Shown here piece by piece: positions 1-64,000 of a stretch of DNA of 64,000 nt. The stretch is from a virus: IMG/VR virus record IMGVR_UViG_3300031673_008942, positions 32,001 to 96,000 of that record, one strand, 5' to 3'. Within the stretch, counting starts at the first letter, position 1. Each line of letters opens with the position of its first letter. A model generated the notes under the pieces. The model was not told the origin of the DNA and made no database searches. It was given only the letters and a program-made list of their open reading frames with translations. The translations under genes were made by a program, and so were the position numbers.

Positions 1-1
1 T

Positions 2-178
2 GGAAGTATGAGCTTTGTGCTGAAAGGTGGCGGTTGGCCTGGTAGAAATAATTCCTTCAATAAAGAGATGACTGATAGGAACGAGGCGGCAGGACGAAGG
101 ATGCGTAAAGAGCATACTTCACCAATGAAAATGGTAGCACATGATTATGGCAATGGCGATGTGCGAGAGATTAAATGA
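2..178 (+). CDS. 3' end of a probable FmdB-family (zinc-ribbon) small protein, truncated by the window start
   Basis: Open frame from nt 2 to TGA 176-178 reads GSMSFVLKGGGWPGRNNSFNKEM...; the F-x-LKG-x-GW motif is typical of the C-terminal part of FmdB/CxxC_CxxC_SSSS proteins. Confidence 0.5.
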   Translation, partial: GSMSFVLKGGGWPGRNNSFNKEMTDRNEAAGRRMRKEHTSPMKMVAHDYGNGDVREIK

Positions 179-190
179 TTGGAGGATTTT

Positions 191-445
191 ATGTCCGAAG
201 ATAAGTCCACGTTATATCGAACATCGGATATTCATTTTGCTGCTTTTCTTTGCTCGTTGGATGTGCCTATGAAGGCTACAGAAGATGAGATTGGTTCAGG
301 CAAACCAAAGAAGGTTTTTGTTTTTGAAATGAGGGATGCTGATAAGCAAAGGATGAAGACCCTTTACTTTTCTGGCACTGGTACAGTTAAGGCTCGCACG
401 TTTGTGGATAACTTGCGGTCTTTGAAATCAATGTGTTACGTATAG
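191..445 (+). CDS. Small phage protein, DUF5659-like
   Basis: GGAGG RBS before ATG 191; YRTSDIHFAAFL...KVFVFE...Y pattern resembles DUF5659 phage proteins. Confidence 0.5.
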   Translation: MSEDKSTLYRTSDIHFAAFLCSLDVPMKATEDEIGSGKPKKVFVFEMRDADKQRMKTLYFSGTGTVKARTFVDNLRSLKSMCYV

Positions 446-455
446 AGGTAGATAT

Positions 456-1844
456 ATGGATAGGATAGCTGATGATATCCTTAAACTGGCTAGGCAATTA
501 GTTGCTGAAGAGGAAGATTCTAATTTTGCTCAAAAGGTTCAATCTCTCAGAGGCGAGGGAATGAGAAGCGTTCTTAAAAATAAGAACAAAACTTTGAAGC
601 AAGTTGGGGTATCCAAGCCGTTGCGTCCAAGCTCCATGGTCGAAGATATAATTGATACTTTGGTTTCCATAGCCCAATATAAGAGTTCCGACAGAGAACG
701 TGAATCATCAGGAAGGGCTCTTAATCCAAATATTTTACTTAAAGGGCTGAAAACATTACGAGGGAAGCGTAGAAAGCGTTTAAAGAATTTTGGAATTAAC
801 GACCAAGTTCGGACGAATACGAGGGTAATTAATTTTATCAATGATGTGGTGTTTCCTTTGCTTGAGGTCTCTTATAAAGAAGATGCCGAGCAGGCTGAAA
901 AGGATTTAGCGAAAAGGGAGACTAAGCAAGTAGACATTGGTCAGGATGTTTTACCTGCCGGGGGATTCTTTGAGCCAGTTGAAAAAGTTTTACCTGAGGT
1001 AGCGCATCAAAGAGGGCATACCAAGGAGGAGGTATATAAAGAAGCGGCCGAAGCTCAAGAGGAGATGATGGATTGGATGAATAGGGGTAAAGGAATGGAT
1101 GCAAAGTTAGGTTTGCGTCATACTTCTCCAGACCCTGAAGAATTAGCTAAGCCAGGTCCACTGCTTTTAACTGCTCCATTGAAAGGAGAAAAGAGAGCAA
1201 CTGAGAAAGTTGAATCAGATTACGATGGGGATTGGTCTCAATTAACAGATGTCGTGCGAGCAAGCGTTGCTGTAGATTCGGTTGATGAAATAGGTGTAGT
1301 CTTAGATGAGTTACGTAAGTCTGGAATGAAATTAGCGAAGCGACCTAAGGATAGGTTTGCAAACCCTACAGGTGCTGGCTATCGAGACATCTTAATGAAT
1401 GTTGAATATCCTAATGGTCATATTGGAGAGCTTCAGATTCACTTAAAGCCTATTCTGTTGGCTAAAGACGCTGGTCATGATTTGTATGAAAAAGTGAGAG
1501 AGATAGAAGCTCAGGCTAGTATAGAGGGGCGTGAAGATTTAACTGATGAAGAGCAGGTTATCGTAGACGATGCAAATGAAAAAATGAAAGAGCTTTACGA
1601 TAAGGCTTGGTTGCAATCTATTGGGCGTACCGTGGCAGGCTCTTATCATTTTGCAGTCCAGGCAGCTAAATTTTTCATGCATGGGGGCAATCCAGTTATT
1701 TGGATTAGAAATAAGTTCCCTATAATGAATGTTAAGAAAAAGACTGTGGTTGTTTATGATATGGAGAAGTTCCATAGGGAGGCAGACCCTATTAGCAGCA
1801 GAAAGTATTTAAGGGAGATGAAAAGGCGTGGTGTTTTACGATAA
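456..1844 (+). CDS. RelA/SpoT-type (alarmone synthetase-like) nucleotidyltransferase-domain protein with N-terminal amphipathic peptide
   Basis: Synthetase-like motifs in the correct order: PLKGEKRATEKV, LTDVVRAS, GYRDILMNV, GELQIH, GHDLYEKVR; GAGGT RBS. Confidence 0.8.
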   Translation: MDRIADDILKLARQLVAEEEDSNFAQKVQSLRGEGMRSVLKNKNKTLKQVGVSKPLRPSSMVEDIIDTLVSIAQYKSSDRERESSGRALNPNILLKGLKTLRGKRRKRLKNFGINDQVRTNTRVINFINDVVFPLLEVSYKEDAEQAEKDLAKRETKQVDIGQDVLPAGGFFEPVEKVLPEVAHQRGHTKEEVYKEAAEAQEEMMDWMNRGKGMDAKLGLRHTSPDPEELAKPGPLLLTAPLKGEKRATEKVESDYDGDWSQLTDVVRASVAVDSVDEIGVVLDELRKSGMKLAKRPKDRFANPTGAGYRDILMNVEYPNGHIGELQIHLKPILLAKDAGHDLYEKVREIEAQASIEGREDLTDEEQVIVDDANEKMKELYDKAWLQSIGRTVAGSYHFAVQAAKFFMHGGNPVIWIRNKFPIMNVKKKTVVVYDMEKFHREADPISSRKYLREMKRRGVLR

Positions 1845-2251
1845 TGGAAAAGATAGCTCAGAGATTGGCTGAAGATGCAATAGCTACCAGAATCGCTTTT
1901 ATAGTGGTAGGAAAGGCACGCCCGGATGATTTGTTTGCTGGAACTTTTTATGATATTCGTGAAAAAGCTAAGAAGTTGAAAAATCAGTGGTCGGATGAGG
2001 CTCAGGGGTATTTGAATAAAACTTTAATAAATGACCTTAATAATAAGAAGGTCAAAGTTTTAGATGCAAAGGTAAGTTTAGGTCAATATAAGGGCAGTAA
2101 GTTTGTTACGTCGGCAAAGCTTCAGGTTCAGGTTAAGGATAGAAAAGCGGCAGAAGCTTTGCTCACTTATTTACAATCTAAATACAGCCCAAAATATAAG
2201 CTGAAGAACTTTGATGAGGATAATAATATTGCGGACTATAACGTAAGGTAG
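1844..2251 (+). CDS. Hypothetical basic protein, possible internal virion protein
   Basis: 135-aa ORF coupled to the upstream stop (TAATG); N-terminal KIAQRLA...IATRIA peptide. Confidence 0.6.
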   Translation: MEKIAQRLAEDAIATRIAFIVVGKARPDDLFAGTFYDIREKAKKLKNQWSDEAQGYLNKTLINDLNNKKVKVLDAKVSLGQYKGSKFVTSAKLQVQVKDRKAAEALLTYLQSKYSPKYKLKNFDEDNNIADYNVR

Positions 2252-2257
2252 ATTGAG

Positions 2258-3136
2258 ATGGATAAGAAGAGGATTGCGAAAAAGCTTTTAGCTATTGCCA
2301 GGAATTTGGTGTCTGAAGCTACCGATAAGCAGGTTGAATTTGCCCAGGATTTGATTGAGCAGTTGGGCGAGAAAGGGGCTCCTGGTAAGTCGGCATTAAA
2401 GGCGATGTCTCCTGATGAGATTTCTAATCTTATTGATACTATGAAAAAGAGACGTGATGAAGGGGAGGGGCTTGCGACCGATAAGCAGGTTGGATTTGCT
2501 CAAGATTTGATTGAACAGACTGGCGGAAACGGACCCAATAAAGATTCTTTAAAGAAAATGGATAATAAAGAAATTTCCCAATTGATTGATTCCTTGAAGA
2601 GCAAGGAAGCCAGTTATCAGGTCTTTATTAGTTCTCGTGATTATGTCTCTCAAGTAAGTGACGAGATAGTTTCTATTATTGAGGATGGGAGAAAGCTCCC
2701 TGAAATTAAGGTGGAATATAACATCGAGTCTGGGCAAGTAGGTTCCCGTGATTCCATGGGTGTTCCTGAGGAGCCAAGTTGGGATGCTGGTCTTGATGAG
2801 CTTTATGTTGTTAATGATTCGGTAGTTGTTGAGGTGCCAATTTCAGATATTTTTAAGGAATTAAAATTGCGTGATTATCGGTCAGAGATTCAAAGACTGG
2901 CATTGAGTCTGCCGGATATTTTTAAGAGACTGAAAAGTTATGGGGGTTTGGATTTTACTGCCAATGTTGAGTTTGAGGGTAATGGGTCTGATTATGAGGA
3001 TAAGCTCACATTAGAAGGAAAGCCAAAGGGGCTTAAGATAAAGGGTAAGAATTTGAATATTTATTTAACTGATATTGATATTAAGAAGTCAGACAATGAT
3101 GAAATTGAAAATAATGTTATGGAGATAAATTACTAA
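2258..3136 (+). CDS. Hypothetical protein with two tandem ATDKQ...ISxLIDxLK repeats and N-terminal amphipathic peptide
   Basis: ATDKQVEFAQDLIEQ / ATDKQVGFAQDLIEQ duplication is visible in both protein and DNA. Confidence 0.7.
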   Translation: MDKKRIAKKLLAIARNLVSEATDKQVEFAQDLIEQLGEKGAPGKSALKAMSPDEISNLIDTMKKRRDEGEGLATDKQVGFAQDLIEQTGGNGPNKDSLKKMDNKEISQLIDSLKSKEASYQVFISSRDYVSQVSDEIVSIIEDGRKLPEIKVEYNIESGQVGSRDSMGVPEEPSWDAGLDELYVVNDSVVVEVPISDIFKELKLRDYRSEIQRLALSLPDIFKRLKSYGGLDFTANVEFEGNGSDYEDKLTLEGKPKGLKIKGKNLNIYLTDIDIKKSDNDEIENNVMEINY

Positions 3137-3939
3137 TGAGTGTTTTTCCTGGTACTTACATCCCCACTGGAGTGGCAAGCAGTGCTCATATGAATCATTT
3201 GATTGATGAGCTGTTGACCCCACGCTTGGCATCTTTTAGGCAGATATGTATTTATGATGAATTGGCTGTTTTATGTCCAGATAAATCTACTTGGGAGGGG
3301 ACTTTCGCTAATTGGTTGGAAGGTTTTAAATTTAGGTTTTGGAAAAACAATCAAGAGTTTGATGTTTCCTCGTTGGATTCGATTGATTATCTGTATGGCA
3401 CTTTTGTGTTTGACCCTGTCGATTTGGGTGCTGATGGGCGGACACTCGATACGATGGAAATAAGCTATGCGTTTGATTATTTTCCTGTGGCGGTTTTGGA
3501 GGGGTTGTTTAAGGCTGCAGTTCAGATTGTTAATTCGACTGCGGTAGGTCCGCCAACGAATTTTAAGATAGGTTCTAATCCTGAAGCTCCAGAATATTGG
3601 GATGGTGTTTTGGTTGATTTGGTTTTTGCTATGTGTATGGAGAAACTTTTGCTTGATTATGATTTGTGGAAGTATCGGTTAGTCTTTGCGATAGGTCCAA
3701 ATGAGGTTTATCAAGGCGGTGGTGGGGACATTACTGGCACTCTAGAGACCTTGAAGCAGAATGCAGAACAACGTGCTGAGCAGACATTGCAGAATGAAAA
3801 ATTCAAATCCGGTAATTATCTTGCTCCTCCTACTGCTGCATATTTTGCCTCCATTAGTGGAGGTGTGGGGGGAGGAATTCATGGTATTCCTTTCTTATCT
3901 GGGCGATTACGAGGATGGAAACCAAATAGTTATATTTAA
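3136..3939 (+). CDS. Probable virion neck / head-completion protein
   Basis: 267-aa ORF, translationally coupled; lies ahead of the tail genes; helical C-terminal half resembles head-tail adaptors (positional inference). Confidence 0.45.
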   Translation: MSVFPGTYIPTGVASSAHMNHLIDELLTPRLASFRQICIYDELAVLCPDKSTWEGTFANWLEGFKFRFWKNNQEFDVSSLDSIDYLYGTFVFDPVDLGADGRTLDTMEISYAFDYFPVAVLEGLFKAAVQIVNSTAVGPPTNFKIGSNPEAPEYWDGVLVDLVFAMCMEKLLLDYDLWKYRLVFAIGPNEVYQGGGGDITGTLETLKQNAEQRAEQTLQNEKFKSGNYLAPPTAAYFASISGGVGGGIHGIPFLSGRLRGWKPNSYI

Positions 3940-3948
3940 GGTGGTATT

Positions 3949-4317
3949 ATGGCAGATGAAATAACATATCAATTTCAGACAGTTTTGAATAATGGCAATC
4001 TTCAAGACCAATATTCATCTGGCTCAAGTTCGGCAGACCAGTCTAATGCTAAATTGATTAGAAATGTACAAACCATTGGTTTTGCGACACATGAGGCTTT
4101 AGAGTTAGGTGATGTGGCGACCCCAGGTTATGCGGTTTTTAAGAATCTAGATGACACGAATTTTGTCCAGATTGGTTTAGAGGTTGGTGGTACTTTTTAT
4201 CCATTTGCGAAGCTTAGTAGTGAGAACCAGGGGATGGTGCCTTTGGCGAACGTGACTTTTTACGCTCAGGCGGATAGTGCGGATGTAGAACTTTTTTATA
4301 TTATATATGATAGTTAA
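3949..4317 (+). CDS. Small beta-rich putative virion protein
   Basis: AAGGTGG RBS; 122 aa, acidic and beta-rich; structural context. Confidence 0.55.
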   Translation: MADEITYQFQTVLNNGNLQDQYSSGSSSADQSNAKLIRNVQTIGFATHEALELGDVATPGYAVFKNLDDTNFVQIGLEVGGTFYPFAKLSSENQGMVPLANVTFYAQADSADVELFYIIYDS

Positions 4318-4344
4318 AAAGCAAATCCTTTTTGGAGGTTGGTT

Positions 4345-4587
4345 ATGAAAGATATAGTGAGCAATATGGCTGAACGGATAGCTGTAGATGTTGTTGCTGC
4401 CGGTAGCGGCGACAAGGAAGAATATATGCGTTTTTTCAAGAAGAAACTTGAGAAGTACAAGGTTGACAGTCCTGCGGATTTGGAAACTGGGAAACGTAAG
4501 AAATTTTATGAAGAGGTTGATTCTGGTTGGACGTCTGATGCTGAGAGTAGTATGGCAGGTCCAAAGATTGGAAGACGCTCAAAATAA
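4345..4587 (+). CDS. Small putative internal head / prohead-core-like protein
   Basis: GGAGG RBS before ATG 4345; YMRFFKKKLEKYKVDSPADL...KKFYEEVD resembles a module I recall from T4-like head-associated proteins (recollection, unverified). Confidence 0.45.
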   Translation: MKDIVSNMAERIAVDVVAAGSGDKEEYMRFFKKKLEKYKVDSPADLETGKRKKFYEEVDSGWTSDAESSMAGPKIGRRSK

Positions 4588-4596
4588 GGAAAGATA

Positions 4597-4869
4597 ATGG
4601 GCTTTGATTTAAATGCAGAAATGAAAGAGATTGCTAATCTTATTGATGAGGCAGACCTTATCATGGCTGTGCGTAATGAAGTGAAGTCCGTTAAAGGGGC
4701 GATTGTTACAGATGGTAAGCATCAGGATAATGTTGCTTATCAAGTGATTATTCGTTGTGGGGTCGAGGATAAGAAGGTGGCAAGGCGTCTAAAAAGTAGT
4801 ATGCCAAATATTGATGTTGACAGTATAGCAACGGGGATATTAGGGGTCAATCAAAGCAGGAGGGGATAA
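4597..4869 (+). CDS. Hypothetical protein
   Basis: AAGGA RBS, 90 aa, in operon. Confidence 0.6.
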   Translation: MGFDLNAEMKEIANLIDEADLIMAVRNEVKSVKGAIVTDGKHQDNVAYQVIIRCGVEDKKVARRLKSSMPNIDVDSIATGILGVNQSRRG

Positions 4870-4872
4870 AGG

Positions 4873-5361
4873 ATGGCAAGTGATATTTCACCAACAACTG
4901 GTCAGGTGTATTACAGTGGTCCTTGGACGGATATTCAGAATGTTTTGAGGACTTTTGATATCGGAGAGGGGAAGCTTGCCAAGGTAACTCAGACTCTTGT
5001 AAATTTTTATCAGGAAACGATTGATAGAGATACGGATGCTCTTTTAGAACCTCTTTATCATGTTCCTTTGAGGGGAATGAATCAAGTACAGCCAGATGGA
5101 ACGACAAAGGTTGTTTTCCCTGGTGATGTGAAGAGGGCGACAATTTATTGGAGTGCTGGGCTGTTAATTTTAACAGAATTCAGTGGACTTGCTCAAAACA
5201 CTACAGAGCAGGCGACAAATTATATAGAAAGCTCTCGTAGGCAGATATATGACATAATCCGTTTTACCCACCGAATTCCAGGACAACGTCAAAAGAGCAA
5301 TATAAGTCGGACGATGCCTCCTACGCTTCAACCTCCTGATTTGCCTCAAGCAAATTTTTAA
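4873..5361 (+). CDS. Probable head-tail connector/adaptor protein
   Basis: YS...DI start, IDRDTDALL...YHVPL...P.DVKRAT...AG pattern as in Mu gp36 / HK97 gp6-like connectors. Confidence 0.55.
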   Translation: MASDISPTTGQVYYSGPWTDIQNVLRTFDIGEGKLAKVTQTLVNFYQETIDRDTDALLEPLYHVPLRGMNQVQPDGTTKVVFPGDVKRATIYWSAGLLILTEFSGLAQNTTEQATNYIESSRRQIYDIIRFTHRIPGQRQKSNISRTMPPTLQPPDLPQANF

Positions 5362-5370
5362 GGAGGTAGC

Positions 5371-5688
5371 ATGATAAGATATGCGAAAGAGCTACTGAGC
5401 ATAGCGAAAGATGTTATTCCCGATATTGAATATGAGTTTGTTTTAGGTGAAGACTATCGAATTCTTGATGAGATATTTTCTAATTTTAATAGGTATATTT
5501 CCCGAATAAAGCATAATGAGGGATTTGAGACTACTTTGGTTCGTTATGATGGAGATGACTCTATGATTGTTGGAGTTGGAATCAGTGACCATCCTCATAA
5601 GGAAGCGATTTTACGAGAATTGGATAAGTATGTAAAAGGTATGGCAAAGAAGCTAAATGTAGAAATGAGAGAAGATTATGTATACTAA
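5371..5688 (+). CDS. Hypothetical protein with N-terminal amphipathic peptide
   Basis: AAGGAGGT RBS; starts MIRYAKELLSIAKDVI. Confidence 0.65.
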   Translation: MIRYAKELLSIAKDVIPDIEYEFVLGEDYRILDEIFSNFNRYISRIKHNEGFETTLVRYDGDDSMIVGVGISDHPHKEAILRELDKYVKGMAKKLNVEMREDYVY

Positions 5689-6250
5689 TCCCTCAAATAT
5701 TATAAATACAGTTTTAGAATTGCTTGGAAGCAATGAGCTTCAGATAAATCAATGTGTTCAAGTTTATCAGCCGAGTCGCACTCTGGTTGTATTTAAGGGG
5801 ATGCGTAATGTATTGCCTGCGGATGCTTTCCCTAGTTTGGAGATTGAGCCTACGAATGCCTCAAATCAATGGGCAACAACCAGGGCGCAGCGACCCACTT
5901 ACAATTTCAAATTTACGCTTACGGTTCAAAATTCAAATGAGCAATATGGGGTGGAGTATATTGCTACAATTGCCACAATTTTAGTAGAAATCCTTACGAG
6001 CCCTCAAAATCTCCAGATGAAAGTTCTTGGAGAGACCAAATGGACTCCAAATGACGGCTTGGTGGATACTTTTATTCTTGATAGTTTAGTGCAAGATGTT
6101 ACCTACGATGCCTTTAAGGATGGCAGTTTGCGTACTGCTGAGTTTAATTGGTTTGCGACGATTAATGAAAGTTATCCAGAGAGTATGTGGTTGGGAAGTT
6201 TTGGGAATGCTAATGAGCCAACCATTCTCTTGCCTAAGATTATCGAGTAG
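5678..6250 (+). CDS. Probable tail terminator / tail-completion protein
   Basis: N-terminal helix, FPSLEIEP, beta-strand/helix pattern and position before the tube genes. Confidence 0.5.
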   Translation: MYTNPSNIINTVLELLGSNELQINQCVQVYQPSRTLVVFKGMRNVLPADAFPSLEIEPTNASNQWATTRAQRPTYNFKFTLTVQNSNEQYGVEYIATIATILVEILTSPQNLQMKVLGETKWTPNDGLVDTFILDSLVQDVTYDAFKDGSLRTAEFNWFATINESYPESMWLGSFGNANEPTILLPKIIE

Positions 6251-6298
6251 TGAATTTTCACATTTTTTTTATATATCCTATTTATTTAAGAGGTTTTT

Positions 6299-6574
6299 AT
6301 GGATTTGGTCAAAGTTGATGAAGCGGTAAGCCTTCTATTAGGCGAAGATTTGAATGATAAGTATGTTGATTCGGTTGATGTCGGAGAGATTCCTTATCAG
6401 TCCAATTTGGCTTCCTTGAAGAATTTTGATATTCGAAATGATGCAGAGAAGGGCGAGAAAGAGTTAAAAAGAGCCATCTCAGGAATAGATGAGTGGATAA
6501 AAGCATTGGAGATTTACAGAAATGCCGCAAAAGAAGTCGCTAAAAAAGGAACTGCCGCCTTACGCTCGGCTTAA
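6299..6574 (+). CDS. Hypothetical helical protein
   Basis: GAGGT RBS after an AT-rich intergenic gap; 91 aa. Confidence 0.6.
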   Translation: MDLVKVDEAVSLLLGEDLNDKYVDSVDVGEIPYQSNLASLKNFDIRNDAEKGEKELKRAISGIDEWIKALEIYRNAAKEVAKKGTAALRSA

Positions 6575-6812
6575 AACGGTTCCTGCTTTGAAGAAGGTGG
6601 CGACTAATATGGCCTTGATGCATAAGTCATCGACGGAACTGAAACATTTGGAGACCGATTTTATAAAGTATGATATGAGCGATGAAGAGCTTGAAGTTGC
6701 AATGGATGATATGGCTTATTTTGCGGTTGAAGGAGCAAAGAATGCGGATTTGGCCATTGATAAATTGAAGGCTGTTCAAAATAAGATGAAGAGCTATTTG
6801 AAGGATTTATAA
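6522..6812 (+). CDS. Hypothetical helical protein; start uncertain (possibly 6609, or continuous with the previous ORF by frameshift)
   Basis: Its stop is coupled to the next ATG (TAATG at 6810-6814); fills the gap in the operon. Confidence 0.5.
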   Translation: MPQKKSLKKELPPYARLKTVPALKKVATNMALMHKSSTELKHLETDFIKYDMSDEELEVAMDDMAYFAVEGAKNADLAIDKLKAVQNKMKSYLKDL

Positions 6813-7609
6813 TGTCATTAGTAAGTACTTCAGTTTTAATAGGAATTGCTGATAGGGCTGCCTCTCAGGTTGAATTGATAAAGACAGCTTTAGATGATTC
6901 CACTGCCACAGGTGGCGGAGATTATGTGACAAGAGTAACGGATACGGATAATCCAGATTTGGAAATTCCGACAGAAGGCGAATATGAGATTGTTGACGAG
7001 GATTTTACTTTGTGTATGGCACTAAAATACGGAACTCAGTTATCACGAATTGTGACTGGAATGTTGGCTCATTTTAATCGTAAAGATTCAGGTGGACAAC
7101 CTCTTCAGCAGGGTGGTTGGGATGGATATTGCCAAAATGAAGATATTCGTATGAGTTGGTATTTTAGTCAGTTGTTCTTTTGTACGCAAAGTTATTACAT
7201 GTTGGCGAATGATGTGTTTTCAGAATCAGTGGATGTTTTCGGGACTGTAGAACTTATTGGTGGTCCTGCTATAGATTTTACAAATGGTATAAATTACGGA
7301 AATGGTTCAATCAATAATCCGGCCAACGGTCAATATTATGCTGCTACTCAATTAAAAATTGTAGTGACATCTATGGGCGGTACAGATTTGGATTTGAGAT
7401 TGTCGGTTAAGGATATTAATGACTTGCCTACAACCATAGATGTCACTATTAGCGGAGGGTCCTCAGTAGGGACAGAAATCCCAGTCGGTACATCTTCGGA
7501 TAGATTCTTAGATGTGACAAACGTTTCGTTTGTTCCTTTTGGTTCCTTTGGAACTCTTGGGGATGAGGTAACAATTCAAAATTTAAAAGAAAGACAAATT
7601 TCTTTATAA
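6812..7609 (+). CDS. Putative virion structural (tail-associated) protein
   Basis: 265 aa, acidic, Gly/Thr/Ser-rich beta C-terminus; directly upstream of the tube gene. Confidence 0.55.
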   Translation: MSLVSTSVLIGIADRAASQVELIKTALDDSTATGGGDYVTRVTDTDNPDLEIPTEGEYEIVDEDFTLCMALKYGTQLSRIVTGMLAHFNRKDSGGQPLQQGGWDGYCQNEDIRMSWYFSQLFFCTQSYYMLANDVFSESVDVFGTVELIGGPAIDFTNGINYGNGSINNPANGQYYAATQLKIVVTSMGGTDLDLRLSVKDINDLPTTIDVTISGGSSVGTEIPVGTSSDRFLDVTNVSFVPFGSFGTLGDEVTIQNLKERQISL

Positions 7610-7630
7610 CAACAAAAAAGGAGGTGCCCT

Positions 7631-8725
7631 ATGGGTATGGGTTACCAAGGATTCGTCAAGTTCTATGAGACTGGACCAAGTTCAGACCCAATAGTTCTTT
7701 TGACCACAGGAGCAAGTGTTAACTTGGTTCTTGAGCCAATCTACAGTACTTCAGTTTGGGGTGCAGGTTGGTATAATGCTGCGACAACAGCACATTACGC
7801 AGATAACGCAATTAGATTCGAAGGTAATGTTGACTTCGAAATGCAAGCATCAGATGCCGTTTGGGATTTGATGGGTGATTGGATTGTTAATGACCGTGCT
7901 TACCCACGCTCTATTGATATTTCACCTGATGGTGCTCGTGTTTATCATTACCTGACAACAGGTGCATATAACGCTAATTATGACTTGAATGGTGCATGGA
8001 ATACATCTGCATCCTTCAGTACTTCAGAAGGGTCATTCGTGACTGTTTCTGCTGGTGTTGTAGCTCTTGACCGTACTGAGACTGACCCTGCCGGTGGCAC
8101 GGACTTCTCAGATTACAGCTATATTCAGCAGAAAACTGGTGTTGTAGCCGGTGACTGTACAGAGCTAGCTTTAACCAACCCATTGAACCCTGGCGGTAAC
8201 AATGTGGACCCAATCCCATACTGGCGTACAAACGCTCAGTTGTTGACAGGTACTTATAGTTCTCCATTTACTGGTGGTGCTGTTCCTCAGACTGGATTGG
8301 AAACGGTTGAGTGGTCTGTTGATGTAACTCAGAATCAGGTGATTCTCTATACTGCTAATGGTACTCGTTTACCAACGGCGTTATTGCAGGGTCCGATGGA
8401 CGTAACAGGGAACTTGGTTCTCTATAATGAAGATGGTGTTTTTGACCCAATTATTGGTCCAAGTGGTACTGGTACATTGACTTCTCCATTCATGTTCGCT
8501 GAGAATACATGGTTCAGAGTATCAATCGCTCGTGGTGTAGACCCAACGGTCTACATGGAAGTTCCTGCGGTTGTTATTGAGTCTGATGACTACAGTATTA
8601 CAGGACAGGATGCGGTAACGAATCGTGGATTCGGTATCAAGGGTCTTGGTGGACGTTGTAATGGTACAGTTACTCTTCCTCCATTCATCATGTCTGATAG
8701 TGCTGGTAGTTTCGTTGCTCCATAA
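7631..8725 (+). CDS. Probable major tail tube protein (paralog 1)
   Basis: Strong AAGGAGGT RBS; high-expression-type codon use (TTC, AAC, CGT); MGYQG start, EWSVDVTQ...P...GPMDVTGNL tube-like pattern. Confidence 0.65.
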   Translation: MGMGYQGFVKFYETGPSSDPIVLLTTGASVNLVLEPIYSTSVWGAGWYNAATTAHYADNAIRFEGNVDFEMQASDAVWDLMGDWIVNDRAYPRSIDISPDGARVYHYLTTGAYNANYDLNGAWNTSASFSTSEGSFVTVSAGVVALDRTETDPAGGTDFSDYSYIQQKTGVVAGDCTELALTNPLNPGGNNVDPIPYWRTNAQLLTGTYSSPFTGGAVPQTGLETVEWSVDVTQNQVILYTANGTRLPTALLQGPMDVTGNLVLYNEDGVFDPIIGPSGTGTLTSPFMFAENTWFRVSIARGVDPTVYMEVPAVVIESDDYSITGQDAVTNRGFGIKGLGGRCNGTVTLPPFIMSDSAGSFVAP

Positions 8726-8746
8726 TCTAAATTAAGAGGTTATGTT

Positions 8747-9628
8747 TTGGCGATTGGTTATGAAGGTTATGTGACGTTAAAGGTTGATGCTACGGAAGAT
8801 TTGGCACTTTGCACAGGTGCCTCCGTACCGAAGACCCGTGTTCGATTGGAAAGTAGTTCCGGTTATGGTGGTCAAATCAATTCTCCGGTTTCGGAGATTG
8901 GTATTGGCTTGCCTCGGAATTATGATTTTGATGAATACAGCGGAAGCATAAACTTTGAATTGACTGAAGATTTTTTAGTCAACCAGATGAAAGAATGGTT
9001 GTTTGACCGACAGAAGAAGGGTGTTGTTACTCTTTCAAGTCGGGACGGTAACGAGCAATTATTCAATTCATCTTATTGGAATAACCTTTCAATATCAGCG
9101 ACAGAAGGTGGTGTTCTTGAGGGTTCTATTGGGTTTGTAGCCGAGACGATAAGTAATTACGACATTGGTGGTGACTATATCGGCAATAAAATTGGTCAGG
9201 GCTTCCTTTGTAATCCAGGGTCATTGAATATTCCAGCTCCGTTAAATGCAGATAGCAATTTATCACCCATACCCTACTGGAATAGTTCAATTATCGTGGA
9301 TGGAACTTTACGAGAATTCAACAGTTGGAGTTTAGATTTCAACCAAGAAGTTGTGAAGTTCTATGCTTGCGAGCACAATACAACTCCTCAGGCACCAAAG
9401 TACATTGCCGTCGGACCCATGACAGCCACTTTTTCAGGAGACTTCATGTTTGTTGATTCAACGACATGGACGTTTCCTGATTATGTCTCAACACTGGTTG
9501 TGAATATTGGTGGTGCATCCATCTCCATGGCTGATTTAGAGAGTTTGACAACGAATGATGCAGTACAGGGGCCAGATTCATTGACTCCAGTTTCTGTAGA
9601 GTATGCGGTTTATCAGCTAGTCGCTTAA
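8747..9628 (+). CDS. Tail tube protein paralog 2
   Basis: TTG start with GAGGT RBS; shares GYEGYV, PIPYW, SWSLDFNQ, GPMTATFSG blocks with 7631..8725. Confidence 0.6.
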   Translation: MAIGYEGYVTLKVDATEDLALCTGASVPKTRVRLESSSGYGGQINSPVSEIGIGLPRNYDFDEYSGSINFELTEDFLVNQMKEWLFDRQKKGVVTLSSRDGNEQLFNSSYWNNLSISATEGGVLEGSIGFVAETISNYDIGGDYIGNKIGQGFLCNPGSLNIPAPLNADSNLSPIPYWNSSIIVDGTLREFNSWSLDFNQEVVKFYACEHNTTPQAPKYIAVGPMTATFSGDFMFVDSTTWTFPDYVSTLVVNIGGASISMADLESLTTNDAVQGPDSLTPVSVEYAVYQLVA

Positions 9629-9788
9629 GTTTAGCTGTGACAAGTCTGTATAATAAATAGACTTGGTAATATGAAATGAGAATTATATGAAAGATAAGCA
9701 CAGGATAGTACTTTGTCATACCCGTTTAAAATTATGGGTATTTTGGACTTTGGACTTCTGTGCTTTCGTGTTTTAAAGGAGAAAATTA

Positions 9789-10280
9789 ATGGCTAAGACA
9801 ATCGAATCTAAGAATAAAAATAAGCGAGGAGGCAAAGAAGAGGATAGGGTTGATGTCCGCTTAATGCAACCTGGCAAATATGAGGTTTCACCTGATGATA
9901 CCTTTACCATTGATATCTATCTTCAAATAAAAGAGAAGAGGTGGATTCTGGTTGAGGAAAGTGAAGAAGAAGATGTCTTTCATGAAGAGGTAGTAATGAA
10001 AATGTGGACCTATAATGACAGTGTTGAATTGCGGAAGATGGCGACCTCATATGACCAGATGAAGCGACTACACATGATTGACCAAGATTCTTTGAATAGA
10101 CTGAAGATTCAAAAGTTCTTGGTTTCATGGACTTTTGGTAGGGATAATGAGAGGCTGAAGTTGCATCATCATAATAAGACGTTAACCGATGAGTCTTGGG
10201 CTGCGGTTTCGAAATTGCAACCAAATATTTTGGAATACATAATTCAAAAAATGAATGCGGTTTATGAGTATAACGGTTGA
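9789..10280 (+). CDS. Tail assembly chaperone-like protein (paralog 1)
   Basis: AAGGAG RBS; TY.D...LRK...LVSWTF...L.PNIL pattern shared with 10264 and 11807; lies between tube and tape measure genes. Confidence 0.55.
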   Translation: MAKTIESKNKNKRGGKEEDRVDVRLMQPGKYEVSPDDTFTIDIYLQIKEKRWILVEESEEEDVFHEEVVMKMWTYNDSVELRKMATSYDQMKRLHMIDQDSLNRLKIQKFLVSWTFGRDNERLKLHHHNKTLTDESWAAVSKLQPNILEYIIQKMNAVYEYNG

Positions 10281-11007
10281 AGAATTAGCTAGAAAAGAAT
10301 GGGAAGCCATGCAAGACCCGACACGGGTTAGAGTCCGTATTGGGGTGAAATGGTTTGGCTCTATATGTCTTCCATGTTCCTTGAAAGACTGCAAGGAAGA
10401 GCATGAAGCTGTTTTTAAGACATTGACCTATGGGGACAATGCATTGATTGAGAAGGTTTGTACTTATGAGGGAGAGATAGAGCGTGGTATAAAGAAGAAT
10501 CAGGTAGATGTGATTGAGATGAGAAGGTTAATCGTTAAGCGTAATTTACTAGAATGGACACTTCCGATTAAGATTGAGAGAGAGGAGGGGTGGATGTGTC
10601 CTGAGAGTTATGAGAAGATAAGCCTAGTTCCGGCTCCATTGATGGATGCTTTTTTGGATGAATTTGAATCGAGGTGTTCTGTTTCTTCAAAGGATGAGCA
10701 GATGATAAGTCGTCAAGCTACGGTGTTGTTTGGTAAAAATAGTAGTGGGGTGGCCGATGCTTGTGAGGCAGTGAGTTTATTTTGTACATATGGTAATTAT
10801 AGCGAGAAATTTGGAATTGACAGAGAATCGTTGATTGGGTTGCCTTATAGGGAATATTTGATGTTAAAGATGATGGTAAATCATGAGAATAAGGCAACGG
10901 CACAGCAACAAACGCAGTCTAGGTCTACCTCTCATACAAAAATTGCAGGAATGGGTAGTTCACGAATTCGTCCAAGTAGGGGAGTTTCAGTACCTGGAAC
11001 TGGGTAA
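10264..11007 (+). CDS. Tail assembly chaperone-like protein (paralog 2) with C-terminal gpT-like extension
   Basis: FKTLTYGD...LLEWTL...VPAPLMD core, then FGIDRESLIGLPYREYLML; start could also be 10255. Confidence 0.55.
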   Translation: MSITVEELARKEWEAMQDPTRVRVRIGVKWFGSICLPCSLKDCKEEHEAVFKTLTYGDNALIEKVCTYEGEIERGIKKNQVDVIEMRRLIVKRNLLEWTLPIKIEREEGWMCPESYEKISLVPAPLMDAFLDEFESRCSVSSKDEQMISRQATVLFGKNSSGVADACEAVSLFCTYGNYSEKFGIDRESLIGLPYREYLMLKMMVNHENKATAQQQTQSRSTSHTKIAGMGSSRIRPSRGVSVPGTG

Positions 11008-11018
11008 AGGTAAAGTTT

Positions 11019-11792
11019 ATGGCAGATGATACTAAAAGATTAGGATATGGCGGTAGTGCCGAGATTGATGGTGAGCAGGTTCTCATCACCTCTGGTGGTT
11101 TTAATTCTGCCACATCTATTAGTTATCTTCAGATGCTTGGCTTGCAGCCAGTGACAGATAGTCGGTCAAAGGTAAAGCATGCAGATGGGGCAACTGCTTA
11201 TAGCGGCGAGTTATCATTAGATGTGACTGATAGTTTTTTAAATATCTTGACTACTTCACGGATTTTGTCCCGTGGTTATATGTTCAAGGTGGGTATTGAT
11301 GATGGAGAGGATGGACAAGAATTAGATAATTGTTTAATAACGAGCCTTAGTTTACAAGGAACGTTTGGTGGCTTGGTGACATGTTCGATAAGTTTTGTCA
11401 GTGCCGAGGCTCCAACAAGCAGTGCAAGTGTAGCGAACGCTTTTATAGGAGATGCAGAGCCTTTAGGGTATTGGTATTCAGGTAATACAGATGTTAGAGA
11501 GTGGTCTTTCTCAATGAATCAAGATGTTCAGCCGGTTTATACGAACGAGAACACTCCGATTCCGAGATACCTAAAGATTGGACTTTTTGATTTTAATTTG
11601 GGTGTGACAACCTATGAGCAAGTGATTAACACAAGTGTGATAAACATTGCGACAAGGACGTTCACATTAACTGGAGACTCGGCGAGCGAGGGTTTCCAAT
11701 TCGCAGGTGTTACAGACTTAGGGTTGTACACCAATGCGTTTGAAACAGCAGCCTCCATTTCGGTGGGGTCTGGTGGCACTATTATAACATAA
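11019..11792 (+). CDS. Tail tube protein paralog 3
   Basis: LGYGGSA, PLGYW, EWSFSMNQ, PRYLKIG blocks match the other two tube paralogs. Confidence 0.6.
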   Translation: MADDTKRLGYGGSAEIDGEQVLITSGGFNSATSISYLQMLGLQPVTDSRSKVKHADGATAYSGELSLDVTDSFLNILTTSRILSRGYMFKVGIDDGEDGQELDNCLITSLSLQGTFGGLVTCSISFVSAEAPTSSASVANAFIGDAEPLGYWYSGNTDVREWSFSMNQDVQPVYTNENTPIPRYLKIGLFDFNLGVTTYEQVINTSVINIATRTFTLTGDSASEGFQFAGVTDLGLYTNAFETAASISVGSGGTIIT

Positions 11793-11806
11793 AAAGGAGA
11801 CACGAG

Positions 11807-12505
11807 ATGTCTGAGACAGAAGTGAAAGAGAATGAAGAAAATAAAGTTAGTGAAAAGGTAGCAGTGGAGGAAACTCTTGTTGAGGCCATTGTTGAAACCC
11901 CTGTTGAAACCCCTGTTGAAGCCCCTGTTGCGGAAGAGGTCGCAGAAGTCTCTCAGAAGGAGGAGGGGAAAGAGCACAATGGTGTTAAAGAGATTGCTCA
12001 TAACGAAGATGTGATGGCAGAAGCTCAAGATTCTGAAGAGACTGAGGATGATGGAATAGCGGCATTGCCAAATTTCTTTATTGAAGACGATGATGTATGC
12101 AAGGTCGAGGTTGATGTTCTTACAGACAAGGAAGGTAAGATAGTAGCAGTAGGTCGAACAAGCGTTGGGCTTGGAGAAGAGGAGTTCCCTTCTTTAAGGT
12201 ATACCCATCAGTGGTTTGATTTTAAGGTTCCAAATTATGAAGCAATGAGTAATTATAGGAAGGCTTGTTCTATTCAGTCTAAGGACGGTCAGATTGTAAT
12301 TGATAGATACAAGATGAGAGATTTTCTTTTAGTTTGGCATTTGAAGGATTGGAGTTTAACTAATCCAAAAGGTGAAAAGGTTAAGCTGAAACATGATAAA
12401 GAAGGGAGGCTAAATGATGCCTCTACTGAGATGGTTTATAAAGTTCCACCTGCTTTATTGGATGTGGTTTTAACAATATTTGAAAAGGACCAAGTGCTTA
12501 TTTAG
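11807..12505 (+). CDS. Tail assembly chaperone-like protein (paralog 3) with acidic low-complexity N-terminus
   Basis: AAGGAG RBS; FKVPNYE...LKDWSL...VPPALLD core; immediately precedes the tape measure gene. Confidence 0.55.
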   Translation: MSETEVKENEENKVSEKVAVEETLVEAIVETPVETPVEAPVAEEVAEVSQKEEGKEHNGVKEIAHNEDVMAEAQDSEETEDDGIAALPNFFIEDDDVCKVEVDVLTDKEGKIVAVGRTSVGLGEEEFPSLRYTHQWFDFKVPNYEAMSNYRKACSIQSKDGQIVIDRYKMRDFLLVWHLKDWSLTNPKGEKVKLKHDKEGRLNDASTEMVYKVPPALLDVVLTIFEKDQVLI

Positions 12506-12523
12506 TCCTGAGGAAAGGTAATT

Positions 12524-15500
12524 ATGCCAAGAGAATTTGAAGACTTTTCAGATGACGTAAGTAAGGGAACGGATAAGGTAAAGAATAGCCTTGACGGAAT
12601 CTCTAAGGCGGCTGCTGATGCGGATAAGGCTCATAATAAGTTGAGCGATTCGCAGAAGGCAGGTACTGCTATTGCTGATAAGTATGCAAAATCTCTAGAG
12701 AAGGTCAGTGCTGGCACTTTCGCAGTTGGCGAGGCTAGTAAGAAAGCTTATAAGGGTCTTGAAAAACTTGCTTCCATTAAAGGGAATGGTCTCTCAGGAA
12801 TCGAGGCAAACATTACTGGTATTACTAGTGCTATCTCAAATATGGATAGCGATGTTAGTAGGGCAATTGACCTTTTGGAGAGATTGTCAAATCAAGAAGT
12901 TGAGATAAAAATACCTGAACCTGACTTCGAGTTTGTTAAGGATTTCAAGAAGGGTACTGATTCGATTAATGCCGACCTTATAATGTTGGAGAAGACTGCC
13001 TCCAAACTGGGTAAGCAACAGTTTTTGGAATTGAGTATCGAGCTTGGAGGTCGAGAAGCGATTTCTTCCTTCCTTGATGAGATGGATGATTTGGAGAAGA
13101 AGGCTTTCCAAGCACAGGTAGACCTAAAGGGATTAGACGGAGCAGTACAGGATTTGGCTCAAAGTTCTCCTGTTCTCGCTGCTAATCTGATGAAGGCAAG
13201 AGAGGCGGCTGATGAGTTGGCACGGTCGTCCTCGACCCTTTCTGGGGAGATTGATAAGGCGGCCAGTGTTACAGACTTGGCTCGTAAAAGATTCCAAGAA
13301 GGAGCTAATGAGGCAAAAGGTTTTGCAGGAGGGCTTGGGGAAACGAGCGGGAAAGCAGTTGGAGCAGGCGTGGCGGTCTTTTACCTTGCTGAGAAATTGG
13401 CAGGATTGATAGATGAGTTTAAAGGGGCGGCTCTTGAGGCTGCAACTTTTAGACGTGAGACAGAGGCGTTAGAGCACGCTCTTGGAGGAATCGTAGTTCC
13501 AGGTGAGTTAGAAGATATCCGACAAAGACTTGGTTTGACTCGTGAACAGGCTACGGAGTTTTTCAAGGTTCTTGAAGCTGGAGCAACAAGTGGTGTCGCT
13601 AGCATTGATAAGTTAGCGGATGCAGGTGAGAAACTGAGGAACACTTTTGGTGGAGACCAGACAGACCGCTTGAGAGAGTATGTTGATTTGTTGAAAGAGA
13701 TTCCATCTTTGGATGCAGATTTAAGTATTAGTGCTGATTTGGATGACCAAGCGGCAGCCCTATTCGCATTGGCCGAAGCAGGGAAGATTCAAACGGTTAT
13801 TGATTTACAGGCAGCCGGTCTTGCTGGTGGCATACAAATTGAGGCGAGTAAGGAAGAGGTTAATTTATTAAACGTGGCTCAGAAGACCGAGCAACAGGTG
13901 CAGAATATCAAAGATTTTCTGGTTGGGAAACTTTTCCCGACTTGGGGTCCAGTTATTGGAGAGGTGGCTTCCGGGGTGACCAAGGTTATTGGATTACTAG
14001 GAGGAGCATTAGCACTATTTGGGGCGATGAAGATATTTCTTGGTAGTCAGATTGTGGCTCAGAATGCAACCACAAAGGCAGTTCTTTTAGGAGGACTGGG
14101 TGGTAAGGCAGGAAAGTTGGGTAAGGCAGGGGCTTTAAGGAAAGGATTTTCTCGTGGAGGGGGAGGCATTGGCGGAGTTAAACGGGGCGTATCTGGGGCG
14201 ATAAAGGCAACTGCTTTTACGAAGGCTACGACCAAGTTGGGGAAGGTAGCTCAGATTGGGGCTAAGGGGCTCTTGAAGGTTGGGAATGCTTCCAAGATTG
14301 CTGGTGGAGGGATGTTGAAGTTGGGTTCTCAATTTGCTAAAGCCGGGGGGATTTGGGGGGCAGTTGCACTTGTGGTGGGGATAGGAGCCACAGCGTTAGC
14401 AGATAAATTGGAAGAATCAGGGAACCGAGGAGGTGCTTCAGTTGCTAGATTTTCTGGAGAGCTATTAAAGGCAGGTGGAACGATTGCCTCTTTTGCTGCC
14501 ATGGGTAGTGTTATTCCTGGTGTGGGGACTGCTATTGGAGCAATAGCAGGGGTAGCAGTTGTTGCCATATCTTCCCTTGGAAGCTTAGGCGATGTTGCTT
14601 CTGGATTGGGGCAGGAACTTAATTCTACCGTTGACTCAGGGAAAAAATATGCAGGGTGGCTTCAGTCAACTGGTAAGGCATTAGACTGGATGGGGAAGAA
14701 GACTAGCAAGGCAGGTGCTGTCGTTGGTGACTGGGGCGATTTGATAAAATTTGGTACTAGTAAGGTTTGGGATGGGGTCAAAGCATTGGGTGGATGGATT
14801 AAAGGTTTGGGAGAGAGTGCAATTTATGGCGACGAATATGCTGCTTCTCTGAAAAAAGCTCGTGAGGCTCAGGGTGAATCTAATAAGTATGGTGCCGTAA
14901 TTGCATCGGCTCGGTCCAAGATGGCTAAATCTAGCGATAAAGTATCCAAGGCAATGCTGGAGCTGCAGAAGAATACCCAGGAATCAGGGATGGCTCTTCA
15001 ACAACAATTGCAAAGAACCAAGGCTGAATTTGAAGGAATAAAGTTTAGACTCTTTGAAAGAAATTTAGAAATTGCTTCTGATAGATTGTCTTTATTGTCT
15101 GATATCGGAGGGGATACTGGTAATTTCGAAAGAGCTATAGAATCAACCACTAGTGCTTTAAATGAGAAGTTTAAAAAGCTTACTGATTCTCTAGGTAAGA
15201 GAAGGTCTGATATTCTTAAAGATGGAGAGCTTAGTGCTTCAGGTCGTAAGGCTGCTCTTAATGACCTTTATGCTAAAGAAGTTTCTGCTGTTCGAGAATT
15301 GGTGGATGGGGTAAATAGTGTCGTTGATGCTCTTATGAAAACTCCATCTATTGTACTGAGGGGGTTGAAAGATGAGTTGGAGAAAGGTCGATTTGATATT
15401 CAGCTTGATGCAGGAGCTTTAGGTATTGATGATTTTACTAAAGGGTTAGATAGTCAATTTGATAATGCTTTTACTAATTTAACTGAGAGTTTTGAAGCGG

Positions 15501-18500
15501 CGTCGAAAGCTGGAGATGCATTGGCAGAAGCTGATAAGAAACTAGCAGAACAGAGTAAAAAAACTCAGGCGGTAGTGTCAGATGCATGGTTTGGTATGTC
15601 GGATGAACTCAAGAAGGATTTAGGGGGTGTTGCCAAGGTTGGAAAGAAGACCGTAAAGGGTCCTTATGGCGAGACTAGAGAGGAAGATATAGTTACAGGA
15701 ATAGATGCATCTAAGGGTGCCGATGCGTTGGTTACGGTAAGAAAAAAGATGGAAGAATTTAAGGCGAACATAGAGAGTACGAATGATGCTCTTAAAAATA
15801 TTCCTGCCTTTAATATAGGTGCAAATCTTAAGGGAATGAAAGAGGAGTTAGATGCCCAGAAAGCGGTTACCGAAGAGGCGAATAAATCAGCCAAAGAGGC
15901 GAATGATGCTTTTCTGAAAAACCCGGCAGGAGAAGGGGCTAAAGAGGCAAGACAGAAAGCTGGTGATGCTGCTAAAAAGGAAGCGAAGGCAGAAAGCAAG
16001 ATGCAGGCCGAATATAATATATATAAGAAGAAATTGTTGGGTCAACTTAAAGATGTTAAAGTTGTTGGAGAAGATGCGCAGGGTTATGTTCAGGAGATGT
16101 TGACAGGGGAAGAGGGAGTGTATCTTTCCCAGAAAAAAATGTTTGATATTAATAAAAAATTAGCTAAAGGGAGCGAGAAAAATCTTGCTATTGTAAATAT
16201 AAAAGGTAAGAACCTTAGCAAGTTAAAGGAGTATGGTAAAGCTGAAGCTATTTTAGAGGGTGGTATCAAGAGTGCTTACGATGCTAAGGTAAACGCGGCT
16301 AAGAAAAATTTAGATATTCAAAATAGTATATTTGACCTTCAGAAGAAGGTAGCCTCAGCGATTGCGGCTAGTTCCGGTGTTCTTGAGACACAAGAATTGC
16401 GTGGTATGGAGAATAAGCTGTCATCCCTAGAGTCGCAACAGGTTTTGGCTTCTCAAGGAGGGGATATCATAGGGGCATTGGTTGCTACGACTGACCAAGA
16501 GACTAAACTTTATGCTGCTCGCAACGAAGCTTTGACCAAACAGATTGCGATAGATAAAGAAAACAGAAAAATAGCCGCGACTGCTTTAGAGGATGCTTTG
16601 GCAGACCCAAAATCAGACCCAAAAAAGATAGCTGTTCTTAAAACGACTCTTCAGCAATTTGATAATGTGATGGCTGATAATAGTAAAAAGCTTGCAGATA
16701 ACGCAAAAGAGCTTTTTAGTGCTGGTATTGATTTTGAGAAGGCATTGGATGCTGTTGGTAATAGTCTTTCAGGAAAAAAGATAAGTGCCGAGCTTGACCT
16801 GAGCGAGACCCTTTTTGAGTTCTCTGAATTTTCTAAGGATTTGGCAGGAACTGCTCGTGAAGGATTGAATATTGCGATTAAGGCTGCAAAGGAGCAACGC
16901 CGTCTTGAGGAAGAAGCCATCAAGAGAGCCAATGAAAGGGCTAAGGCTCAGGTGGATGAGCAGGCGAAGGCAATTAGTGACCCTGGTCAAAAGGAACGTT
17001 TTAAGGCAGAAAGGCTTGCAACGATAGATGCGCAATCGAGAGCTCAATTTGCTAAGGCGGAGTTGAAGGAAAAGAAGAAAGTTTTAGAGGCTGCTCAACG
17101 AGAGGCAGACCTTAAGATTGCGGCATTGGATGATGAGCAGGGGTTGTTAGAAGCTCAGGCAGATTTCCTTTCAGAATTTGGTGGTTCGTTTGACCAGTTT
17201 ACAGCAATACAGCAAAAGAGTGTTGGGTTAGAGCGTGAGAAGTTGGCTATCATTGAAGAGCAGTTAGCGGTTGCACGGAGTACTGGCGAGGATACTCGTA
17301 AGGTTCGAGCATTAGAGATTCAGGCGGCGAAGCAAGCATTGAATCTGAGGCGTAAGGAAGTTGGAATTCAGAAAGATATTGCTGAGAAATTACTTGGAAA
17401 AGCTTTTGGCCAATTGAGAGGTAGTTTTGCTGGTTCAAAGAATGCTTTCTCGGATGTTGCTTTATTAGGAAGGGCAAAGACTCGTGTTTCTACTCGTTCT
17501 GGATTACTGACGGGTGCGGAAGGTGGTAAGGTTAAGACTATCGAAGAAAGGGCTGCTGAAAGACAATTAGGGGCGGGTGTTCGAGGTAAGAAGACGGCAG
17601 ATGGTTTGAGTAAAGGTGTGGATGCGTTGTTAGCTGATGCTCCTAAGAGATTGAGTATTGAAGAGGAGATGGCTAAGAGTCTTCAAGAGGGCAACAAGGA
17701 TAATAAAGTATCTGCCGCAGGAATTCAAAAATTAGTTGAGGCGGGTACAACTCCCGGTTCTTTGTATACTCATGATGTTACAAGCGAGGGATGGCTTGCT
17801 AAAATATATGGCTTTTTAACTCAATCGGGTTCTGGGACAACCTCCGAGGCTGAAAAAGCTAAGAAGGAAGTTGCAGATTTGAAGTCTAAGGAGCTAAAAA
17901 GCCTCTCGCCAGGAGACAAACTACAGAAGATAGTTGCAGATAAGCAGGCCAAAGAAGCAAAAAAACTCTCACCTGGAGAGAAGATTCAGCAACAACTTGG
18001 AAAAGCTCAGTTGAAAGAGCGTGAGTTGAGAATGGCTGAAATAAGAAATCCTTTAGCAGGAGGTGGACCTGGTGAGGATATAATGTCTGGGAAAACGTTT
18101 AAAGAATTAGGAAAGATTGAGAAAGAATCATTAAAGAAAGATTCAGATAAAAAGGCATTGTTACAAACTCTTGAGAATACAACTACTGGATTGGGGATGA
18201 CTCCTCTAGCTGAAGGTAATCAGCAAGTAGTTCCTGAATCGAGCAAACTCGCACAGAATGCGGAGCAGGGTAAAAGAGAGGTAATGTCCCAAGAGAAAGT
18301 GGCTCAAAATTCCATGCAACCAAAGCCGGGTTTTGCCGCTCCTTCAGGAGATTTAGGCGGAGGAGGGGGCGAGTTGCCTGCTTTAAAAATAACAGGAACC
18401 ATGGAAGTGAAATTTGATAATCAGATGTTCCGCAATCAAGTGGTTACGATTGTTGGCGAGTCAATTAATACTGGCGAAATAAGAAAGTCGCTGGAACAAT

Positions 18501-18520
18501 TAGTGGTATTTAAGACATAA
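12524..18520 (+). CDS. Tail tape measure protein
   Basis: 1998 aa, Ala/Gly/Lys-rich coiled coil with hydrophobic Gly-rich segments; canonical position after tube and chaperone genes. Confidence 0.85.
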   Translation: MPREFEDFSDDVSKGTDKVKNSLDGISKAAADADKAHNKLSDSQKAGTAIADKYAKSLEKVSAGTFAVGEASKKAYKGLEKLASIKGNGLSGIEANITGITSAISNMDSDVSRAIDLLERLSNQEVEIKIPEPDFEFVKDFKKGTDSINADLIMLEKTASKLGKQQFLELSIELGGREAISSFLDEMDDLEKKAFQAQVDLKGLDGAVQDLAQSSPVLAANLMKAREAADELARSSSTLSGEIDKAASVTDLARKRFQEGANEAKGFAGGLGETSGKAVGAGVAVFYLAEKLAGLIDEFKGAALEAATFRRETEALEHALGGIVVPGELEDIRQRLGLTREQATEFFKVLEAGATSGVASIDKLADAGEKLRNTFGGDQTDRLREYVDLLKEIPSLDADLSISADLDDQAAALFALAEAGKIQTVIDLQAAGLAGGIQIEASKEEVNLLNVAQKTEQQVQNIKDFLVGKLFPTWGPVIGEVASGVTKVIGLLGGALALFGAMKIFLGSQIVAQNATTKAVLLGGLGGKAGKLGKAGALRKGFSRGGGGIGGVKRGVSGAIKATAFTKATTKLGKVAQIGAKGLLKVGNASKIAGGGMLKLGSQFAKAGGIWGAVALVVGIGATALADKLEESGNRGGASVARFSGELLKAGGTIASFAAMGSVIPGVGTAIGAIAGVAVVAISSLGSLGDVASGLGQELNSTVDSGKKYAGWLQSTGKALDWMGKKTSKAGAVVGDWGDLIKFGTSKVWDGVKALGGWIKGLGESAIYGDEYAASLKKAREAQGESNKYGAVIASARSKMAKSSDKVSKAMLELQKNTQESGMALQQQLQRTKAEFEGIKFRLFERNLEIASDRLSLLSDIGGDTGNFERAIESTTSALNEKFKKLTDSLGKRRSDILKDGELSASGRKAALNDLYAKEVSAVRELVDGVNSVVDALMKTPSIVLRGLKDELEKGRFDIQLDAGALGIDDFTKGLDSQFDNAFTNLTESFEAASKAGDALAEADKKLAEQSKKTQAVVSDAWFGMSDELKKDLGGVAKVGKKTVKGPYGETREEDIVTGIDASKGADALVTVRKKMEEFKANIESTNDALKNIPAFNIGANLKGMKEELDAQKAVTEEANKSAKEANDAFLKNPAGEGAKEARQKAGDAAKKEAKAESKMQAEYNIYKKKLLGQLKDVKVVGEDAQGYVQEMLTGEEGVYLSQKKMFDINKKLAKGSEKNLAIVNIKGKNLSKLKEYGKAEAILEGGIKSAYDAKVNAAKKNLDIQNSIFDLQKKVASAIAASSGVLETQELRGMENKLSSLESQQVLASQGGDIIGALVATTDQETKLYAARNEALTKQIAIDKENRKIAATALEDALADPKSDPKKIAVLKTTLQQFDNVMADNSKKLADNAKELFSAGIDFEKALDAVGNSLSGKKISAELDLSETLFEFSEFSKDLAGTAREGLNIAIKAAKEQRRLEEEAIKRANERAKAQVDEQAKAISDPGQKERFKAERLATIDAQSRAQFAKAELKEKKKVLEAAQREADLKIAALDDEQGLLEAQADFLSEFGGSFDQFTAIQQKSVGLEREKLAIIEEQLAVARSTGEDTRKVRALEIQAAKQALNLRRKEVGIQKDIAEKLLGKAFGQLRGSFAGSKNAFSDVALLGRAKTRVSTRSGLLTGAEGGKVKTIEERAAERQLGAGVRGKKTADGLSKGVDALLADAPKRLSIEEEMAKSLQEGNKDNKVSAAGIQKLVEAGTTPGSLYTHDVTSEGWLAKIYGFLTQSGSGTTSEAEKAKKEVADLKSKELKSLSPGDKLQKIVADKQAKEAKKLSPGEKIQQQLGKAQLKERELRMAEIRNPLAGGGPGEDIMSGKTFKELGKIEKESLKKDSDKKALLQTLENTTTGLGMTPLAEGNQQVVPESSKLAQNAEQGKREVMSQEKVAQNSMQPKPGFAAPSGDLGGGGGELPALKITGTMEVKFDNQMFRNQVVTIVGESINTGEIRKSLEQLVVFKT

Positions 18521-21051
18521 TGAGCAATCCAGTAGCGACAATCGGTAATTCAATTGTAGGACCTTCTGACCCTCAGGTGATTCGGAAGCAGTTCACTCGT
18601 ATTGTGTATGACCAACAAGATTTCTTTGTCTATGCACAAGGAGAATTTGACCCAACTTATACTACATTCGACCCTACCGAGTTGGGTGAGCGATTCTTTA
18701 TTTTTGTTCCTTTGTTGGATGCCTTGGATGGCAATAGTCCTGTTAAGCCTGATTTTGTGACTCAGGAGAGTTGGGATGATACGGTTCAGAATTCTGCAAG
18801 TGGTTTTGTAACTGCTGTAAACTCGATAATGCCCAAATTGATGGTTCCTTCTGAGATTTTGGTTGATAATGGTTTTGATAGTAGTGGGGCATTAAATAGT
18901 GTTTTTTGGGCAGAGGTTCAAAAGGGTACAAATGTTGGAAAAAATCTTTTCAATTGGACGATGACAGATATTAATGGTGGCGGAAGCCCTGGTACAGCAT
19001 TCTATGAAAACGTTCAGACTGGTGCATTTTGGGGTTCTCAGTATGTTTCCGTTAAGCAGAAAGATGATGAGACAAATGCCAATACAACTACAGTAGAATT
19101 GGTAAATCCTACTGACCCACCTGTTGGTGATTGGTTGGCATCAGATAGCAGTGATTTGGTTGTAGGAGGGGCGTTTATCTTGATGTTGAATGTAGTCCCT
19201 CAAAGACCTGGTACAGCAGACCCTAGCGATGTCCAAGATAACCCATGGAGCATCAAGCTTGAGTTTGGAGAGGTGACATTGGACTTATCTGAGACTGGAG
19301 CTTTAAAGGCTGCTATTGGTGGGTTAGAGGATAATACAATTACTGCCAACCTATCGGAGGGTAAGACTAAGGAAGGTCCTCCTCAGCAACAACATATTGA
19401 TGATAAGTCTCCATTTATTATTCAGGTGTATCCAGTTTGGAATGGTATTGTGATTCAGAGTGGGGTTCAGGATAGTATTGCCAATGTAAAGCCTGCGAGT
19501 GTTTATGTTCCGAAGTTAAAGGCTCCAAGTGTCTTGAATCCTCCCTATAGCAGTGGTTTTGACCCTACTGCTCCAGCCGAGGTTGAGGTAGGTGTTGGTT
19601 CAGGAGCGACATTGGTGACGGTAGATTTTGGCAGTACTCTTACGATGACTGCAAAGAATTGTCGTTATGACTTTTCTTATCAGCCTTTATTTTTCAGTAA
19701 TCAATGTTGGTTTGATGAGTTTTTTGTTGGGTCTGATGACCAAGGTGGTGTGGTTTCTTATGCTTATTCTGTTTATCCGATTTGGACTGCAAATGGCACA
19801 GCGGCGGTGTTGAGTCCTACTCCTGTGGTTACTCAATCGACTTTTTCAGGACCGTTGCCAGATACTTCTTATTTTTATATAAACTGGCGTTTAACAGAGA
19901 CTGCTCATAGTCGATTTGCTGGTGAGATATTTGGAAGCATTTTAGAGGTGGCTGAAACTCGTGAGTTCCCCATTAAGAATGGTAATGGTAGTTTTGATTT
20001 AACATGGACAGGAGGTACGGCGGGAGACCCTTCCCCAACGGGTGATTGGGTTGATTACATTCAAAGCATTTCTATCTCTATTACTACGGATGGTAGTAGT
20101 GGACAAATAGTTGTTGATAAGTTTGGGGTTGCCGGTCAGGATGCGATTGCTACTCAAGATATTGGGGCAATTACAATAAGTTGTTCAGGAGCGGAGGGAA
20201 CCGTTGGAGGTTCTCTTTTCCAAGGATTAGCACAAGGTATATCTGAAACCAAATCCTCAGATGGGGCGACTTGGACTATCCCTCTTATTGGGTTGGAGAA
20301 GAAGCTTGATGATATTGCTTTAATCAATGTTCCATTTTTTGATGGGGAGAAGCTTTCTACTACTTTTGATTTCATGACTCGTTATGCAGGTATTGTGGAT
20401 GACCAGAGTGGCTCTCCAAGCGCTGGCTCAATTCAACTTTCTGTATCTCAAGATGTTAACGTGGCTCGTTTTGATTGGAAGTCGGGTACGAGTGTGAGAG
20501 CGGCCTTAGATGATATTATGGTAGATACTCAGCAGGGTTTTACGGTTTGGGATGGTAAAGTATTTTTATGGAATTTGGGGACGGATGGTTTGCCGACTTC
20601 TTTGGGTCCAGACCAGTCGGGGGCTTATCCTGATACAAAGATGGTATTGGAAGACCAGACTCCTGATTTTGATGATGTAAGAAATGAAATTGTAGTAATT
20701 GCACTACAAGCGATTTCTGATGGCAAGGGGTCTCAGATTGAGGATATCCCAACGATTCCTCGTTTCGAGACTCGTCAAACTACTACTACTCCTGATATTC
20801 CATGGGCAAAATCCCTTGTGCAACCATTGCCTGGGTTTTTAACTCAGTCGGAGATGAGCGATATTGCCGATAGGTTACAGAATGCTACTAAGGCTTACAC
20901 GATTATTGGTAGAACGACGATTGCGGGAAATGCTGATATTAGACCTTATGATAGATGGGGCAGTTTCATTATTTATAGTGTAAGCCATAATATAGATTTC
21001 CAGGCAAAGAGTTGGACAACAGATTTAGAATTTAGAACATCAACATCATAG
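18520..21051 (+). CDS. Baseplate hub / tail tip protein
   Basis: 843 aa following the tape measure; C-terminal hub-like pattern (RNEIVV...IAGNADIRPYD...VSHNID...WTTDLEF). Confidence 0.6.
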   Translation: MSNPVATIGNSIVGPSDPQVIRKQFTRIVYDQQDFFVYAQGEFDPTYTTFDPTELGERFFIFVPLLDALDGNSPVKPDFVTQESWDDTVQNSASGFVTAVNSIMPKLMVPSEILVDNGFDSSGALNSVFWAEVQKGTNVGKNLFNWTMTDINGGGSPGTAFYENVQTGAFWGSQYVSVKQKDDETNANTTTVELVNPTDPPVGDWLASDSSDLVVGGAFILMLNVVPQRPGTADPSDVQDNPWSIKLEFGEVTLDLSETGALKAAIGGLEDNTITANLSEGKTKEGPPQQQHIDDKSPFIIQVYPVWNGIVIQSGVQDSIANVKPASVYVPKLKAPSVLNPPYSSGFDPTAPAEVEVGVGSGATLVTVDFGSTLTMTAKNCRYDFSYQPLFFSNQCWFDEFFVGSDDQGGVVSYAYSVYPIWTANGTAAVLSPTPVVTQSTFSGPLPDTSYFYINWRLTETAHSRFAGEIFGSILEVAETREFPIKNGNGSFDLTWTGGTAGDPSPTGDWVDYIQSISISITTDGSSGQIVVDKFGVAGQDAIATQDIGAITISCSGAEGTVGGSLFQGLAQGISETKSSDGATWTIPLIGLEKKLDDIALINVPFFDGEKLSTTFDFMTRYAGIVDDQSGSPSAGSIQLSVSQDVNVARFDWKSGTSVRAALDDIMVDTQQGFTVWDGKVFLWNLGTDGLPTSLGPDQSGAYPDTKMVLEDQTPDFDDVRNEIVVIALQAISDGKGSQIEDIPTIPRFETRQTTTTPDIPWAKSLVQPLPGFLTQSEMSDIADRLQNATKAYTIIGRTTIAGNADIRPYDRWGSFIIYSVSHNIDFQAKSWTTDLEFRTSTS

Positions 21052-21061
21052 AGGTGATATT

Positions 21062-21256
21062 ATGAGCACATCAAGAACATGGTTTCAAAAAAATGCTAAT
21101 CAGAATATGACTGCAAATTTGTCAAAGCTTCCGACCCTAGCAATGACAGGGCATTCCGCAGGTGCCAATCCTAATAATACCAATAAAGACAAGAATGGAA
21201 ATAATGCTTTTGTGGTCGGTAAAACAGTAGTTGGAGGAGAGGAGGTTATCGGATGA
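21062..21256 (+). CDS. Small hypothetical tail-region protein
   Basis: GAGGTG RBS; overlaps next gene by ATGA. Confidence 0.55.
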   Translation: MSTSRTWFQKNANQNMTANLSKLPTLAMTGHSAGANPNNTNKDKNGNNAFVVGKTVVGGEEVIG

Positions 21257-22161
21257 AAGCTTATAAGCAACGTACAAAATATTTGAACATCCCCGTAGTC
21301 GGTCTTGGAGATAGGATAGAGCCTTCCCAAGAATTGAAGAAGTATCAAATAATTGAAAATATGCTAATTGCCGGAACTCAGGGTGTGCAGTGTGTGGTTT
21401 TTGATGATGGTGATTATTCTTTAGAGAAGGAAACTGATACAACTTATAAGGTGTCATGCCAGGCAACTGGTACGATGCCATGTGCTATTGGGATGGTTAA
21501 TGGTGCTTACTTTAACGCTCATAGTAGAATTACATGGGAAGGTTTGAAGAAAGGTGTTCAGAACTGGCTCTATGTGAGAGGGTATGCTAAGACCTTTGAG
21601 GACTGTACTTATATTAAGACAACTTCTTCAATTAGGGATTTGGGTTCTAAGAAGACTCATTTGTTGATGGCTTATGTTGATTTACGAGAAGAGAGTCCTG
21701 TTTTAAATGTGTACCCTGATGGAAAAGTTTATTCTGATGATGTGGCACGACATGCTTTGGATAATACTAACCCCCATGGGCGTAAGTTGATTCAAGATGA
21801 ATTGATTATTAATAAGAATCTTCAGCTTGGGGATGAGGAGCATACTCCAGTTGTTTCTATTTTTACTGGTGGAGAGAAGAGGGAGTTTGCGATAGATGCG
21901 GTTGCATCTGCGGTTTCTTCTTTGGCGGGACAGAGGGCAATCTTCTTGGATTTTGAGACAGGAGGAACGGAGGGTATCCTGCTCTCGGTTGAAGATGGTT
22001 TGAAGGTTATATTTGCTCATCCTCAGGGCCCTTCTTTTTCTGGAGAATTTACTGTTGGCTATGAAAATTCTGATGAGAAAGTTGATAAGAGTAATGAGGT
22101 GATGGTGTATAATAGTGGGGGCACTAAAGAAAAAGCACGTATCATGATAATTTGTGGATAA
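21253..22161 (+). CDS. Putative tail/baseplate protein (fibre attachment)
   Basis: GGAGG RBS; H.LD.TNPH motif common in phage tail-fibre proteins. Confidence 0.5.
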   Translation: MKAYKQRTKYLNIPVVGLGDRIEPSQELKKYQIIENMLIAGTQGVQCVVFDDGDYSLEKETDTTYKVSCQATGTMPCAIGMVNGAYFNAHSRITWEGLKKGVQNWLYVRGYAKTFEDCTYIKTTSSIRDLGSKKTHLLMAYVDLREESPVLNVYPDGKVYSDDVARHALDNTNPHGRKLIQDELIINKNLQLGDEEHTPVVSIFTGGEKREFAIDAVASAVSSLAGQRAIFLDFETGGTEGILLSVEDGLKVIFAHPQGPSFSGEFTVGYENSDEKVDKSNEVMVYNSGGTKEKARIMIICG

Positions 22162-22164
22162 TCT

Positions 22165-24912
22165 ATGGCAAACGATGGTACCGACAAAAAGAATTTAGAA
22201 TATAATAAATTTTTCCATGTTTCTCGACATATTGAACCAGTAATTGTCAAGGACAGGGATGTTGTTGCATTCTGGCCAGATACTGTGTGGTTTGATGCTA
22301 CGAGTGGAATAAATATTTGGCGTGATTCCACTAAGTCACGAGTGGTATATTCGGGTACTCCAACAACAATCGAAGAGAGTGAAAGAACATTGATGTGGGG
22401 GCGTGTAGGGGAGGGTGGAGATTTGGTTTCGGGGTGGAGGTGGGTCCCCTATGTTCCAAGCCTAGATGCAGATGAGAATGACCTTCTTCCTCTGAGGGAG
22501 GTTTATGCTCCAAGAGTAGTTTATGATAGGACTTCTAATACTATTCATTTATGGTTTTGGACGAATGTTAAGTATGGTTATAATGGGGATGAGTATGACC
22601 CTGACCAGATTTATTATATTGGTGTCCAGGATTACTTACCTGCGATTAAATCAAAGACGGCTCCAGAAGAGGCGGCCAAGAGGGTGCTTTGCTATGCGGT
22701 AGGGCAGTTTGGCCATTACTATATGGAAGGCGGTTTTGTAAGTGGTTTTCAAGGAGTGCAGGGGAACAAGGGTACTACACAAAATGCTGTAAATGATTTG
22801 GTGCCGATTTTCACTCTTCCCAAGATTATTAATAAAGATACAAGCGGAGGCACAGTTGGGCAGGGGATTATAACTGATGGGTGGTATCTTCCAACGGGTG
22901 CTTCAGGAAGCAGTGGGGCAACGGGATGTGATGGGTGCGAGTATGCTCCATTGTATGAGATTTCATGTGGGGCAGAGACCATTGAATTTTTGGCAGGTGT
23001 TTCAAGAGGAACGGAGGGATGTTGGGCAGTTGATGAGCCAGTTTGTGTAAATGTTCCCAAACCTGAGGGTGTTGATGCAGGGGCATGTTATCCAAAGCAG
23101 TTTCAAGGAAAGGTCACAGAGCTTCAACAAAGAACGGTTGGAGGGAGTCCCTATAATGGGGTTATTGTTAGTTTTGATGGGAATGTAGAATTTGATTGTT
23201 GCACTGAATGGGCTAGTGAGTTTGAATATGCCAATGGTGCAATGGGAATACAAGATGCCTCTAAGTGGACTTTTTGTCATGGGATTTGTCCTCCAGCAGG
23301 TCCAACGGGTTTCCAGGGATTTCAAGGCTTCCAGGGCTTCCAGGGATTTCAGGGTTTTCAGGGATTCCAGGGATTCCAGGGTTTCCAAGGCTTCCAAGGC
23401 TTCCAGGGTTTTCAAGGTTTTCAAGGGTTTCAGGGACCTCAAGGGAATCAAGGATGGCAGGGACCTTCTGGTGGACCGGTTGGTCCAACGGGGGGTGTCG
23501 GAGGAACTGGAATCCAAGGCTTCCAAGGGGCTCAGGGTTGGCAGGGCGTTCAGGGATTCCAAGGGCCGCAAGGCTTCCAAGGTCCACAGGGTTTTCAAGG
23601 TCCACAGGGTTTCCAAGGTCCACAGGGTTTCCAAGGGCCACAGGGTTTCCAAGGATTTCAAGGACCACAGGGGTTTCAAGGGCCTCAAGGTTTTCAAGGT
23701 CTACAGGGTTTCCAAGGTCCACAGGGTTTCCAAGGGTTTCAAGGACCACAGGGGCTTCAAGGACCTCAAGGGTTTCAAGGACCTCAGGGGTCTCAAGGCG
23801 ATGAGGGGACAGATGGAACAGACGGAGCTTCGGGGAGCCAAGGACCTCAGGGGCCACAAGGGGCCGGAGCTATTGGTTCTCAAGTTACATTTACAGTTGT
23901 TACAAATACTGATTATACAGACCCTACTTTTAAGCAAACTAAAAGACAAGTAACTGTTAATGGTATCTTAGGAGCCGAAGCAGAGACTACTGTATTTACG
24001 GCTGAGGATTGCGATGATGGACCGGGAGGGGGAGCTCAAGGTCCTCAAGGTCCGGCTGGGCTTCAGGGTTTTCAAGGTCATAAGGGTGATGATGGGGATG
24101 ATGGGGATGAAGGTCCTCAAGGCGATGATGGTTCTAATGGGACTAATGGTGAAGATGGTGCGACAGGAACAACTGGTCCTCAGGGAGTTCAGGGTTTTCA
24201 GGGTTTTCATGGTTTTCAGGGTTTTCAGGGACTTCAAGGCTATCAAGGCTATCAAGGGTTTCAAGGGTTTCAGGGTGGTCAAGGGTTTCAAGGATTACAG
24301 GGTGCAAGCGAATCTGAGCAGACAATTACTTTTGTCACTGATAGTGAATTCAATTCAGGCAATGGTTCATTCGTCAATACTTTCAGGCAGATTACCTTTC
24401 AGGGAAGTTTGGGTTCAACCGGCTCCGATATTGTTTTTCAAGCTACGGGCTGTGCTCTTATAATCACTGGGGCTCAAGGATTAGCCGGTTCTGATGGCTC
24501 TAATGGAGTGCAGGGAAGCCAAGGTTCTGATGGTTCTGATGGTTCTGATGGTTCTGATGGAAACCAGGGTTTTCAGGGATTTCAGGGATTTCATGGGGTT
24601 CAGGGACCAACAGCTTGTAATATGCCTAAGTTGATTACGGCAGGGCATTCTCCTTATAGTGCTCAATTTGGCGAATACTTGCTTGTAGATTCTACCGATA
24701 ATTTAATAACTGTTAATTTGCCTACTCCAATCGCTGTTGGGGATTGTCCTCTTATGATGGTAGACCCAACAAGTAGTTGGAAGGTTAATGCGATTAATGT
24801 TGGAAGAAATGGTAACACAATCGGAGGTTTGTCTCAAGATGATACTCTTACGGGGGTTCAATGGACTGAATATGTTCCTGTAAGTACTTCGGATTGGAGG
24901 AAGAGAGATTAA
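22165..24912 (+). CDS. Collagen-like tail fibre (Gly-X-Gln triplets interrupted by repeated globular modules)
   Basis: Long (GFQ)n and (GFQGPQ)n runs; C-terminal YLLVDST..ITVNLP...VGD fibre domain. Confidence 0.8.
23308..23433 (+). repeat. Coding 9-bp tandem repeat, (GGN TTY CAR) x14 = (Gly-Phe-Gln)14
   Basis: Directly visible; synonymous positions vary between units. Confidence 0.9.
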
Positions 24913-25293
24913 ATGGATTTTTTTGAATCATGGATTTGTAAGAGTAGGCGAGAATGTAAGAAATGTAGATTGTCTCGTGAGTATAGAATAGATGTAATAA
25001 AGAAATTTGATAATCCTGAAGAGATTGATTTTGAATGTCCTTTGGGGAAGTCAGCGGATGACTATGCAACAACGTCTAAAATGGCATTTGGAGTGGCACA
25101 GGCAGCAGGTCGTACAGTTAAGGCGATTGCAACAGGAAAAAATGCTGTAGTGAATGATGAAGAAAAAAGAAGAAGACTTTCTATTTGTGGAGAGTGTGAA
25201 TTTTATAAGAGTGGAAAGTGTGAGGCATGTGGTTGTTTTGTTAACTTCAAAGCCAGATTGGCAACGGAACATTGTATAAAAGGTAAATGGTAA
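24913..25293 (+). CDS. Cys-rich small protein (DUF6171-like C-terminal metal-binding domain)
   Basis: CxxxxxCxxC...CP.GK and RLSICGECEF...CEACGCF...K......HC..GKW. Confidence 0.6.
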   Translation: MDFFESWICKSRRECKKCRLSREYRIDVIKKFDNPEEIDFECPLGKSADDYATTSKMAFGVAQAAGRTVKAIATGKNAVVNDEEKRRRLSICGECEFYKSGKCEACGCFVNFKARLATEHCIKGKW

Positions 25294-25323
25294 AAGGTAA
25301 AAGGTAAAAGGTAAAAGGTAAAA
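25282..25323 (+). repeat. Heptamer tandem repeat GGTAAAA x5 (plus one GGTAAAT) filling the intergenic gap
   Basis: Directly visible, 25289-25323. Confidence 0.9.
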
Positions 25324-27029
25324 TGGGTATATCTGCATCAGTTATTGTAAAAAATGAGGAAGAAGTTCTTCCAAGAATGTTGGAATGTGTAAGCAAATGG
25401 GCAGATGAAATAGTAATCGTTGATACGGGCTCAACTGATAGAACCGTAGAGATTGCTCAGGCTCATCCGAAAGTGAGGTTTTTCTATAGTAATTTTTTTA
25501 ATAAGGATACTGATATTTCTGATTTCCAATTTAATGTAGCTAAGAATGAAGCCATTGATAGGTGTAGGGAGGATTGGATTTGTTGGTGGGATGCTGATGA
25601 TTTTATTGATGATGAGAATGCTTTTAAGATAAAGTCTCTGGCTCAAGGGGCACCAATTGCTCCTTCTTTATATACATTTGAGATGAGGTTTGAAGGGATG
25701 ATTTTTGAGCATTGTCGTCTTTTTATGAATGGTTATAATATTCGATTTGATGAGCATCATTCATGTCATGAATATTTAAATACATTGGGTCATCCTCATC
25801 ACCATCGACGGGATATTGTGATTCAGCATCGACCTGGTAAAAATCATAGTAATAGTGCCACAAGGAATCTTAGTATTCTGGAGAAGGATTATTATAAAAG
25901 AGGGTATGATGACCAGAGAACATTGTTTTATTTGGCAAATAGTTATAGGGAAAGCGGTAAGCCGGAGAATGCTATTGGATTTTATGATAAGTATTTGAAG
26001 ATAAGCCAATGGCCAGAGGAGCGATTTTTTGCGAGACTTTATAAGGGCGGTTGTTTCCGAGCTCTTAATAAGCAAGTGGATGCTAGAAGGGAGTATTTAC
26101 TTTGTTTGATTGAGGATTTTCGTTTTGCGGAGCCTTATGCCATGTTGGGGGATATCTCTTTAACGGAGGGGGATTTAAATCGTGCTGAACACTGGTATAA
26201 GATGGCCTTGGCAACACCATTCCCTACTGATTCCAGGCTATTTGCTGTGGGTCAAATGTATGATTCTTATCCCAAGGGGCAATTGGAGTTGGTTTACAAA
26301 AAGCGAGGAGATAAGCCTTCTGAACCAAATGTTCCAAATCCTTATGGAGTGTCTCCGAAAGATAATTCAGTGTCTGATTCTCGCCCTGTGGTGAAATATG
26401 ACCTTCCTGAGGATAGGCGTGAGATGTTTCTGGCATTATCGGCTTTTGAGATATTGAGTGCGTGTAACGGGGTGTTGGTGGAGGTGGTATGTCCTGATGA
26501 GTTTTCTAAAGAGATTGCTGAAAGGGCATCATGCGTGAAGGTCTCTCAAGGAGAGGGCATGAAAGTCGGATTGCCTACAGATTTGAAAGATAAACATGGT
26601 GTGGAGTGGATGTGTCGGTCGGCAGGAATGGTGCCGAAGGGTATAGGTTCATTCTCATTGAATGGTAAATGTGCCCCAACTAAGAATAAGGTAGTAATTC
26701 AGCGTGGTCCTCAATGGGGGGAGGAAAATTGGAATCAATTACGAAATGAATTGCAAGATGTTAATATTGTTGATGTTACTGGTCGAGATGGGAGTTCGGT
26801 TGTTCACGAGATGGAGGATGCTCATTTGTTTGTGTGTGAGGGGGATTGGGGGCAACATTTGTCTAAAGCGATGGGTGTAGATACGGTGGTTCTATGGGGC
26901 GATTCTATGCCAGAGCAGAATGGATGGTTTGACCAAGAGAATATGGTTCATCCAAGAAATGGTAAATTAAATCTTATATCTCCCTCTTCTATAAAAGACT
27001 GTATTGAAAGGAGGTTGGATTATGCCTAG
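25323..27029 (+). CDS. Glycosyltransferase: GT2 + TPR + C-terminal GT9-like domain
   Basis: IVKNEE...DEIVIVDTGSTDRTVEIA, WDADD (DxD), TPR helices (FYLANSYRE...), C-terminal HLSKAMGVDTVVLWG. Confidence 0.85.
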   Translation: MGISASVIVKNEEEVLPRMLECVSKWADEIVIVDTGSTDRTVEIAQAHPKVRFFYSNFFNKDTDISDFQFNVAKNEAIDRCREDWICWWDADDFIDDENAFKIKSLAQGAPIAPSLYTFEMRFEGMIFEHCRLFMNGYNIRFDEHHSCHEYLNTLGHPHHHRRDIVIQHRPGKNHSNSATRNLSILEKDYYKRGYDDQRTLFYLANSYRESGKPENAIGFYDKYLKISQWPEERFFARLYKGGCFRALNKQVDARREYLLCLIEDFRFAEPYAMLGDISLTEGDLNRAEHWYKMALATPFPTDSRLFAVGQMYDSYPKGQLELVYKKRGDKPSEPNVPNPYGVSPKDNSVSDSRPVVKYDLPEDRREMFLALSAFEILSACNGVLVEVVCPDEFSKEIAERASCVKVSQGEGMKVGLPTDLKDKHGVEWMCRSAGMVPKGIGSFSLNGKCAPTKNKVVIQRGPQWGEENWNQLRNELQDVNIVDVTGRDGSSVVHEMEDAHLFVCEGDWGQHLSKAMGVDTVVLWGDSMPEQNGWFDQENMVHPRNGKLNLISPSSIKDCIERRLDYA

Positions 27030-27138
27030 TTTAGCGTTTTACAATAATACGCCACAGCCAGTGTGTGATTTTATAGGTATTTTGATAGCAGAGACAAAAC
27101 TTTGTGGAATAATAAATAACTGTTCAAGGAGGCAACCG

Positions 27139-27489
27139 ATGCCATATACGCCTATTGATTTATATAAGGACAATGATAGAAGGTTACGAGTTTTCATTAA
27201 AGATGGTAATCTGAATGTTGTTGATGTAACGAATGCTGTTGGAATTTTTACTGTTAAGGATACCAAAGAAGATGCTATCATATTTCAGAAGAGTACTGCG
27301 GTTCCATCTGAGGGGGCGATTGGTTCTGGAGATGAGGGGGAAATGTTTTTCTATATTGTCCCTTCGGACACCACTTCTTTGACTGGGGGAGGTCAATATG
27401 TATATGATGTTCAGGTTACATTGGATACGGGATTGGTCTATACCACGGTAGAGGGTGTTATCAATCTTCTTCAGCCGGTTAATCCTTAA
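27139..27489 (+). CDS. BppU-like (baseplate upper / Ig-like) small virion protein
   Basis: AAGGAGG RBS before ATG 27139; D.T.A...FTVK...I.PSDT..L..G.YVYDVQV...TVEG pattern. Confidence 0.6.
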   Translation: MPYTPIDLYKDNDRRLRVFIKDGNLNVVDVTNAVGIFTVKDTKEDAIIFQKSTAVPSEGAIGSGDEGEMFFYIVPSDTTSLTGGGQYVYDVQVTLDTGLVYTTVEGVINLLQPVNP

Positions 27490-27513
27490 ATTTTACTCCA
27501 ATTGATTAATTTT

Positions 27514-27552
27514 AAAGAGCGTTTAGGGGTATAATTCCTTAGACGCTCTTTT
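27514..27552 (+). terminator. Probable intrinsic terminator ending the structural module (TATAAT in loop)
   Basis: AAAGAGCGTTTAGGG / CCTTAGACGCTCTTT stem (G-U pairs) followed by a T-rich tract. Confidence 0.65.
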
Positions 27553-27570
27553 ATTTAAATTCGGGATTGT

Positions 27571-29316
27571 ATGGCATATTTTAAGATTGACAAGGGTTTG
27601 ATTAAGTTTCATGACGTATACAAGGTGAGGCGGAAGATTCAGGAGGTCGGCGGGGTTTTCCGTGCTGATGAGAGTGTGTGGGTTCTCGCTTTTACCATAG
27701 AGAATTTAGAATTTGTTATTGATGAGATTCCTAATCTTTTTGTGCCAGACGGAATTGATGAGCTTGTTATTAATCAGCAGAAGAAAGAGAGGAAGCTTAC
27801 TGAACTTAAGAAGGCTGCCAAGGATAATATCGAGATAAGACTGAAGATTCCTGGATTAAAGGCTATTTTGTATCCCTATCAGAAAATGGGAGTGATGTAT
27901 AGCCTTGTTAGTGGAAGTGGTATGCTGATAGCAGATGAGATGGGTCTTGGGAAGTCTTTTCAAGCATTAGCATTGGCATTGATGTTAAAACATCAGGGAA
28001 GGGCAAAGAGCGCATTGTTGGTAACGCCTGCTTCTTTGAAGTTTAACTGGCCTTTAGAGATTGAGAAATTTACTGATGAAAAATACGTAGTGATTGATGG
28101 AACCCCGGAGCAACGTATTGCTCAGTGGTTGCGGAAAGATGTGTTTTTTTATGTGGTGAACTATGAATTACTTTTGGAGGATTTATTTGGTGGCAAGGAA
28201 CCAAAGGAAAAGGATGATGAAACTTCAGAGCAAAGAGTGCGAAGAGAGAAGAGGCAATCCAAAATAGCAAAAAGGGAACGGATACTTTCTCCTTTGAGGG
28301 ATAAAGTGTGGGATTTCATATCGGTAGATGAGATACATAATATAAAGAATCCTGGAAGTAAGCGAAGTAAGAATATTAAGAGTTTGAAGGGTGATTTTAG
28401 GATTGGCTTATCGGGCACTCCTTTGGATGGGAAGTTGGAAGAGTTGCATAGTGTTATGGAGTTTATTATGCCGGGATTATTGGGAAGCCGAACTCGTTTT
28501 CTTCAGAAGCATGCTGTTACTAATTGGAGTGGGGATGTTGTTTCCTATAAGAATATAAATGAGGTTAGTGAGAAGATTGCTCCTTTCTTTATTAGGAGGC
28601 TGAAGAAGAATGTTTTGAAAGACCTGCCTGACAAGATATATGAGAATAGGATTATTGAGTTAAGCCCGGCTGAGAGAAAAATATATAATGATATTAAGAA
28701 GAAGAGACATGAGATAACGGAAGATGCGGAGGCCATGGTTCTGACGATTAGGTGTAAGCAATTTCTGGACAGTCCTGAGTTAATTGAAGAGGAGGGTGAG
28801 TCTTCCAAATTAGAGTCGTTTAAGGAGGTAATTCAGGAAGTTGTTATAGAGAATATGCACAAGGTTATCATTTTCAGCCAGTATAAAAAGATGACTGATA
28901 TTCTTGTAAGAGTATTAGAAGAAATGGGTTTGAAGTGTCTTTACATTCATGGAGAAGTTCCTAAGGCTAAGAGAGCTCAGATGCAGGAGCAGTTTAATAC
29001 GGATGATTCAATTGACTGTATTATAGGGACGGAAGCGATGTCCACAGGGCTTAATTTTATTGGGGGCGATATCGTTATTAATTATGATGATAATTGGGCT
29101 CCTGCCATTATGCGTCAACGTGAAGACCGTGCTCACAGAATTGGTCAAAAGAATACAGTAACTGTAATAAATTTCATTTGTCGTGATACAATAGAAGAGC
29201 GTATTCGAGAGCGTCTCTATGAGAAGGAAATTGTCTCCAATGAAGTATTGGGGGATGGTTTAGATGAATATGTTTTAAAACGTTTAGGACCAAAAGATAT
29301 ATTAGGACTTTTATAA
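27571..29316 (+). CDS. SNF2-family helicase/ATPase
   Basis: LYPYQ, ADEMGLGKS, DEIH, LSGTPL, RRLKK, QREDRAHRIGQ. Confidence 0.92.
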   Translation: MAYFKIDKGLIKFHDVYKVRRKIQEVGGVFRADESVWVLAFTIENLEFVIDEIPNLFVPDGIDELVINQQKKERKLTELKKAAKDNIEIRLKIPGLKAILYPYQKMGVMYSLVSGSGMLIADEMGLGKSFQALALALMLKHQGRAKSALLVTPASLKFNWPLEIEKFTDEKYVVIDGTPEQRIAQWLRKDVFFYVVNYELLLEDLFGGKEPKEKDDETSEQRVRREKRQSKIAKRERILSPLRDKVWDFISVDEIHNIKNPGSKRSKNIKSLKGDFRIGLSGTPLDGKLEELHSVMEFIMPGLLGSRTRFLQKHAVTNWSGDVVSYKNINEVSEKIAPFFIRRLKKNVLKDLPDKIYENRIIELSPAERKIYNDIKKKRHEITEDAEAMVLTIRCKQFLDSPELIEEEGESSKLESFKEVIQEVVIENMHKVIIFSQYKKMTDILVRVLEEMGLKCLYIHGEVPKAKRAQMQEQFNTDDSIDCIIGTEAMSTGLNFIGGDIVINYDDNWAPAIMRQREDRAHRIGQKNTVTVINFICRDTIEERIRERLYEKEIVSNEVLGDGLDEYVLKRLGPKDILGLL

Positions 29317-30852
29317 ATGGCAAGTTTTGATGATACTAGGGAATTGGAAAGAACATTTCTTAAGCTTCTTATGAAGACTAAGATGATGGCACGGTTAAAT
29401 ATATTTAAGGTGAGGAGGGAATGGTTCACTGGAAAAGAAAGATTGTTCATATGGGAATGTATTAAGAGCACTTTTGATAATTCTAAGAGTATTCTTACAA
29501 GACGTTTATTTTTATATGAGTTGCAGGGACGCATAGATGATGAAAAGGAGAGGGATTATTATGCTTCGGAATGGGAGATGGTTGAAGATACTGAGGTTTT
29601 TGAGGATGCCGATGGGCTGATTAGTCGGCTTAAAGAGGCTGTTATTGGTCGTAGAATAATGGATGCGGCAGAGGAGATGGCTATGAAGCTTGAGTCTGCT
29701 AATATTCAAGAAGCTTTAGAATCTCTTAAAAGGTCGGCAATCTCTATTAACAATGATGGTGGAGATGACCATGAGATTGTTGAGATTACTGATTACCAAC
29801 ATCGTTTGAAGGTTTTACGGGATAAGCAGGAGCATCCGGAGAAGTATTTAGGGATTAAAACTGGCTTTCCTTCATTTGATAGGTGTACTGGTGGTTTGTT
29901 TAAAGAGGAGCTTTTATTGGTAGCAGGTGTAACAGGCTTGGGGAAGTCTACCTTTGTGAAGCAATTACAATATGGAATTATTACCAACAATATAGATAAG
30001 AATGTTTTACATATTGCGAATGAGGAGAGTCAAGACCAAGTAGAAATGAAGTTTGACTCTCTCCTGACGGAAGTCCCCTATTTGGATTATAAGCTTGCTC
30101 GGACTTCTGAGGATGATATTGAGAAGTGGATTGAGACGATGGAGAAGACTCTTAAAAATCCGGGAGTGGGTCGTATTTTCGTAAAAGAGGTTCCTCAGTT
30201 TACTGACGTCACCCTGGTTGAGCAGGCATATAACGAGCTCAAAGAAAAGGGGATTGATATTCATGTTATCATTATTGACCATTTACCCCATATTAAACCT
30301 ATAGGTCAAGTCTGGGGTGAGAACGATGAAAGGGCAAAAGCGGCGGCAGATTGCAAGCAGTTGGCGAAGAATTGTAAATGTTCTGTGGTCATCCCTACCC
30401 AAGCTGCCACAGAAGTAGAGGAAAAACAATCAAAGGGGAAGAGGGCGGGAAGATTAGATGTGTATGGTTCAAAGGGGCAGATACATGTGGCAAATTCTTT
30501 CTTGATGATTACAAAGAGAGGGACTTTTGAAGAGGTTGGTAAACCAGATTATTTATGGGATGTTCATTGGCTTTGCGATATGAAGAAGAATAGAGATGGC
30601 CCTGGGTTCTACTTTGAAGCTCGGCATTATGTTGAGATTGGAAAGGTTGAAGAGATATTAGGTGATAATGCTTTTGATAATTGGGATGATGAGCCAGAAC
30701 CCTCTCCTTCTCCAGAACCCGAAATTTATAATGAAGATGATGGGGAAGCTGAGGATGTTTCTGATAGTGGGGTAAAAATTGATGAGAATGTTCCAGAAAA
30801 ATCCGAGAAAAAAAGTAGTTTTTTGGATAGATTGCCCAAGATTGGCGTATAA
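29317..30852 (+). CDS. dnaB: Replicative DnaB-family helicase
   Basis: GIKTGF, Walker A GVTGLGKST, IANEE, Walker B IIIDHL, PTQ, KNRDG. Confidence 0.88.
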   Translation: MASFDDTRELERTFLKLLMKTKMMARLNIFKVRREWFTGKERLFIWECIKSTFDNSKSILTRRLFLYELQGRIDDEKERDYYASEWEMVEDTEVFEDADGLISRLKEAVIGRRIMDAAEEMAMKLESANIQEALESLKRSAISINNDGGDDHEIVEITDYQHRLKVLRDKQEHPEKYLGIKTGFPSFDRCTGGLFKEELLLVAGVTGLGKSTFVKQLQYGIITNNIDKNVLHIANEESQDQVEMKFDSLLTEVPYLDYKLARTSEDDIEKWIETMEKTLKNPGVGRIFVKEVPQFTDVTLVEQAYNELKEKGIDIHVIIIDHLPHIKPIGQVWGENDERAKAAADCKQLAKNCKCSVVIPTQAATEVEEKQSKGKRAGRLDVYGSKGQIHVANSFLMITKRGTFEEVGKPDYLWDVHWLCDMKKNRDGPGFYFEARHYVEIGKVEEILGDNAFDNWDDEPEPSPSPEPEIYNEDDGEAEDVSDSGVKIDENVPEKSEKKSSFLDRLPKIGV

Positions 30853-30892
30853 TAAAATGATAGTTTAAATGATAAAAATAGGATGATTGAAG

Positions 30893-31840
30893 ATGTCAGA
30901 ACATGTATTGATAACACACCAAAATATTGGTGACTCTTTTAGTGGGGTTTATTATATTGAGCAATTACACATCAGAGAAACTACTGGTGGAAAAGATTTT
31001 ACCGAGCTCATATTGAGAGATAAGAGTGGTTCCCGAAGTGTTAAGTACTGGGGCGTTGTGGGTGGATTGGCCAAGGGTGACTGGGGATTTGTAAGTGCCA
31101 GAGTAGAAGAATATATGGGTGGCCCAAGTATTATTGCTAAGAATTTGGAGAAGGAAGATGCTCCTTCGGATTTGTCAGCGTATGTCCCTGTGTCAGAAGA
31201 CCATGATAAGAATCTTGAAAAGTTTTCTAAGCTAATTGAGGAACTTCGTAAATTGTGTTCGGAGGTTGGTGATAATACGCCACTTATAATTGTGGAGTCT
31301 ATATTTACTGATAAGTTCAGGGCTCAGTTTTGTGATGCCCCTGGCGGTTATGGGTTCTATGGTTGCAAGGGAGGAGCCTTGGCTCGGACGGTTCGAGTTG
31401 GCATGAGTGTGAGATTTTTAAGTGGAAATTATAAGTTGTCTCCTTTGGATAAGGCTATCGCTGTAGCCTCTGCTCTGCTTTATTCTATTGGAGCAGCAGA
31501 GGTTTTCCATATGAAAGATTGTATGCCTGATGAAAAGACTTATGGTGCTCTTTTAGGGGTAGAGGGATATACTAACTCCCGTCTATTATCCGTCTTTAGA
31601 AAATTGGTAAAAGGAGGCGAGGCAGATAAAGACAGTGGCATGCGTGTTTTACATGCTGTTGCATCGGCTCGTGAGACTGCGGTTAAGGCAATGACTAAAG
31701 AAGGAATTATCTTGTCAATGGCAAATCGCATGGATGAAGAGGTTTCAAATGCCTTGAATTTTATTGATGATGATATTAACGAGGAAGAGGACTTTACCGC
31801 TTTCGACCCAAAGAGTAAGCGTCGATACCTCAAGGTATGA
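30893..31840 (+). CDS. YhaM/Cbf1-like OB-fold + HD-domain protein with degenerate metal-binding residues
   Basis: LRDKSG...KYW OB fold; APGG..FY...GGALART and ALLYSIG where YhaM has PAA..HH...GGLLxHT and LLHDIGK. Confidence 0.7.
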   Translation: MSEHVLITHQNIGDSFSGVYYIEQLHIRETTGGKDFTELILRDKSGSRSVKYWGVVGGLAKGDWGFVSARVEEYMGGPSIIAKNLEKEDAPSDLSAYVPVSEDHDKNLEKFSKLIEELRKLCSEVGDNTPLIIVESIFTDKFRAQFCDAPGGYGFYGCKGGALARTVRVGMSVRFLSGNYKLSPLDKAIAVASALLYSIGAAEVFHMKDCMPDEKTYGALLGVEGYTNSRLLSVFRKLVKGGEADKDSGMRVLHAVASARETAVKAMTKEGIILSMANRMDEEVSNALNFIDDDINEEEDFTAFDPKSKRRYLKV

Positions 31841-32943
31841 GTCTTAGCGAACAAGAAATTGCTCGTTACAAAGACATAGAGTGGTTGATGCCTCATGTGG
31901 ACGTGGAGGATGTTCTAGACCGCTTGGGTGTTGAGCATGGACATGAGCGAAATAGCGAAATAATGGCCTTTTGCCCTGACCATGAACATCATACAGGAAA
32001 TTCTCCAAGTCATCCTAAATGGGGTTTAAATACTGATACGGGAAAGACCTATTGCTTTACTGAAGACCGAGGTAGTAATTTGGTTTTCACGATTTGTAGA
32101 GTATTGGATTGTGGGGCTGATGCTGCGGTAAGTTTTATGACTGGTAGCGATGTGACGAATCTAAGGGCTTCTGGTTTGAAGGGTAGAATATCCAAGCTTA
32201 GGCGTAAAGATGTAAAAAAGAGAAATGCTGAAGAGCCAGGCGAGGTATGGGGGTTGGATAAGATTCAAAAGGATTTGAACAATCGTCCAGTTTCAGACCA
32301 TTTATATGATTTTTTCATGCAACCTCCAGGGAAGCCTCCAAGCAATATTGTACAGAATACCGTGGATAGGTTTGGGGTTTTTGAGAGGAGGTGGGGATAT
32401 TATACTAATCGAGCTATCATTCCTTTTTATATGCATGGAAAAATTATCGGTTTTTGTGCTATTGATATGCTTGGGGAGAGGGAGTGGGTGCAGATGCATC
32501 CATTGAAGGACTCATCAGATTATAGGAAGGTATTGTATCCGCAAAATTTCAAATCAAACGAGTGTCTGTTTAATTATGATAATTGTGAAAAAGGGTCGAA
32601 GATTATATTGACTGAGGGGGCACGAGAGGTGATGAAGTTGAGCCAGGAGGGCTTCCCTAATAGCTTGGCAGTGTTGGGTTCTGGTCTGGGAAGCAGTGAC
32701 CCATTGGAGGTTGGGGACTCACAGTTGAGACTTCTGGCAAAATTGGACCCAGAGGAAATCATTTTAATGTTTGACGGTGACAAGGCAGGATATAAAGCTA
32801 CTGAAAAACTGGAGAAAAATCTATCGAGATTGTTTCCAGTTCGTCCGTGTAAATTGTTAAACGATACAGACCCGAAGATGCTTTGTCGTGATGAAATAAA
32901 AAAGATAATAAAAAGTTTTAAATTATCTTGTAATGATTTTTGA
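31837..32943 (+). CDS. dnaG: DNA primase (DnaG-type, Zn finger + TOPRIM)
   Basis: CPDH...YCF zinc-binding region, RAIIPF, LFNYD, TEG, FDGDKAG. Confidence 0.88.
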   Translation: MSLSEQEIARYKDIEWLMPHVDVEDVLDRLGVEHGHERNSEIMAFCPDHEHHTGNSPSHPKWGLNTDTGKTYCFTEDRGSNLVFTICRVLDCGADAAVSFMTGSDVTNLRASGLKGRISKLRRKDVKKRNAEEPGEVWGLDKIQKDLNNRPVSDHLYDFFMQPPGKPPSNIVQNTVDRFGVFERRWGYYTNRAIIPFYMHGKIIGFCAIDMLGEREWVQMHPLKDSSDYRKVLYPQNFKSNECLFNYDNCEKGSKIILTEGAREVMKLSQEGFPNSLAVLGSGLGSSDPLEVGDSQLRLLAKLDPEEIILMFDGDKAGYKATEKLEKNLSRLFPVRPCKLLNDTDPKMLCRDEIKKIIKSFKLSCNDF

Positions 32944-33004
32944 ACATGTAATATTGAATGATTATGCTTCCGGTGATGGTGTTACCTAAAGTATTTTGAG
33001 GCGT

Positions 33005-33022
33005 GCCCGTTTTGGGCTTTTT
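33005..33022 (+). terminator. Possible short intrinsic terminator
   Basis: GCCC-GTTTT-GGGC followed by TTTTT in the intergenic gap. Confidence 0.4.
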
Positions 33023-33096
33023 GTGGCAATTCCGTATAGGAATTATTTATTAAAACTTGCCGATTTTCGGCTGTAGGCAGAGGAAGGAGAGGTGTA

Positions 33097-33918
33097 ATGG
33101 CTTCAGTTCTATTGGATGCGTATTGTGTCCAAAATACCCGTGTTATAAAGCGTTTTCCAGTGGTTGATGCTTTAAGTTTCATTCGATTAAAAAGTTATTT
33201 TACGAGTGAGTCCCCCGTCAAACGAGTTGCAGTATCTTCTGTAGAAGAAGTTCCAGATATCCTGCATAGATTCCCCATAACCCAAGAGCTTGCGGCTGAT
33301 ATTATCGCTAATGGTTTACCGTGTGGTATGGAGTCATCGAGCTATCCCAAGGAAGAATATATTATGGATGGCTTGTATCATAGTATATCAGCAATGGTAT
33401 ACAAATTATGTAGAAAATATACGGCGACTTGTACAACTGACCTTGATGATTTGGCTCATGAGTGTTTGCATCGCATTTTTGCAAAGATTGGTCAGTTTAA
33501 TAAAGATAAGGGGAAATTCACCACTTGGAGTTATCGGGTCTGCTTAAGTGTTTTGGCTCGTCGTTATCATAATGATAAGAAACGAAGTGACCGTTTTATT
33601 TCTGATGGGGAGGATGAGGAAAAGAATGAAAGGATGAGGAGTGGTATTGTCAGAGAGAAGGGAGTATCAGTTCTTAATGGTGAGATGAGGGAAGTTGTAC
33701 GTAAGCTTTTGCGTGAATACCCTGAGAAGGCTGAGTTCGTTGAGGAATTATTTGGAAATATCAATAGTAATGACCATTTATTTCCTGTTTCGGTGTGCAT
33801 TAGTGATTCTGCACGGAAGCTAGGTATAGAATATGTGGAAGCCTATACGTTTTTTAAGCGTGTCGTTCGTCCAATTTTTAAAGAATATTTTGAATACAGA
33901 GAGGTAACAAATGTCTGA
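33097..33918 (+). CDS. Sigma-70 region-2-containing transcription factor (phage sigma-like)
   Basis: DDLAHECLHRIFAKIGQFNKDKGKFTTWSYRVC matches sigma region 2; C-terminal HTH-like ISDSARKLGI. Confidence 0.7.
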   Translation: MASVLLDAYCVQNTRVIKRFPVVDALSFIRLKSYFTSESPVKRVAVSSVEEVPDILHRFPITQELAADIIANGLPCGMESSSYPKEEYIMDGLYHSISAMVYKLCRKYTATCTTDLDDLAHECLHRIFAKIGQFNKDKGKFTTWSYRVCLSVLARRYHNDKKRSDRFISDGEDEEKNERMRSGIVREKGVSVLNGEMREVVRKLLREYPEKAEFVEELFGNINSNDHLFPVSVCISDSARKLGIEYVEAYTFFKRVVRPIFKEYFEYREVTNV

Positions 33919-34342
33919 TATGAAGATGCATAGCCCAACCCAGGCTATAAAAATGGGTAGTTGTTTTGGTCACTACGATGAAAATGATAAAATTTGTGGT
34001 AAGTGTGTGGTAAACGGGGTGAGTTTCCCTTCTCCATATTCATGTAATGTTGCTACTGCGAAGAGGCAAAAGGCAGAAAGTGCGGGTGTTGAAGACCTTG
34101 AGGACATTGATGCATGGGATTATTTGATGAAGTCCCTTCAGGGTAGGTTGGATTTATCAATTACTAAAAATGATAAAGCTATCAGTTATGATTTTGCAGC
34201 TGATGATGGAACTCACAAAATTCGTGTTATTTCCATGATAGGTTCTGAAAGGGTAATGATAATGGCATCTGGCTTCAAGGAGAAGTATGAGAAGTTAGAG
34301 TCATTGGAATTTGTGGAGAATATTTTAAAGAAATTGCTATGA
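33911..34342 (+). CDS. Hypothetical protein with N-terminal Cys4 motif
   Basis: GAGGT RBS; CFGHYDENDKICGKC-x11-C. Confidence 0.65.
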   Translation: MSDMKMHSPTQAIKMGSCFGHYDENDKICGKCVVNGVSFPSPYSCNVATAKRQKAESAGVEDLEDIDAWDYLMKSLQGRLDLSITKNDKAISYDFAADDGTHKIRVISMIGSERVMIMASGFKEKYEKLESLEFVENILKKLL

Positions 34343-35253
34343 GGACTGTTAATTATCCTTATTTCCAACCTTCATTTGCAAACTTTAATAAAGCCCAGAT
34401 AGCCGTTGTTCCTTATTTTGATGAGGATGTTAATTTGGTTGTGTCTTTTCCCACTGCGGTGGGCAAGACTGTTATCGCAGAATGTTGTTTTGGATACCAT
34501 TTATCTACAGAGAAGGATAGTCGAGTAGTATATGTCTCTCCTCTTCGAAGGCTTACTTCTGAAAAATATGAGAATTGGAGTTCTGAGTCACAGTTTTGTG
34601 ATTATGGAGTAATGCAGAGTACTGGAGAAGACCCTGCTCCCATGAAAGACTTTGAAAATTCCAGAATATCTTTACTTACGAGTGAGTCTTTTGATTCAAA
34701 AACCAGAGTAAAAACATATCGTGAATGGTTAAAGGGTGTTGCATGTGTGGTTATTGATGAGGCTCATTTGATAGGACATGAGAAGAGGGGAGGTGCTGTT
34801 GAGAATGCTTTAATGCGTTTTACTTCCATAAATACTACTGCACGATTAATTTTATTATCAGCTACTATGAGTAACTCAATGGAGATTGCTAAATGGATAA
34901 AATCTCTTAATGGCAAAGAAACAAAGCATATTAAGAGTGACTGGCGACCGGTGAAGATAAACCGGGAGTTTTATGAAATACCGGATGGTAACGAGTCAAA
35001 GATAAGAGCCGTTGTCGCTCATCTTAAAAAGAGCAATTTTACAGGAAAGACGATTGTTTTTGTTCATTCTAAGGCAGTTGGAAAAGAGATTGTGAATAGG
35101 TTAAGTAAAGAAAGAATAAAATCGGCTTTTCATAATTCTGGTTTAAATAAGAGAAAGCGAGCCGAAATTGAAAAAGAATTTGATGATGCGTATTCAGAAT
35201 TGAATGTACTGGTTAGTACGAGCACTCTTGGAGCAGGAGTTAATATAGGATGA
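34339..35253 (+). CDS. Ski2/Hel308-like SF2 helicase, N-terminal part (motifs Q to V)
   Basis: FNKAQ, PTAVGKT, SPLRRL, DEAH, LSAT, WRPV, FVHSK, FHNSGL, STSTLGAGVN then stop. Confidence 0.88.
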   Translation: MRTVNYPYFQPSFANFNKAQIAVVPYFDEDVNLVVSFPTAVGKTVIAECCFGYHLSTEKDSRVVYVSPLRRLTSEKYENWSSESQFCDYGVMQSTGEDPAPMKDFENSRISLLTSESFDSKTRVKTYREWLKGVACVVIDEAHLIGHEKRGGAVENALMRFTSINTTARLILLSATMSNSMEIAKWIKSLNGKETKHIKSDWRPVKINREFYEIPDGNESKIRAVVAHLKKSNFTGKTIVFVHSKAVGKEIVNRLSKERIKSAFHNSGLNKRKRAEIEKEFDDAYSELNVLVSTSTLGAGVNIG

Positions 35254-35828
35254 ATGATTTAGACATATTAAAAAAAGAATGTTTGGGTTGTACTAAATGT
35301 GCAATTGGGGGTGTTCATTTGGATAATGGTCTTTCTAATGTTTTTTCCAATATGAATATTGATGCTGATATTATGGTAGTGGGTCAGAATCCAGGTTCTG
35401 ATGAGGTTAAAGGTGCTGAACCTTTTATTGGTGATAGTGGTAAGTTTTTTGATAAAGTAATGTTGGAAGTTTGTGGCCTTTCAAGAGATGATTTTTATAT
35501 TTCTAATGTAGTAAGATGCTACACTCCTGGAAATAGGAAGCCTTATCAAAATGAGATAGATTCCTGTAGGGATTTCCTTGATAAAGAGATTGAATTAGTT
35601 AAGCCCAAGTTCATTATAGGTCTTGGAAGTTTTGCTTTTAAGCAATTAACTGGAATGAGCGGTATTATGAAGCATCATGGAGAATTGGTATTCTCTATTC
35701 GATACAAAGTTAATGTTATTCCCTTGTTACATCCAAGTCCTTTGAATATTCAAAAGGGTGACTGTTTAGGAATGTTCTATGATGATTTAGAGAAGGTCAA
35801 ATCATATTTGGAGAGTCTAGATGGCTGA
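35250..35828 (+). CDS. udg: Uracil-DNA glycosylase family 4 (Fe-S type)
   Basis: CTKC, VGQNPG, PFIG, NVVRC..PGNRKP...C, LLHPS. Confidence 0.9.
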   Translation: MNDLDILKKECLGCTKCAIGGVHLDNGLSNVFSNMNIDADIMVVGQNPGSDEVKGAEPFIGDSGKFFDKVMLEVCGLSRDDFYISNVVRCYTPGNRKPYQNEIDSCRDFLDKEIELVKPKFIIGLGSFAFKQLTGMSGIMKHHGELVFSIRYKVNVIPLLHPSPLNIQKGDCLGMFYDDLEKVKSYLESLDG

Positions 35829-36897
35829 CCGAGTTATTATTACTGGTTCTCGGAGGGGAAACGAGGAGGTAACATTGATAGAGCTTGGACAGATGATAGG
35901 TCGAGCAGGTAGGGACCAATTTGGTGGTGATGCATATGTAGATATTTTCCTTGAAAGGTGTGATTTCCAAAGAGTTGTTTCTCAGATAGATGATAAAAAT
36001 AGCTTTCTGGTAAATTCTTCTCTGACTGATGAATCTTTGCTGTTTCATATTTTACCGGATATTAATTCTGGAAAAGTGAGGGATGTAAAAACTGCTAAGG
36101 AATGGTTTAAAAGAAGTTTTTTCTATTACCAGAAGGGTGAAAGGTTGGATATTGAAGATTCCTTGGATGCTTTGGAGAAGATGGGAGCAATATATTTAGA
36201 GAATGGATATCTTACAGCTACCGAGGTGGGAAATTTGTCGGCTCAGTATTACTACCATCCTGATGATATTATAAGTTGGAAGAATAATTTTACGGAATTG
36301 TTTGAGAGTTCCTTAGAGGATAATGACTTAGCCATTTCTTGGGCATTGGGAAATGTTTTATTCAGCTCTACTTATGGTAATTATGGTCAGGACTCGGATG
36401 TGGTAGAGGACTGTAAGGGAAGGATGCCGCCTGGCTTGTATATGCATTCAGGATGTGCTTCTACCATTACTTGTTGGTGGGGGGCTTTGGGTGGTGCTTC
36501 GATGGGGAAGATGCGGTCTTCTATGTTGGCATTGAGGGAGGATTATGGCCGATTGGGGAAAGTGCTTAGGGCATTAAATAAGAAGGTTGGGAAATGGGGT
36601 ATGGAAGACTTTTTTGATGACTTAGATTATAGGATTCGTCGCTCTATTCCTATAAGTTTGTTCCAGTTATGTAAAGATATTGGTCTCAGTAAGGGGAGGG
36701 CATCTTTTTTATATAATAGAGGCATCCGCTCAGTAGAGGATTTGGTATATAATATGGATGGATTAGAAGGCGAAATTGATGATGAATTTTATGAAAAATT
36801 GAAGAGAGCCAGTGAATTATCAGGAAAGGTTGATAAAGGATTGCGTGAGAGCGATGCGGGATGGAAGAGTCTCGGACTTGCACGTAACAAGGATTAG
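35821..36897 (+). CDS. Ski2/Hel308-like helicase, C-terminal part (motif VI, winged helix, ratchet, HhH)
   Basis: ADRVII...QMIGRAGR.QF, SSL, WF..SFFY, T.VG..SA.YY, GLSKGRA..LY..GIRS. Confidence 0.85.
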   Translation: MADRVIITGSRRGNEEVTLIELGQMIGRAGRDQFGGDAYVDIFLERCDFQRVVSQIDDKNSFLVNSSLTDESLLFHILPDINSGKVRDVKTAKEWFKRSFFYYQKGERLDIEDSLDALEKMGAIYLENGYLTATEVGNLSAQYYYHPDDIISWKNNFTELFESSLEDNDLAISWALGNVLFSSTYGNYGQDSDVVEDCKGRMPPGLYMHSGCASTITCWWGALGGASMGKMRSSMLALREDYGRLGKVLRALNKKVGKWGMEDFFDDLDYRIRRSIPISLFQLCKDIGLSKGRASFLYNRGIRSVEDLVYNMDGLEGEIDDEFYEKLKRASELSGKVDKGLRESDAGWKSLGLARNKD

Positions 36898-37261
36898 CAA
36901 ATGCGATAAGCCAATGAATGTTGAGTCGGTTGTTCCATTCTTGCAGGATGGAGACCCATATATTCGCCTTTGTGCTGCGAGAGTGGTGGCGGCTAAGGGA
37001 GATATGGAAGGCCTGATGAATATGGCAATGATTGAGGAGAATCGAAATACTTTATTAGAGGTGCTGAAGCTAATAACTAATAGTGATGATGCTGTGACTC
37101 ATTTGGTTAAGTTTTTGAAGTCTGAAGATACTCACTTACGTGAGGGGGCGATATCTATGTACCGTCGAATCGGAAGAGAAGACATGTTATTGGCTTTGGT
37201 CTTTAGCCATGATGAAGAATTAGCGAATAGGATAAAGAGTTATATTAATGAACGAGATTGA
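36812..37261 (+). CDS. HEAT-repeat protein
   Basis: VVPFLQDGDPYIRLCAARVV and LVKFLKSEDTHLREGAI. Confidence 0.7.
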   Translation: MNYQERLIKDCVRAMRDGRVSDLHVTRISKCDKPMNVESVVPFLQDGDPYIRLCAARVVAAKGDMEGLMNMAMIEENRNTLLEVLKLITNSDDAVTHLVKFLKSEDTHLREGAISMYRRIGREDMLLALVFSHDEELANRIKSYINERD

Positions 37262-37910
37262 TAAGATAGAAATACCTGAAGATAAGGTGGAGAGATTTTG
37301 GGTTTTGGTGCTTATGTTTGCTCAAGAGATGGGTATTGAAGACCACAAAGATGTTTATCATAATGTTGAGCTTTTGGGAAAGAGTGTGGAAAGACACATT
37401 GTTGAAAGGAATCTTCCTATTTCTCCTCAGAAGAAGGTGAGTCGTTCCAGGGCGACGTTTATTGCTATATTTAAGAAGAGGTATTTACAGCTTACAGATT
37501 GTGAGTATACCCGAATCATAACGGCCGCCGAAGGCAAACTTATAAATCAAATAAATAAAAGCCTCCGAGAGAGAGATTTTGATTGTAATGATTATTTAAG
37601 GTGGCTTTTTGAGGATTTTTTACCCGATAATAAGAGACTGTGTCCTCCATCTATTAAGCAGATATGTGCCAGATTTTATGTTGACAAATTTTTCTTTGAA
37701 TATAAAGACGAAGCGAAAGAGCGGAAGACGACCAAGTTGAAACAATCAGAATCTGAGGATTTGGCTAATAGGTGTAGAGCCTTGGTTCGTGGTCCTGCAC
37801 AGAAGATTAAGGATGAGATTCGTAAGGTAGTCTCTGATTATAAAGATGGAAAAATATTTTTAGAGGATTTGCGTAAAAAAGTTGAAACTTGGGAAGGAGA
37901 ATATAAATGA
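37248..37910 (+). CDS. Hypothetical replication-module protein
   Basis: 220-aa ORF overlapping both neighbours. Confidence 0.65.
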   Translation: MNEIDKIEIPEDKVERFWVLVLMFAQEMGIEDHKDVYHNVELLGKSVERHIVERNLPISPQKKVSRSRATFIAIFKKRYLQLTDCEYTRIITAAEGKLINQINKSLRERDFDCNDYLRWLFEDFLPDNKRLCPPSIKQICARFYVDKFFFEYKDEAKERKTTKLKQSESEDLANRCRALVRGPAQKIKDEIRKVVSDYKDGKIFLEDLRKKVETWEGEYK

Positions 37911-38494
37911 GTGATGTGATAAATAATATTGAAAATTCTTGTGACTCGATGGGCACTATTGATTTGTCAGGTATAAAGCTTGAAAGTGCGGACCCTCGTC
38001 TTCTGGATGTGGGAGAGTTAGATATTGACCGGCATGTTGCCATGCAACCATCCGCAATGGCTTATTATGGTTCTTTGTTAAAAGAGTCTGGTCGAAGTCT
38101 TGGTACTTATAAGAAGGATACGGAAAGGTGGGAAAAGAAACAATTTGCGGTAGCAAAAGCTAATTTGACGGCATCCTCATCTACGAAACCGGTCAAGGAA
38201 GAAGTGGAGGCAAGATTTTATGTTGATAATGAAAAAGAGATTGCCCATAGAGATAAGACTCTGGATGGTCTTCAGAAGCAATATGACCTTCTTTCTGTAT
38301 GGTTTGAAGCATGGAAGCAGAAGGGTTTCAGTATCAAAGAGTATGTTGATATTGGCGAGAATGAGCGATATAGCGTGAATGCTAGTCTTAAGGAAAAAAA
38401 TGTGGGAAATGCGATTACTCCTGAAAAGAAAAAGAAGATACGGGATATAATAGGTAATAAGAAAAAGCGTCCTCATGGTGGGGTCGAGAATTAG
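37907..38494 (+). CDS. UvsY-like recombination mediator
   Basis: Helical protein (QPSAMAYYG...EEVEAR...KQKGF) directly upstream of SSB and RecA. Confidence 0.55.
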   Translation: MSDVINNIENSCDSMGTIDLSGIKLESADPRLLDVGELDIDRHVAMQPSAMAYYGSLLKESGRSLGTYKKDTERWEKKQFAVAKANLTASSSTKPVKEEVEARFYVDNEKEIAHRDKTLDGLQKQYDLLSVWFEAWKQKGFSIKEYVDIGENERYSVNASLKEKNVGNAITPEKKKKIRDIIGNKKKRPHGGVEN

Positions 38495-38547
38495 GCAAAC
38501 AGAACTAGGCGACGAACTAGGCAAAGTAAAGTAGAGAGGTAACAAAC

Positions 38548-39597
38548 ATGTCAGTACTTGACAAAATTGCGAAGTTGAAAGAACGGGCTCCCAAGAGGAA
38601 CAATTCTAGAATGAGCGGTATTTTCCATGATTATGAAGATGGGGATAATATCCTCCGATTAGTGGGAAATTTTGTAGAGGTTAGCACCCATTTTATTGCT
38701 CCGGTACCTAAGCGGAAGGAGCGTGGACTGTGTCAGGAAGATGCTTTTCAGGGTGACAATAAGATTCCAAAAGTAATCAATTGTCTTGATTGGGATTTGG
38801 AGAAGGAAGAAAAGCGTAAGGTTAAGGTTTGCCCTATTTGCAAACTTAATAAAATTTCTTACAAGATAATGGATGAAATAGAAGAAGAAGTTGGTGGTAA
38901 GGATAAGCTAGATGATATTGACAATGCAGAGCTTAAAAAGCAGTATGATAATTATAAGGCTTTGGCTTCTCTTGCTCGTGCTCGTACATATTTGAAGTGG
39001 AACGTTATCGACCGTGATAATCCAGAGATTAAGATAACATCCGAGGATGGGAAGGAAGAGAAAAAGCTTGGTTTGAAGATTGCAACAGTTGGCTCTGAAG
39101 CTTGGGGGGATATTGAAGGCATTTTTGACCAATGTGGTATCGACATTACTGACCCTGATGATGGTATTGATATTTGTGTCAAGAAAGGGCATAACGGTGC
39201 TCGTGTAGCTTACAGTGCTCAGGCTGTGATTGAAGGAACTGGCTTGAAGACTACTCCTTTTACGGCTGAGGAGAGGGCGTTGGAAGAGCATAATATTTTA
39301 GCCATTTGTGGCAAGCAGACTGATGCTGGTTTGGTTCTTGATGGGCTTCATGGTGATTACCGTGAGCTTTTGGACCTTAATGATGAGGGGGCTGAAGTTG
39401 CTGAAGTTGCTGAAGTTGCTGAAGTTGCTGAAGTTGCTGAAGTTGCTGCTAAGGAAGAACCTAAAGTTGAGACTAAAGTTGAGGCTACTCCTAAGAAAGC
39501 TGTGGCTGAAAAGTCCAAGGAAGTTTCTGTTGATGACGTCGAAGAAGATGACGAATTCGATGACTTCCTTGATGGTGATGACGAAAAAAAAAATTAA
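38548..39597 (+). CDS. Single-stranded DNA-binding protein, T4 gp32-like, with acidic tail
   Basis: GDNILRLV, THF, C...CPIC, NVIDR, DITDPDDG.DI.VKK; acidic DDEFDDFL tail; GAGGT RBS. Confidence 0.75.
   Translation: MSVLDKIAKLKERAPKRNNSRMSGIFHDYEDGDNILRLVGNFVEVSTHFIAPVPKRKERGLCQEDAFQGDNKIPKVINCLDWDLEKEEKRKVKVCPICKLNKISYKIMDEIEEEVGGKDKLDDIDNAELKKQYDNYKALASLARARTYLKWNVIDRDNPEIKITSEDGKEEKKLGLKIATVGSEAWGDIEGIFDQCGIDITDPDDGIDICVKKGHNGARVAYSAQAVIEGTGLKTTPFTAEERALEEHNILAICGKQTDAGLVLDGLHGDYRELLDLNDEGAEVAEVAEVAEVAEVAEVAAKEEPKVETKVEATPKKAVAEKSKEVSVDDVEEDDEFDDFLDGDDEKKN
39391..39444 (+). repeat. Perfect coding 9-bp repeat GCTGAAGTT x6 (Ala-Glu-Val)
   Basis: Directly visible. Confidence 0.9.
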
Positions 39598-39677
39598 CTC
39601 AACAGCCTAAGTCTAGGGTGGAGGTTCCGAAGAAAGAAGTATCGGAGCCTCTACCCAGGGCTGACGTTTCTGTTGAG
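39584..39677 (+). promoter_or_regulatory. Probable -1 programmed ribosomal frameshift cassette (A10 slippery tract + downstream stem-loop)
   Basis: GAA AAA AAA AAT TAA; CTCAACAG 39598-39605 pairs with CTGTTGAG 39670-39677; inner 15-bp stem 39616-39630 / 39642-39656. Confidence 0.7.
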
Positions 39678-39833
39678 CTTCCTGAGAATCAAGAAAAGTC
39701 CGAATTCAACTGGGAAAATGTTAATCCTGCTGAAGACTGGCCATGTTGGACTGAGTATGATTCCTCTGATTCCGAGTGTAAGGAGTGCCCTTTCAAGGCA
39801 GATTGTTCCAAAGAGGCTGGTGTTCCACTTTAA
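39585..39833 (+). CDS. -1 frame extension of the SSB (Cys4 domain); the ORF track starts it at GTG 39618
   Basis: Frame is open from the A tract: KKKLTQQPKSRVEVPKKE...WPCWTEYDSSDSECKECPFKADC. Confidence 0.65.
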   Translation, partial: KKKLTQQPKSRVEVPKKEVSEPLPRADVSVELPENQEKSEFNWENVNPAEDWPCWTEYDSSDSECKECPFKADCSKEAGVPL

Positions 39834-39851
39834 TGTATTTGGAGGTTTAAG

Positions 39852-41084
39852 ATGGCAAAAAAAGAATTAAAAAAATTAACTCGTGAAGAACGCATTCAGA
39901 AGATTTGTGAAACTGTCAATAAGGGTCAGTTTGGGGGTGAGAATAAAGATGCGGTAACTTACTTGGGTTCCAGGGAAGTTAAGAAGATTGGTCGTTTTTG
40001 TACCGGGTCTCCAGATTTGGATGCTGCCCTTGGGGGCGGTCTTCCTGTGGGTAGGTTTATTGAATTATTTGGAGCAGAATCTTCAGGTAAGACCACCTTG
40101 TGTTATCACATCATGAAAGAATTTCAAAAAGCTTATCCTGAGGATGAGATTGCTTTGATTGATAGTGAATATGCCTTTGATGAGGTGTATGCTGAGCAGA
40201 TAGGGTTAAATACAAAATATCTTATTGTTAATCAGCCCGAACATGGTGAGCAGGCGATGAATGTAATGGGGCAGTTGATAACTTTAGGGACTCGGCTGAT
40301 TATTGTTGATTCTGTAGCAGGTTTAACAACTAAGGCCGAGATGGAAGGGGAGTATGGGGCTTCTCATGTCGCTCAATTGGCTCGATTGATGAGCAATTCG
40401 TTAAAGAAATTGGCGCAAGCGGCTGGAAGAACCGAGACCACAATCATTTTTACCAATCAGATGCGTGACAAGATTGGGGTGACTTATGGAGACAAGAGTA
40501 CGACTCCAGGGGGTAATGCTTTAAAGTTCTATGCTAGTGTTCGAATTAATCTTAGAAGGATGGATTCCGAGACTGAGACTGTTAATGGGCAAAAGGTTCG
40601 TATTAGTAATAGAGTTCGGGCTGAGGTTAAAAAGAACAAGACTGCTCCTCCATTTCGTAGTGCCGATTTTCATATTACTTTTGGTATTGGGATTGATGAG
40701 GTTGGTGCCTTTTTTACATCAGCTATTACAAAGGGAATTATTGACAAGAAAGGTGCTTGGTTTAGCTACGATGGAGAGAATCTTGGACAAGGTCAGGTTG
40801 CTTCAATTGAGGCTGTTAGGAATAACGAGATTCTGTGGGAGTCAATAAAAAATGCGGTCTTGTCTTGCACTGACGAGGAAGCGGAAACGGAAACGGAAAC
40901 GGAAACGGAAACGGAAGAGCCTGAATCTCCTGAGGAAAAGCCAAAGGCTCCTATTAAGAAACCATCTATTTCTAAGTCTAAGGAAGGAACCAAGGCCAGC
41001 GATTCTGTTGTTGAGAAAGTAGCAGTAGAGGATGATGACTTTGATGACCTTCTAGATGATGATGTCGAGGTTGATGATGTCTAA
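39852..41084 (+). CDS. recA: RecA recombinase with acidic low-complexity C-terminus
   Basis: TGS..LDAALGGGLP.GR, GAESSGKTT, IIVDSVA, IFTNQMR, TTPGGNALKFYAS, KNKTAPPF. Confidence 0.96.
   Translation: MAKKELKKLTREERIQKICETVNKGQFGGENKDAVTYLGSREVKKIGRFCTGSPDLDAALGGGLPVGRFIELFGAESSGKTTLCYHIMKEFQKAYPEDEIALIDSEYAFDEVYAEQIGLNTKYLIVNQPEHGEQAMNVMGQLITLGTRLIIVDSVAGLTTKAEMEGEYGASHVAQLARLMSNSLKKLAQAAGRTETTIIFTNQMRDKIGVTYGDKSTTPGGNALKFYASVRINLRRMDSETETVNGQKVRISNRVRAEVKKNKTAPPFRSADFHITFGIGIDEVGAFFTSAITKGIIDKKGAWFSYDGENLGQGQVASIEAVRNNEILWESIKNAVLSCTDEEAETETETETETEEPESPEEKPKAPIKKPSISKSKEGTKASDSVVEKVAVEDDDFDDLLDDDVEVDDV
40884..40913 (+). repeat. Coding hexamer repeat GAAACG x5 (Glu-Thr)
   Basis: Directly visible. 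Confidence 0.9.
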
Positions 41085-42024
41085 ACCTCCCAAGTTATTA
41101 TTAATTGACGGTAGTAACCTTTGTTTTAGAGAGTTCTTTTCTAAAAAGAATCTTTCCCATAAGGGTAAGTCTGTGGATGTCCTTTTTGGTACATTTAAGA
41201 GCCTTATAAGCTATCACAAAGAATGGGAAGATTACTTTCGAGTGATAGCGTGGGAGGGAGGGTATGCCAGGAGACTGGAAGAATCTGAGCTTGCCAAAGA
41301 GAAGGGTATTGTCCCAGAGTCTTATAAGGAGAATAGGAGAAAGGCAGCGGAGGAAAGGACAGATGATGAGCTTGAGTCGCTTTTTGAGCAAATGGACCAA
41401 TTAAAAGAAGATGCCTTCCCTTTGACCAATATTCTTCAGGCGAGAGTTAGGGGGTATGAGGCAGATGATGTTATTTATACTTATGCGAAGTGGGCTGAAA
41501 AGCGTGGAGGGGAGGCCATTATTATAAGTAGTGATAAGGATTTTTTTCAATGTCTTAGCCCTAATGTAAAAGTATATGATGCTCGAACGAAAGAGATGTG
41601 GACAGAAGAGCGTTTTGAATTGGATTTTGGATTTTCACCCAAGTTGTGGGTTGAGGTTGGTGCCATTGAAGGGGAGATAGGGCCATCTAAGGATAATATT
41701 TTTGGAGTTGATGGGTGGGGGATAAAGACGGCTGTTAAATACATGAGCGAGCATGGGAGCATTGAGGGAATAGAAAATGCATTGAATGCCTTAGAGCCCC
41801 ACATCGAGGGAAAGACTAGGAAGGGGCATCGTAAGAAGCGTGAGGAAGTTTTTATAAAAAGCAAAGAACGTCTAAGGCTGGCAAGGTCGTTAAAGCAGAT
41901 GGATATCGCACCTGGAGTACCCAAATTGCGAATTTCTCATAACACAGATGAGGATGCCCTGAAGAAGTTTTTTCTTCAATACGGTTTTGCAAGTTTGTTG
42001 AAGGAAGCATGGAGGCTTGTGTGA
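41077..42024 (+). CDS. 5'-3' exonuclease / flap endonuclease (PolI N-terminal, T4 RNase H-like)
   Basis: LLIDGSN, YKENR, YEADDVI, SSDKDF, DNIFGVDGWGIKTA. Confidence 0.92.
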   Translation: MSKPPKLLLIDGSNLCFREFFSKKNLSHKGKSVDVLFGTFKSLISYHKEWEDYFRVIAWEGGYARRLEESELAKEKGIVPESYKENRRKAAEERTDDELESLFEQMDQLKEDAFPLTNILQARVRGYEADDVIYTYAKWAEKRGGEAIIISSDKDFFQCLSPNVKVYDARTKEMWTEERFELDFGFSPKLWVEVGAIEGEIGPSKDNIFGVDGWGIKTAVKYMSEHGSIEGIENALNALEPHIEGKTRKGHRKKREEVFIKSKERLRLARSLKQMDIAPGVPKLRISHNTDEDALKKFFLQYGFASLLKEAWRLV

Positions 42025-42617
42025 ATTCTAAGTATATCTCTCTGAAAAGAGATGCAACAATTATTCGGGTCGAGGATGGTGGATATAGCTTAGAATTGGG
42101 AGAAATGAATCCTGTGATTGTGGATGAGTTTTCTGAAGAGGTTTTAGAAAGGGAATTGCATCCGGTAATTTGGGAACCATTCGCGGGACATACTGGTGAG
42201 AGCAATGCTCAAAATATGGCTGAAGATGTAGGGGTTCGTTTAATTAGTTATGATTTGGAGCCTTCCGATAATAGAGTTTTGTGTCGGGATAGTACCGAGA
42301 TTGGCCCAGAGCAGCTTTGTGGAGGGGTTATCTTTCACCCTCCTTATTTTGGTTCGGTGTTTTCAGAAAAGGATGGAGAAGTTTCTCGAAATTATGATAA
42401 GTATGAATACATAAAGAAGTTGGGTAAGACTGTTAATTTTTGTAGAGAATATCTTCAAAAAGGTGGATTAGTCTGCGCAGTCGCTCGTGATTATAGAAAT
42501 CATGGTAAGCGTATAAGATTGGATGAGTGGTTTTTGGAGTTGTTTGAGAATAAGTCTTTTAATTTGGTGGATGTATGGCTGAGTGAGCCAGATGTTGTAT
42601 TAATATTGGAGAAATAA
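42009..42617 (+). CDS. Compact amino-(N6A/N4C)-methyltransferase-fold protein
   Basis: WEPFAG (motif I-like) followed by FHPPY (motif IV-like); likely start GTG 42021. Confidence 0.6.
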   Translation: MEACVNSKYISLKRDATIIRVEDGGYSLELGEMNPVIVDEFSEEVLERELHPVIWEPFAGHTGESNAQNMAEDVGVRLISYDLEPSDNRVLCRDSTEIGPEQLCGGVIFHPPYFGSVFSEKDGEVSRNYDKYEYIKKLGKTVNFCREYLQKGGLVCAVARDYRNHGKRIRLDEWFLELFENKSFNLVDVWLSEPDVVLILEK

Positions 42618-43165
42618 TGGGTTATAGGATTGGAATATTTGGATGCGCAGGAACGGGTAAGTCAACGGTAGGCGAGGCATTGGCTACAAAACTCGATATT
42701 CCTTTTTATGCTTCGAAGGATATTACTAAAGAAATATTAGAGAGAGATGGTTATGATTATGGGGGAGGCATCCAGGTTGAGAAGTTTTTAGCAGCCGGAG
42801 GACGCCAAATTGAGATTATGGAGAGAACATTGGAAGTTCAAGAGGCTGATAAGGATTGGATTACTGATAGAACATTATTGGATTTGGCATCTTATGCGGT
42901 ATTGGAGTTGGCTTATAGCGACACTAAGCTTTTGAGGAAGATATATGATAGGTGTGAGCAAAATATTGGGATTTATACCCATTTATTTTTGGCACCTTGG
43001 ACGGATGTGACGCCTAATCAAAATCAGAAGCGGACGTTGAATCCATGGTATCAATTTCAAATACATTCAATGGTGGTTTCTTTAGTTCGCCAGTGGGGTG
43101 TGGAATGTCATGTATTGGAAGAAGATGGTGAGAAGCGAGTTCAGGAAGTCGTTGCTTTTCTGTAA
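42617..43165 (+). CDS. P-loop nucleotide kinase / AAA_28-like ATPase
   Basis: GCAGTGKST, ITDRT.LD. Confidence 0.7.
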   Translation: MGYRIGIFGCAGTGKSTVGEALATKLDIPFYASKDITKEILERDGYDYGGGIQVEKFLAAGGRQIEIMERTLEVQEADKDWITDRTLLDLASYAVLELAYSDTKLLRKIYDRCEQNIGIYTHLFLAPWTDVTPNQNQKRTLNPWYQFQIHSMVVSLVRQWGVECHVLEEDGEKRVQEVVAFL

Positions 43166-43222
43166 TCCAAGATTTTAACAATTTATTTATAATTTTCCCC
43201 TTGATATAGGAGGAAAATATTT

Positions 43223-43621
43223 GTGTTTGATAAAACTGGAAATTTACCTTTGCGGTCTCGTAGAGATTATGCCAAAGAAGACCAGACCAATAAGCCGCAA
43301 GACTATACACAAGAAGAACTTATGGAAAAGGCAAAAGAGACCACTGGGGTAGTCCCCGCAGGTTGGCGGCTTCCTCAGGGGGATATTATGGCTTCAAATG
43401 ATTACTTAAACACTCCTCCTACTAAGTTAAATAGAGACATTAAAAAGACCAAAAATAAGCATGAGAAGGCGGAAATGGAAGAAGCCTTGGATGCTTGGAG
43501 GACGGTAGTCCCAGGTCCATTTATTAAATCAAGTGAGGCTAATGTAAGGCAGGCTTATGAGCTTGTGGCATTGGCGAAGAGTATTATTGCCAATGAGCAT
43601 AATTTTAATGTAGGAGTATGA
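43223..43621 (+). CDS. Hypothetical protein with the amphipathic peptide at its C-terminus
   Basis: GTG start with AGGAGG RBS; ends VRQAYELVALAKSIIANE. Confidence 0.65.
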   Translation: MFDKTGNLPLRSRRDYAKEDQTNKPQDYTQEELMEKAKETTGVVPAGWRLPQGDIMASNDYLNTPPTKLNRDIKKTKNKHEKAEMEEALDAWRTVVPGPFIKSSEANVRQAYELVALAKSIIANEHNFNVGV

Positions 43622-43622
43622 A

Positions 43623-44891
43623 ATGAGTGATGATAAAAACTTGCCTCGTAGTCAATGGGCTACCTCTAAACCAGGAACTGAATCTGAGCCTGTAGTTGAG
43701 CCTGTAGTTGAGCCTGTAGTTGAGCCTGTAGTTGAAGATATTATTAATGATAGTGGGATGGATGATTTTATGATTGATATGCCAGATATCCCTGAGATTG
43801 ATGATTCATCTGAGCCAACTGGAATCGTTGAAGATGAGTGTGATACTGCTTTTGATTTTTGTTTTATTGGAACAGGGCAGGGTGGTAGCCGTGTTGCTGA
43901 ATCTTTCTGGAAGTTAGGGTATCGTCGAGTTTGCTGTATCAATACAACAAATCAAGACCTTACTGCTATTGATATCCCGGAAGCTAATAAACTTGTTATT
44001 GGTGATGGGGGAGCTGGTAAGGAAATGGCAAAAGGCGAAGAAGCTGCAAGGACAAATTATGAGAATATTTATGATTTGATGAAACGCTGTTTCGGAAAGA
44101 AGTTTGATAGGATTTTTGTTTGTATCGGGGCTGGTGGTGGGACTGGCAGCGGAACAGGTGATACAGTTATCAATATTGCTCATGATATAGCTCAGTCTTC
44201 CAAGATAGAGGAAGAAGGTGGAACATCAGCGGTTGGGGTGATTGCCTCGCTTCCAAAGACTGCTGAAGGAGTAAAGGTTAATGCAAATGCTCACGTTGTT
44301 ATGGAGAGTTTATTTGCTCAAGCTGATGCAAAGACTATCAGTCCATTGGTTATCTTGGATAATGAGAAGATTGGAGAGGTTTTCCCGAATGTGACTGTTA
44401 ATAAGTTTTGGGATGTGGCTAACCGTAATTTGGCTAGTTTGTTTAATCTGTTTAATACGATTGCAACTAAGGATAGTCCTTATACTACTTTTGATAGAGC
44501 AGACCTGAAAGATATATTGGATGGAGGCACTTTAAGTTTTGGAGCTTGTCCAATCAAGCAGTGGCAGAAGCTAACGGATATTAGTTTTTCTATTCGTGAT
44601 AACCTGACCAGAAATGTTTTGGTTGCTGGTTTTGATTTTAAGAAGGCTCAAAAAGCTGCTTGTGTTTTTATTGGTCATCCAGATGTGTTGGGCAATATCC
44701 CTCAAAATTTCTTAGAACATGGTTTTGAAATGCTTTCCCGTACAATGGCTGATGACAGTGTTGTTCATCGTGGTATTTACCCCGGTGGTAGAGAAGGGAT
44801 TGTTGTATATACGATGATGGGAGGCTTAGGTCGTCCTGAGGAACGGATGAGCGAGATTGCTAAAATAGGCAGAATTAATTCAGGAGAATAA
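43623..44891 (+). CDS. Tubulin/FtsZ-superfamily GTPase (PhuZ/TubZ/CetZ-like)
   Basis: FIGTGQGGSRV, INT, GAGK, signature GAGGGTGSG, LDNEK, FDRADL. Confidence 0.9.
   Translation: MSDDKNLPRSQWATSKPGTESEPVVEPVVEPVVEPVVEDIINDSGMDDFMIDMPDIPEIDDSSEPTGIVEDECDTAFDFCFIGTGQGGSRVAESFWKLGYRRVCCINTTNQDLTAIDIPEANKLVIGDGGAGKEMAKGEEAARTNYENIYDLMKRCFGKKFDRIFVCIGAGGGTGSGTGDTVINIAHDIAQSSKIEEEGGTSAVGVIASLPKTAEGVKVNANAHVVMESLFAQADAKTISPLVILDNEKIGEVFPNVTVNKFWDVANRNLASLFNLFNTIATKDSPYTTFDRADLKDILDGGTLSFGACPIKQWQKLTDISFSIRDNLTRNVLVAGFDFKKAQKAACVFIGHPDVLGNIPQNFLEHGFEMLSRTMADDSVVHRGIYPGGREGIVVYTMMGGLGRPEERMSEIAKIGRINSGE
43686..43733 (+). repeat. Perfect coding 12-bp repeat GAGCCTGTAGTT x4 (EPVV)
   Basis: Directly visible. 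Confidence 0.9.
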
Positions 44892-44893
44892 TT

Positions 44894-45154
44894 ATGGGTA
44901 CTTATAGACCAAACGTTACAGATAAAGAACAAGCTGATATAGAAGCAGCAGCGGATGATTCTGCGATTCGTCTTCAGTGGTTTAATGGCAAGAAAGTGCA
45001 AGAGGGTGAAACCAAGCTTATTAAGGCTTACGATAATCAAAATTCCACTAATGATAATGGAAGCCCGAATGACACTGTAAAATCATTAAATGGCAGTACT
45101 ATTGGAAGTCATAATGATAATATTAGTAGTTTTGCGACTCCTGGTAAGGCTTAG
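44894..45154 (+). CDS. Hypothetical protein
   Basis: AGGAG RBS, 86 aa. Confidence 0.6.
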   Translation: MGTYRPNVTDKEQADIEAAADDSAIRLQWFNGKKVQEGETKLIKAYDNQNSTNDNGSPNDTVKSLNGSTIGSHNDNISSFATPGKA

Positions 45155-45218
45155 TTTTTCATAAAAGCGAATACGCATTATCTCTTTCCCGTATATAATG
45201 GGGTAAAGGAGATGATTT

Positions 45219-45419
45219 ATGGATTTTGATACTGCGTGCCAAACTGAGATACCTTTTGGTAAATATTCTGGAAAGAATTTGTGGGATATTCTTCAAAAAG
45301 ACCCCAAATATGTAGATTATATGTGTGGAATGAGTCTTTATGGAAAATTTAAAGAGGCGTTGGATGTTTTTGTTAAGAATTCAGATGTTTCTCGCAAAAT
45401 AGACTTGGCTCTTGATTGA
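45219..45419 (+). CDS. Small PFGKY-motif protein (DUF3820 / ExoX C-terminal-like)
   Basis: IPFGKYSGK.L..I...DP.Y; AAGGAG RBS. Confidence 0.7.
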   Translation: MDFDTACQTEIPFGKYSGKNLWDILQKDPKYVDYMCGMSLYGKFKEALDVFVKNSDVSRKIDLALD

Positions 45420-46336
45420 TGGGTAGATTCATTTTTTATACAGACCCCCAACTTTCGGGGCAGACTCCGTCCCATCGAGTTGATAACTATCCTCAGGCCT
45501 TGGTGAACAAGATAGCTGAGATATATCAAGCAGCGGTGGATGAGAAGTGTGATTATCTTATTTGTGGTGGTGATTTCTTCAATTCTCATCGTATTTACAG
45601 CTATGAATTATTCAATGCATTGAAGGATATTATTGATGGGGTAGATATTCCCACTTATATGATTATCGGACAGCATGATTTGTTTGGGTATAATAAGGGA
45701 ACTTATAAGAGCAGTGCATTGGCGTTTGCAGTTAAGCATTGGGTCAATATGAATATTATTTGGGAGCCAGTTGATTTAGGCGATGTGGTATTGCATGCGA
45801 GTCATGTTTGGGAAGACCCTTACGAGAGTAAGGAAAGAGAAGTGGATGAGAGTAAGTTTAATATTTTGGTTGCCCATCATTTATTTACTGACCAAGATTT
45901 CTTTTTTGAGGTGGTGAAGACATTTGAGTATGCTCCTTCTCCTTACAATTTGGTTCTTACGGGAGACTTGCACACGGGTTATGCTCCTCATGAGGTTGAA
46001 GGGACTTGGTTTGTTAACCCTGGGGCTGTGGCTCGACAGGCAATTAATGAAACCAAACGTATTCCAAAGTATGCTGTGATTGATGTGGTGAGTTCATCAG
46101 AGTGTAAGATAAAGGAAGTTATCATCAAATGTGTTACATCTGGCGATGAGGCGTTTGGCGAGACCATTGCGGAGATTGCCAGGGCGCATGATGGATTTGA
46201 CCCGACCAAATTTATTGAGAATATTGAAAAGTTTGAGATGGAATCTGTTGATGTCCATGAGCTTGTGCAGAACGTTGGCCGTAGTGAAGGGATTGAAAAG
46301 GATGTTTTGGATTATTTATTTGAAAAAAAATCGTGA
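45416..46336 (+). CDS. sbcD: Mre11/SbcD-like metallophosphoesterase nuclease
   Basis: TDPQ, GGDFF, GQHD, AHH, TGDLH, NPGAVAR. Confidence 0.8.
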   Translation: MMGRFIFYTDPQLSGQTPSHRVDNYPQALVNKIAEIYQAAVDEKCDYLICGGDFFNSHRIYSYELFNALKDIIDGVDIPTYMIIGQHDLFGYNKGTYKSSALAFAVKHWVNMNIIWEPVDLGDVVLHASHVWEDPYESKEREVDESKFNILVAHHLFTDQDFFFEVVKTFEYAPSPYNLVLTGDLHTGYAPHEVEGTWFVNPGAVARQAINETKRIPKYAVIDVVSSSECKIKEVIIKCVTSGDEAFGETIAEIARAHDGFDPTKFIENIEKFEMESVDVHELVQNVGRSEGIEKDVLDYLFEKKS

Positions 46337-46353
46337 AAAATTTTCAAAAGTTT

Positions 46354-46382
46354 TTCACAAACATGCTTTGATTAGGTATAAT
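46354..46382 (+). promoter_or_regulatory. Sigma70-like promoter TTCACA-N17-TATAAT upstream of the ParB-like gene
   Basis: Near-consensus hexamers with 17-nt spacing in an intergenic gap; the -35 overlaps inverted repeat GTGAAAAA...TTTTTCAC. Confidence 0.6.
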
Positions 46383-46435
46383 GATTCATTGATTAGATTG
46401 ACTAAACAAAAATGAACAACTGAAGGAGTTCAAAG

Positions 46436-47749
46436 ATGAGTGATGATGATGATTGGGGCGGTTTTGATGATGAAATATCTTTTGATGATGCTCCAACTGA
46501 AGTTTCAGCCAAGGCTGAACCTGCGGATGAGGTAGTAAAGACTGAAACGGTAGTATCGAATGATGAGCCTGATGTCTCATTGGATGATTTAGTGGATGAA
46601 GACAATTCTCCTGAGAAGGTTGAGGAAAAGGTTCCTGAAGTTCCTGTTGAGAAAGCTGAGAAAGCTGAGGAAAAAGCTCCTGAAGCCCCTATTGAAAAAT
46701 CTAAGCCGAAGCCTAAGAAGAATGAAGGAAAGAAGGCATTTAAGCCTTTATCTAAGAAAGAGAAGTCCCTCCGTAAGATGTTGCGTCGTGCAGGATTGGA
46801 TGAAGAGGGCGGTTTGCCTCCGATTGAGGAATTACTTGCAGGGAAGCAGGGTAAGAAGGTAAAGATTTCTGACATTGCTATTTTTATTAGTGATGTGGAG
46901 GATGATGTTTTAAGCGAGTTTGCTAAGAAGTGTCCTCATCGAAATCGAGTAAATTTGAGTGCCGAGGTCGAGTTGGCTCAAATTGAAAGTGTTGGAGCTA
47001 AGATATTGGGTTCTGGTCGAATGTATCAGCCTATTCAGGTAGCTAATATTTCTGATGGTGGTGCGTTGGAATGTACTAGTGGTCGTCATCGTTTAATCTT
47101 TTTAGCAATGGCTTATGGCGTGGATGAGAGTGTTCCTGTGTATATTGAGGACATGACTCTAAATGAGGCTCGTGATGCTGTTGTTTATGCAAATCAGGGT
47201 CGTAAGACGAAGGCATTGGAGCAGGCGGAACATGCTGTTCTACAAGCTATTGGTGGTAACATTGAAGCTGAGCAGGATGAGATATATCTAAAGACCATTA
47301 CGAATAAGACAACGGTTAAGAAGTATTGCGTTTATAGCGTATTCGAGCGTGGACTTCCTCTGAAGTTTGCTTTCCCAGTGAGTATGACAAGTTCCCGTAA
47401 GGGTGGTGGGCTTACTACTTTGAAGGCTTTGGAAGCTTATTGGGGCTCTGCCTTGGAATGGAATAAGGGTATGGAAAGAATCGAGTTTGATGGCAAGCTG
47501 AAACAAAGTATTGAGTTTTTGAATGCTTTAGTGGAGGCTTTCCAGAAGGATGGTGCTTTTGAATCTGACCAACATATGGCTACGATGACTTTAAGTGCTA
47601 TTGGCAAGTATTATCGAGAGCGTCAATCCATGGTTGGCGATTCAATGAGTCTTGTTGGTAATGTTGCTACTTCAATCATTGCTATGGGTGAGATTGGTCG
47701 CCAGAAGCATGAGGTTACTTATGAAGCCTTGGCTTCAATGATGAAGTAG
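46436..47749 (+). CDS. ParB/Sulfiredoxin-domain protein with long acidic disordered N-terminus
   Basis: MYQPIQVA...ECTSGRHRL...VPV...EA......AN; AAGGAG RBS. Confidence 0.7.
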   Translation: MSDDDDWGGFDDEISFDDAPTEVSAKAEPADEVVKTETVVSNDEPDVSLDDLVDEDNSPEKVEEKVPEVPVEKAEKAEEKAPEAPIEKSKPKPKKNEGKKAFKPLSKKEKSLRKMLRRAGLDEEGGLPPIEELLAGKQGKKVKISDIAIFISDVEDDVLSEFAKKCPHRNRVNLSAEVELAQIESVGAKILGSGRMYQPIQVANISDGGALECTSGRHRLIFLAMAYGVDESVPVYIEDMTLNEARDAVVYANQGRKTKALEQAEHAVLQAIGGNIEAEQDEIYLKTITNKTTVKKYCVYSVFERGLPLKFAFPVSMTSSRKGGGLTTLKALEAYWGSALEWNKGMERIEFDGKLKQSIEFLNALVEAFQKDGAFESDQHMATMTLSAIGKYYRERQSMVGDSMSLVGNVATSIIAMGEIGRQKHEVTYEALASMMK

Positions 47750-47771
47750 GTAGTTTTCTCAGAGTTGTGCG

Positions 47772-47804
47772 AAAAGCCCCCTTCAGGCATGTTGGGGGCT
47801 TTTT
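47772..47804 (+). terminator. Intrinsic terminator
   Basis: AAAAGCCCCC-loop-GGGGGCTTTTT just after the stop codon. Confidence 0.8.
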
Positions 47805-47815
47805 AAATTAGGATT

Positions 47816-48781
47816 TTGTTTATGTATGAAGGGTTATGGCGTTTTGATGAAGGAGAGTTTAGTTTTGATAGAGATGGCTCAACAGCTCCCATCTTACATC
47901 ATATGGATTCCTTACTGGGGAGTTATTTTTTATCTGGCTATTCGGATGAGGCATTAAATATATGGGGTGACGGAAATGAGGCAAAATTTGTCGTGACCGG
48001 AATTACACCTGGGGGTGAAATCTATCACAGGGGGATTTTGGTTTCAGAGATGGATAAGTACTCAGAGAGGATTTGTTTATCTGGTCCAATTATTGAATCT
48101 CCTTCTTTATTATCATATTTTTGTGAGAGTTATCCTAGTTCAACAATTTATGTATGCCCCCTTGTTCACGAATTGGATTCTTTTGGGGTTTGTGCTACTC
48201 ATCTGAATAAAGATGGACATAAGCCATTCCGAGCAAATTTGTATCATCCGAATTATGATGAGATTCCTGATAGTATTGAAGATATGGAATTCGATGATGG
48301 CTTAGAGGGTGATGCTTTGGGTAGAATGGCTCATATTGTGGGGAACGGGGTGCCGGTTTTGAATGAGATACGTATTCCCGTAGGATGTTCTCCTTTTTAC
48401 GGAAAGATAATTTCAGACCGTCCGCTTGGAGAGATGGGCTTTTATGCTATAAAGGGAGATTTGATTGATTTATACTTTCCTTATGAGCCAGTGAGCTTGA
48501 AGTATTATGCCTCTGCTACTGCATTTGTTGAAGTTAAAAATACTGAAAAGTTTAAGGAAGTGTCAGGATATGAGGGAGAAACTTTGTCTATTTTGAATAT
48601 TTCTGATTATATCTATGATTTGCCAACTTTCATTAAATTTTATGTATTGATTGCGAAGACTGGTTTTGTGGCAATAAATGAGTCCGAATTGATAAAAGGG
48701 AGAAAAACAGTACCTGTTTTTCGATATAATAAAGGATATAGAGTAAATGCGAAAAGTTTAAAAAAATTGGGTGGGAAATGA
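47816..48781 (+). CDS. Hypothetical protein
   Basis: 321-aa ORF coupled to dnaE (ATGA). Confidence 0.65.
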   Translation: MFMYEGLWRFDEGEFSFDRDGSTAPILHHMDSLLGSYFLSGYSDEALNIWGDGNEAKFVVTGITPGGEIYHRGILVSEMDKYSERICLSGPIIESPSLLSYFCESYPSSTIYVCPLVHELDSFGVCATHLNKDGHKPFRANLYHPNYDEIPDSIEDMEFDDGLEGDALGRMAHIVGNGVPVLNEIRIPVGCSPFYGKIISDRPLGEMGFYAIKGDLIDLYFPYEPVSLKYYASATAFVEVKNTEKFKEVSGYEGETLSILNISDYIYDLPTFIKFYVLIAKTGFVAINESELIKGRKTVPVFRYNKGYRVNAKSLKKLGGK

Positions 48782-51700
48782 GCAATCTTGAGAAGTTTTA
48801 TTTTGAAAATGGAGTACCAAGGGAAGACCAGATTCTTCTTTCTAAAAATATAGTTATTACAGTTCCTGATTGTGACTTTGATTTAACTCCTGTTTTATTA
48901 AGATTGCGCCTATCTCCGTATGAGGTTGCCGTAACTTGGCCAAAGAAGGATGTCAATATGTTGGCTGAGATATGTGCTGTTAGTCCATTGTTTGTCCTTC
49001 AAGTGGGTCGGAAGTTTTTTAAGAAGTTCTCTTATATTAATGGAGATGGAGATTGCGAAGACAGGGAATTGAGGAAGAAGTTAAAAGGTGCGTTGGCTGA
49101 TATGTATGTGGGCTTGCATCATCATGATGAGTTTAGTATAAGAGATGGTCTTGGTACTGTTCACGACCTTATAGATTTATTGAAGTCTCAGCGAAGAAGT
49201 TTTTGCTGTGTGACAAATCATGGAAGTGTTGGTGGTTGGATTAAGCAATACAACGCATGTCGTAAGGCCGGGATAAAGCCTTTATTTGGGATGGAGGCAT
49301 ATGTAAATAATTATCGTGGTGATGACCCTGAGATGAAGAAGAAGCATCGTTCAAATAACCATCTCTTGTTGACTGCTAAAACCGAGGCTGGGTTCTACAA
49401 TATTATTCGTATTCATAATGATGCTCAGCAGAATGGCTTTTATTATTCACCCAGGGCAAACTGGGGAGCTTTTGAGCAATGGGGAGATGGTATTTGCGGT
49501 ACTTCAGCTTGTTTGGCGGGGGAAATTCCAAGGGCTCTTATGGATGATGACTGGGATAAGGCTGAGGAGATATATAAGTTTTATAATGAGGCGTTTGATG
49601 ATTTTTACATAGAGCTTCAGATTATTGAGTTTGAGATGCAGAGGGAGAGCAATAGGCGTTTGATTCAATTAGCTGAAAGAATTGATGCTCCAGTGGTTCT
49701 GGCATGTGATAGTCATTACTTGGAGCCAGAGCATTCGGAAACTCATGACCTTTTATTGATGATGCGACAGGGCAAGACTGTATTGGATAAAAGAGAGAAA
49801 GAGGAAGATGTCTGGAACTTTGATGTTCGTAATCTGTATTATCGGAATTCAAAGCAGATGGAAGATGTTTTTTATAATGGGTATACGGATATTGATGGTA
49901 ATGAGCAACCTCCATTTAAAGATGATGTTTTTACCGAGAAGGTATTTAGAAGGGGAATGTTTAATACTCGGAAGATAGCTCTAGCAGCGGAGGATATTTC
50001 TTTAGATGACTCTATTAAGTTACCCCGTCTCTATGACGATAGTGAGAAGATATTACGTGATAAAACGAATAAGGGATTTAAAAAGAGGGGGCTTCATCTA
50101 AAAGAAAATAAGTCTGAGTATCTTTCTCGACTAAAGCATGAATATAAGACAATTTGCAAATTAGGTTGGGCGGATTATTTCCTAGTAATGGAGAAAATCA
50201 TCTCGGATGCTGATAGGGATTTCTCAGACAGGGTTGGAGAGTGGTCTATTGGTTATGGGCGTGGGTCTGCGGCAGGTAGTTTATTATCCTACTGTATCGG
50301 GCTGACTGATGTTGACCCTATTGAGCATGGGTTACTTTTTGAAAGGTTTTTGGATGAAGGGCGTTCTGACCCTCCTGATATTGATACGGATTTTCATCCT
50401 GATATTAGGGATGATGTTAAGAAGAATATTATTGATTCATTTGGGGCGACTAATACTTGTAGTATTGGGACTTACAGCACTTATAAGACCCGTGCTGTTG
50501 TCTTGGATGTGGCGAGGACTCTCGGATTGGATGTTTATGAGGCAAATGCTGTAACCAAGAAGCTAGACCCTTTGAGGTCTTTTAATGAAGAGGAAAGCGG
50601 AGATGGTGAGATTGTTGACGATATGTCTTTTGATGATATCTGCTATCATTATCCCGACTTAAAGGATTATTTTGAAAAGTATCCTGAAGTGAGGTTTCAT
50701 TCTGAGGTCATTCGTAATCAGATTAAGAATATGGGCAAACATGCTGGAGGGGTAATTATTAGCGACCTTGACCTTCGAGACCGTATACCTGTCTTGATGG
50801 ATAAGAATGGTGATACATTGTCGGCCTGGTGTGAGTCGGGGAATGTGGCAGAGTTGAGTGCTGTTGGTTTGGTTAAATTTGATATTCTTGGTTTGAAGAA
50901 TCTTCCAATTATTAGTGACTGTATTCGACTAATTGAAGAGACCACCGGAGATAAGATTAAGCGAGAAGATATTCCTACGGATGATTATAGAGCGATTAAG
51001 CAGGGTTCTCATCGTGATATGGTTGGCATTTTCCAGTTTGAGAACCCTGCAACTATGGAAATTGTAAGGGAGGTGGGCATGGAGTCGTTGAATGATGTGT
51101 CTGCTATCACTTCCCTTATTCGCCCAGGTCCGAAAGATATGGGAATGGACATGATATATGCAAATCGTAAGAAGGGGGAGCCTTATGAAATGCCAGAATT
51201 TCTCCGAGAGCAGTTGAAGGAGACTTATGGTGTTGTCACATATCAAGAACAATGTATGCGTGTCTCTCAAGTCTTAGCCGGATTTACTCCTTCAGAGTCT
51301 AACAAATTAAGGAAGGCTATCGGTAAGAAGATACCAACCTTAATGGCAGAGATGAAAGAGAAATTTATTAAAGGGGCTAAGGAAAGGGTTGATAAGGGCG
51401 AGATAACTCAGCAAGAGGTTGAGGATATTTGGGATATTTTAGAAAGTTTTGCAGGATATGGTTTCAACAAATCGCATGCTTTAGCTTACAGTGTTATTAC
51501 CACCATCGAGCTATGGTTGAAATATCATTACCCTACTCAATATTTAACGTCTCTTTTATGTAATACCAAGCAGGGGGCGAAGAAGGGGTATGCGAAGAAT
51601 TTGCTGACTTATTATATCAATTATTGTCGTAAGAATCATATAGAGGTTTTGCCTCCTGATATTAATAATAGCAAGCAAGGTTTCACGATTCAAGACCATA

Positions 51701-52359
51701 AGATAGTGTATAGTTTTGGTCATATTAAGAATGTGGGGACTTCTGCTAGTGCGATTGTTGCTGCTCAGCCTTACGAGTCTATGGAGGACTTTTTTGAGAG
51801 AGCCCAGGTTGAGAGAAAGGTGAAGGATAAGGTTCGCTATCAGAAGCTAAACAAGAAAGTGGTTTTGGCTTTATGTACAGCAGGTGCTTTTGATTGTTGG
51901 GGAACTCGAAATGAGATGATGAATGAATATTTCAAATTGCGTAATAAGAAGAATGAGGAAGCTCCAGAGTATGATGAGGATAAATGGATGGCCTTAGAGG
52001 AAGAGGCTTGTGGAATATGTTTATCAATTCCTTCATTGCGGATGGATTATGCGGAGATGATTGAGGAGAAGAAGTGGCAGACGATTGAGCGAAGAGGCGA
52101 TGTTACCCGTCCAATGGTATTTGGGCGTATTACAAATATTAGGCCACAAACTTCAAAAAGAAGTGGTAATCAGATGTATAATTGTGAAGTGTCTGATGGT
52201 ATGGATACGCTTAATTTCTATGTCTTTACGGCGGCTATGGATAGTTGGAGGCATAATGTTAAGAGTGGTTATATTGTGGCTATACCAATGAAAAGCTTTG
52301 AAGACAGTGATACCTATTTTTATGATGATAGGCGTGAAGTAATTGTGGTAAAAAAATAA
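48778..52359 (+). CDS. dnaE: DNA polymerase III alpha subunit (family C) with PHP domain and ~105-aa N-terminal extension
   Basis: LHHHDEFSIRDG, TNHG, GRGSAAGSL, FERFL, PDIDTDF, HAGG, KFDILGL, GIFQFE, YQEQ, YGFNKSHA. Confidence 0.96.
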   Translation: MSNLEKFYFENGVPREDQILLSKNIVITVPDCDFDLTPVLLRLRLSPYEVAVTWPKKDVNMLAEICAVSPLFVLQVGRKFFKKFSYINGDGDCEDRELRKKLKGALADMYVGLHHHDEFSIRDGLGTVHDLIDLLKSQRRSFCCVTNHGSVGGWIKQYNACRKAGIKPLFGMEAYVNNYRGDDPEMKKKHRSNNHLLLTAKTEAGFYNIIRIHNDAQQNGFYYSPRANWGAFEQWGDGICGTSACLAGEIPRALMDDDWDKAEEIYKFYNEAFDDFYIELQIIEFEMQRESNRRLIQLAERIDAPVVLACDSHYLEPEHSETHDLLLMMRQGKTVLDKREKEEDVWNFDVRNLYYRNSKQMEDVFYNGYTDIDGNEQPPFKDDVFTEKVFRRGMFNTRKIALAAEDISLDDSIKLPRLYDDSEKILRDKTNKGFKKRGLHLKENKSEYLSRLKHEYKTICKLGWADYFLVMEKIISDADRDFSDRVGEWSIGYGRGSAAGSLLSYCIGLTDVDPIEHGLLFERFLDEGRSDPPDIDTDFHPDIRDDVKKNIIDSFGATNTCSIGTYSTYKTRAVVLDVARTLGLDVYEANAVTKKLDPLRSFNEEESGDGEIVDDMSFDDICYHYPDLKDYFEKYPEVRFHSEVIRNQIKNMGKHAGGVIISDLDLRDRIPVLMDKNGDTLSAWCESGNVAELSAVGLVKFDILGLKNLPIISDCIRLIEETTGDKIKREDIPTDDYRAIKQGSHRDMVGIFQFENPATMEIVREVGMESLNDVSAITSLIRPGPKDMGMDMIYANRKKGEPYEMPEFLREQLKETYGVVTYQEQCMRVSQVLAGFTPSESNKLRKAIGKKIPTLMAEMKEKFIKGAKERVDKGEITQQEVEDIWDILESFAGYGFNKSHALAYSVITTIELWLKYHYPTQYLTSLLCNTKQGAKKGYAKNLLTYYINYCRKNHIEVLPPDINNSKQGFTIQDHKIVYSFGHIKNVGTSASAIVAAQPYESMEDFFERAQVERKVKDKVRYQKLNKKVVLALCTAGAFDCWGTRNEMMNEYFKLRNKKNEEAPEYDEDKWMALEEEACGICLSIPSLRMDYAEMIEEKKWQTIERRGDVTRPMVFGRITNIRPQTSKRSGNQMYNCEVSDGMDTLNFYVFTAAMDSWRHNVKSGYIVAIPMKSFEDSDTYFYDDRREVIVVKK

Positions 52360-52374
52360 ATAAAGGAGAAAAAT

Positions 52375-52725
52375 ATGATTAAGACTGGTGTCTATTTTAA
52401 GGCAAAGACTACGACAAAGGATGATGTGTTCGGAGACTGTATCTGGAGGGTGGTAGAAGATGGCTTGATGCCTCCTGAAGAAGAGCGTCGAGAGGCCCAT
52501 AGCGATGGGGTTAAATGTATTTTGATTGGTGGGACTGGACCTGCTGCTCGTCTTAAAAGGGGACTATCTCTAAGGGATAGCGTCTGGAAGATAAATATTG
52601 ATATTTCTAATGGTACGACAGAGATAATCTCAGAGTCTGAGGGGAAAAAGTTTGAAGAATATTATGGAGACGATTCTAAGCCGAACCAGATTGCCGGAGG
52701 AAGTGGCATAGAAGTGGACTATTAA
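52375..52725 (+). CDS. Hypothetical protein
   Basis: AAGGAG RBS, 116 aa. Confidence 0.65.
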   Translation: MIKTGVYFKAKTTTKDDVFGDCIWRVVEDGLMPPEEERREAHSDGVKCILIGGTGPAARLKRGLSLRDSVWKINIDISNGTTEIISESEGKKFEEYYGDDSKPNQIAGGSGIEVDY

Positions 52726-52736
52726 GGGGGTATCTC

Positions 52737-53294
52737 ATGGATATGATTTTAGATAAGAAATTGGTAAGTTCTGATTGGTTGGATATTTGGAATATTGCCT
52801 ATGGTCCCCATTATAAAGTTACTGCAAAACGTTTTGATGGTACTTTTGAAGAGTTTGAGGATGTGAGGGGGTATGTAAAGAGTCAATCGGTTGATGCTGA
52901 AGGGCGTATTGCTTTTACGATGGAGGCCAAAAATCGCTTTAACGAGATGGTGATTCGTTATCCTTTTTATTATTTAAACAAGACCGATTTGGGTAATACT
53001 CTTTGCAGCTTTAAGAATTATAAAAATGAGATTAATAATTCTTTCGGCATGAGCTACAGTTTATTCGCATTGGAGTGGGATAGTTGCATTATTGCCCATT
53101 ACGATGGAGGCAGTATTACTATTTATCTTCTGAATAGAAAGGACTGGCAAGAGCGAGGAAGGATTGGTCATAATAATCGAGAGCTTCAGGTGTTTTTAGA
53201 CCATGATGAGATTGATGTTCGGTTTGATAATATCGCTATCCTTCATGGAGGAATTCAAAATTGGCTCAGCGACTGCCTTGACAAGAAAAAGTAA
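52737..53294 (+). CDS. Hypothetical protein
   Basis: AAGGGGG RBS, 185 aa. Confidence 0.6.
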   Translation: MDMILDKKLVSSDWLDIWNIAYGPHYKVTAKRFDGTFEEFEDVRGYVKSQSVDAEGRIAFTMEAKNRFNEMVIRYPFYYLNKTDLGNTLCSFKNYKNEINNSFGMSYSLFALEWDSCIIAHYDGGSITIYLLNRKDWQERGRIGHNNRELQVFLDHDEIDVRFDNIAILHGGIQNWLSDCLDKKK

Positions 53295-54162
53295 TATCAC
53301 GATAGTCATTTCTTTCCAGGCAGGTACTGAGGACATTCTCGGTATCTGCTTGAATAGTATTAAGCGCCATACAGTCATGCCTCATAAGATTCTGGTTATT
53401 ACACGAGATAAAGAGCTTGAGGACTTGTATAACCTAGTTAAGGGTTATGATGATATAAGAATTATGGAATTGGACATTGGAGAAGCTCCTGAAAGTGGCT
53501 CCAAGGTTCACGGCAAGATGCTTGATATGGCTATTCCTAGCGAGATAGATACTCCTTATTTTATTACTTTGGATTCTGATTGTTTCCCTGTGGCTGATGG
53601 GTGGCTTGATTATCTATTCAGTCTGAAAAAGGATTGTGTTGGTATTCTTCATCCGTGGGAGCCTCCTCCTGACTCTTTAGATAAGAGTACTATTGAATAT
53701 CGAGTGCGGTATCAGCATTCTTTTAATATGACCCATGTGGCGTGTCAGATGTTGTCAGTAGATTTGTTTAATGAGTTGTATGTGCCCTTTAATGGCGGAG
53801 ATGATACGGGATTGATGATTCCTAATAAGGTTTTGTCTAAAGGTTTGAAGATTGGGGGTTTGAAAATAAGCAGATGTCCTTATCCGTTGGCTGAATTAGA
53901 CCCTGAGTTTAATCGTTATATGGGGTTGGTGTTTGGGGATATGATTTATCATCATGGTGGGTGGACAAGAGTTAGTGTTTTTGGAGATTCTCCTGTTTGG
54001 GAACAAAATTATGGATGGGTTAAGGATAGGATTATAGAAGAAGATGGGGCTGAGTGGATTTTAGAGGATGGTTATGAGTTCCAGTTTGACAAGGAGGAGG
54101 AGGTAGCAAAGGAAAAGATGGATAGGTTGTTTGGGTTACGGTCTCAATTAATGAAGGGATGA
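53203..54162 (+). CDS. GT-A fold (GT2-like) glycosyltransferase, paralog A; true start probably near TTG 53278
   Basis: ICLNSI..HT, HG.MLD, FITLDSDCFP (DxD), GDDTG, YHHGG. Confidence 0.75.
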   Translation: MMRLMFGLIISLSFMEEFKIGSATALTRKSNITIVISFQAGTEDILGICLNSIKRHTVMPHKILVITRDKELEDLYNLVKGYDDIRIMELDIGEAPESGSKVHGKMLDMAIPSEIDTPYFITLDSDCFPVADGWLDYLFSLKKDCVGILHPWEPPPDSLDKSTIEYRVRYQHSFNMTHVACQMLSVDLFNELYVPFNGGDDTGLMIPNKVLSKGLKIGGLKISRCPYPLAELDPEFNRYMGLVFGDMIYHHGGWTRVSVFGDSPVWEQNYGWVKDRIIEEDGAEWILEDGYEFQFDKEEEVAKEKMDRLFGLRSQLMKG

Positions 54163-54323
54163 ATTTCACGAATCATAAAACGGAATATTTGATGGAGATG
54201 CTTAAAGCAATTAATTCGAGCAGGCATCCATTTGTAAGCAGGAAGAGCGATATAATAAAAGAATTGAAAAGGAGAGTGCCTCCAGGGTGCCTATTGGTGA
54301 CGAATAATGAAAGACAAAACTGA
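54159..54323 (+). CDS. Small 54-aa ORF not in the supplied track (MNFTNHKTEYLMEMLKAIN...)
   Basis: ATGA overlap with the upstream stop; fills the gap and overlaps the next start. Confidence 0.5.
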   Translation: MNFTNHKTEYLMEMLKAINSSRHPFVSRKSDIIKELKRRVPPGCLLVTNNERQN

Positions 54324-55230
54324 TGTAATAATAGCTTATAGCAATGGAACGGCAGATATGTTGGATATTTGCTTGTCTAACCTATTTAAATATACCGATG
54401 AAGAAGAGATTGAGGTTGTAATCGTTCATGATGAGAGAGAAGATTTTGATGCTTTAGTGGATGATTATTCGGTATCTGTAAAAAGCTATCCTGTATCTGA
54501 AAGGGGTTTAAGTGGGGCGAAGGCTCATGGAACCCTTATAGATGCTGCGGTGGCTGATACTTCTAATGCTTACATACTTACATTGGACTCTGACTGTTTC
54601 CCTATTGCTACGGGGTGGTTGGATTGTTTGCATAGTTTTATCTGTGAGAGTATGGGAGATACGCCAGTGTCTGGTATCTGCCATCCTTGGGCTCCTCCTC
54701 CTGAAGAATTAAAGAAAAGTCATATTGAATGGCGTATTCGGTCAGGACATTGTTGGCTTAATACTCATGTGGCTTGCCAATTGGTTCTAAGGTCTTTCTT
54801 AGAGGATAATGGGTTAAAGTATTGTGCTGGCGATGATACTGGTTTGGAAATTCCCATGAAGGCTCGTGAGATGGGTTTTGATGTGGGTATAATGCTGCCA
54901 ACAAATTGTGTTCTGCCTAATGGGGAATATGTGAAAAGATTCAATCCAGAGCTTAATCGTCATGTTGGTATAATTTGGGGTGACTATATTTATCACCATG
55001 GTGGGGTTACCAGGAAGGTGAATGATTGTACTGTTGATATGGAGACTGTATTCTCGAATGCTCTGGAGCAGGTAGTTAAGAGACGTGGGGCTGCTTGGCT
55101 GCATGATGAGAAGGAAAGTTCTCATTGGTATACTTTTGAGAATGAAGAAGCTGTGGCAGATTATAAGATGGAGTTAATGAAGCCTCAGATAATTAACTAT
55201 TTAACTAATAATCAGAGTTTATTTAAATGA
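54307..55230 (+). CDS. GT-A fold (GT2-like) glycosyltransferase, paralog B
   Basis: ILTLDSDCFP, HPWAPPP, THVACQ, GDDTG, YHHGG, all shared with paralog A. Confidence 0.75.
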   Translation: MKDKTDVIIAYSNGTADMLDICLSNLFKYTDEEEIEVVIVHDEREDFDALVDDYSVSVKSYPVSERGLSGAKAHGTLIDAAVADTSNAYILTLDSDCFPIATGWLDCLHSFICESMGDTPVSGICHPWAPPPEELKKSHIEWRIRSGHCWLNTHVACQLVLRSFLEDNGLKYCAGDDTGLEIPMKAREMGFDVGIMLPTNCVLPNGEYVKRFNPELNRHVGIIWGDYIYHHGGVTRKVNDCTVDMETVFSNALEQVVKRRGAAWLHDEKESSHWYTFENEEAVADYKMELMKPQIINYLTNNQSLFK

Positions 55231-55955
55231 TAAAGTTGGCACGGGGCGATTGCCTAGAGAAGATGAAAGGTATCCCTGACGGTAAAATAGATATGGTCTT
55301 ATGCGACCCTCCTTATGGGGTGACTAGTTGCAAGTGGGATTCGGTTATACCGTTGGCCCCAATGTGGAGAGAACTAAAAAGAGTGGTTAAGCCGAGTGGG
55401 GCGATTGTTTTACATGCTTCACAGCCTTTTACAACGACTTTGGTGGGTTCTAATAAGGAGATGTTCAAATATGGATGGATATGGCTCAAGAATGTTCCTA
55501 CGGGAATGGCGCAGGCATCTTATCAGCCTATGAAGTATCATGAAGAATTATTAGTGTTTGTTCAGTCTGGGAAGCCTACTTTTAACAAGCAGATGATTGA
55601 GCGTGAGGGGGAACGTAAGGATTGTTATCGTTATGAGCATTATTGTGGTGAGAACAATCATGTAAAGATGGATAAAGTGAAGAAACATTATGACCCAGAC
55701 TTTGTTAATCCTGGTACAGTGTTGCTTTTCAATTGTGTTCCGAATAGAAAGGGGAAATTACATCCGGTTGAGAAACCAGTTCCCTTGTTGGAATATATGA
55801 TTAAGACCTATACCAATGAAGGGGATGTTGTTTTAGATTTTGCAATGGGTAGCGGTTCTACGGGAGTTGCTGCTGTGGGGAATAATAGAAGCTTTATTGG
55901 TATAGAATTAGATGATGAATATTTTAAGATAGCAAAAGAGAGGATAAGTCCATGA
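55227..55955 (+). CDS. Beta-class N6-adenine/N4-cytosine DNA methyltransferase
   Basis: GDCLE, DPPYG, HP.EKP, LDFAMGSGSTG, IGIELD. Confidence 0.92.
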   Translation: MIKLARGDCLEKMKGIPDGKIDMVLCDPPYGVTSCKWDSVIPLAPMWRELKRVVKPSGAIVLHASQPFTTTLVGSNKEMFKYGWIWLKNVPTGMAQASYQPMKYHEELLVFVQSGKPTFNKQMIEREGERKDCYRYEHYCGENNHVKMDKVKKHYDPDFVNPGTVLLFNCVPNRKGKLHPVEKPVPLLEYMIKTYTNEGDVVLDFAMGSGSTGVAAVGNNRSFIGIELDDEYFKIAKERISP

Positions 55956-56665
55956 AGGGAATAATTTTAGCGGGTGGTACAGGGTCTCGTTTAATGCCAT
56001 TGACCAAGGTTACGAATAAGCACTTATTGCCGATTGGTGGCAAGCCTATGTTGCAACATTGTGTAGATAAACTTGTTGGAGCAAATGTTGACGAGATAAT
56101 GGTTGTTACAGGGGGCGAGCACATCGGTCATATTGCTGAGTTCCTTGGAAGTGGTAAGGATTTTGATTGCAATGTGACTTATCGCATTCAGGATAGGGCA
56201 GGCGGTATTGCGGAGGCTTTAGGGTTGGCGAGAGGGTTTATCTCTAAGGGCGAAAGCATGATAGTTTTATTGGGTGATAACGTCTTTGAGGATGAGCTTT
56301 CAGATTTTGTTATGTTCCATGAATTGAATGGAGGGGCTACCTTGATGTTGAAGGAGGTGGATGACCCTGAGCGTTTTGGAGTAGCTGAGATTGATGGCAA
56401 GAACCATGTTCTTTCTATTGAGGAAAAGCCAGATAGTCCTAAGAGTAATATGGCGGTGACGGGTATTTATTGTTATGACGATAATGTTTTTGACTATATT
56501 GATGGTCTGACTCCAAGTGAAAGAAACGAGTTGGAGATAACGGATGTTAATAATATGTACGTCAAAGATGGAAGAGTTAATTTTATGAAGTTTAATGGGT
56601 GGTGGACGGATGCAGGAACTCATGAGAGTTATGCTAAGGCAAATGAACTAATAAGAGGAAAATGA
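55952..56665 (+). CDS. rmlA: Glucose-1-phosphate thymidylyltransferase (RmlA/SpsI-like)
   Basis: GIILAGGTGSRL.PLT....KHLLP, LGDN, EEKP, ELEITD, W.DAGT. Confidence 0.9.
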   Translation: MKGIILAGGTGSRLMPLTKVTNKHLLPIGGKPMLQHCVDKLVGANVDEIMVVTGGEHIGHIAEFLGSGKDFDCNVTYRIQDRAGGIAEALGLARGFISKGESMIVLLGDNVFEDELSDFVMFHELNGGATLMLKEVDDPERFGVAEIDGKNHVLSIEEKPDSPKSNMAVTGIYCYDDNVFDYIDGLTPSERNELEITDVNNMYVKDGRVNFMKFNGWWTDAGTHESYAKANELIRGK

Positions 56666-57300
56666 AAATGGAAATATTAAAGTTATTAGATGATTATGTG
56701 CCCACTGCTACGAGCACAGAGAGCGTTGTCAGAATGCAATTGGAGCGTCCTGTTAAGGGTGAAGATGGTAATATCGGTGATTGGAAGAAAGAGGATGTTA
56801 ATGCACGTTTCTTACATGGAGCAATTGGGCTTGTTACAGAAACGGGAGAGCTTGAGGAGTCAATATATAAAGCGAAATGGAACAAGGAAAAATGGGACAC
56901 CGTGAATGTCATAGAGGAATGTGGTGACGTGATTTGGTATCTGGCTATCGTTGTAGATTCGCTTGGGTTATCTTTTGTAGGCTTGGATGTTCAAAGTGCA
57001 TGGATTGATAAAAATATTGCGATTAGCAGGATGATTATATCGGCAGACCAAATTATTGACAAGGCAAAGAGAAATATCTTTTATGGAAAGCCTCTTGAAG
57101 AGGATGCTGTAAAGAGAGAACTCGGAAATCTAATTGGAGCTATGGATTGTTTATGCAAGCATGCTGATGGAAGTATCGAGCAGGCGATTGACAAGGTTAC
57201 TTATAAGCTTACGAAGGTTCGCTTTAAGGATGGTTTTAATCAGGAAGATGCCTACAATCGTGATTTGAAAGAAGAGCGTGATGCACTAGAAAGCAAGTAA
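56662..57300 (+). CDS. MazG-like NTP pyrophosphatase (one intact and one degenerate repeat)
   Basis: LHGAIGLVTETGEL...EECGDVIWYLA; second half KAKRNIFYGKPL...ELGNL. Confidence 0.8.
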   Translation: MKMEILKLLDDYVPTATSTESVVRMQLERPVKGEDGNIGDWKKEDVNARFLHGAIGLVTETGELEESIYKAKWNKEKWDTVNVIEECGDVIWYLAIVVDSLGLSFVGLDVQSAWIDKNIAISRMIISADQIIDKAKRNIFYGKPLEEDAVKRELGNLIGAMDCLCKHADGSIEQAIDKVTYKLTKVRFKDGFNQEDAYNRDLKEERDALESK

Positions 57301-57328
57301 AATTAACTTATAGGAAGATTATTTTACA

Positions 57329-58030
57329 ATGAATGGTATAAGCATATGCGTTCTTACATATAATGTATTGTTTTATAACAAGTTGCAACTTAAACAAGTG
57401 CGTGAGCTTACTCGCTTAATGCCTTATGAGTTGATATTTTATGATAATGGCAGCACTGATGGGTCGGTTGAATATCTGGAGTCTCAGGAAGATGTGAGGC
57501 TTATTAAGGGTACGAATAATTCACTGAGGCATGGTGAGGCACTTGATGTATTGGCAAAAGAGTCTAAATATCCTATTACGTGTACTTTAGATTCTGATGC
57601 TTTCCCTATGAGTCCAGATTGGCTCACGCCTGCTTTTTTCTTGGATGATGATTGTGTGCTTGCTGGTATTGATAGAGGATGGGGCAGGCAGTTCCATCAT
57701 TATGTGTGCCCTTCTTATCTGTTTGGATGGACTGATTGGATAAAGAAGCATACGTTCGCTGATACGTGGCCGACGGCTGATACTGGAGAATTGATGGGTA
57801 AGGCATGCGTTGAAGAGGGAAAGCACCAGAAGCTGTGGAAATATAGTTGTACCGACTGGGGGGATAAATTTAAATCAAATAAACCGAATAACTATAATGG
57901 ATGGGTTTGGCATACTTGGTGGGGAGGTCGTTCCAAATCTATTCCTGGATTGGCTGGTGATGAATTTGAGGTTGATTATCACGATTATGTTGAAAATATG
58001 TTAAGAAGAAAGTTTAATTTGGATTTTTAG
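57329..58030 (+). CDS. GT2-family glycosyltransferase
   Basis: ISICVLTYN, DNGSTDGS, TLDSDAFP, DTG. Confidence 0.85.
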   Translation: MNGISICVLTYNVLFYNKLQLKQVRELTRLMPYELIFYDNGSTDGSVEYLESQEDVRLIKGTNNSLRHGEALDVLAKESKYPITCTLDSDAFPMSPDWLTPAFFLDDDCVLAGIDRGWGRQFHHYVCPSYLFGWTDWIKKHTFADTWPTADTGELMGKACVEEGKHQKLWKYSCTDWGDKFKSNKPNNYNGWVWHTWWGGRSKSIPGLAGDEFEVDYHDYVENMLRRKFNLDF

Positions 58031-58039
58031 GAGGTTTTT

Positions 58040-58972
58040 ATGAATGCCGTGTTGTTGCCTTTAACGGAAGAATGGGTTGTTGCTGAGATGGTTGGCAAAA
58101 AATTAAGTGTTGGCATCAATAATCTTCCCACTCCTGATGTGGAGATAATGGGTTTTGCGATTCTTGGTGATGGGGGTTCTATGGAATCTGACGTGGCTTC
58201 CAAATGGGAGGTGACAGATAGCGTTTTGGAGCTTCAGGATGAGAGAGGTAAGGTAATTTACCGATTTAGTGGAGCTCTGGCTTCTAATGGAAGTCTATTT
58301 TTGAGTGGGGATTCTCTGAGGGATGCGAGCTTGAATGGTTTCACTCGGACGATTATGTATCCTTTTGTTTCAGTTGGGGATAATTTTGGAGTATTGGTTA
58401 GCTCTCATGCCGACTATTACCAGAATGGGCCGGTAGATTTATTGATTACATCATTGATTCGCCATGGTATATCTGAAGAACGTATTCGAGTGGTGGTGGC
58501 AGGAAGCAGGGATGATAGCGAAGAGGAACAGCCTGGACACCTTCACATAGAGGGTAATCATTTTGGATTTAGCGGATTGAGTGGGTTGGATGATTCTTAT
58601 CCATATTGGATGCTGTTGCATGATACCTGTGAGGTAATGGGTGATTTTAAGGAGAAGTCTTCTTTGATAGATGTCGGATTGAATTATGATTCAATTCTTT
58701 TCACTCCAGAGAAGCATAATGGGGTGGGTTTATATCGAACTGATTTTGTAAATGAAATTAATTGGAGTGAGGTAAGAGGAGACCGATTATTTGACCACAT
58801 AAAGAATTCATCTAAGCTGAGAATGTTATTGGGAGGTCGTGCGAATAGTGGTATGGCTTCGCAAGGGAAAAGAGATGTGTATGGAAATGGAACTCTGAGG
58901 AAGGTGTTCTATTTAGAAAGTATTGGTATAAAGAAATATTCGTCGGATTCATTGACGGTAAAGGCTCCATAA
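58040..58972 (+). CDS. Hypothetical protein with C-terminal GT-A-like domain
   Basis: AGGAGG RBS; VSSH..Y....LLITSL, YWMLLHDTC. Confidence 0.5.
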   Translation: MNAVLLPLTEEWVVAEMVGKKLSVGINNLPTPDVEIMGFAILGDGGSMESDVASKWEVTDSVLELQDERGKVIYRFSGALASNGSLFLSGDSLRDASLNGFTRTIMYPFVSVGDNFGVLVSSHADYYQNGPVDLLITSLIRHGISEERIRVVVAGSRDDSEEEQPGHLHIEGNHFGFSGLSGLDDSYPYWMLLHDTCEVMGDFKEKSSLIDVGLNYDSILFTPEKHNGVGLYRTDFVNEINWSEVRGDRLFDHIKNSSKLRMLLGGRANSGMASQGKRDVYGNGTLRKVFYLESIGIKKYSSDSLTVKAP

Positions 58973-59392
58973 ATGGTGGTTACTTGTAATGGTTGTTTTG
59001 ATGTGTTGCATTCGGGGCATTTATTTTTTCTTGGGTATGCATTGAGTCGAGGTACATCTCTTGTTGTGGGTATCAATTCTGATGATTATATTCGTCGAAC
59101 TAAGCGTCTTGATTTTATTCCTCAAGAAATTCGTCGGGAAAATCTCTTAAGTTTGGGCTTTATAAAGACTGTAGAGATTTTTGAGGAGGATTCTCCAATA
59201 GAGTTTATTCGTAGAATTCGTCCTAATATTCACTGTACAGGTGTAGAATATAGTGAAAACTGTGCAGAGACCCAAGTATGTGATGAGTTGGGTATAGAAC
59301 TCGTATTTATTCCACGAGTTGGCGACTGGTCTACAACTTCAATAAGAGAGAAGCAGAATGCAGGAAACGACAAAGGCTTACCTGAGACGTAA
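58973..59392 (+). CDS. Cytidylyl/adenylyltransferase (HIGH family; RfaE-II/TagD-like)
   Basis: NGCFDVLHSGH, LVVGINSD, STT. Confidence 0.88.
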   Translation: MVVTCNGCFDVLHSGHLFFLGYALSRGTSLVVGINSDDYIRRTKRLDFIPQEIRRENLLSLGFIKTVEIFEEDSPIEFIRRIRPNIHCTGVEYSENCAETQVCDELGIELVFIPRVGDWSTTSIREKQNAGNDKGLPET

Positions 59393-61343
59393 GAATGATA
59401 AATTTTGGGACAGAGTTTTCAAGGGTAATGGTATTGACATAGGCTCTGGAGATGACCCGTTTAAAGAAGAATGGTTTACTGGTATTAAATCTATCAAGCC
59501 TTTTGACTTAGAGGATGGGGATGCTCAATTCTTATCTCGGTATGTAGGTTCTGAATCCTTTGACTTCGTACATAGTTCGAATTGTTTAGAGCATATGCAT
59601 GACCCTGTGGGAGCTCTTTCGGAATGGTGCGAGGTTCTTAAGCCAAATGGATATTTGGTTTTTACAGTTCCTGATGAAGATTTATACGAGCAGGGTATTT
59701 TCCCTTCGAGATGGAATGGAGACCATAAAGTAAGCTTTACGATATGGAAGAATGATTCTTGGTGTGATAAGTCTATGAATATTTCTGAGCTTGTTTCTCA
59801 GGTTCCGGGAATGCAGGTAAAAAAGATTGAACTTGTTGATACTAATTATGATTATTCCAGAAAGAATTATGACCAGACTTACCATTCGAATGCGGAATGT
59901 TTCATTGAGGTGGTGCTTTGGAAGAATCCGGTATTGGCTTATGAGAGAGTGGGGACAAAAGAGATTGAGAGAACGTTCAAACATAGTGGGGCTCGTGGTG
60001 ATTTGATTTATGGATTATGTGCGATGAAGGCACTTGGAGGTGGAGAGCTGTATATTAATCTTGATGCCAAACATCATTATGTAGGAGTGGGAATTGATGA
60101 GAATGATGTGAAGTGGTTTAAGGAGCTTTTAATATCTCATGATTACGTGGATGATGTCCAAGTTTGGGATGGCCGAGATGTTGGATACGATTTGGATAAT
60201 TTCAGAGATTTTGATATTGATGCCAATTTGTTGAGCTGGTCTCATCTTAATCGTTTCAAGGCAGAGGCAGATTTGAGTTTGCCTTGGTTGGAGATGGATA
60301 AGATTCCTAAAATTTATGAAGGGGATATCGTTATTTCTCGAAGTGCGAGATATCATGGTTTCTTGGATTGGGGCGAATTAAAGGGATGGGAGGATAGATG
60401 TGTGTTTATTGGTATGCAGGAAGAGTGGGAGGATTTTAGAAAGAATGTAGGGCTTCATATTCAGTATCGTCCCGTTTCGAGTTATATAGAGATGGCAGGA
60501 ATTATAGCTGCCTCGAAGCTGTTTATCGGAAATCAGTCTTTCCCCTATAGTTTGGCAGAAGCGATGAAGGCAAATCGAGTTTTAGAGGTATGCATCTCTT
60601 GTCCTAACTGTGACCCTCAAAGTGATAATGGACATGTAAGATTGACTCAGAATATTCTTAATCACTATGTGGTTAAAGAGAGGGAACTGAAAGAATTTGA
60701 GAAAGAGACTCGTAGTCATAATCCTTGGAAGTTGAGCAAGGTTAGGGTGCCAGTAATGCAGAAGCCCGGTTTATGGGAAAGGATAAAATCCCCTCAGCAG
60801 TTGAAAGACCGTCCCTTGGTGAGCGTTGTGGTTTGTGCTCTGATAGGTAAAGAGGATGATATTCAATTTATGGATAAAAATATTAATGATTGTGACTTGA
60901 TTAAGTTTTTACAGAAAGATAGGGATTTGGAGGAGTCTGTTATTGCGATGGGAACGATTAAAACATTAGCCACTAATATTAATAATGCAGCTTTACTGGC
61001 GAACGGTGATTATATTGCGATTGTGGATGCAAATACTACTCTTTCCCCTGGATGGTCAAGTGATATGAGAGATTGCTTTGTGGATGAGAGCGTAGGAATT
61101 GTTGGTACTGAACGTTCTTTCAAAAAAACTCCTCATATGAAATTTGGGTGTTTGATGATTGCGAGAAGGGCCTATGAGGCATGTGGATTATTTTCAACAA
61201 AAATTGATGATTGGAATGAGCAGGCTTTAGACTTGGCAGTGAGATATGGGAAACAGGGATATGGTTCTCGACAATCTTCGGACCGGTCTATTGAGATTAG
61301 CTCTCATATAAAAGAGTACTATGAGGTCAAAAATGATTATTAA
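59358..61343 (+). CDS. Fusion: class I SAM methyltransferase + GT9-like (GT-B) domain + degenerate GT2-like domain
   Basis: GIDIGSG, FDFVHSSNCLEH, VLKPNG; HSGARGDLI...FIGNQSFPYSLAEAM; PLVSVVV...N.AALLANGDYIAIVD. Confidence 0.75.
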   Translation: MQETTKAYLRRKNDKFWDRVFKGNGIDIGSGDDPFKEEWFTGIKSIKPFDLEDGDAQFLSRYVGSESFDFVHSSNCLEHMHDPVGALSEWCEVLKPNGYLVFTVPDEDLYEQGIFPSRWNGDHKVSFTIWKNDSWCDKSMNISELVSQVPGMQVKKIELVDTNYDYSRKNYDQTYHSNAECFIEVVLWKNPVLAYERVGTKEIERTFKHSGARGDLIYGLCAMKALGGGELYINLDAKHHYVGVGIDENDVKWFKELLISHDYVDDVQVWDGRDVGYDLDNFRDFDIDANLLSWSHLNRFKAEADLSLPWLEMDKIPKIYEGDIVISRSARYHGFLDWGELKGWEDRCVFIGMQEEWEDFRKNVGLHIQYRPVSSYIEMAGIIAASKLFIGNQSFPYSLAEAMKANRVLEVCISCPNCDPQSDNGHVRLTQNILNHYVVKERELKEFEKETRSHNPWKLSKVRVPVMQKPGLWERIKSPQQLKDRPLVSVVVCALIGKEDDIQFMDKNINDCDLIKFLQKDRDLEESVIAMGTIKTLATNINNAALLANGDYIAIVDANTTLSPGWSSDMRDCFVDESVGIVGTERSFKKTPHMKFGCLMIARRAYEACGLFSTKIDDWNEQALDLAVRYGKQGYGSRQSSDRSIEISSHIKEYYEVKNDY

Positions 61344-62067
61344 ACTGTCGGGTGGCTTAGATAGGGTTTTGATGTTAGCTCCGGTATTGCGTGAGTATAA
61401 ATTTAGAAATCCTTATGAGAAGATTTATTTTGAGACTGACTATCCTTTGTTCACTTGTGAGGAGGCAGATAAGGCAGCGGTGTTTATTGACCGAAAAGAT
61501 GAGTCTGTCTTGGTGTTGGATATTTTTAATGAAATTTCTGAGGATATGCATATTATGGACTTATATGCGAGTATAATTTTGGGAGATACTCGGATTCGGA
61601 ATAGGATGATTGATAATATCCCTTATTTAAATAATCTCAGAAAGGTGGCTTCCCCTAATATTGTTATTGATTCACGTTTTGTTAAAATGGTCCCTGACTT
61701 GGAGAAGTACGGAAAAGTAGAGGTGGCAGAATATCATAACAGTGGTTTGGATAATATCCTTTTTATAGGTTATGATGATGACCTTTCTTATCTGGCAATG
61801 ACTTCGAATACTCCCATGATAATGATATTTGACAAAAGGTCTCCCAAGTATGTAAGGCCTTTTAGGAAGAATATCTTTTTTGAAGCAATAGAACCATCTT
61901 ATGAGGTATGCTCGTCGGCTCCATTTTGTTTACGTAAGAATGGATTGATTGAGTTTAAAAATGTATATGGGGTTAAGTGTGATAATGAGACTCCTTTTGC
62001 CTGTGAGAATTATGTGACTTATGAGATGGTTATGGAGTCGGTGAAAAGGATATTACATGAATGTTGA
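61321..62067 (+). CDS. Divergent GT9-like (heptosyltransferase-fold) protein
   Basis: GGLDRVLMLAPVLREYK, LFIGYDDDLSYLA...TPMIMIF, C-terminal Cys cluster. Confidence 0.55.
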   Translation: MRSKMIIKLSGGLDRVLMLAPVLREYKFRNPYEKIYFETDYPLFTCEEADKAAVFIDRKDESVLVLDIFNEISEDMHIMDLYASIILGDTRIRNRMIDNIPYLNNLRKVASPNIVIDSRFVKMVPDLEKYGKVEVAEYHNSGLDNILFIGYDDDLSYLAMTSNTPMIMIFDKRSPKYVRPFRKNIFFEAIEPSYEVCSSAPFCLRKNGLIEFKNVYGVKCDNETPFACENYVTYEMVMESVKRILHEC

Positions 62068-62818
62068 CTGGGAGTATAATTCAGTCAGCGTTGTCTTGGC
62101 TTCTTATAATCAAGTGAGAACATTGCCCTTAGTATTGGAATCTCTTAACCGACAATACTGCCCACCTATTGAGGTTATTGTGAGCGACGATGGCTCGACA
62201 GATGAGACTATTGATTATTTGGATACTATTCCTGATGATAAGTTTAATTTTGATTTGCGTTATGTGTTGGGTAAGCATGTTGGTTATAATTTGGTTGGGG
62301 TTAATAATAGAGGGTCTGCCCAGGCAAAAGGCTATCGTATTCTCTTTACTAATTCAGATATAATTCACTCCCCAAGCTCGGTTTGTTCGCATGGTAGCTT
62401 GGGTCCAGAGTATATTGGAGGGGGTTTTATAAATGGCATATCTCTTCCTATGTCAAATGAGGTAAAGCTTAAGGATGTGGAGAATTTTGGTATTGTGGAG
62501 GATATGAGTAGGAGATTTCCTCCTAAAATGACTAACATTGATTATTTCAGAGGGCCGGCAGAGGCTGGGTTTTATGGCGTATGGGGTGGAAATTATTCTG
62601 TCCCAAAATGGATGTGGAAGGCGATTAATGGTTTCAACGAAGGGTATAAAATGCTATATGGCGGAGAGGAAGCTGATTTTATTCAGCGTTCTCGTAAGAT
62701 TGCCGGTGCCAAAGTAGAATGGGCTAAGGATTCAGAGTCTTTTCATTTGGAGCACGAGCCAAGGACATATAGGAAATTAGCGAAAGGCAATGACAAATAT
62801 AGGAAAGAGTATTTATGA
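62057..62818 (+). CDS. GT2-family glycosyltransferase with GT7-type C-terminal motif
   Basis: SVVLASYN, DDGSTD, NSD, WGGNYS...INGFNEGY..YGGEEADF. Confidence 0.85.
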   Translation: MNVDWEYNSVSVVLASYNQVRTLPLVLESLNRQYCPPIEVIVSDDGSTDETIDYLDTIPDDKFNFDLRYVLGKHVGYNLVGVNNRGSAQAKGYRILFTNSDIIHSPSSVCSHGSLGPEYIGGGFINGISLPMSNEVKLKDVENFGIVEDMSRRFPPKMTNIDYFRGPAEAGFYGVWGGNYSVPKWMWKAINGFNEGYKMLYGGEEADFIQRSRKIAGAKVEWAKDSESFHLEHEPRTYRKLAKGNDKYRKEYL

Positions 62819-63225
62819 ACACTATAAAAATATCCTCCTCTAATAAGGAAGCTCGTTTGCCTGATGGTAATCCTTTCAAGTTTTATGTTTTAGATGACAT
62901 AAAGATTTATGGTAGCGAGTCAACGGTTATCCCTGTGGGTTATACTTTTGACGTTGGTAGGTCTCACACTCTTATTGTTGAGTCTTTAAGACCTGACTTG
63001 ATAATAGTTGACTATGTGAAATTGGTCGATGAGATTGGGATTGTAGTTCAGGCAGTGGAATATCTTCAGGTTGAGCTGAATAAGGATGAGCCATTTGCTA
63101 CAGGGAGGATTGTCGAAACTCCTCTTGTTAAGTTGAGGTTTGCGGTATTTAATGAAGAGAATAAGCGTAAAATATTTGGAGGAGTATCTAAAATTGAAAA
63201 TAGTGATTCAAAAACAGACCAGTAG
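62815..63225 (+). CDS. Degenerate trimeric dUTPase-fold protein
   Basis: IK......ARLP...I......VIPVG...GIV...LNKDEPFA spacing as in dUTPases, but RSG and IDxDYRG are missing. Confidence 0.4.
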   Translation: MNTIKISSSNKEARLPDGNPFKFYVLDDIKIYGSESTVIPVGYTFDVGRSHTLIVESLRPDLIIVDYVKLVDEIGIVVQAVEYLQVELNKDEPFATGRIVETPLVKLRFAVFNEENKRKIFGGVSKIENSDSKTDQ

Positions 63226-63979
63226 TCCAGAGTCTTCATTCATAGAGAAGACATTGGAAGATGCTGTGGTCTTCAATCAATATGAGAAATTGGCTCATTG
63301 CGAATATTATGATGTGGCTGTGTGTCTTGGACCTGTAAGGCAACGTCCAAGAGCTAAAAAATCTATTCTCTTTGTTTTTGGAGAGACTATGTTGCATCAT
63401 GACCTAGAGTGGGACTTGGTGGTGGTTACATGCCGAAAAGCATTTAAGAATGCGATGAGGGTTTTTGGCCATAAGTGTAAAGTTGTTATTGCCGCTCCTG
63501 CATTGGCTGATTTACATATGGGGCAAAGACGTATTGTAGGTCAAAACCGATTTGGGCTGTATGCAGGAGCAAGAATATTTAAAGATGTTGTGTATCAAAT
63601 GAACCTGTGGGATAATTCTAATCACATAGATTTGCAGACATTTAATATTAAATCTAGAGTTCCGGGAATGGAATGTGCTCTTAATATTGAGATTTATAAT
63701 AGTTTGGAGTTTAACAGCTTGGTGAGAGGGGGAGCAGTCGGCATTTACCCTTCTTGTATGGATGATGGATATGATATTCAGGTTAGAAGGCATTTGGCCC
63801 TTGGTGGGGCTGTGGCATGCCCTAAGGATGCGGAAGTGATTGGAGAATTAGTGGATGTTGTTTATGACATTAATGATGTCATTCATTTTGAAAAGGTTGA
63901 AAGGAGAGAAGGTAGATTGGAAGAAGTGGCTTCAATCTCTTTATATTCTGACCTAATAAAAGAAATAGTAGGCTTATAG
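63140..63979 (+). CDS. Hypothetical protein, possibly divergent GT-B glycosyltransferase (start may be TTG 63194)
   Basis: GIYPSCMDDGY..QV...LALGGAV resembles the GT4 C-terminal xPSxxEGFG motif. Confidence 0.45.
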   Translation: MRYLMKRISVKYLEEYLKLKIVIQKQTSSPESSFIEKTLEDAVVFNQYEKLAHCEYYDVAVCLGPVRQRPRAKKSILFVFGETMLHHDLEWDLVVVTCRKAFKNAMRVFGHKCKVVIAAPALADLHMGQRRIVGQNRFGLYAGARIFKDVVYQMNLWDNSNHIDLQTFNIKSRVPGMECALNIEIYNSLEFNSLVRGGAVGIYPSCMDDGYDIQVRRHLALGGAVACPKDAEVIGELVDVVYDINDVIHFEKVERREGRLEEVASISLYSDLIKEIVGL

Positions 63980-64000
63980 ATGGCAGGGAATTTACCAATA

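What the first reader, a model, noticed from the sequence alone, without database searches (positions are those of the whole stretch)
456..5688. Shared amphipathic peptide on unrelated proteins: candidate capsid-targeting or protease-processing signal
Seen in sequence: otherwise unrelated ORFs carry a similar 15-aa helix. 456 RIADDILKLARQLVA; 2258 RIAKKLLAIARNLVS; 5371 RYAKELLSIAKDVIP; and, 38 kb away at the C-terminus of 43223..43621, RQAYELVALAKSIIA. Weaker variants occur at 1844 (KIAQRLA...IATRIA), 4345 (NMAERIAVDVVA) and 4597 (LNAEMKEIANLID). Consensus is R-x-A-x-[EDK]-[LI]-[LV]-x-[IL]-A-[KR]-x-[LVI]-[VI]-A. The similarity is at protein level, not DNA level. Established: T4 internal proteins use an N-terminal capsid-targeting sequence removed by the prohead protease. 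Inference: this is a modular packaging tag that loads diverse cargo into the head for injection.
Basis: partly seen in the sequence, partly recalled or inferred. Interest (0 to 1): 0.8.

Follow-up and report, generated by a model that had tools for sequence, protein, structure and literature searches.

The report
Shared address helix on phage proteins
A group of uncultured giant phages puts the same 15-residue helix on the very start (sometimes the very end) of dozens of unrelated proteins, including toxin-like enzymes and a head-assembly protein, so it is most likely an address label that loads cargo into the forming virus head, though packaging has not been measured.

Summary
Each 16-mer retrieves the other three as its top hits in the 113.6-kb genome. 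A profile built from the copies finds about 70 more in five related contigs. It finds none after shuffling, even when the hydrophobic/polar pattern is kept.

- **Consensus:** M-[ND]-x-x-[RK]-[VI]-A-[KR]-E-L-[VL]-x-[IVL]-A-[KR]-[ED]-L-x-[AGS].
- **Position:** Met lies exactly four residues upstream in 100 of 179 copies, and at least ten copies are C-terminal.
- **Level of selection:** synonymous codons vary freely, so selection acts on the peptide.
- **Carrier proteins:** mostly unrelated. They include a Tas1-like (p)ppApp synthetase (window 456), an Alt-like ADP-ribosyltransferase, SprT and a CCA-adding enzyme.
- **Location:** tagged genes form tandem arrays beside head and neck genes. A conserved acidic protein next to the prohead protease always carries the helix.

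My best reading, at about 45%, is a portable capsid-cargo address like the T4 capsid-targeting sequence (CTS). It is unrelated to the CTS in sequence and can sit at either terminus. Cleavage "after the terminal Ala" has no support. No virion data exist. The scan had already noted the same tag on other DNA (e1-3276331). I found no published description.

The parts
462..509 (+). Tag copy 1 (RIADDILKLARQLVAE), residues 3-18 of ORF 456-1844
   Evidence: 16.4 bits. The other seeds are its top hits genome-wide.
456..1844 (+). Cargo 1, 462 aa. N-terminal tag plus a Tas1-like RelA/SpoT-type (p)ppApp-synthetase domain (aa ~231-339).
   Evidence: Pfam RelA_SpoT E 8e-4, below the curated cut-off. PDB 6OX6 Tas1 E 3.6e-7. 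47% identical to the C-terminal domain of Bordetella phage PHB04 gp034, the gene directly after the portal gene.
2270..2317 (+). Tag copy 2 (RIAKKLLAIARNLVSE), residues 5-20 of ORF 2258-3136
   Evidence: 20.8 bits.
2258..3136 (+). Cargo 2, 292 aa. Tag, then two ~52-aa tandem repeats (phrog_987), then a C-terminal domain of unknown function.
   Evidence: No Pfam hit. The Atlas search was uninformative.
5377..5424 (+). Tag copy 3 (RYAKELLSIAKDVIPD), residues 3-18 of ORF 5371-5688
   Evidence: 21.7 bits. Orthologues in L041 and L091 keep a diverged tag.
5371..5688 (+). Cargo 3, 105 aa. Tag helix plus a small ferredoxin-like alpha/beta body. Its position before the 190-aa neck-module gene is conserved.
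   Evidence: AF2 model: helix aa 4-13 has pLDDT below 50, body aa 19-103 has pLDDT 80-90. Foldseek finds only generic ferredoxin folds.
43547..43594 (+). Tag copy 4 (RQAYELVALAKSIIAN), 8 residues from the C-terminus of ORF 43223/43322-43621, directly upstream of TubZ
   Evidence: 20.9 bits. The positional counterpart in G002 (156571-156744, after the orthologue of the 42617 gene) also ends in a tag-like helix.
3136..3939 (+). Context: head-to-tail adaptor (neck) protein, conserved next to tagged genes in relatives
   Evidence: AF2 model from 8 sequences. The top 20 VIA-align matches, Z 6-9.3, are all phage portal-adaptor or neck proteins, including T4 gp13. tblastn synteny.
1844..2251 (+).
   Evidence: Profile score -0.4 bits.
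4339..4869 (+).
   Evidence: Profile scores 0.2 bits or less.

Best explanation
The peptide is a portable address helix. It is two heptads long, (V/I)-A-(K/R)-E-L-(V/L)-x / (I/V)-A-(K/R)-(E/D)-L-x-(A/G/S). It normally starts five residues after the initiator Met and is followed by an unconserved stretch in which G, S, D and E are the commonest residues.

Shown here:
- It is fused to many unrelated proteins, at either terminus.
- It is under strong peptide-level selection.
- It has genome-specific flavours.
- It sits on a conserved acidic protein encoded between the prohead protease and the scaffold-like gene.

Inferred:
- One conserved phage partner inside the assembling procapsid binds the helix through its Ala-centred hydrophobic face and fixed Lys/Glu positions. 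Candidates are the unusually conserved major capsid protein, or a scaffold/core protein.
- Tagged proteins are therefore built into the head and delivered to the next cell with the DNA.
- The two internal (V/I)-A-x-E motifs may let the prohead protease cut the tag and free the cargo.
For: - The tag is real and family-wide.
- Its position is terminal: 55 N-terminal, 6 C-terminal and 9 unclear among 70 copies. Met lies exactly 4 residues upstream in 100 of 179 copies.
- Codons are degenerate at conserved residues.
- The bodies are unrelated: 59 BLAST clusters among 70.
- In the AF2 model of ORF 5371 the tag is a low-confidence helix next to a confident body.
- Tagged genes form tandem arrays: about 27 genes in G001, and 8-11 in each of L041, L066, L081, L090 and L093. 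This resembles the T-even internal-protein loci, which share only a conserved CTS (PMC3012670).
- The arrays sit beside the prohead protease and MCP, and beside the neck adaptor.
- The small acidic protein after the protease carries the helix in G000, G001, G002, L028 and L097.
- Cargo types match known virion-delivered enzymes. L047 carries ADPrib_exo_Tox / Alt-like phrog_802. Window 456 carries a Tas1-like (p)ppApp synthetase, whose closest cultured homologue sits in the MuF position after a portal gene (PMC5576092, PMC12226406).
- (V/I)-A-x-E matches the SPN3US gp245 cleavage logo, A-X-E with V at P4 (PMC10052503).
- MCP is 94% and 88% identical between genomes whose other proteins are 27-76% identical. 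That fits a receptor as conserved as the tag.
- Tags within one genome are more alike than tags between genomes: 0.477 against 0.404, with a permutation maximum difference of 0.029.
Against: - There is no virion proteome, so packaging and cleavage are untested.
- No residue after the tag is conserved, so there is no defined maturation site.
- The protease family is unresolved. Pfam S77 did not match, and that search's control also stayed silent. There is no PDB sequence match.
- Some tags lie outside the structural modules. These are the small protein before TubZ (window 43223), a hot spot near recombination genes (G000 109.5-111 kb; G002 188-191 kb), a CCA-adding enzyme, and possibly a type IB topoisomerase.
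- 25-35 cargo species per genome is a large number.
- The largest arrays adjoin the Ro60/tmRNA module as well as the neck module.
- The protease C-terminus only faintly resembles the tag, at 3 bits or less.
Confidence: 0.45

Rival explanations
1. The helix docks the tagged proteins to a common intracellular hub unrelated to the virion. The hub could be a phage or host protein: a replication or RNA-repair factory, the Ro60/tmRNA module, TubZ filaments, or a host machine such as the ribosome or RNA polymerase. The effect would be to concentrate a tool-kit of enzymes in the infected cell.
For: - The largest arrays abut the Ro60 gene.
- Tagged proteins include a CCA-adding enzyme and possibly topoisomerase IB.
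- A C-terminally tagged small protein sits in the replication module, before TubZ.
- The conserved charges and Ala face fit a specific protein partner of any kind.
Against: - The only syntenic core genes that carry the helix flank the prohead protease.
- In G000 and G001 the Ro60-side arrays are contiguous with the neck module.
- The ART and (p)ppApp-synthetase cargoes parallel enzymes that other phages deliver in the virion.
Confidence: 0.25
2. The helices bind one another. Two-heptad coiled coils or bundles would make the tagged proteins co-assemble into a mixed oligomer or condensate, with no separate receptor.
For: - Heptad periodicity with I/V and L at the core positions and Ala/Val alongside.
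- Proteins with two or three tag-like helices exist: L028 8962-9747, G002 97349-97987, and in-frame tandem tags in L046 and L097.
- Tags have genome-specific flavours.
Against: - Two heptads are short for a stable coiled coil.
- This reading is compatible with capsid loading through a tagged core protein rather than exclusive of it.
Confidence: 0.12
3. The tag is a stability or handling signal. A protease or chaperone (Clp, Lon or GroEL type) would read it as a terminal degron or recognition helix and so time the life of these proteins.
For: - The register to the initiator Met is fixed, with a conserved M-N/D start.
- Terminal degrons occur at either end of proteins (established knowledge).
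Against: - The phage tmRNA tag is unrelated.
- The sequence is far more conserved than known degrons need to be.
- The tag occurs on a head-module core protein.
Confidence: 0.08
4. It is an in-plane membrane-binding amphipathic helix.
For: High hydrophobic moment, 0.6-0.75.
Against: - Two nearly invariant acidic residues and two invariant Ala lie in or beside the apolar face.
- Net charge is only about +1 to +2, and there are no aromatic anchors.
- Conservation this specific is atypical for membrane helices.
Confidence: 0.04
5. It is chance similarity, or one paralogous family whose N-terminus is simply the slowest-evolving part.
For: Some small array members could be diverged paralogues. A few BLAST clusters of 2-4 members exist.
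Against: - The shuffle controls found nothing.
- Clearly different folds carry the tag: ART, Tas1-like, SprT, CCA-adding enzyme, zinc ribbons, ferredoxin-like.
- The tag occurs at both termini.
Confidence: 0.02

Closest known systems
Capsid targeting sequence (CTS) of phage T4 internal proteins IPI-III and Alt, and the hypervariable T-even IP loci (PMC3012670; Mullaney & Black 1996 as cited in PMC10052503)
   Same: - A short N-terminal peptide is the only thing shared by a diverse, fast-changing set of small proteins encoded in arrays.
- The cargo includes an ADP-ribosyltransferase.
- There is a link to prohead core and protease genes.
- The tag contains a Glu-ending motif like those cut by giant-phage and T4-type prohead proteases.
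   Different: - No sequence similarity to MKTYQEFIAE.
- Longer (15-19 aa), a two-heptad helix.
- Also used at C-termini.
- No conserved cleavage site at its end.
- The lineage is different: HK97-like MCP related to phage G, and no recognisable S77 protease.
- 10-35 carriers per genome.
- Packaging is untested.
Encapsulation peptides of bacterial microcompartments, and cargo-loading peptides of encapsulins
   Same: - A short terminal amphipathic helix (BMC) or terminal peptide, at the N- or C-terminus, joined by a flexible linker.
- It addresses unrelated enzymes to the interior of a protein shell. Encapsulin shells have the same HK97 fold as phage capsids (established knowledge).
   Different: - No BMC shell gene in the three genomes.
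- The shell here would be a DNA-filled virion.
- The sequences are unrelated.
MuF polymorphic toxins of temperate phages (PMC5576092, PMC12226406) and injected polyvalent proteins (PMC7824862)
   Same: - A conserved N-terminal module presumed to place variable C-terminal toxin domains in the capsid.
- The same toxin types occur: ADP-ribosyltransferase and RelA/SpoT-like adenosine 3'-pyrophosphokinase.
- The closest cultured homologue of the window 456 cargo domain lies in the MuF position after a portal gene.
   Different: - The trafficking module here is a 15-residue helix, not a ~100-300-aa MuF domain.
- No Phage_Mu_F match in the three genomes.
- Most carriers are small proteins without recognisable toxin domains.
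Coat-binding C-terminal helix-turn-helix of the phage P22 scaffolding protein
   Same: A short terminal helical element that is sufficient to take proteins into a procapsid by binding coat protein (established knowledge). A scaffold-neighbouring acidic protein here ends in the tag.
   Different: That element belongs to one protein only, not a family-wide tag. It is a helix-turn-helix rather than a single helix.

Membership tests
T4-type CTS / internal-protein system | A short N-terminal peptide shared by otherwise unrelated small proteins encoded in variable arrays | tested here: met
T4-type CTS / internal-protein system | Sequence related to the T4 CTS (M-K-T-Y-Q-E-F-I-A-E) | tested here: not met
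   The consensus from 179 copies shares no alignable positions with it beyond a hydrophobic-Ala-x-Glu element. I compared the two by eye.
T4-type CTS / internal-protein system | The tag ends in a prohead-protease site and is removed during maturation | not testable with these tools
   (V/I)-A-x-E motifs lie inside the tag, but no residue after it is conserved. Cleavage needs N-terminomics.
T4-type CTS / internal-protein system | Carriers are present in the prohead core or virion and ejected with the DNA | not testable with these tools
   No cultured member. The cultured relatives Tunturi_5 and phage G lack the tag.
T4-type CTS / internal-protein system | gp21-type (Peptidase_S77) prohead protease | tested here: inconclusive
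   The protease is identified only by phrog_18299, E 2e-12. The PF03420 search was silent, but so was its control.
BMC encapsulation peptide system | An ~18-aa amphipathic helix at the N- or C-terminus, separated from the cargo by a linker | tested here: met
BMC encapsulation peptide system | BMC shell proteins (PF00936) encoded with the cargo | tested here: not met
   No match in G000, G001 or G002, while the control genomes matched. The contigs are incomplete.
MuF polymorphic toxins | An N-terminal MuF domain encoded next to the portal gene | tested here: not met
   No PF04233 match in the three genomes. No MuF hit among the 123 tagged proteins.
MuF polymorphic toxins | Variable C-terminal toxin domains such as ART and RelA/SpoT-like APK | tested here: met

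The most novel reading that the evidence does not exclude
A tailed-phage equivalent of encapsulin or microcompartment cargo loading. A single 15-residue helix, usable at either terminus, would bind the nearly invariant major capsid protein or a core protein. It would load 10-35 interchangeable effectors per genome into the procapsid for co-injection. The effectors include a Tas1-like (p)ppApp synthetase, an Alt-like ART, an SprT protease and a CCA-adding enzyme. New cargo would arise by swapping bodies behind the tag.
Probability: 0.4. Interest if true: 0.8.

Novelty: new variant of a known kind. Interest (0 to 1): 0.65.

Why it matters
If the helix is a capsid address, three things follow.
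- It defines the injected "first-strike" proteome of a whole clade of uncultured giant phages directly from sequence.
- It shows that the T4 solution, one conserved tag on many swappable cargoes, arose independently in an unrelated lineage with a different and more flexible peptide.
- It offers a very small natural tag for loading foreign proteins into large HK97-type capsids.

Even if the partner is not the capsid, a peptide this conserved on this many unrelated proteins points to a central, still unidentified hub in these phages.

Tried and rejected
rejected, 0.2 bits or less.
- **Prohead protease C-terminus as a tag carrier:** only a faint resemblance, 3 bits or less, so I do not claim it.
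- **Phage tmRNA tag peptide** (AKNILAFPGLAQEKLAA): unrelated.
- **DNA-level explanation** (recombination site or RNA element): rejected because codons are degenerate.
- **Cultured or complete relatives found through the MCP:** Tunturiibacter phage Tunturi_5 (whole genome), uncultured LR745208 (480 of 485 kb) and the 40-kb head region of phage G have no tags. No proteomics can therefore be borrowed.
- **Phylogenetic profiling for a receptor:** uninformative, because those relatives share only MCP, protease, decoration protein and a few others.
- **Pfam/PHROGs on the tag itself:** no family covers it.
- **Literature:** searches for typical tag strings and for CTS or jumbo-phage targeting found no description.
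- **Genome-collection pattern hits L036-L038, and metagenome hits L048, L050 and L084:** tandem 'AKEL/AKEF' repeats or chance matches, not this system.
- **Function of the carrier bodies:** Foldseek on the 5371 body gave only generic ferredoxin folds. The Atlas search on 2258 gave nothing usable.
- **Not run:** multimer modelling of the tag with MCP, scaffold or portal was not available.
Full report
**Setting**

The window is bases 32001-96000 of a 113.6-kb IMG/VR contig that CheckV rates 34% complete. It therefore comes from a giant phage of roughly 300 kb. Nearly all genes lie on one strand.

The genome encodes:
- an HK97-type major head protein (phrog_2522, E 2e-53) and a prohead protease (phrog_18299, E 2e-12), both upstream of the window;
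- PolIII-alpha, RecA, DnaB and TubZ inside the window;
- Ro60 (an earlier scan note; conserved in relatives) and a tmRNA.

By MCP, the nearest database phages are uncultured LR745208 (68% identity), Tunturiibacter phage Tunturi_5 (46%) and Bacillus phage G (36%). Two close relatives were fetched whole: G001 (139.6 kb) and G002 (253 kb).

Yes for the four strong copies. With BLOSUM62, each 16-mer recovers the other three as its three best hits among all ORFs of the genome. Pair scores of 41, 39 and 35 are above the 95th percentile of shuffle maxima, 30-32. The next best hit is again an N-terminus, at genome position 110066.

- A profile of 11 tags found 18 further copies at 8 bits or more in G000-G002. 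It found none in 30 shuffles or in the reversed proteome.
- A six-frame scan with the iterated profile gave 70 copies at 8 bits or more, against 0.3 expected.
- Shuffles that keep each protein's hydrophobic/polar pattern gave 0 hits against 32 real ones. The motif is therefore much more specific than a generic amphipathic helix.

**Anatomy**

A degenerate DNA pattern for the tag hit only 6 stretches in IMG/VR, three of them in G001 and G002. It hit 62 stretches in metagenome contigs. Those loci held 142 profile hits, most of them not constrained by the pattern.

From 179 non-identical copies, the consensus is M-[ND]-x-x-[RK]-[VI]-A(96%)-[KR]-E(93%)-L(90%)-[VL]-x-[IVL]-A(97%)-[KR](94%)-[ED]-L(83%)-x-[AGS]. 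After that, no column is conserved; G, S, D and E are among the commonest residues.

- Met lies exactly four residues before the first tag position in 100 of 179 copies.
- Among 70 copies in five contigs, 55 are N-terminal and 6 are C-terminal. Several of the 9 unclear ones have a GTG or TTG start just upstream.
- Counting the metagenome loci, at least ten copies end 0-8 residues before the stop codon.
- The peptide is two heptads with I/V and L in the core, Ala beside them, and fixed Lys and Glu positions. Its hydrophobic moment is 0.6-0.75 and its net charge is mostly +1 to +2 (+4 for the 2258 copy).
- Conserved Ala, Leu, Arg and Glu use all synonymous codons even within one genome, so selection acts on the peptide and not on the DNA.
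- In an AF2 model of ORF 5371 the tag is a helix with pLDDT below 50, next to a confident ferredoxin-like body.

**What carries it**

With the tags removed, 70 carrier bodies fall into 59 BLASTP clusters.

Recognisable domains are few and mutually unrelated:
- Window ORF 456 has a Tas1-like (p)ppApp-synthetase domain (PDB 6OX6, E 3.6e-7; Pfam RelA_SpoT weak).
- L047 has an ADP-ribosyltransferase (ADPrib_exo_Tox, E 2e-12; phrog_802, Alt-like).
- Others carry SprT-like, WGR plus double zinc ribbon, and a CCA-adding enzyme with an HD domain. One weakly tagged protein is a type IB topoisomerase.

The closest cultured homologue of the 456 cargo domain is the C-terminal RelA_SpoT domain of Bordetella phage PHB04 gp034. 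That gene lies immediately after the portal gene. This is the position that defines MuF polymorphic toxins, which carry ART and adenosine-pyrophosphokinase domains (PMC5576092, PMC12226406).

**Where the genes lie**

Tagged genes form tandem arrays. G001 has about 27 consecutive genes at 72-91 kb. L041, L066, L081, L090 and L093 each have 8-11.

tblastn of G000 proteins places the arrays in recurrent hot spots:
- next to the prohead protease in the head module;
- between Ro60 and the neck module;
- among the neck genes. In the window these surround ORF 3136, whose model matches phage portal adaptors and neck proteins only (Z 6-9.3 for the top 20, including T4 gp13);
- at a fourth hot spot near recombination genes.

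A small acidic protein is encoded directly after the protease and before the scaffold-like gene. It carries the helix in every genome examined: C-terminal in G000, G001 and L028, N-terminal in L097, and as two internal copies in G002. A second family directly upstream of the protease is tag plus an 'EFPTQDA...' motif.

A C-terminally tagged small protein after the 42617 gene is conserved in position in G000 (window 43223, before TubZ) and in G002.

**Evolution**

Tags within one genome are more alike than tags between genomes: 0.477 against 0.404 identity, with a permutation maximum difference of 0.029. Examples of local flavours are MDRIRVA..ELVG in L081 and (M/V)NxKQVAQELVKIAKSI in L090.

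The more distant relatives Tunturi_5 and LR745208 lack the tag entirely, and the 40-kb head region of phage G shows none. The system is therefore confined to a sub-clade.

Within that sub-clade the MCP is by far the most conserved protein. It is 94% and 88% identical, against 27-76% for everything else. That makes it a natural candidate for a receptor as conserved as the tag. This is inference only.

**Interpretation**

The data establish a portable terminal address helix read by some common partner. I rate that part at about 85%.

The most likely partner is part of the assembling head. This would make the system a functional analogue of the T4 CTS and internal-protein system. In T4, diverse proteins share only a conserved CTS that encapsidates them into the scaffolding core (PMC3012670).

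The arguments for this are:
- the tandem-array architecture;
- the tagged core protein beside the protease and scaffold genes;
- the embedding of tagged genes among neck genes;
- the Alt-like and Tas1/MuF-like cargoes.

The two internal (V/I)-A-x-E motifs match the cleavage logo of the giant-phage protease gp245, A-X-E with V at P4 (PMC10052503). I could not classify the protease family here, and nothing after the tag is conserved. Processing therefore remains speculation, and "cleavage after the terminal Ala" has no support.

Three things leave room for a non-virion hub or for self-association: tags outside the structural modules, tags on RNA- and DNA-handling enzymes, and the sheer number of carriers. 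No BMC shell gene or MuF domain is present.

**Novelty**

I found no description in the searchable literature.

Earlier notes of this scan report what looks like the same tag on other DNA (e1-3276331, 'MNKIAxELxRIAK'), and analogous tags in other giant phages. These are unchecked leads, not independent evidence. My own tests agree with them.

I classify the finding as a new variant of a known kind: CTS-like cargo addressing, unrelated in sequence, helical, and usable at either terminus.

Noticed in passing
window 456-1844: The tagged 462-aa protein has a Tas1-like (p)ppApp-synthetase toxin domain (PDB 6OX6, E 3.6e-7). Its stop overlaps the start of ORF 1844 (ATGA). ORF 1844 is conserved in relatives independently of ORF 456, so it is not obviously an immunity gene.
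   Followed up: partly
G000 genome 12671-13567 (upstream of the window) compared with G001 and G002: The major capsid protein is 94% and 88% identical between genomes whose other shared proteins are 27-76% identical. This is an unusual outlier in conservation.
   Followed up: partly
L046:561-1544, L097:2686-3417, L098:5676-6713: Some reading frames contain two tags. The second is again preceded by M-N-x-x, as if two neighbouring tagged genes were fused in frame, or as if an internal start is used.
   Followed up: no
L028:8962-9747, L047, L052, L058, L085, L097, L098: A recurrent motif 'EFPTQDA..KY.K.H..ADKSKH' directly follows the tag in a family encoded upstream of the prohead protease. In L047 it precedes an ADP-ribosyltransferase domain. 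Its function is unknown.
   Followed up: no
window 44894-45154; genome 28436-28723; L026 3137-3376: Small paralogous proteins share a 'TYRxNVTDKEQ' N-terminus. One sits after TubZ and one after Ro60, and they are conserved in relatives.
   Followed up: no
window 2258-3136: Behind the tag lies an internal tandem duplication of about 52 aa (ATDKQV.FAQDLIEQ...), matching phrog_987.
   Followed up: no
window 7631-8725, 8747-9628, 11019-11792: Three tail-module proteins share a similar 'G-Y-x-G' N-terminal start and look like paralogues. None matches PHROGs.
   Followed up: no
window 43623-44891: TubZ-type tubulin (Pfam Tubulin E 3.6e-13, TubZ-like_C). tblastn found no homologue of it in G001 or G002.
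   Followed up: partly

Follow-up and report, generated by a model that had tools for sequence, protein, structure and literature searches.

Conserved phage genes that are present in pieces and contain no intein have been described as nrdA-a/mobE/nrdA-b of Aeromonas phage Aeh1, gp43A/seg/gp43B of Aeromonas phage 25 and the 39/60 topoisomerase genes of T4, and the phage enzymes split by such inserted genes (Aeh1 NrdA, phage 25 gp43A/B and the T4 topoisomerase) reassemble and work (PMC3045599, PMC2988022, PMC2677866). A further type is the fractured gene, in which split inteins occur together with a free-standing endonuclease (Dassa et al. 2009, PMC2677866). Vsr-like homing endonucleases are found in the gaps of fractured genes, and the helicase reported as a fractured gene is gp41, which is DnaB-like and does not belong to SF2 (PMC2677866). 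Literature searches covering a limited set of papers yielded no relevant report of a split Hel308 or SF2 helicase in phages.

The window analyzed here, i.e., a stretch of 64,000 nucleotides from an IMG/VR virus record, contains a Hel308-type (Ski2-like SF2) helicase of a huge phage that is encoded by two genes, helN and helC, and is cut within RecA2. It is best read as a "fractured gene" without inteins, in a host family that is new for such genes. The arrangement described in a first-pass annotation of the sequence, with two helicase halves, an intervening UDG gene and overlaps at both junctions, is found in full (Table 1). The overlap of four nucleotides at the end of helN recurs in the related loci L007, L015 and L025, and that of eight nucleotides before helC in L005, L008, L009 and L012.

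Table 1. Features of the split helicase locus; positions refer to the window.
Feature	Position	Strand	Description
Small Cys-motif ORF	33911..34342	+	143 aa; stop overlaps helN start (ATGA)
helN	34339..35253	+	304 aa, N-terminal helicase chain; RecA1 and first part of RecA2
ATGA stop/start overlap, helN/UDG	35250..35253	+	Read from the sequence
Uracil-DNA glycosylase (UDG), family-4	35250..35828	+	192 aa, fills the gap between helN and helC
8-nt overlap ATGGCTGA, UDG stop/helC start	35821..35828	+	Read from the sequence
helC	35821..36897	+	358 aa, C-terminal helicase chain, starts MADRVIITG
HEAT-like ORF	36812..37261	+	149 aa; overlaps helC tail by 86 nt

HelN carries the motifs Q, I (GKT), II (DEAH), III (SAT), IV and V and ends at STSTLGAGVNIG-stop, its last residues being GVNIG, and motif VI (QMIGRAGR) is located in HelC. 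The SF2 motif set (Q, I, Ia, II DExH, III, IV, V, VI) is complete only with both chains together; by itself, HelN has no motif VI and HelC no ATP-binding motif. That the catalytic motifs are kept in both halves, as seen at first reading, is substantiated by the alignments, in which G42, K43, D140, E141, H143, S174, A175 and T176 of motifs I, II and III are invariant among 35 HelN homologs, and Q24, G27, R28 and R31 of motif VI among 16 HelC proteins. In Pfam, HelN matches PF00270 (E 3e-24) and positions 2-81 of 110 of PF00271, and in NCBIfam and PDB it is matched best by Hel308 and Brr2. HelC matches the Hel308-type NCBIfam models PRK01172 (positions 342-492 of 674) and Hel308 (positions 630-690 of 704) as well as residues 340-487 and 613-663 of PDB 9b15. 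On phrog_6819 (645 positions) the two chains occupy adjoining parts of one profile, namely 21-302 (HelN) and 322-462 (HelC). The NCBIfam equivalog cut-offs of 887-1216 are reached neither by HelN (114.7-145.9 bits) nor by HelC (34.8-56.1 bits), and the intact 675-aa relative encoded by LR756511.1 (locus L001) likewise remains under its cut-off (255 vs 887). By these scores the helicase is classified as Hel308-like and not as an equivalog. The motor core does not reside on one polypeptide; it is encoded by two ORFs with the UDG gene between them, and no mechanism for joining them was found. Together, HelN and HelC would catalyze ATP-dependent 3'-5' unwinding.

The first-pass annotation had placed the break inside the second RecA domain, with almost nothing lost, and both statements are borne out. 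The final two main strands of RecA2 and its motif VI helix come from HelC, the remainder of which is a Hel308-type C-terminal portion made up of a region with a beta-hairpin, a long stretch of helices and, at the end, a helical region resembling HhH. Its AlphaFold model is confident (pLDDT 92.6, pTM 0.85) except for a tail of low confidence (residues 347-358), and is Hel308-like, yet it opens with orphan RecA2 strands (strand 4-8, helix 19-26, strand 39-43). In Foldseek the best matches of the model, over about 354 columns, are Hel308, Hjm, Pol theta and Brr2 (Hel308 9b15, 2p6r and 2va8, Hjm 2zj8; E 2.6e-11). The predicted fold has the winged-helix, ratchet (domain 4) and HhH (domain 5) architecture, the domain names being assigned through Hel308 homology and not delimited independently; it is the HhH region that accounts for the match to Hel308 positions 630-690 and to 9b15 residues 613-663. 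At the break itself, HelC residue 2 aligns with residue 340 of the archaeal Hel308 ("ARRVIV", PDB 9b15). Since the intact relative in L001 reads TLAWGLNLPARRVVILG continuously through the break point, nothing was lost in the split, and the initiator methionine of HelC is the sole addition.

Genomic context was taken from IMG/VR loci alone; no related loci were retrieved with a single-sequence search, and those discussed below were obtained with an alignment-based scan. A blastn search of the locus against GenBank phages gave no match. The survey of related phages for a common break point, which the first-pass annotation had proposed, gave a clear result. Stand-alone N-terminal halves that terminate at the same residue make up more than 120 protein clusters (48-82% identity), and the C-terminus of each of the 35 aligned HelN homologs is TLGAGVN(I/L/V/M)(G/A). 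About 64 of the 149 listed HelC representatives stand alone and start at the matching residue; fused forms among the listed HelC relatives occur only below an E of about 1e-37. With more than 100 independent protein clusters and 17 fetched loci sharing it, the break point is conserved far beyond chance, and mis-assembly, one of the objections raised at the outset, is ruled out, the same junction being present in many independent contigs. All 46 split rows group together in a single clade (SH-aLRT 97), the sequence of intact outgroups continues across the break point without interruption, and the GC content of the split-clade phages ranges from 26 to 64%. A single intact protein, P0127, lies within the split clade on a long branch and is read as a natural re-fusion of the halves. 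Its model folds as a complete Hel308 (TM 0.77 to 9b15, 2p6r and 2zj2), the junction being predicted as a low-confidence loop between two RecA2 strands.

The split is old, of single origin and under strong purifying selection. For the locus pair L010/L012, dN/dS is 0.052 for helN, 0.067 for the UDG gene and 0.093 for helC, and for the pair L014/L017 it is 0.063 for helC; in other locus pairs pS is saturated and pN is low. Values near 1, which would have indicated relaxed selection, are not seen for any of the three genes. It is very improbable that the helicase is a decaying pseudogene or that its halves have acquired separate functions and no longer co-operate. Such decay or divergence might be suspected from the faster evolution of HelC (mean p-distance 0.64 vs 0.50 for HelN) and from the scores of both halves under the equivalog cut-offs, but purifying selection and the invariant catalytic residues speak against it, and the pseudogene was rejected on the dN/dS values. 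Moreover, the halves are adjacent or near-adjacent in constant order and on a constant strand across the loci, their distances co-vary (r 0.86, Mantel p 0.0005), neither chain has a full motif set, and one lineage has re-fused them into what is predicted to be a normal Hel308 fold. Because the clade keeps an old split under strong selection, the split helicase is very probably a two-piece enzyme that works, rather than the product of a broken gene, an intron or a faulty assembly.

As an alternative, the first-pass annotation had considered that the UDG segment is removed by splicing or bypass. Restoration of a single chain, be it by an RNA intron, protein splicing, bypass or stop-codon recoding, deserves almost no credence. 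In the window, helN and helC share one reading frame, with a gap of exactly 190 codons, as such a mechanism would have it. However, the frame offset of helC among 16 loci is 0, 1 and 2 in 5, 6 and 5 cases, respectively, so that the shared frame in the window is a 1-in-3 coincidence, and the gap length varies between 1 and 1879 nt. The gap contains 18 in-frame stops (9 TAG, 5 TGA, 4 TAA), and the stop codon of helN differs among relatives; with all three types of stop in the gap, and with a TAG three codons after the TGA, recoding was rejected. An intact UDG ORF under selection overlaps both neighbours and leaves no space for an intron core, and no Rfam match was found at E <= 1, which, together with the varying offset and the stops, argues against a group I or group II intron as well as against bypass. 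The reported absence of intein termini holds, too: the last residues of HelN and the first ones of HelC belong to the helicase, and neither half has an intein domain in Pfam. Inteins are present elsewhere in relatives, i.e., at motifs I and II of HelN and inside UDG, and an intein at the break would therefore have been detected. Intein-mediated joining, including trans-splicing, was rejected.

The gene in the gap is classified as a family-4 UDG and would encode a glycosylase. The protein matches PF03167 (E 2.6e-32; 112 bits vs a cut-off of 24.3), exceeds the curated cut-off of TIGR00758 for family 4 (130 bits vs 125.3) and matches PDB 4zbx (E 6e-27) and 1ui0 (E 6e-25). Like other family-4 enzymes it has four Fe-S cysteines (C14, C17, C90, C106) and the HPSP of motif B (H161, S163), all conserved in alignment A3. 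It deviates in motif A, which is GQNPG instead of the canonical GE(A/G)PG; of 12 gap UDGs, 11 have GQNPG, namely that of the window and those of 10 relatives, and one has GQSPG. The UDG of LR756511.1, which lies outside any helicase gap (L032), has GEAPG. The Gln-Asn at motif A recalls family 1 (GQDPY) and families 2/3 (G-x-NPG).

The first-pass annotation had suggested that the UDG is coupled to both helicase halves and possibly complexed with them. The coupling is indeed tight in the window, where the stop and start codons of an intact UDG overlap with those of both neighbours; for membership in a complex the comparison gave no support. That HelN, UDG and HelC form an obligatory three-part repair machine, with UDG as a structural or functional subunit, is unlikely, although several observations favour it besides the overlaps in the window. 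The gap is occupied by UDG in 15 of the 17 related loci (12 distinct phages). UDG has diverged to the same degree as HelN (mean p-distance 0.49 vs 0.50), and its distances are correlated with those of the helicase halves (r 0.61-0.74, Mantel p <= 0.001). Its dN/dS is as low as given above, and the UDGs of the clade have the unusual motif A in common. Co-varying distances are, however, expected from plain linkage. In L014 and L017, the remaining two of the 17 loci, the halves are directly adjacent without UDG; the 202-kb record from which L017 comes (62% complete) yielded no UDG either. The phage of L025, complete at 440,868 bp, has the split helicase with an unrelated ORF in the gap and no detectable family-4 UDG anywhere in its genome. 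Further genes can stand between UDG and either half, and the longer relatives of UDG comprise intein-bearing UDGs and UDG-PolA fusions, with no UDG-helicase fusion among them (Rosetta-stone test). An obligatory UDG-helicase complex is not supported.

From the related loci it is obvious that the helN-helC gap is a variable cargo slot, the content of which ranges from nothing through UDG, UDG with further ORFs, and an endonuclease with UDG, to an unrelated ORF. For the small gap ORFs of L003, L004, L006, L010, L012 and L025 no identity was obtained from Pfam or PHROGs. In accordance with the first reading, the gap of the window is without a homing endonuclease, the insert being UDG. An endonuclease gene is present in the gap of one of the 17 loci, L008, next to UDG (phrog_1271, E 3e-18; DUF559, E 9e-11). 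The case for a mobile-element origin of the split is circumstantial.

Two further ORFs flank the locus. The Cys-motif ORF gave no family match; weak but repeated tblastn matches to it occur just upstream of helN in L002, L009, L010, L011, L014, L017 and L018, so that it is detectable in part of the clade. The HEAT-like ORF matches PF13646 just under the cut-off (E 4.6e-6). It always follows helC in the split clade (syntenic in L003-L018) and is absent from every intact-helicase locus.

In comparison with the intein-less genes in pieces, the locus follows the same plan. A conserved gene of DNA metabolism is interrupted in a region critical for function, giving two co-linear ORFs. The original order, strand and locus are kept, the foreign gene between the ORFs brings an upstream stop and a downstream start, and reassembly without splicing is expected; the pieces would form an active enzyme as in the Aeh1 nrdA type. 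Unlike in these systems, the host gene is a Hel308-type SF2 helicase, the resident insert is UDG and not a free-standing homing endonuclease, the split is ancient and clade-wide instead of confined to a single phage, and the cargo of the slot has been replaced many times. The halves also lack added tails that could serve as interaction domains, in which they differ from Aeh1 NrdA; assembly must therefore rest on the RecA2 interface alone. With the fractured genes of Dassa et al. (2009, PMC2677866) the locus has in common that it occurs among metagenomic loci rich in phages, that a gene of replication or repair is broken in place, that a free-standing gene lies between the parts (the gap ORF of L008 having a DUF559/Vsr-like domain) and that coding sequences overlap at the downstream junction. 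However, the break is not flanked by split-intein halves, and trans-splicing consequently cannot join the chains. Compared with archaeal Hel308/Hjm, the helicase-like domain of Pol theta/HELQ and the Brr2 cassettes (PDB 2p6r, 9b15, 2va8, 2zj2, 5a9j, 4f91), all SF2 motifs are present, the whole of HelC matches the Hel308 C-terminal portion, and the re-fused P0127 model matches full-length Hel308/Hjm (TM 0.72-0.77). The differences are the two chains, cut between motifs V and VI, an identity to the solved structures of only about 20% with scores far below the equivalog cut-offs, and the context of a phage replication operon.

The reading that we hold with considerable confidence is that of a two-chain Hel308-type helicase which is assembled by complementation inside RecA2 and was once split by an insertion that left a slot with changing cargo. 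It was likewise proposed in the first-pass annotation that the halves co-operate in trans, and the conserved break, its single origin, strong purifying selection on both halves and the retained motifs argue strongly for this. HelN would contribute RecA1, four strands of RecA2, the ATP-binding motifs I and II and motifs III-V, and HelC the last two main RecA2 strands, the motif VI arginines and a portion resembling Hel308 domains 3-5. The two chains would assemble physically by non-covalent complementation of the RecA2 sheet, by which motif VI of HelC would be carried to the ATP site on HelN and activity would be gained. The cut would go back to a single event in the ancestor of a large phage clade, in which DNA of foreign origin entered the gene behind the codons of motif V, bringing with it a stop codon and a new start; a free-standing element of the homing-endonuclease type is the most likely agent. 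Later, the slot would have held a long-resident family-4 UDG in most cases, at times small ORFs or an endonuclease, and at times nothing. Overlapping stops and starts hold the genes in one operon, and translation is thus probably coupled. That the split is useful and not merely tolerated is a doubtful extension of the two-chain reading. With motif VI on its own chain, activity would become assembly-dependent and thus open to control through stoichiometry or through partners whose genes lie in the slot or next to it, such as the GQNPG-type UDG, the Cys-motif ORF product or the HEAT-like protein; if true, this huge-phage lineage would possess a modular repair machine of its own that combines helicase and glycosylase.

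Summarizing, the split helicase extends the phage genes-in-pieces phenomenon to an SF2 helicase. It represents a RecA-like motor cut between motifs V and VI, with the ATP site and the arginine motif long kept on different chains. As such, it may serve as a natural system for the study of fragment complementation in helicase motors, with built-in controls in the form of the split with UDG, the split without insert and one natural re-fusion. The slot between the halves is a site at which cargo genes and mobile elements land repeatedly. For annotation, it would follow that hundreds of metagenomic "DEAD/DEAH helicase" proteins of about 300 aa and "hypothetical" proteins of about 330 aa are the two halves of one enzyme.

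A two-chain helicase, expressed from a single operon in which stop and start codons overlap, is the best-supported reading of this locus (Table). It had been put forward by the first-pass annotation, and, as far as sequence comparison goes, it holds on the grounds of a shared break point, membership in one clade, low dN/dS and retained motifs. The N-terminal chain, helN (motifs Q to V), and the C-terminal chain, helC (motif VI onward), flank the gene of a family-4 uracil-DNA glycosylase (UDG); the three-ORF layout and both overlaps, as read from the sequence, agree exactly with the coordinates of that annotation, and UDG and helC share 8 nt (ATGGCTGA). In Pfam, helN shows a DEAD/DEAH domain and matches Helicase_C at model positions 2-81 only, of 110; the middle ORF matches PF03167 (E 2.6e-32) and exceeds the curated family-4 cut-off (TIGR00758, 130 vs 125.3 bits), and helC has no match. 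Both halves match phrog_6819 (645 positions), helN at 21-302 and helC at 322-462, and helC also aligns to NCBIfam models of Hel308 type (342-492 of 674, and 630-690 of 704 in the terminal HhH region). Among solved structures, residue 340 of archaeal Hel308 9b15 ('ARRVIV') aligns with helC residue 2, and its HhH domain with helC residues 265-315. In motifs and fold the enzyme is Hel308-like, yet it is not an NCBIfam equivalog. In LR756511.1 (595 kb), the nearest GenBank phage, the helicase is one intact 675-aa ORF; since this ORF reads TLAWGLNLPARRVVILG across the break point, the window helicase is cut clean, with no residue lost and the initiator Met as sole addition. The source record of 113.6 kb is rated 34% complete, so the phage would measure about 300 kb or more.

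Table. Features of the split-helicase locus and ORFs found in the gap of related loci
Feature	Position	Length	Remarks
Toprim primase	31837-32943		Confirmed by Pfam/PHROG-level domain match
Cys-motif ORF	33911-34342	143 aa	CFGHY...CGKC; ATGA overlap with helN start
helN	34339-35253	304 aa	C-terminal end ...STSTLGAGVNIG-stop
UDG (middle ORF)	35250-35828	192 aa	Start within ATGA overlap with helN
helC	35821-36897	358 aa	N-terminus MADRVIITG; contains QMIGRAGR
ORF ahead of UDG	Gap of L004, L006	~83 aa	
ORF after UDG	Gap of L003	142 aa	
ORF after UDG	Gap of L010	92 aa	
Two ORFs after UDG	Gap of L012/L013	92 aa + 131 aa	
Zn-finger protein ahead of UDG	L008:5942-6814	290 aa	phrog_1271 (E 3e-18) + DUF559/Vsr-like nuclease domain
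Unrelated ORF	L025:5834-6202	122 aa	No Pfam or PHROG family match; slot of L025, 26% GC

The predicted fold of helC, modelled alone, is of high confidence (pLDDT 92.6, pTM 0.85). It opens with a strand (4-8) and two short segments of strand, after which come the motif VI helix (19-26), a strand (39-43) and a helix (46-57), then a beta-hairpin region and a long and a terminal helical region; best matches to the entire model are Hel308, Hjm, the Pol theta helicase domain and Brr2 (E 2.6e-11, ~354 columns). The model of P0127, a 606-aa single-chain relative, shows a complete Hel308 fold (pLDDT 91.9, pTM 0.90; TM 0.77 against 9b15, 2p6r and 2zj2). Its RecA2 sheet consists of four strands on the N-terminal side (206-212, 234-239, 259-262, 286-290) and two on the C-terminal side (306-311, 338-344). 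Because these flank the junction loop 291-305, the least confident internal stretch (pLDDT ~60), the cut is predicted to sit in a loop directly after motif V, yet to divide one beta-sheet, and it places motifs I and II apart from motif VI. From the models we infer that the halves would assemble by sheet complementation.

The break point is common to related phages. With helN as query, more than 120 clusters were recovered; their identity is 48-82%, and their lengths are 298-320 aa throughout. All 35 aligned homologues end with TLGAGVN(I/L/V/M)(G/A), followed by no more than a handful of residues, and all N-terminal helicase motifs are invariant among them. Longer relatives of helN form two groups, namely N-halves with an intein at motif I or motif II, which keep the GVNIG end, and true single-chain helicases, all at no more than 45% identity. 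When 1.84 billion representatives were searched exhaustively with helC, 522 relatives were found, 149 of them listed; the best ~50 are 320-357 aa long, with their residue 1 aligned to helC residue 1. Among the matches listed, ~64 of the 149 are separate proteins with M(A/S)D(R/H)V(I/V)(I/V) at the N-terminus, and fused forms appear only below E ~1e-37. An IQ-TREE phylogeny of the helN-equivalent region (104 rows, with two distant Hel308-like proteins as root) unites all 46 split rows in a single clade (SH-aLRT 97), whose deepest branch is L025, from a 440-kb phage, and whose loci range from 26% to 64% GC. The minimum number of state changes is two, the second being P0127, which is nested within the split clade. 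Its junction, GVNI-LSSNDREH-VVIVG, exceeds the ancestral intact one by about four residues, and P0127 looks like a secondary natural re-fusion with a leftover scar.

Relaxed selection (dN/dS near 1), which would have counted against the two-chain reading, is not seen; the opposite was found, with dN/dS values of 0.052-0.093: 0.052 for helN, 0.067 for UDG and 0.093 for helC in the pair L010/L012, and 0.063 for helC in L014/L017. More distant pairs have saturated synonymous sites (pS 0.7-0.9) at pN 0.16-0.44. Motif VI residues Q24, G27, R28 and R31 are invariant in 16/16 helC proteins.

Alternatively, a splicing or bypass event might remove the UDG segment and restore a single chain, as the first-pass annotation had also considered; helN and helC do share a frame in the window. 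The 570-nt gap, read in that frame, contains 18 stops (9 TAG, 5 TGA, 4 TAA). In relatives, the helN stop codon varies, the helC frame is offset by 0, 1 and 2 in 5, 6 and 5 of 16 loci, and gap length ranges from 1 to 1879 nt; the shared frame is therefore coincidental. No match was obtained in an Rfam scan of 33800-37400 at E <= 1, and Pfam and the alignments of the helN and helC ends revealed no intein residues at the break, bearing out the earlier remark that intein termini are missing there. Taken together, stops, variable frame and gap, and the lack of an Rfam match or intein residues rule out splicing, bypass, recoding and trans-splicing. For a two-chain helicase, the overlapping stops and starts would probably couple translation and yield the halves in near equimolar amounts.

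The gap was surveyed in 17 split-clade loci from IMG/VR, which represent 14 distinct phages since three pairs are the same phage. UDG lies between the halves in 15 of these loci (12 distinct phages); in L014 and L017, the two without it, the halves are 14 and 1 nt apart. In the complete genome of L025 (440,868 bp, terminal repeats) no family-4 UDG is detectable, and in the intact-helicase phage LR756511.1 a canonical UDG gene lies 100 kb away from the helicase gene. UDG is as divergent as helN (mean p-distance 0.49 vs 0.50), and pairwise UDG distances correlate with the distances of either half (r 0.61 and 0.74, Mantel p <= 0.001; helN vs helC, r 0.86), so that UDG has long occupied the slot and been inherited along with the halves, rather than arriving there recently and repeatedly. 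The split helicase persists without UDG, which is dispensable in that respect. Longer UDG relatives comprise intein-bearing UDGs and UDG-PolA fusions only, with no helicase fusion among them. An obligatory UDG subunit of the complex is thus unsupported, given that no family-4 UDG is detectable in the L025 genome, that the L014 and L017 gaps are without UDG, and that fusions are lacking. The gap UDGs keep the Fe-S cysteines and HPSP, and have GQNPG as motif A (VVGQNPG, UDG residues 43-48, window 35376-35393; GQSPG in L009), compared with the canonical family-4 GE(A/G)PG, which is GEAPG in the LR756511.1 UDG outside the helicase gap. By this alignment (A3), GQNPG-type gap UDGs may constitute a distinct phage subfamily of altered catalysis or specificity.

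A mobile-element origin of the split is suggested by the clean cut, with a stop and a start as its sole additions, by the endonuclease gene in the L008 slot, and by the density of inteins in the helicase gene and the resident UDG. The L008 protein matches phage HNH-endonuclease PHROGs, and in general type it resembles the Vsr-like homing endonucleases described by Dassa et al. 2009. The L006 gap UDG (L006:6157-7812), with a total length of 551 aa, is interrupted by a LAGLIDADG intein, as are the proteins P0344-P0346. In the helN relatives P0121-P0126, inteins are inserted after motif I GKT (~residue 45) and after motif II DEAH (~residue 142); with these two further sites, mobile elements have targeted the helN gene repeatedly. 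In published models, genes are fractured by endonuclease invasion, which also furnishes the start codon for the downstream part (Dassa et al. 2009, PMC2677866). Experimental precedent for working split pieces is provided by Aeh1 NrdA (PMC3045599), and further precedent by phage 25 gp43A/B and T4 topoisomerase (PMC2988022).

Directly 3' of the primase gene, a terminator-like hairpin is found at 33005-33017 (GCCCGTTTTGGGC followed by a T run), suggesting that an operon running from the sigma-like ORF to the helicase genes begins near 33097; between helN, UDG and helC, no convincing terminator or promoter signal was seen. The Cys-motif ORF matched no family. Several split-clade loci have a similar ORF directly ahead of helN, and its product may be a helicase partner. 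Downstream of helC, split-clade loci share a syntenic module of a HEAT-like, a 220-aa and a 195-aa ORF, found in no intact-helicase locus. The window helC is ~25 aa longer than that of relatives; its tail is of low confidence at residues 347-358 (pLDDT <50) and overlaps the HEAT-like ORF by 86 nt (36812-36897), if the latter starts at the GTG at 36812.

The split-helicase feature is real. In the way it works, it resembles the intein-less genes-in-pieces of T4-like phages, and, in contrast to Aeh1 NrdA, the window halves are without extra tails. In a literature search of limited coverage, no published description of this arrangement was found. What is new is the host family, an SF2 helicase cut within RecA2, a resident slot gene that is not an endonuclease, how old and widespread the arrangement is, the cargo turnover in the slot, and one natural re-fusion (P0127). 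If the phage has its own DnaB/DnaG, the Hel308-like enzyme would probably be a repair or fork-restart helicase rather than a replicative one.

Follow-up and report, generated by a model that had tools for sequence, protein, structure and literature searches.

A probable −1 frameshift extends a gp32-like phage single-stranded DNA-binding protein with a C-terminal Cys4 module

The window analyzed here, a stretch of 64,000 nucleotides, comes from an IMG/VR virus record that is 113.6 kb long and estimated to be 34% complete. The locus of interest is a gp32-like single-stranded DNA-binding protein (SSB) gene within the recombination/replication module of a large phage. Its 3' end overlaps a small open reading frame (ORF) in the −1 frame, and it is flanked by a gene with weak similarity to UvsY and by a recombinase gene (Table 1).

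Table 1. Features of the SSB locus (coordinates are positions in the window)
Feature	Coordinates	Strand	Details
Upstream gene, weakly UvsY-like (recombination mediator)	37907..38494	+	PHROG 231, E 7.6e-4
0-frame SSB gene, 349 aa	38548..39597	+	gp32-like; ORF call
−1 frame ORF, 83 codons + stop	39582..39833	+	Linker + Cys4 module; stop-to-stop listing
Slippery site, A10 + T	39584..39594	+	A10 run itself 39584-39593
0-frame stop TAA, next base C	39595..39597	+	Abuts second heptamer
Candidate frameshift-stimulatory hairpin, 80 nt, 28 bp	39598..39677	+	RNAfold
Cys4 "CFG-type" module, 47 aa, C-x10-C-x2-C-x5-C	39690..39830	+	Cys codons from 39744, 39777, 39786, 39804
Downstream RecA-family recombinase, acidic C-terminal tail	39852..41084	+	Pfam RecA, E 2e-79

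The SSB matches PHROG 1192, "single strand DNA binding protein" (E 5.7e-7). Pfam returned no match for the window protein, and the gathering score of the gp32 family PF08804 was not reached; weak PF08804 matches appeared in two of 24 homologs (best E 3.2e-6). An AlphaFold (AF2) model built on 24 homologs (pLDDT 81) has a confident core spanning approximately residues 21-280, followed by a disordered acidic tail (281-349, pLDDT <50). When this model was searched against the PDB with Foldseek, the top six matches were all T4/RB69 gp32 (E 2.8e-5 to 4.7e-3), well apart from the next matches, with low TM-scores (0.3-0.48). A profile of the SSB found no match among PDB sequences; the kinship with gp32 is visible at the fold level only. 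Four residues, H48, C79, C95, and C98, are invariant across the SSB homologs. gp32 carries a His/Cys3 zinc site, which these residues resemble, and their role as ligands is inferred. Searching 50,697 GenBank phage records by tblastn with the SSB and a fused homolog gave no match, and judging from sequence searches, the family is known from metagenomes only.

The SSB gene ends GAC GAA AAA AAA AAT TAA, and the acidic tail of the protein finishes DDEFDDFLDGDDEKKN. Within these codons lies the A10 run, which contains two in-frame heptamers, A_AAA_AAA (39585-39591) and A_AAA_AAT (39588-39594); nowhere else in the 64-kb window do nine or more consecutive A, or T, occur. In the stop-to-stop listing, a TGA at 39579-81 interrupts the −1 frame, which from 39582 onward meets no further stop until 39831-33. 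Because of this TGA and the 0-frame stop after the A run, the two frames are jointly open across the A run only. An earlier note, made from the letters of the window alone, had described the terminal codons of the SSB, the A10 run with its slippery heptamer, and a −1 frame that stays open from this run into the small ORF; all of this agrees with the window sequence and with the listed ORF (39582-39833). A −1 shift at this site would add 80 codons to the SSB and give a product of 428 aa, close to the "about 430" that the note had estimated, with the predicted junction peptide ...DDEKKKLTQQPK or ...EKKNLTQQPK. The only candidate start codon in the −1 ORF is a GTG at 39618, which has no usable Shine-Dalgarno (SD) spacing and which RNAfold places within a 15-bp helix, where the note had also located it. 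Upstream of the A run, the GGTGA element that had been pointed out is present at 39574-39578. Anti-SD pairing at positions −17 to −11 averages −3.3 kcal/mol vs. −1.4 kcal/mol for the background; this signal is variable and overlaps Gly codons, making it weak and confounded.

Directly after the stop codon, RNAfold of 39594-39685 predicts a hairpin composed of an outer 8-bp helix (39598-39605/39670-39677), a 5-bp helix, and the 15-bp helix (39616-39630/39642-39656), reproducing the 8-bp and 15-bp helices that the note had proposed for 39598-39677. With a predicted −43.9 kcal/mol (z = −5.42), it is more stable than all 200 dinucleotide shuffles, and no window of the locus's own background matches it in stability. 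The hairpin begins 6 nt past the first heptamer and 3 nt past the second, against the approximately 5-9 nt typical of dnaX/IS3-type cassettes. It has no matching Rfam family. We considered and rejected an intrinsic terminator, as there is no T-tract and a terminator search did not detect the hairpin. No promoter-like site serving the small ORF in particular was found, and a helix enclosing the slip site itself was statistically weak.

The module at the end of the −1 ORF belongs to an uncharacterized family. Among 49 aligned modules, C19, E29, C30, C33, and C39 are invariant and "CFG" is nearly so, with the consensus CFGTIDPxHxECKxCxxxxxCAxKAG; the copy in the window (CWTEYDSSDSECKECPFKADC) departs somewhat from it. 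The AlphaFold model of the module is small, mostly helical, and confident (pLDDT 87.6), with no beta-knuckle. Searches with the module gave no Pfam family, no PDB sequence match, and no fold match by Foldseek or VIA-align, and the ESM Atlas returned "hypothetical protein" clusters only. Among 1.84 billion representatives searched by profile, 105 cluster representatives carry the module. Most (73 out of 105) are ORFs of ≤160 aa, and another 18 are 300-460 aa long, the length expected of fused SSBs (SSB identity was not checked individually). The module also occurs, sometimes in tandem, at the C-terminus of a few cellular-looking proteins with HEAT + cNMP-binding, TPR, Mrr_cat + TPR, or SAP domains. 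With its C-x2-C-x5-C spacing, the module is reminiscent of [4Fe-4S] motifs in EndoIII/MutY and WhiB, a resemblance of Cys spacing alone; the first Cys spacer is 10 residues vs. 6 in EndoIII. The helical model, moreover, is unlike a zinc ribbon, and we therefore do not call the module a zinc finger. Metal binding by the module remains an assumption, as does any label of "Zn."

To place the window among its relatives, we surveyed both proteins and DNA. A search of 5.8 billion proteins yielded 58 SSB homologs (41-96% identity), 49 of which stop directly after Lys-Lys. Six carry an in-frame C-terminal C-x10-C-x2-C-x5-C module, which in three follows straight after "KKK." The DNA survey covered 79 homologous loci (20 from IMG/VR and 59 from JGI/ENA metagenomes), which were classified mechanically. 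At 38 loci (34 unique, counting the window), the module lies in the −1 frame and overlaps the SSB stop; at 18 loci, SSB and module are fused in frame; and at one locus, L049, the module is in the +1 frame, with an A9 run where A10 would restore the family pattern. The −1 frame thus accounts for 34 of the 35 unique split loci. Five contigs are cut <160 nt past the stop, and all five have the A9-10 run plus stop; 18 loci run off the contig ahead of the SSB stop. Among the surveyed loci with sufficient downstream sequence, none lacks the Cys4 module. The earlier note had suggested looking in related phages for a conserved A run and a covarying stem, or an in-frame SSB-Cys4 fusion. Such fusions are the 18 loci just described, and the slip site recurs as an in-frame heptamer by the stop, with the module in the −1 frame, at the 34 unique loci. 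One homolog, P0001, has an SSB that is 96% identical to that of the window and a different number of AEV repeats, and it shares the ...DDEKKN ending despite this difference, which indicates that the A10 run in the window is not a one-off assembly slip. Among relatives in the clade, L030 and L026 show the A10 run in the same phase as the window.

In all 34 unique −1 loci, an X_XXY_YYZ heptamer is in register with the 0 frame and precedes the stop of that frame by 0-9 nt, most often by 0-3 nt. These slip sites are mostly runs of A7-A10: 23 loci have A9-10, and the other 11 have A3-A8 or heteropolymeric sites. Non-homopolymeric slip sites include G_GGA_AAC (L033), C_CCA_AAA (L036), and A_AAA_AAC (L003, L005, L034, and L042), which cannot be explained as homopolymer miscalls and would be poor substrates for polymerase stuttering. 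At six loci, the −1 ORF has no ATG, GTG, or TTG ahead of the module, and where gene callers have annotated the module region as an "orphan" ORF, the calls begin at arbitrary positions. The −1 ORF is longer (150-240 codons) in L001, L024, L030, and L050, where it includes extra double-zinc-ribbon repeats.

We then asked how RNA structure is distributed across the family. At each unique locus, the 75-nt segment that follows the last heptamer was folded, and its energy was ranked among those of every window of this length in the locus. The segment falls in the best 5% of its own locus at 20 of the 34 loci and in the best 25% at 28. The Fisher combined p is ~1e-29, which is overstated because the loci are related; relatedness inflates all of the cross-locus statistics given here. 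The most stable 75-nt window of the linker has a median z of −3.46 in frameshift-type loci vs. −1.47 in fused loci (Mann-Whitney p 0.0015). In three alignable subclades, RNAalifold found compensatory double changes in 9/24, 7/23, and 5/14 stem pairs, in a region that is also protein-coding. Stems are thus both enriched and covarying among relatives, covariation being what the earlier note had proposed to check, though the hairpin of the window was outside the covariation test because its nearest relatives, L030 and L001, differ downstream. Slip site and stem also trade off (p 0.0035). A strong stem (percentile ≤0.086) is present at all 11 loci with a slip site of A8 or shorter or a heteropolymeric one, and six of the 23 A9-10 loci have no downstream stem. 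This trade-off is consistent with ribosomal frameshifting at sites whose heptamer is weak by itself, and for the long runs it remains compatible with transcriptional slippage or with high intrinsic slipperiness.

A quick maximum-likelihood tree built from 50 rows of the SSB core places the fused state in basal groups, and the frameshift state forms a large, deeply diverged clade with a few fused exceptions. One of these exceptions, L043, differs from its sisters solely in having A10 in place of A9; a −1 shift or the insertion of an A would have the same effect as this extra base. The order of events, fusion first and split later, is an inference, as the tree has a midpoint root only.

The sequences show the anatomy of the window, the existence of natural fusions, and, throughout a large clade, the conservation of the slip site together with its frame and stem. 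The comparative evidence for a frameshift, which is drawn from sequence, appears decisive, and we have little doubt that recoding of some kind takes place at the end of the SSB gene. We further consider it probable that programmed −1 ribosomal frameshifting is the main route in the window; there are no expression data, reads, or peptide, and the ribosomal nature of the event is inferred. In the mechanism we propose, most ribosomes would stop at the TAA at 39595 and release the 349-aa SSB with its acidic tail free. The 28-bp hairpin, probably aided by the neighboring stop codon, would pause a fraction of them on A_AAA_AAA or A_AAA_AAU; these ribosomes would slip by −1, reading 80 more codons to make a protein of ~428 aa that consists of core, acidic tail, linker, and Cys4 module. 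RNA polymerase may also insert an A on the A10 run, giving the same protein. The acidic tail of gp32-type SSBs is a partner-binding, self-regulating end. The Cys4 module could provide an extra binding surface on a subset of SSB molecules or could cap the partner-binding acidic tip, which we offer as a proposal. Both the efficiency of the shift and the role of the long form are inferred only.

The main rival to ribosomal frameshifting is transcriptional slippage. If this were the main route, the polymerase would stutter on the T10 template and add one A, and the ribosome would translate without shifting. The A10 run of the window, the 23 of 34 loci with A9-10 (six of them without a downstream stem), and the existence of genomic variants with one A more or one less (L043 and L049) are all compatible with this reading. 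Runs of at least nine A are known slippage sites, for example in Thermus thermophilus dnaX (frameshifting review: PMC5009743). Set against it, the 11 loci with A3-A8 or heteropolymeric heptamers still keep X_XXY_YYZ in the 0 frame. Moreover, a downstream stem that has not yet been transcribed cannot affect the polymerase, yet stems are enriched and covarying; they are strongest where the run is short, and that of the window is among the strongest. On balance, we regard transcriptional slippage as an unlikely main route, without dismissing it. The ribosomal reading has a weakness of its own in that A_AAA_AAU is not a classic bacterial heptamer. Since A10 suffices for efficient transcriptional slippage and six A9 loci have no stem, ribosomal frameshifting may be neither universal nor the sole mechanism.

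Explanations that involve no recoding account for less of the pattern. Homopolymer miscalls do occur, and L043 (A10, fused) and L049 (A9, +1) resemble single-base variants within frameshift clades, so the window could in principle be a simple fused SSB-Cys4 gene with a true A11. We give almost no credence to such an assembly or sequencing error, given that the same −1 offset recurs in 34 unique loci from many unrelated projects, that P0001 has the same end, that L030 and L026 share the A10 phase, and that non-homopolymeric slip sites exist. The same two loci, with A10 in L043 vs. A9 in its sisters and A9 in L049 for an expected A10, are the length variants among assemblies that DNA-level phase variation would produce, with slipped-strand mispairing during replication altering the run length to give short or fused genomes. 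This idea, too, we find scarcely credible: it leaves the heptamers without runs and the conserved stems unexplained, and the length that requires a frameshift is the consensus in nearly all assemblies. Lastly, the small ORF could be an independent gene that starts at GTG 39618 or by termination-reinitiation. The GTG exists, gene callers routinely call such ORFs, and the short "orphans" make up the majority of the module matches noted above. Still, the GTG is buried in the 15-bp helix without usable SD spacing, no promoter-like site was found for the small ORF, six loci lack any start codon before the module, the orphan starts are arbitrary, and natural fusions exist. Its reading frame is −1 in all but one of the 35 unique split loci, the slip site is invariably where it opens, and we consider its independent expression very unlikely. 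Termination-reinitiation and stop-codon readthrough were also rejected, owing to the wrong frame and the absence of a start codon near the stop.

Programmed −1 ribosomal frameshifting, our preferred reading, has well-known counterparts. In Escherichia coli dnaX (tau/gamma; A_AAA_AAG, hairpin, upstream SD), the likeness lies in a replication protein made in two isoforms, an A-rich heptamer, and a close downstream hairpin, and some lineages have long A runs where polymerase slippage could give the same outcome (Thermus thermophilus dnaX, A9). The dnaX shift, however, meets a stop almost at once so that domains are lost, whereas the SSB shift adds a domain; the gene families are unrelated, and the SSB locus has no clear upstream SD stimulator. 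The lambda tail chaperone G/GT (G_GGA_AAG) is likewise a conserved phage −1 shift that makes a C-terminal extension, and L033 uses the similar G_GGA_AAC. G/GT has a fixed ratio of short to long forms, and an isoform ratio has not been shown for the SSB; it also differs in being a structural-module gene of another family and function, usually with no strong downstream stem. T4/RB69 gp32 is the best fold match and shares the core His/Cys3 set, the disordered acidic tail, and UvsY-like and RecA/UvsX-like neighbors, but T4 gp32 has neither a frameshift nor a C-terminal Cys4 module, and the sequence similarity is below the Pfam gathering score. Phage frameshifts are textbook cases for tail chaperones and are known in a few capsid and other genes; for replication proteins, the standard is the cellular dnaX. 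The closest match in architecture is OrfA-OrfAB of the IS3 family (IS911/IS150/IS3; review: PMC5009743). There, as at the SSB locus, an A_AAA_AAG-type heptamer lies by the stop of the upstream ORF, a hairpin or pseudoknot follows, and the downstream ORF lacks its own initiation and is expressed as a trans-frame fusion only. IS3 differs in that the product is a transposase rather than an SSB, and the trans-frame part of the SSB is a small Cys4 module (metal binding assumed). We found no published SSB frameshift in the literature searched; neither the frameshifting review (Atkins 2016, PMC5009743) nor the PRFect paper lists one. To that extent, the earlier note was right to call a frameshift in an SSB unusual. 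The mechanism is known, and as far as we searched, its use in a phage SSB gene across a clade of large uncultured phages is apparently undescribed.

The recoding of the SSB bears on annotation as well as on mechanism. Current gene calls break these genes up: the SSB is called by itself, and dozens of arbitrary mini-ORFs are labeled "hypothetical." The family also defines an uncharacterized Cys4 module, which is shared with the cellular HEAT/cNMP, TPR, Mrr-TPR, and SAP proteins. Its loci with short heptamers and strong stems, set beside those with stemless A9-10 runs, offer a natural comparison that could separate ribosomal from transcriptional slippage. T4 gp32 is helix-destabilizing and represses its own mRNA. 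It is conceivable that the isoform ratio senses exposed ssDNA, with the SSB binding the A-rich slip region or melting its own hairpin; taken jointly with a possible [4Fe-4S] cluster in the long form, we see this as a long shot. At the level of the family, it appears that the large uncultured phages of a whole clade, with contigs of 130-340 kb, recode their SSB into two forms, and the retention of this arrangement through deep divergence points to a need for both a free and a Cys4-capped acidic tail.

In the six SSB loci that have an A9 run and no downstream stem, as well as in the homologous locus L001, short complementary arms flank the slippery run and the stop codon (arm pairs GGCTCA..TGAGCC and CACTCA..TGAGTG). 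The statistics for this enclosing helix are weak (Spearman -0.36, p 0.035), and its role is unknown because a ribosome on the slip site precludes the helix. Two loci within the frameshift clades, in which the Cys4 module is read in the -1 frame, look like single-base run-length variants. L043 has A10 vs A9 in its sister loci, so that the module is fused in frame with the SSB, while L049 has A9 at the position where A10 is expected, which puts the module in the +1 frame. Both differences could reflect either genuine polymorphism or a miscalled homopolymer.

In the phages represented by L001, L024, L030, and L050, the -1 extension measures 150-240 aa, with two or three repeats of the double-zinc-ribbon type (Pfam DZR-like) preceding the terminal Cys4 module. 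This CFG-type module has no Pfam family. Profile searches also placed it, often in tandem, at the C-terminus of cellular-looking proteins (P0101, P0109, P0132, P0157, and P0139), in architectures with HEAT and cNMP-binding, TPR, Mrr_cat and TPR, or SAP domains. A second, weak profile match in the window (E 0.007, profile positions 18-35 only) is located in the helicase/UDG region and is probably a mere CxxC stretch.

Coordinates of the features described (locus-based where a locus is named, otherwise window-based)
Feature	Locus	Position
Arm-enclosed slip site, A9, no downstream stem	L006	2700-2760
Same	L027	2480-2535
Same	L061	1350-1410
Same	L062	985-1045
Same	L057	2325-2385
Same	L021	2580-2640
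Arm-enclosed slip site, additional	L001	3950-4010
Run-length variant	L043	1965-1974
Run-length variant	L049	960-990
Long -1 extension	L001	3940-4655
Long -1 extension	L030	1900-2626
Long -1 extension	L050	850-1308
Long -1 extension	L024	
Weak Cys4-profile match		33959-34012
SSB linker repeat		39391-39444
RecA-family recombinase		39852-41084
Positive GC skew		1-64000

The SSB linker contains six tandem copies of a 9-nt repeat, GCTGAAGTT, encoding (AEV)6. The 96%-identical SSB homolog P0001 has only three AEV copies plus an extra KVET unit; thus, linker length differs among near-identical phages. Over its whole length, the window shows a strongly positive GC skew (0.26-0.34 in each 8-kb block) at a GC content of ~40%. 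At its C-terminus, the RecA-family recombinase has an acidic tail, DDDFDDLLDDDVEVDDV, similar to the SSB tail, DDEFDDFLDGDDE, and the two tails may compete for one partner.
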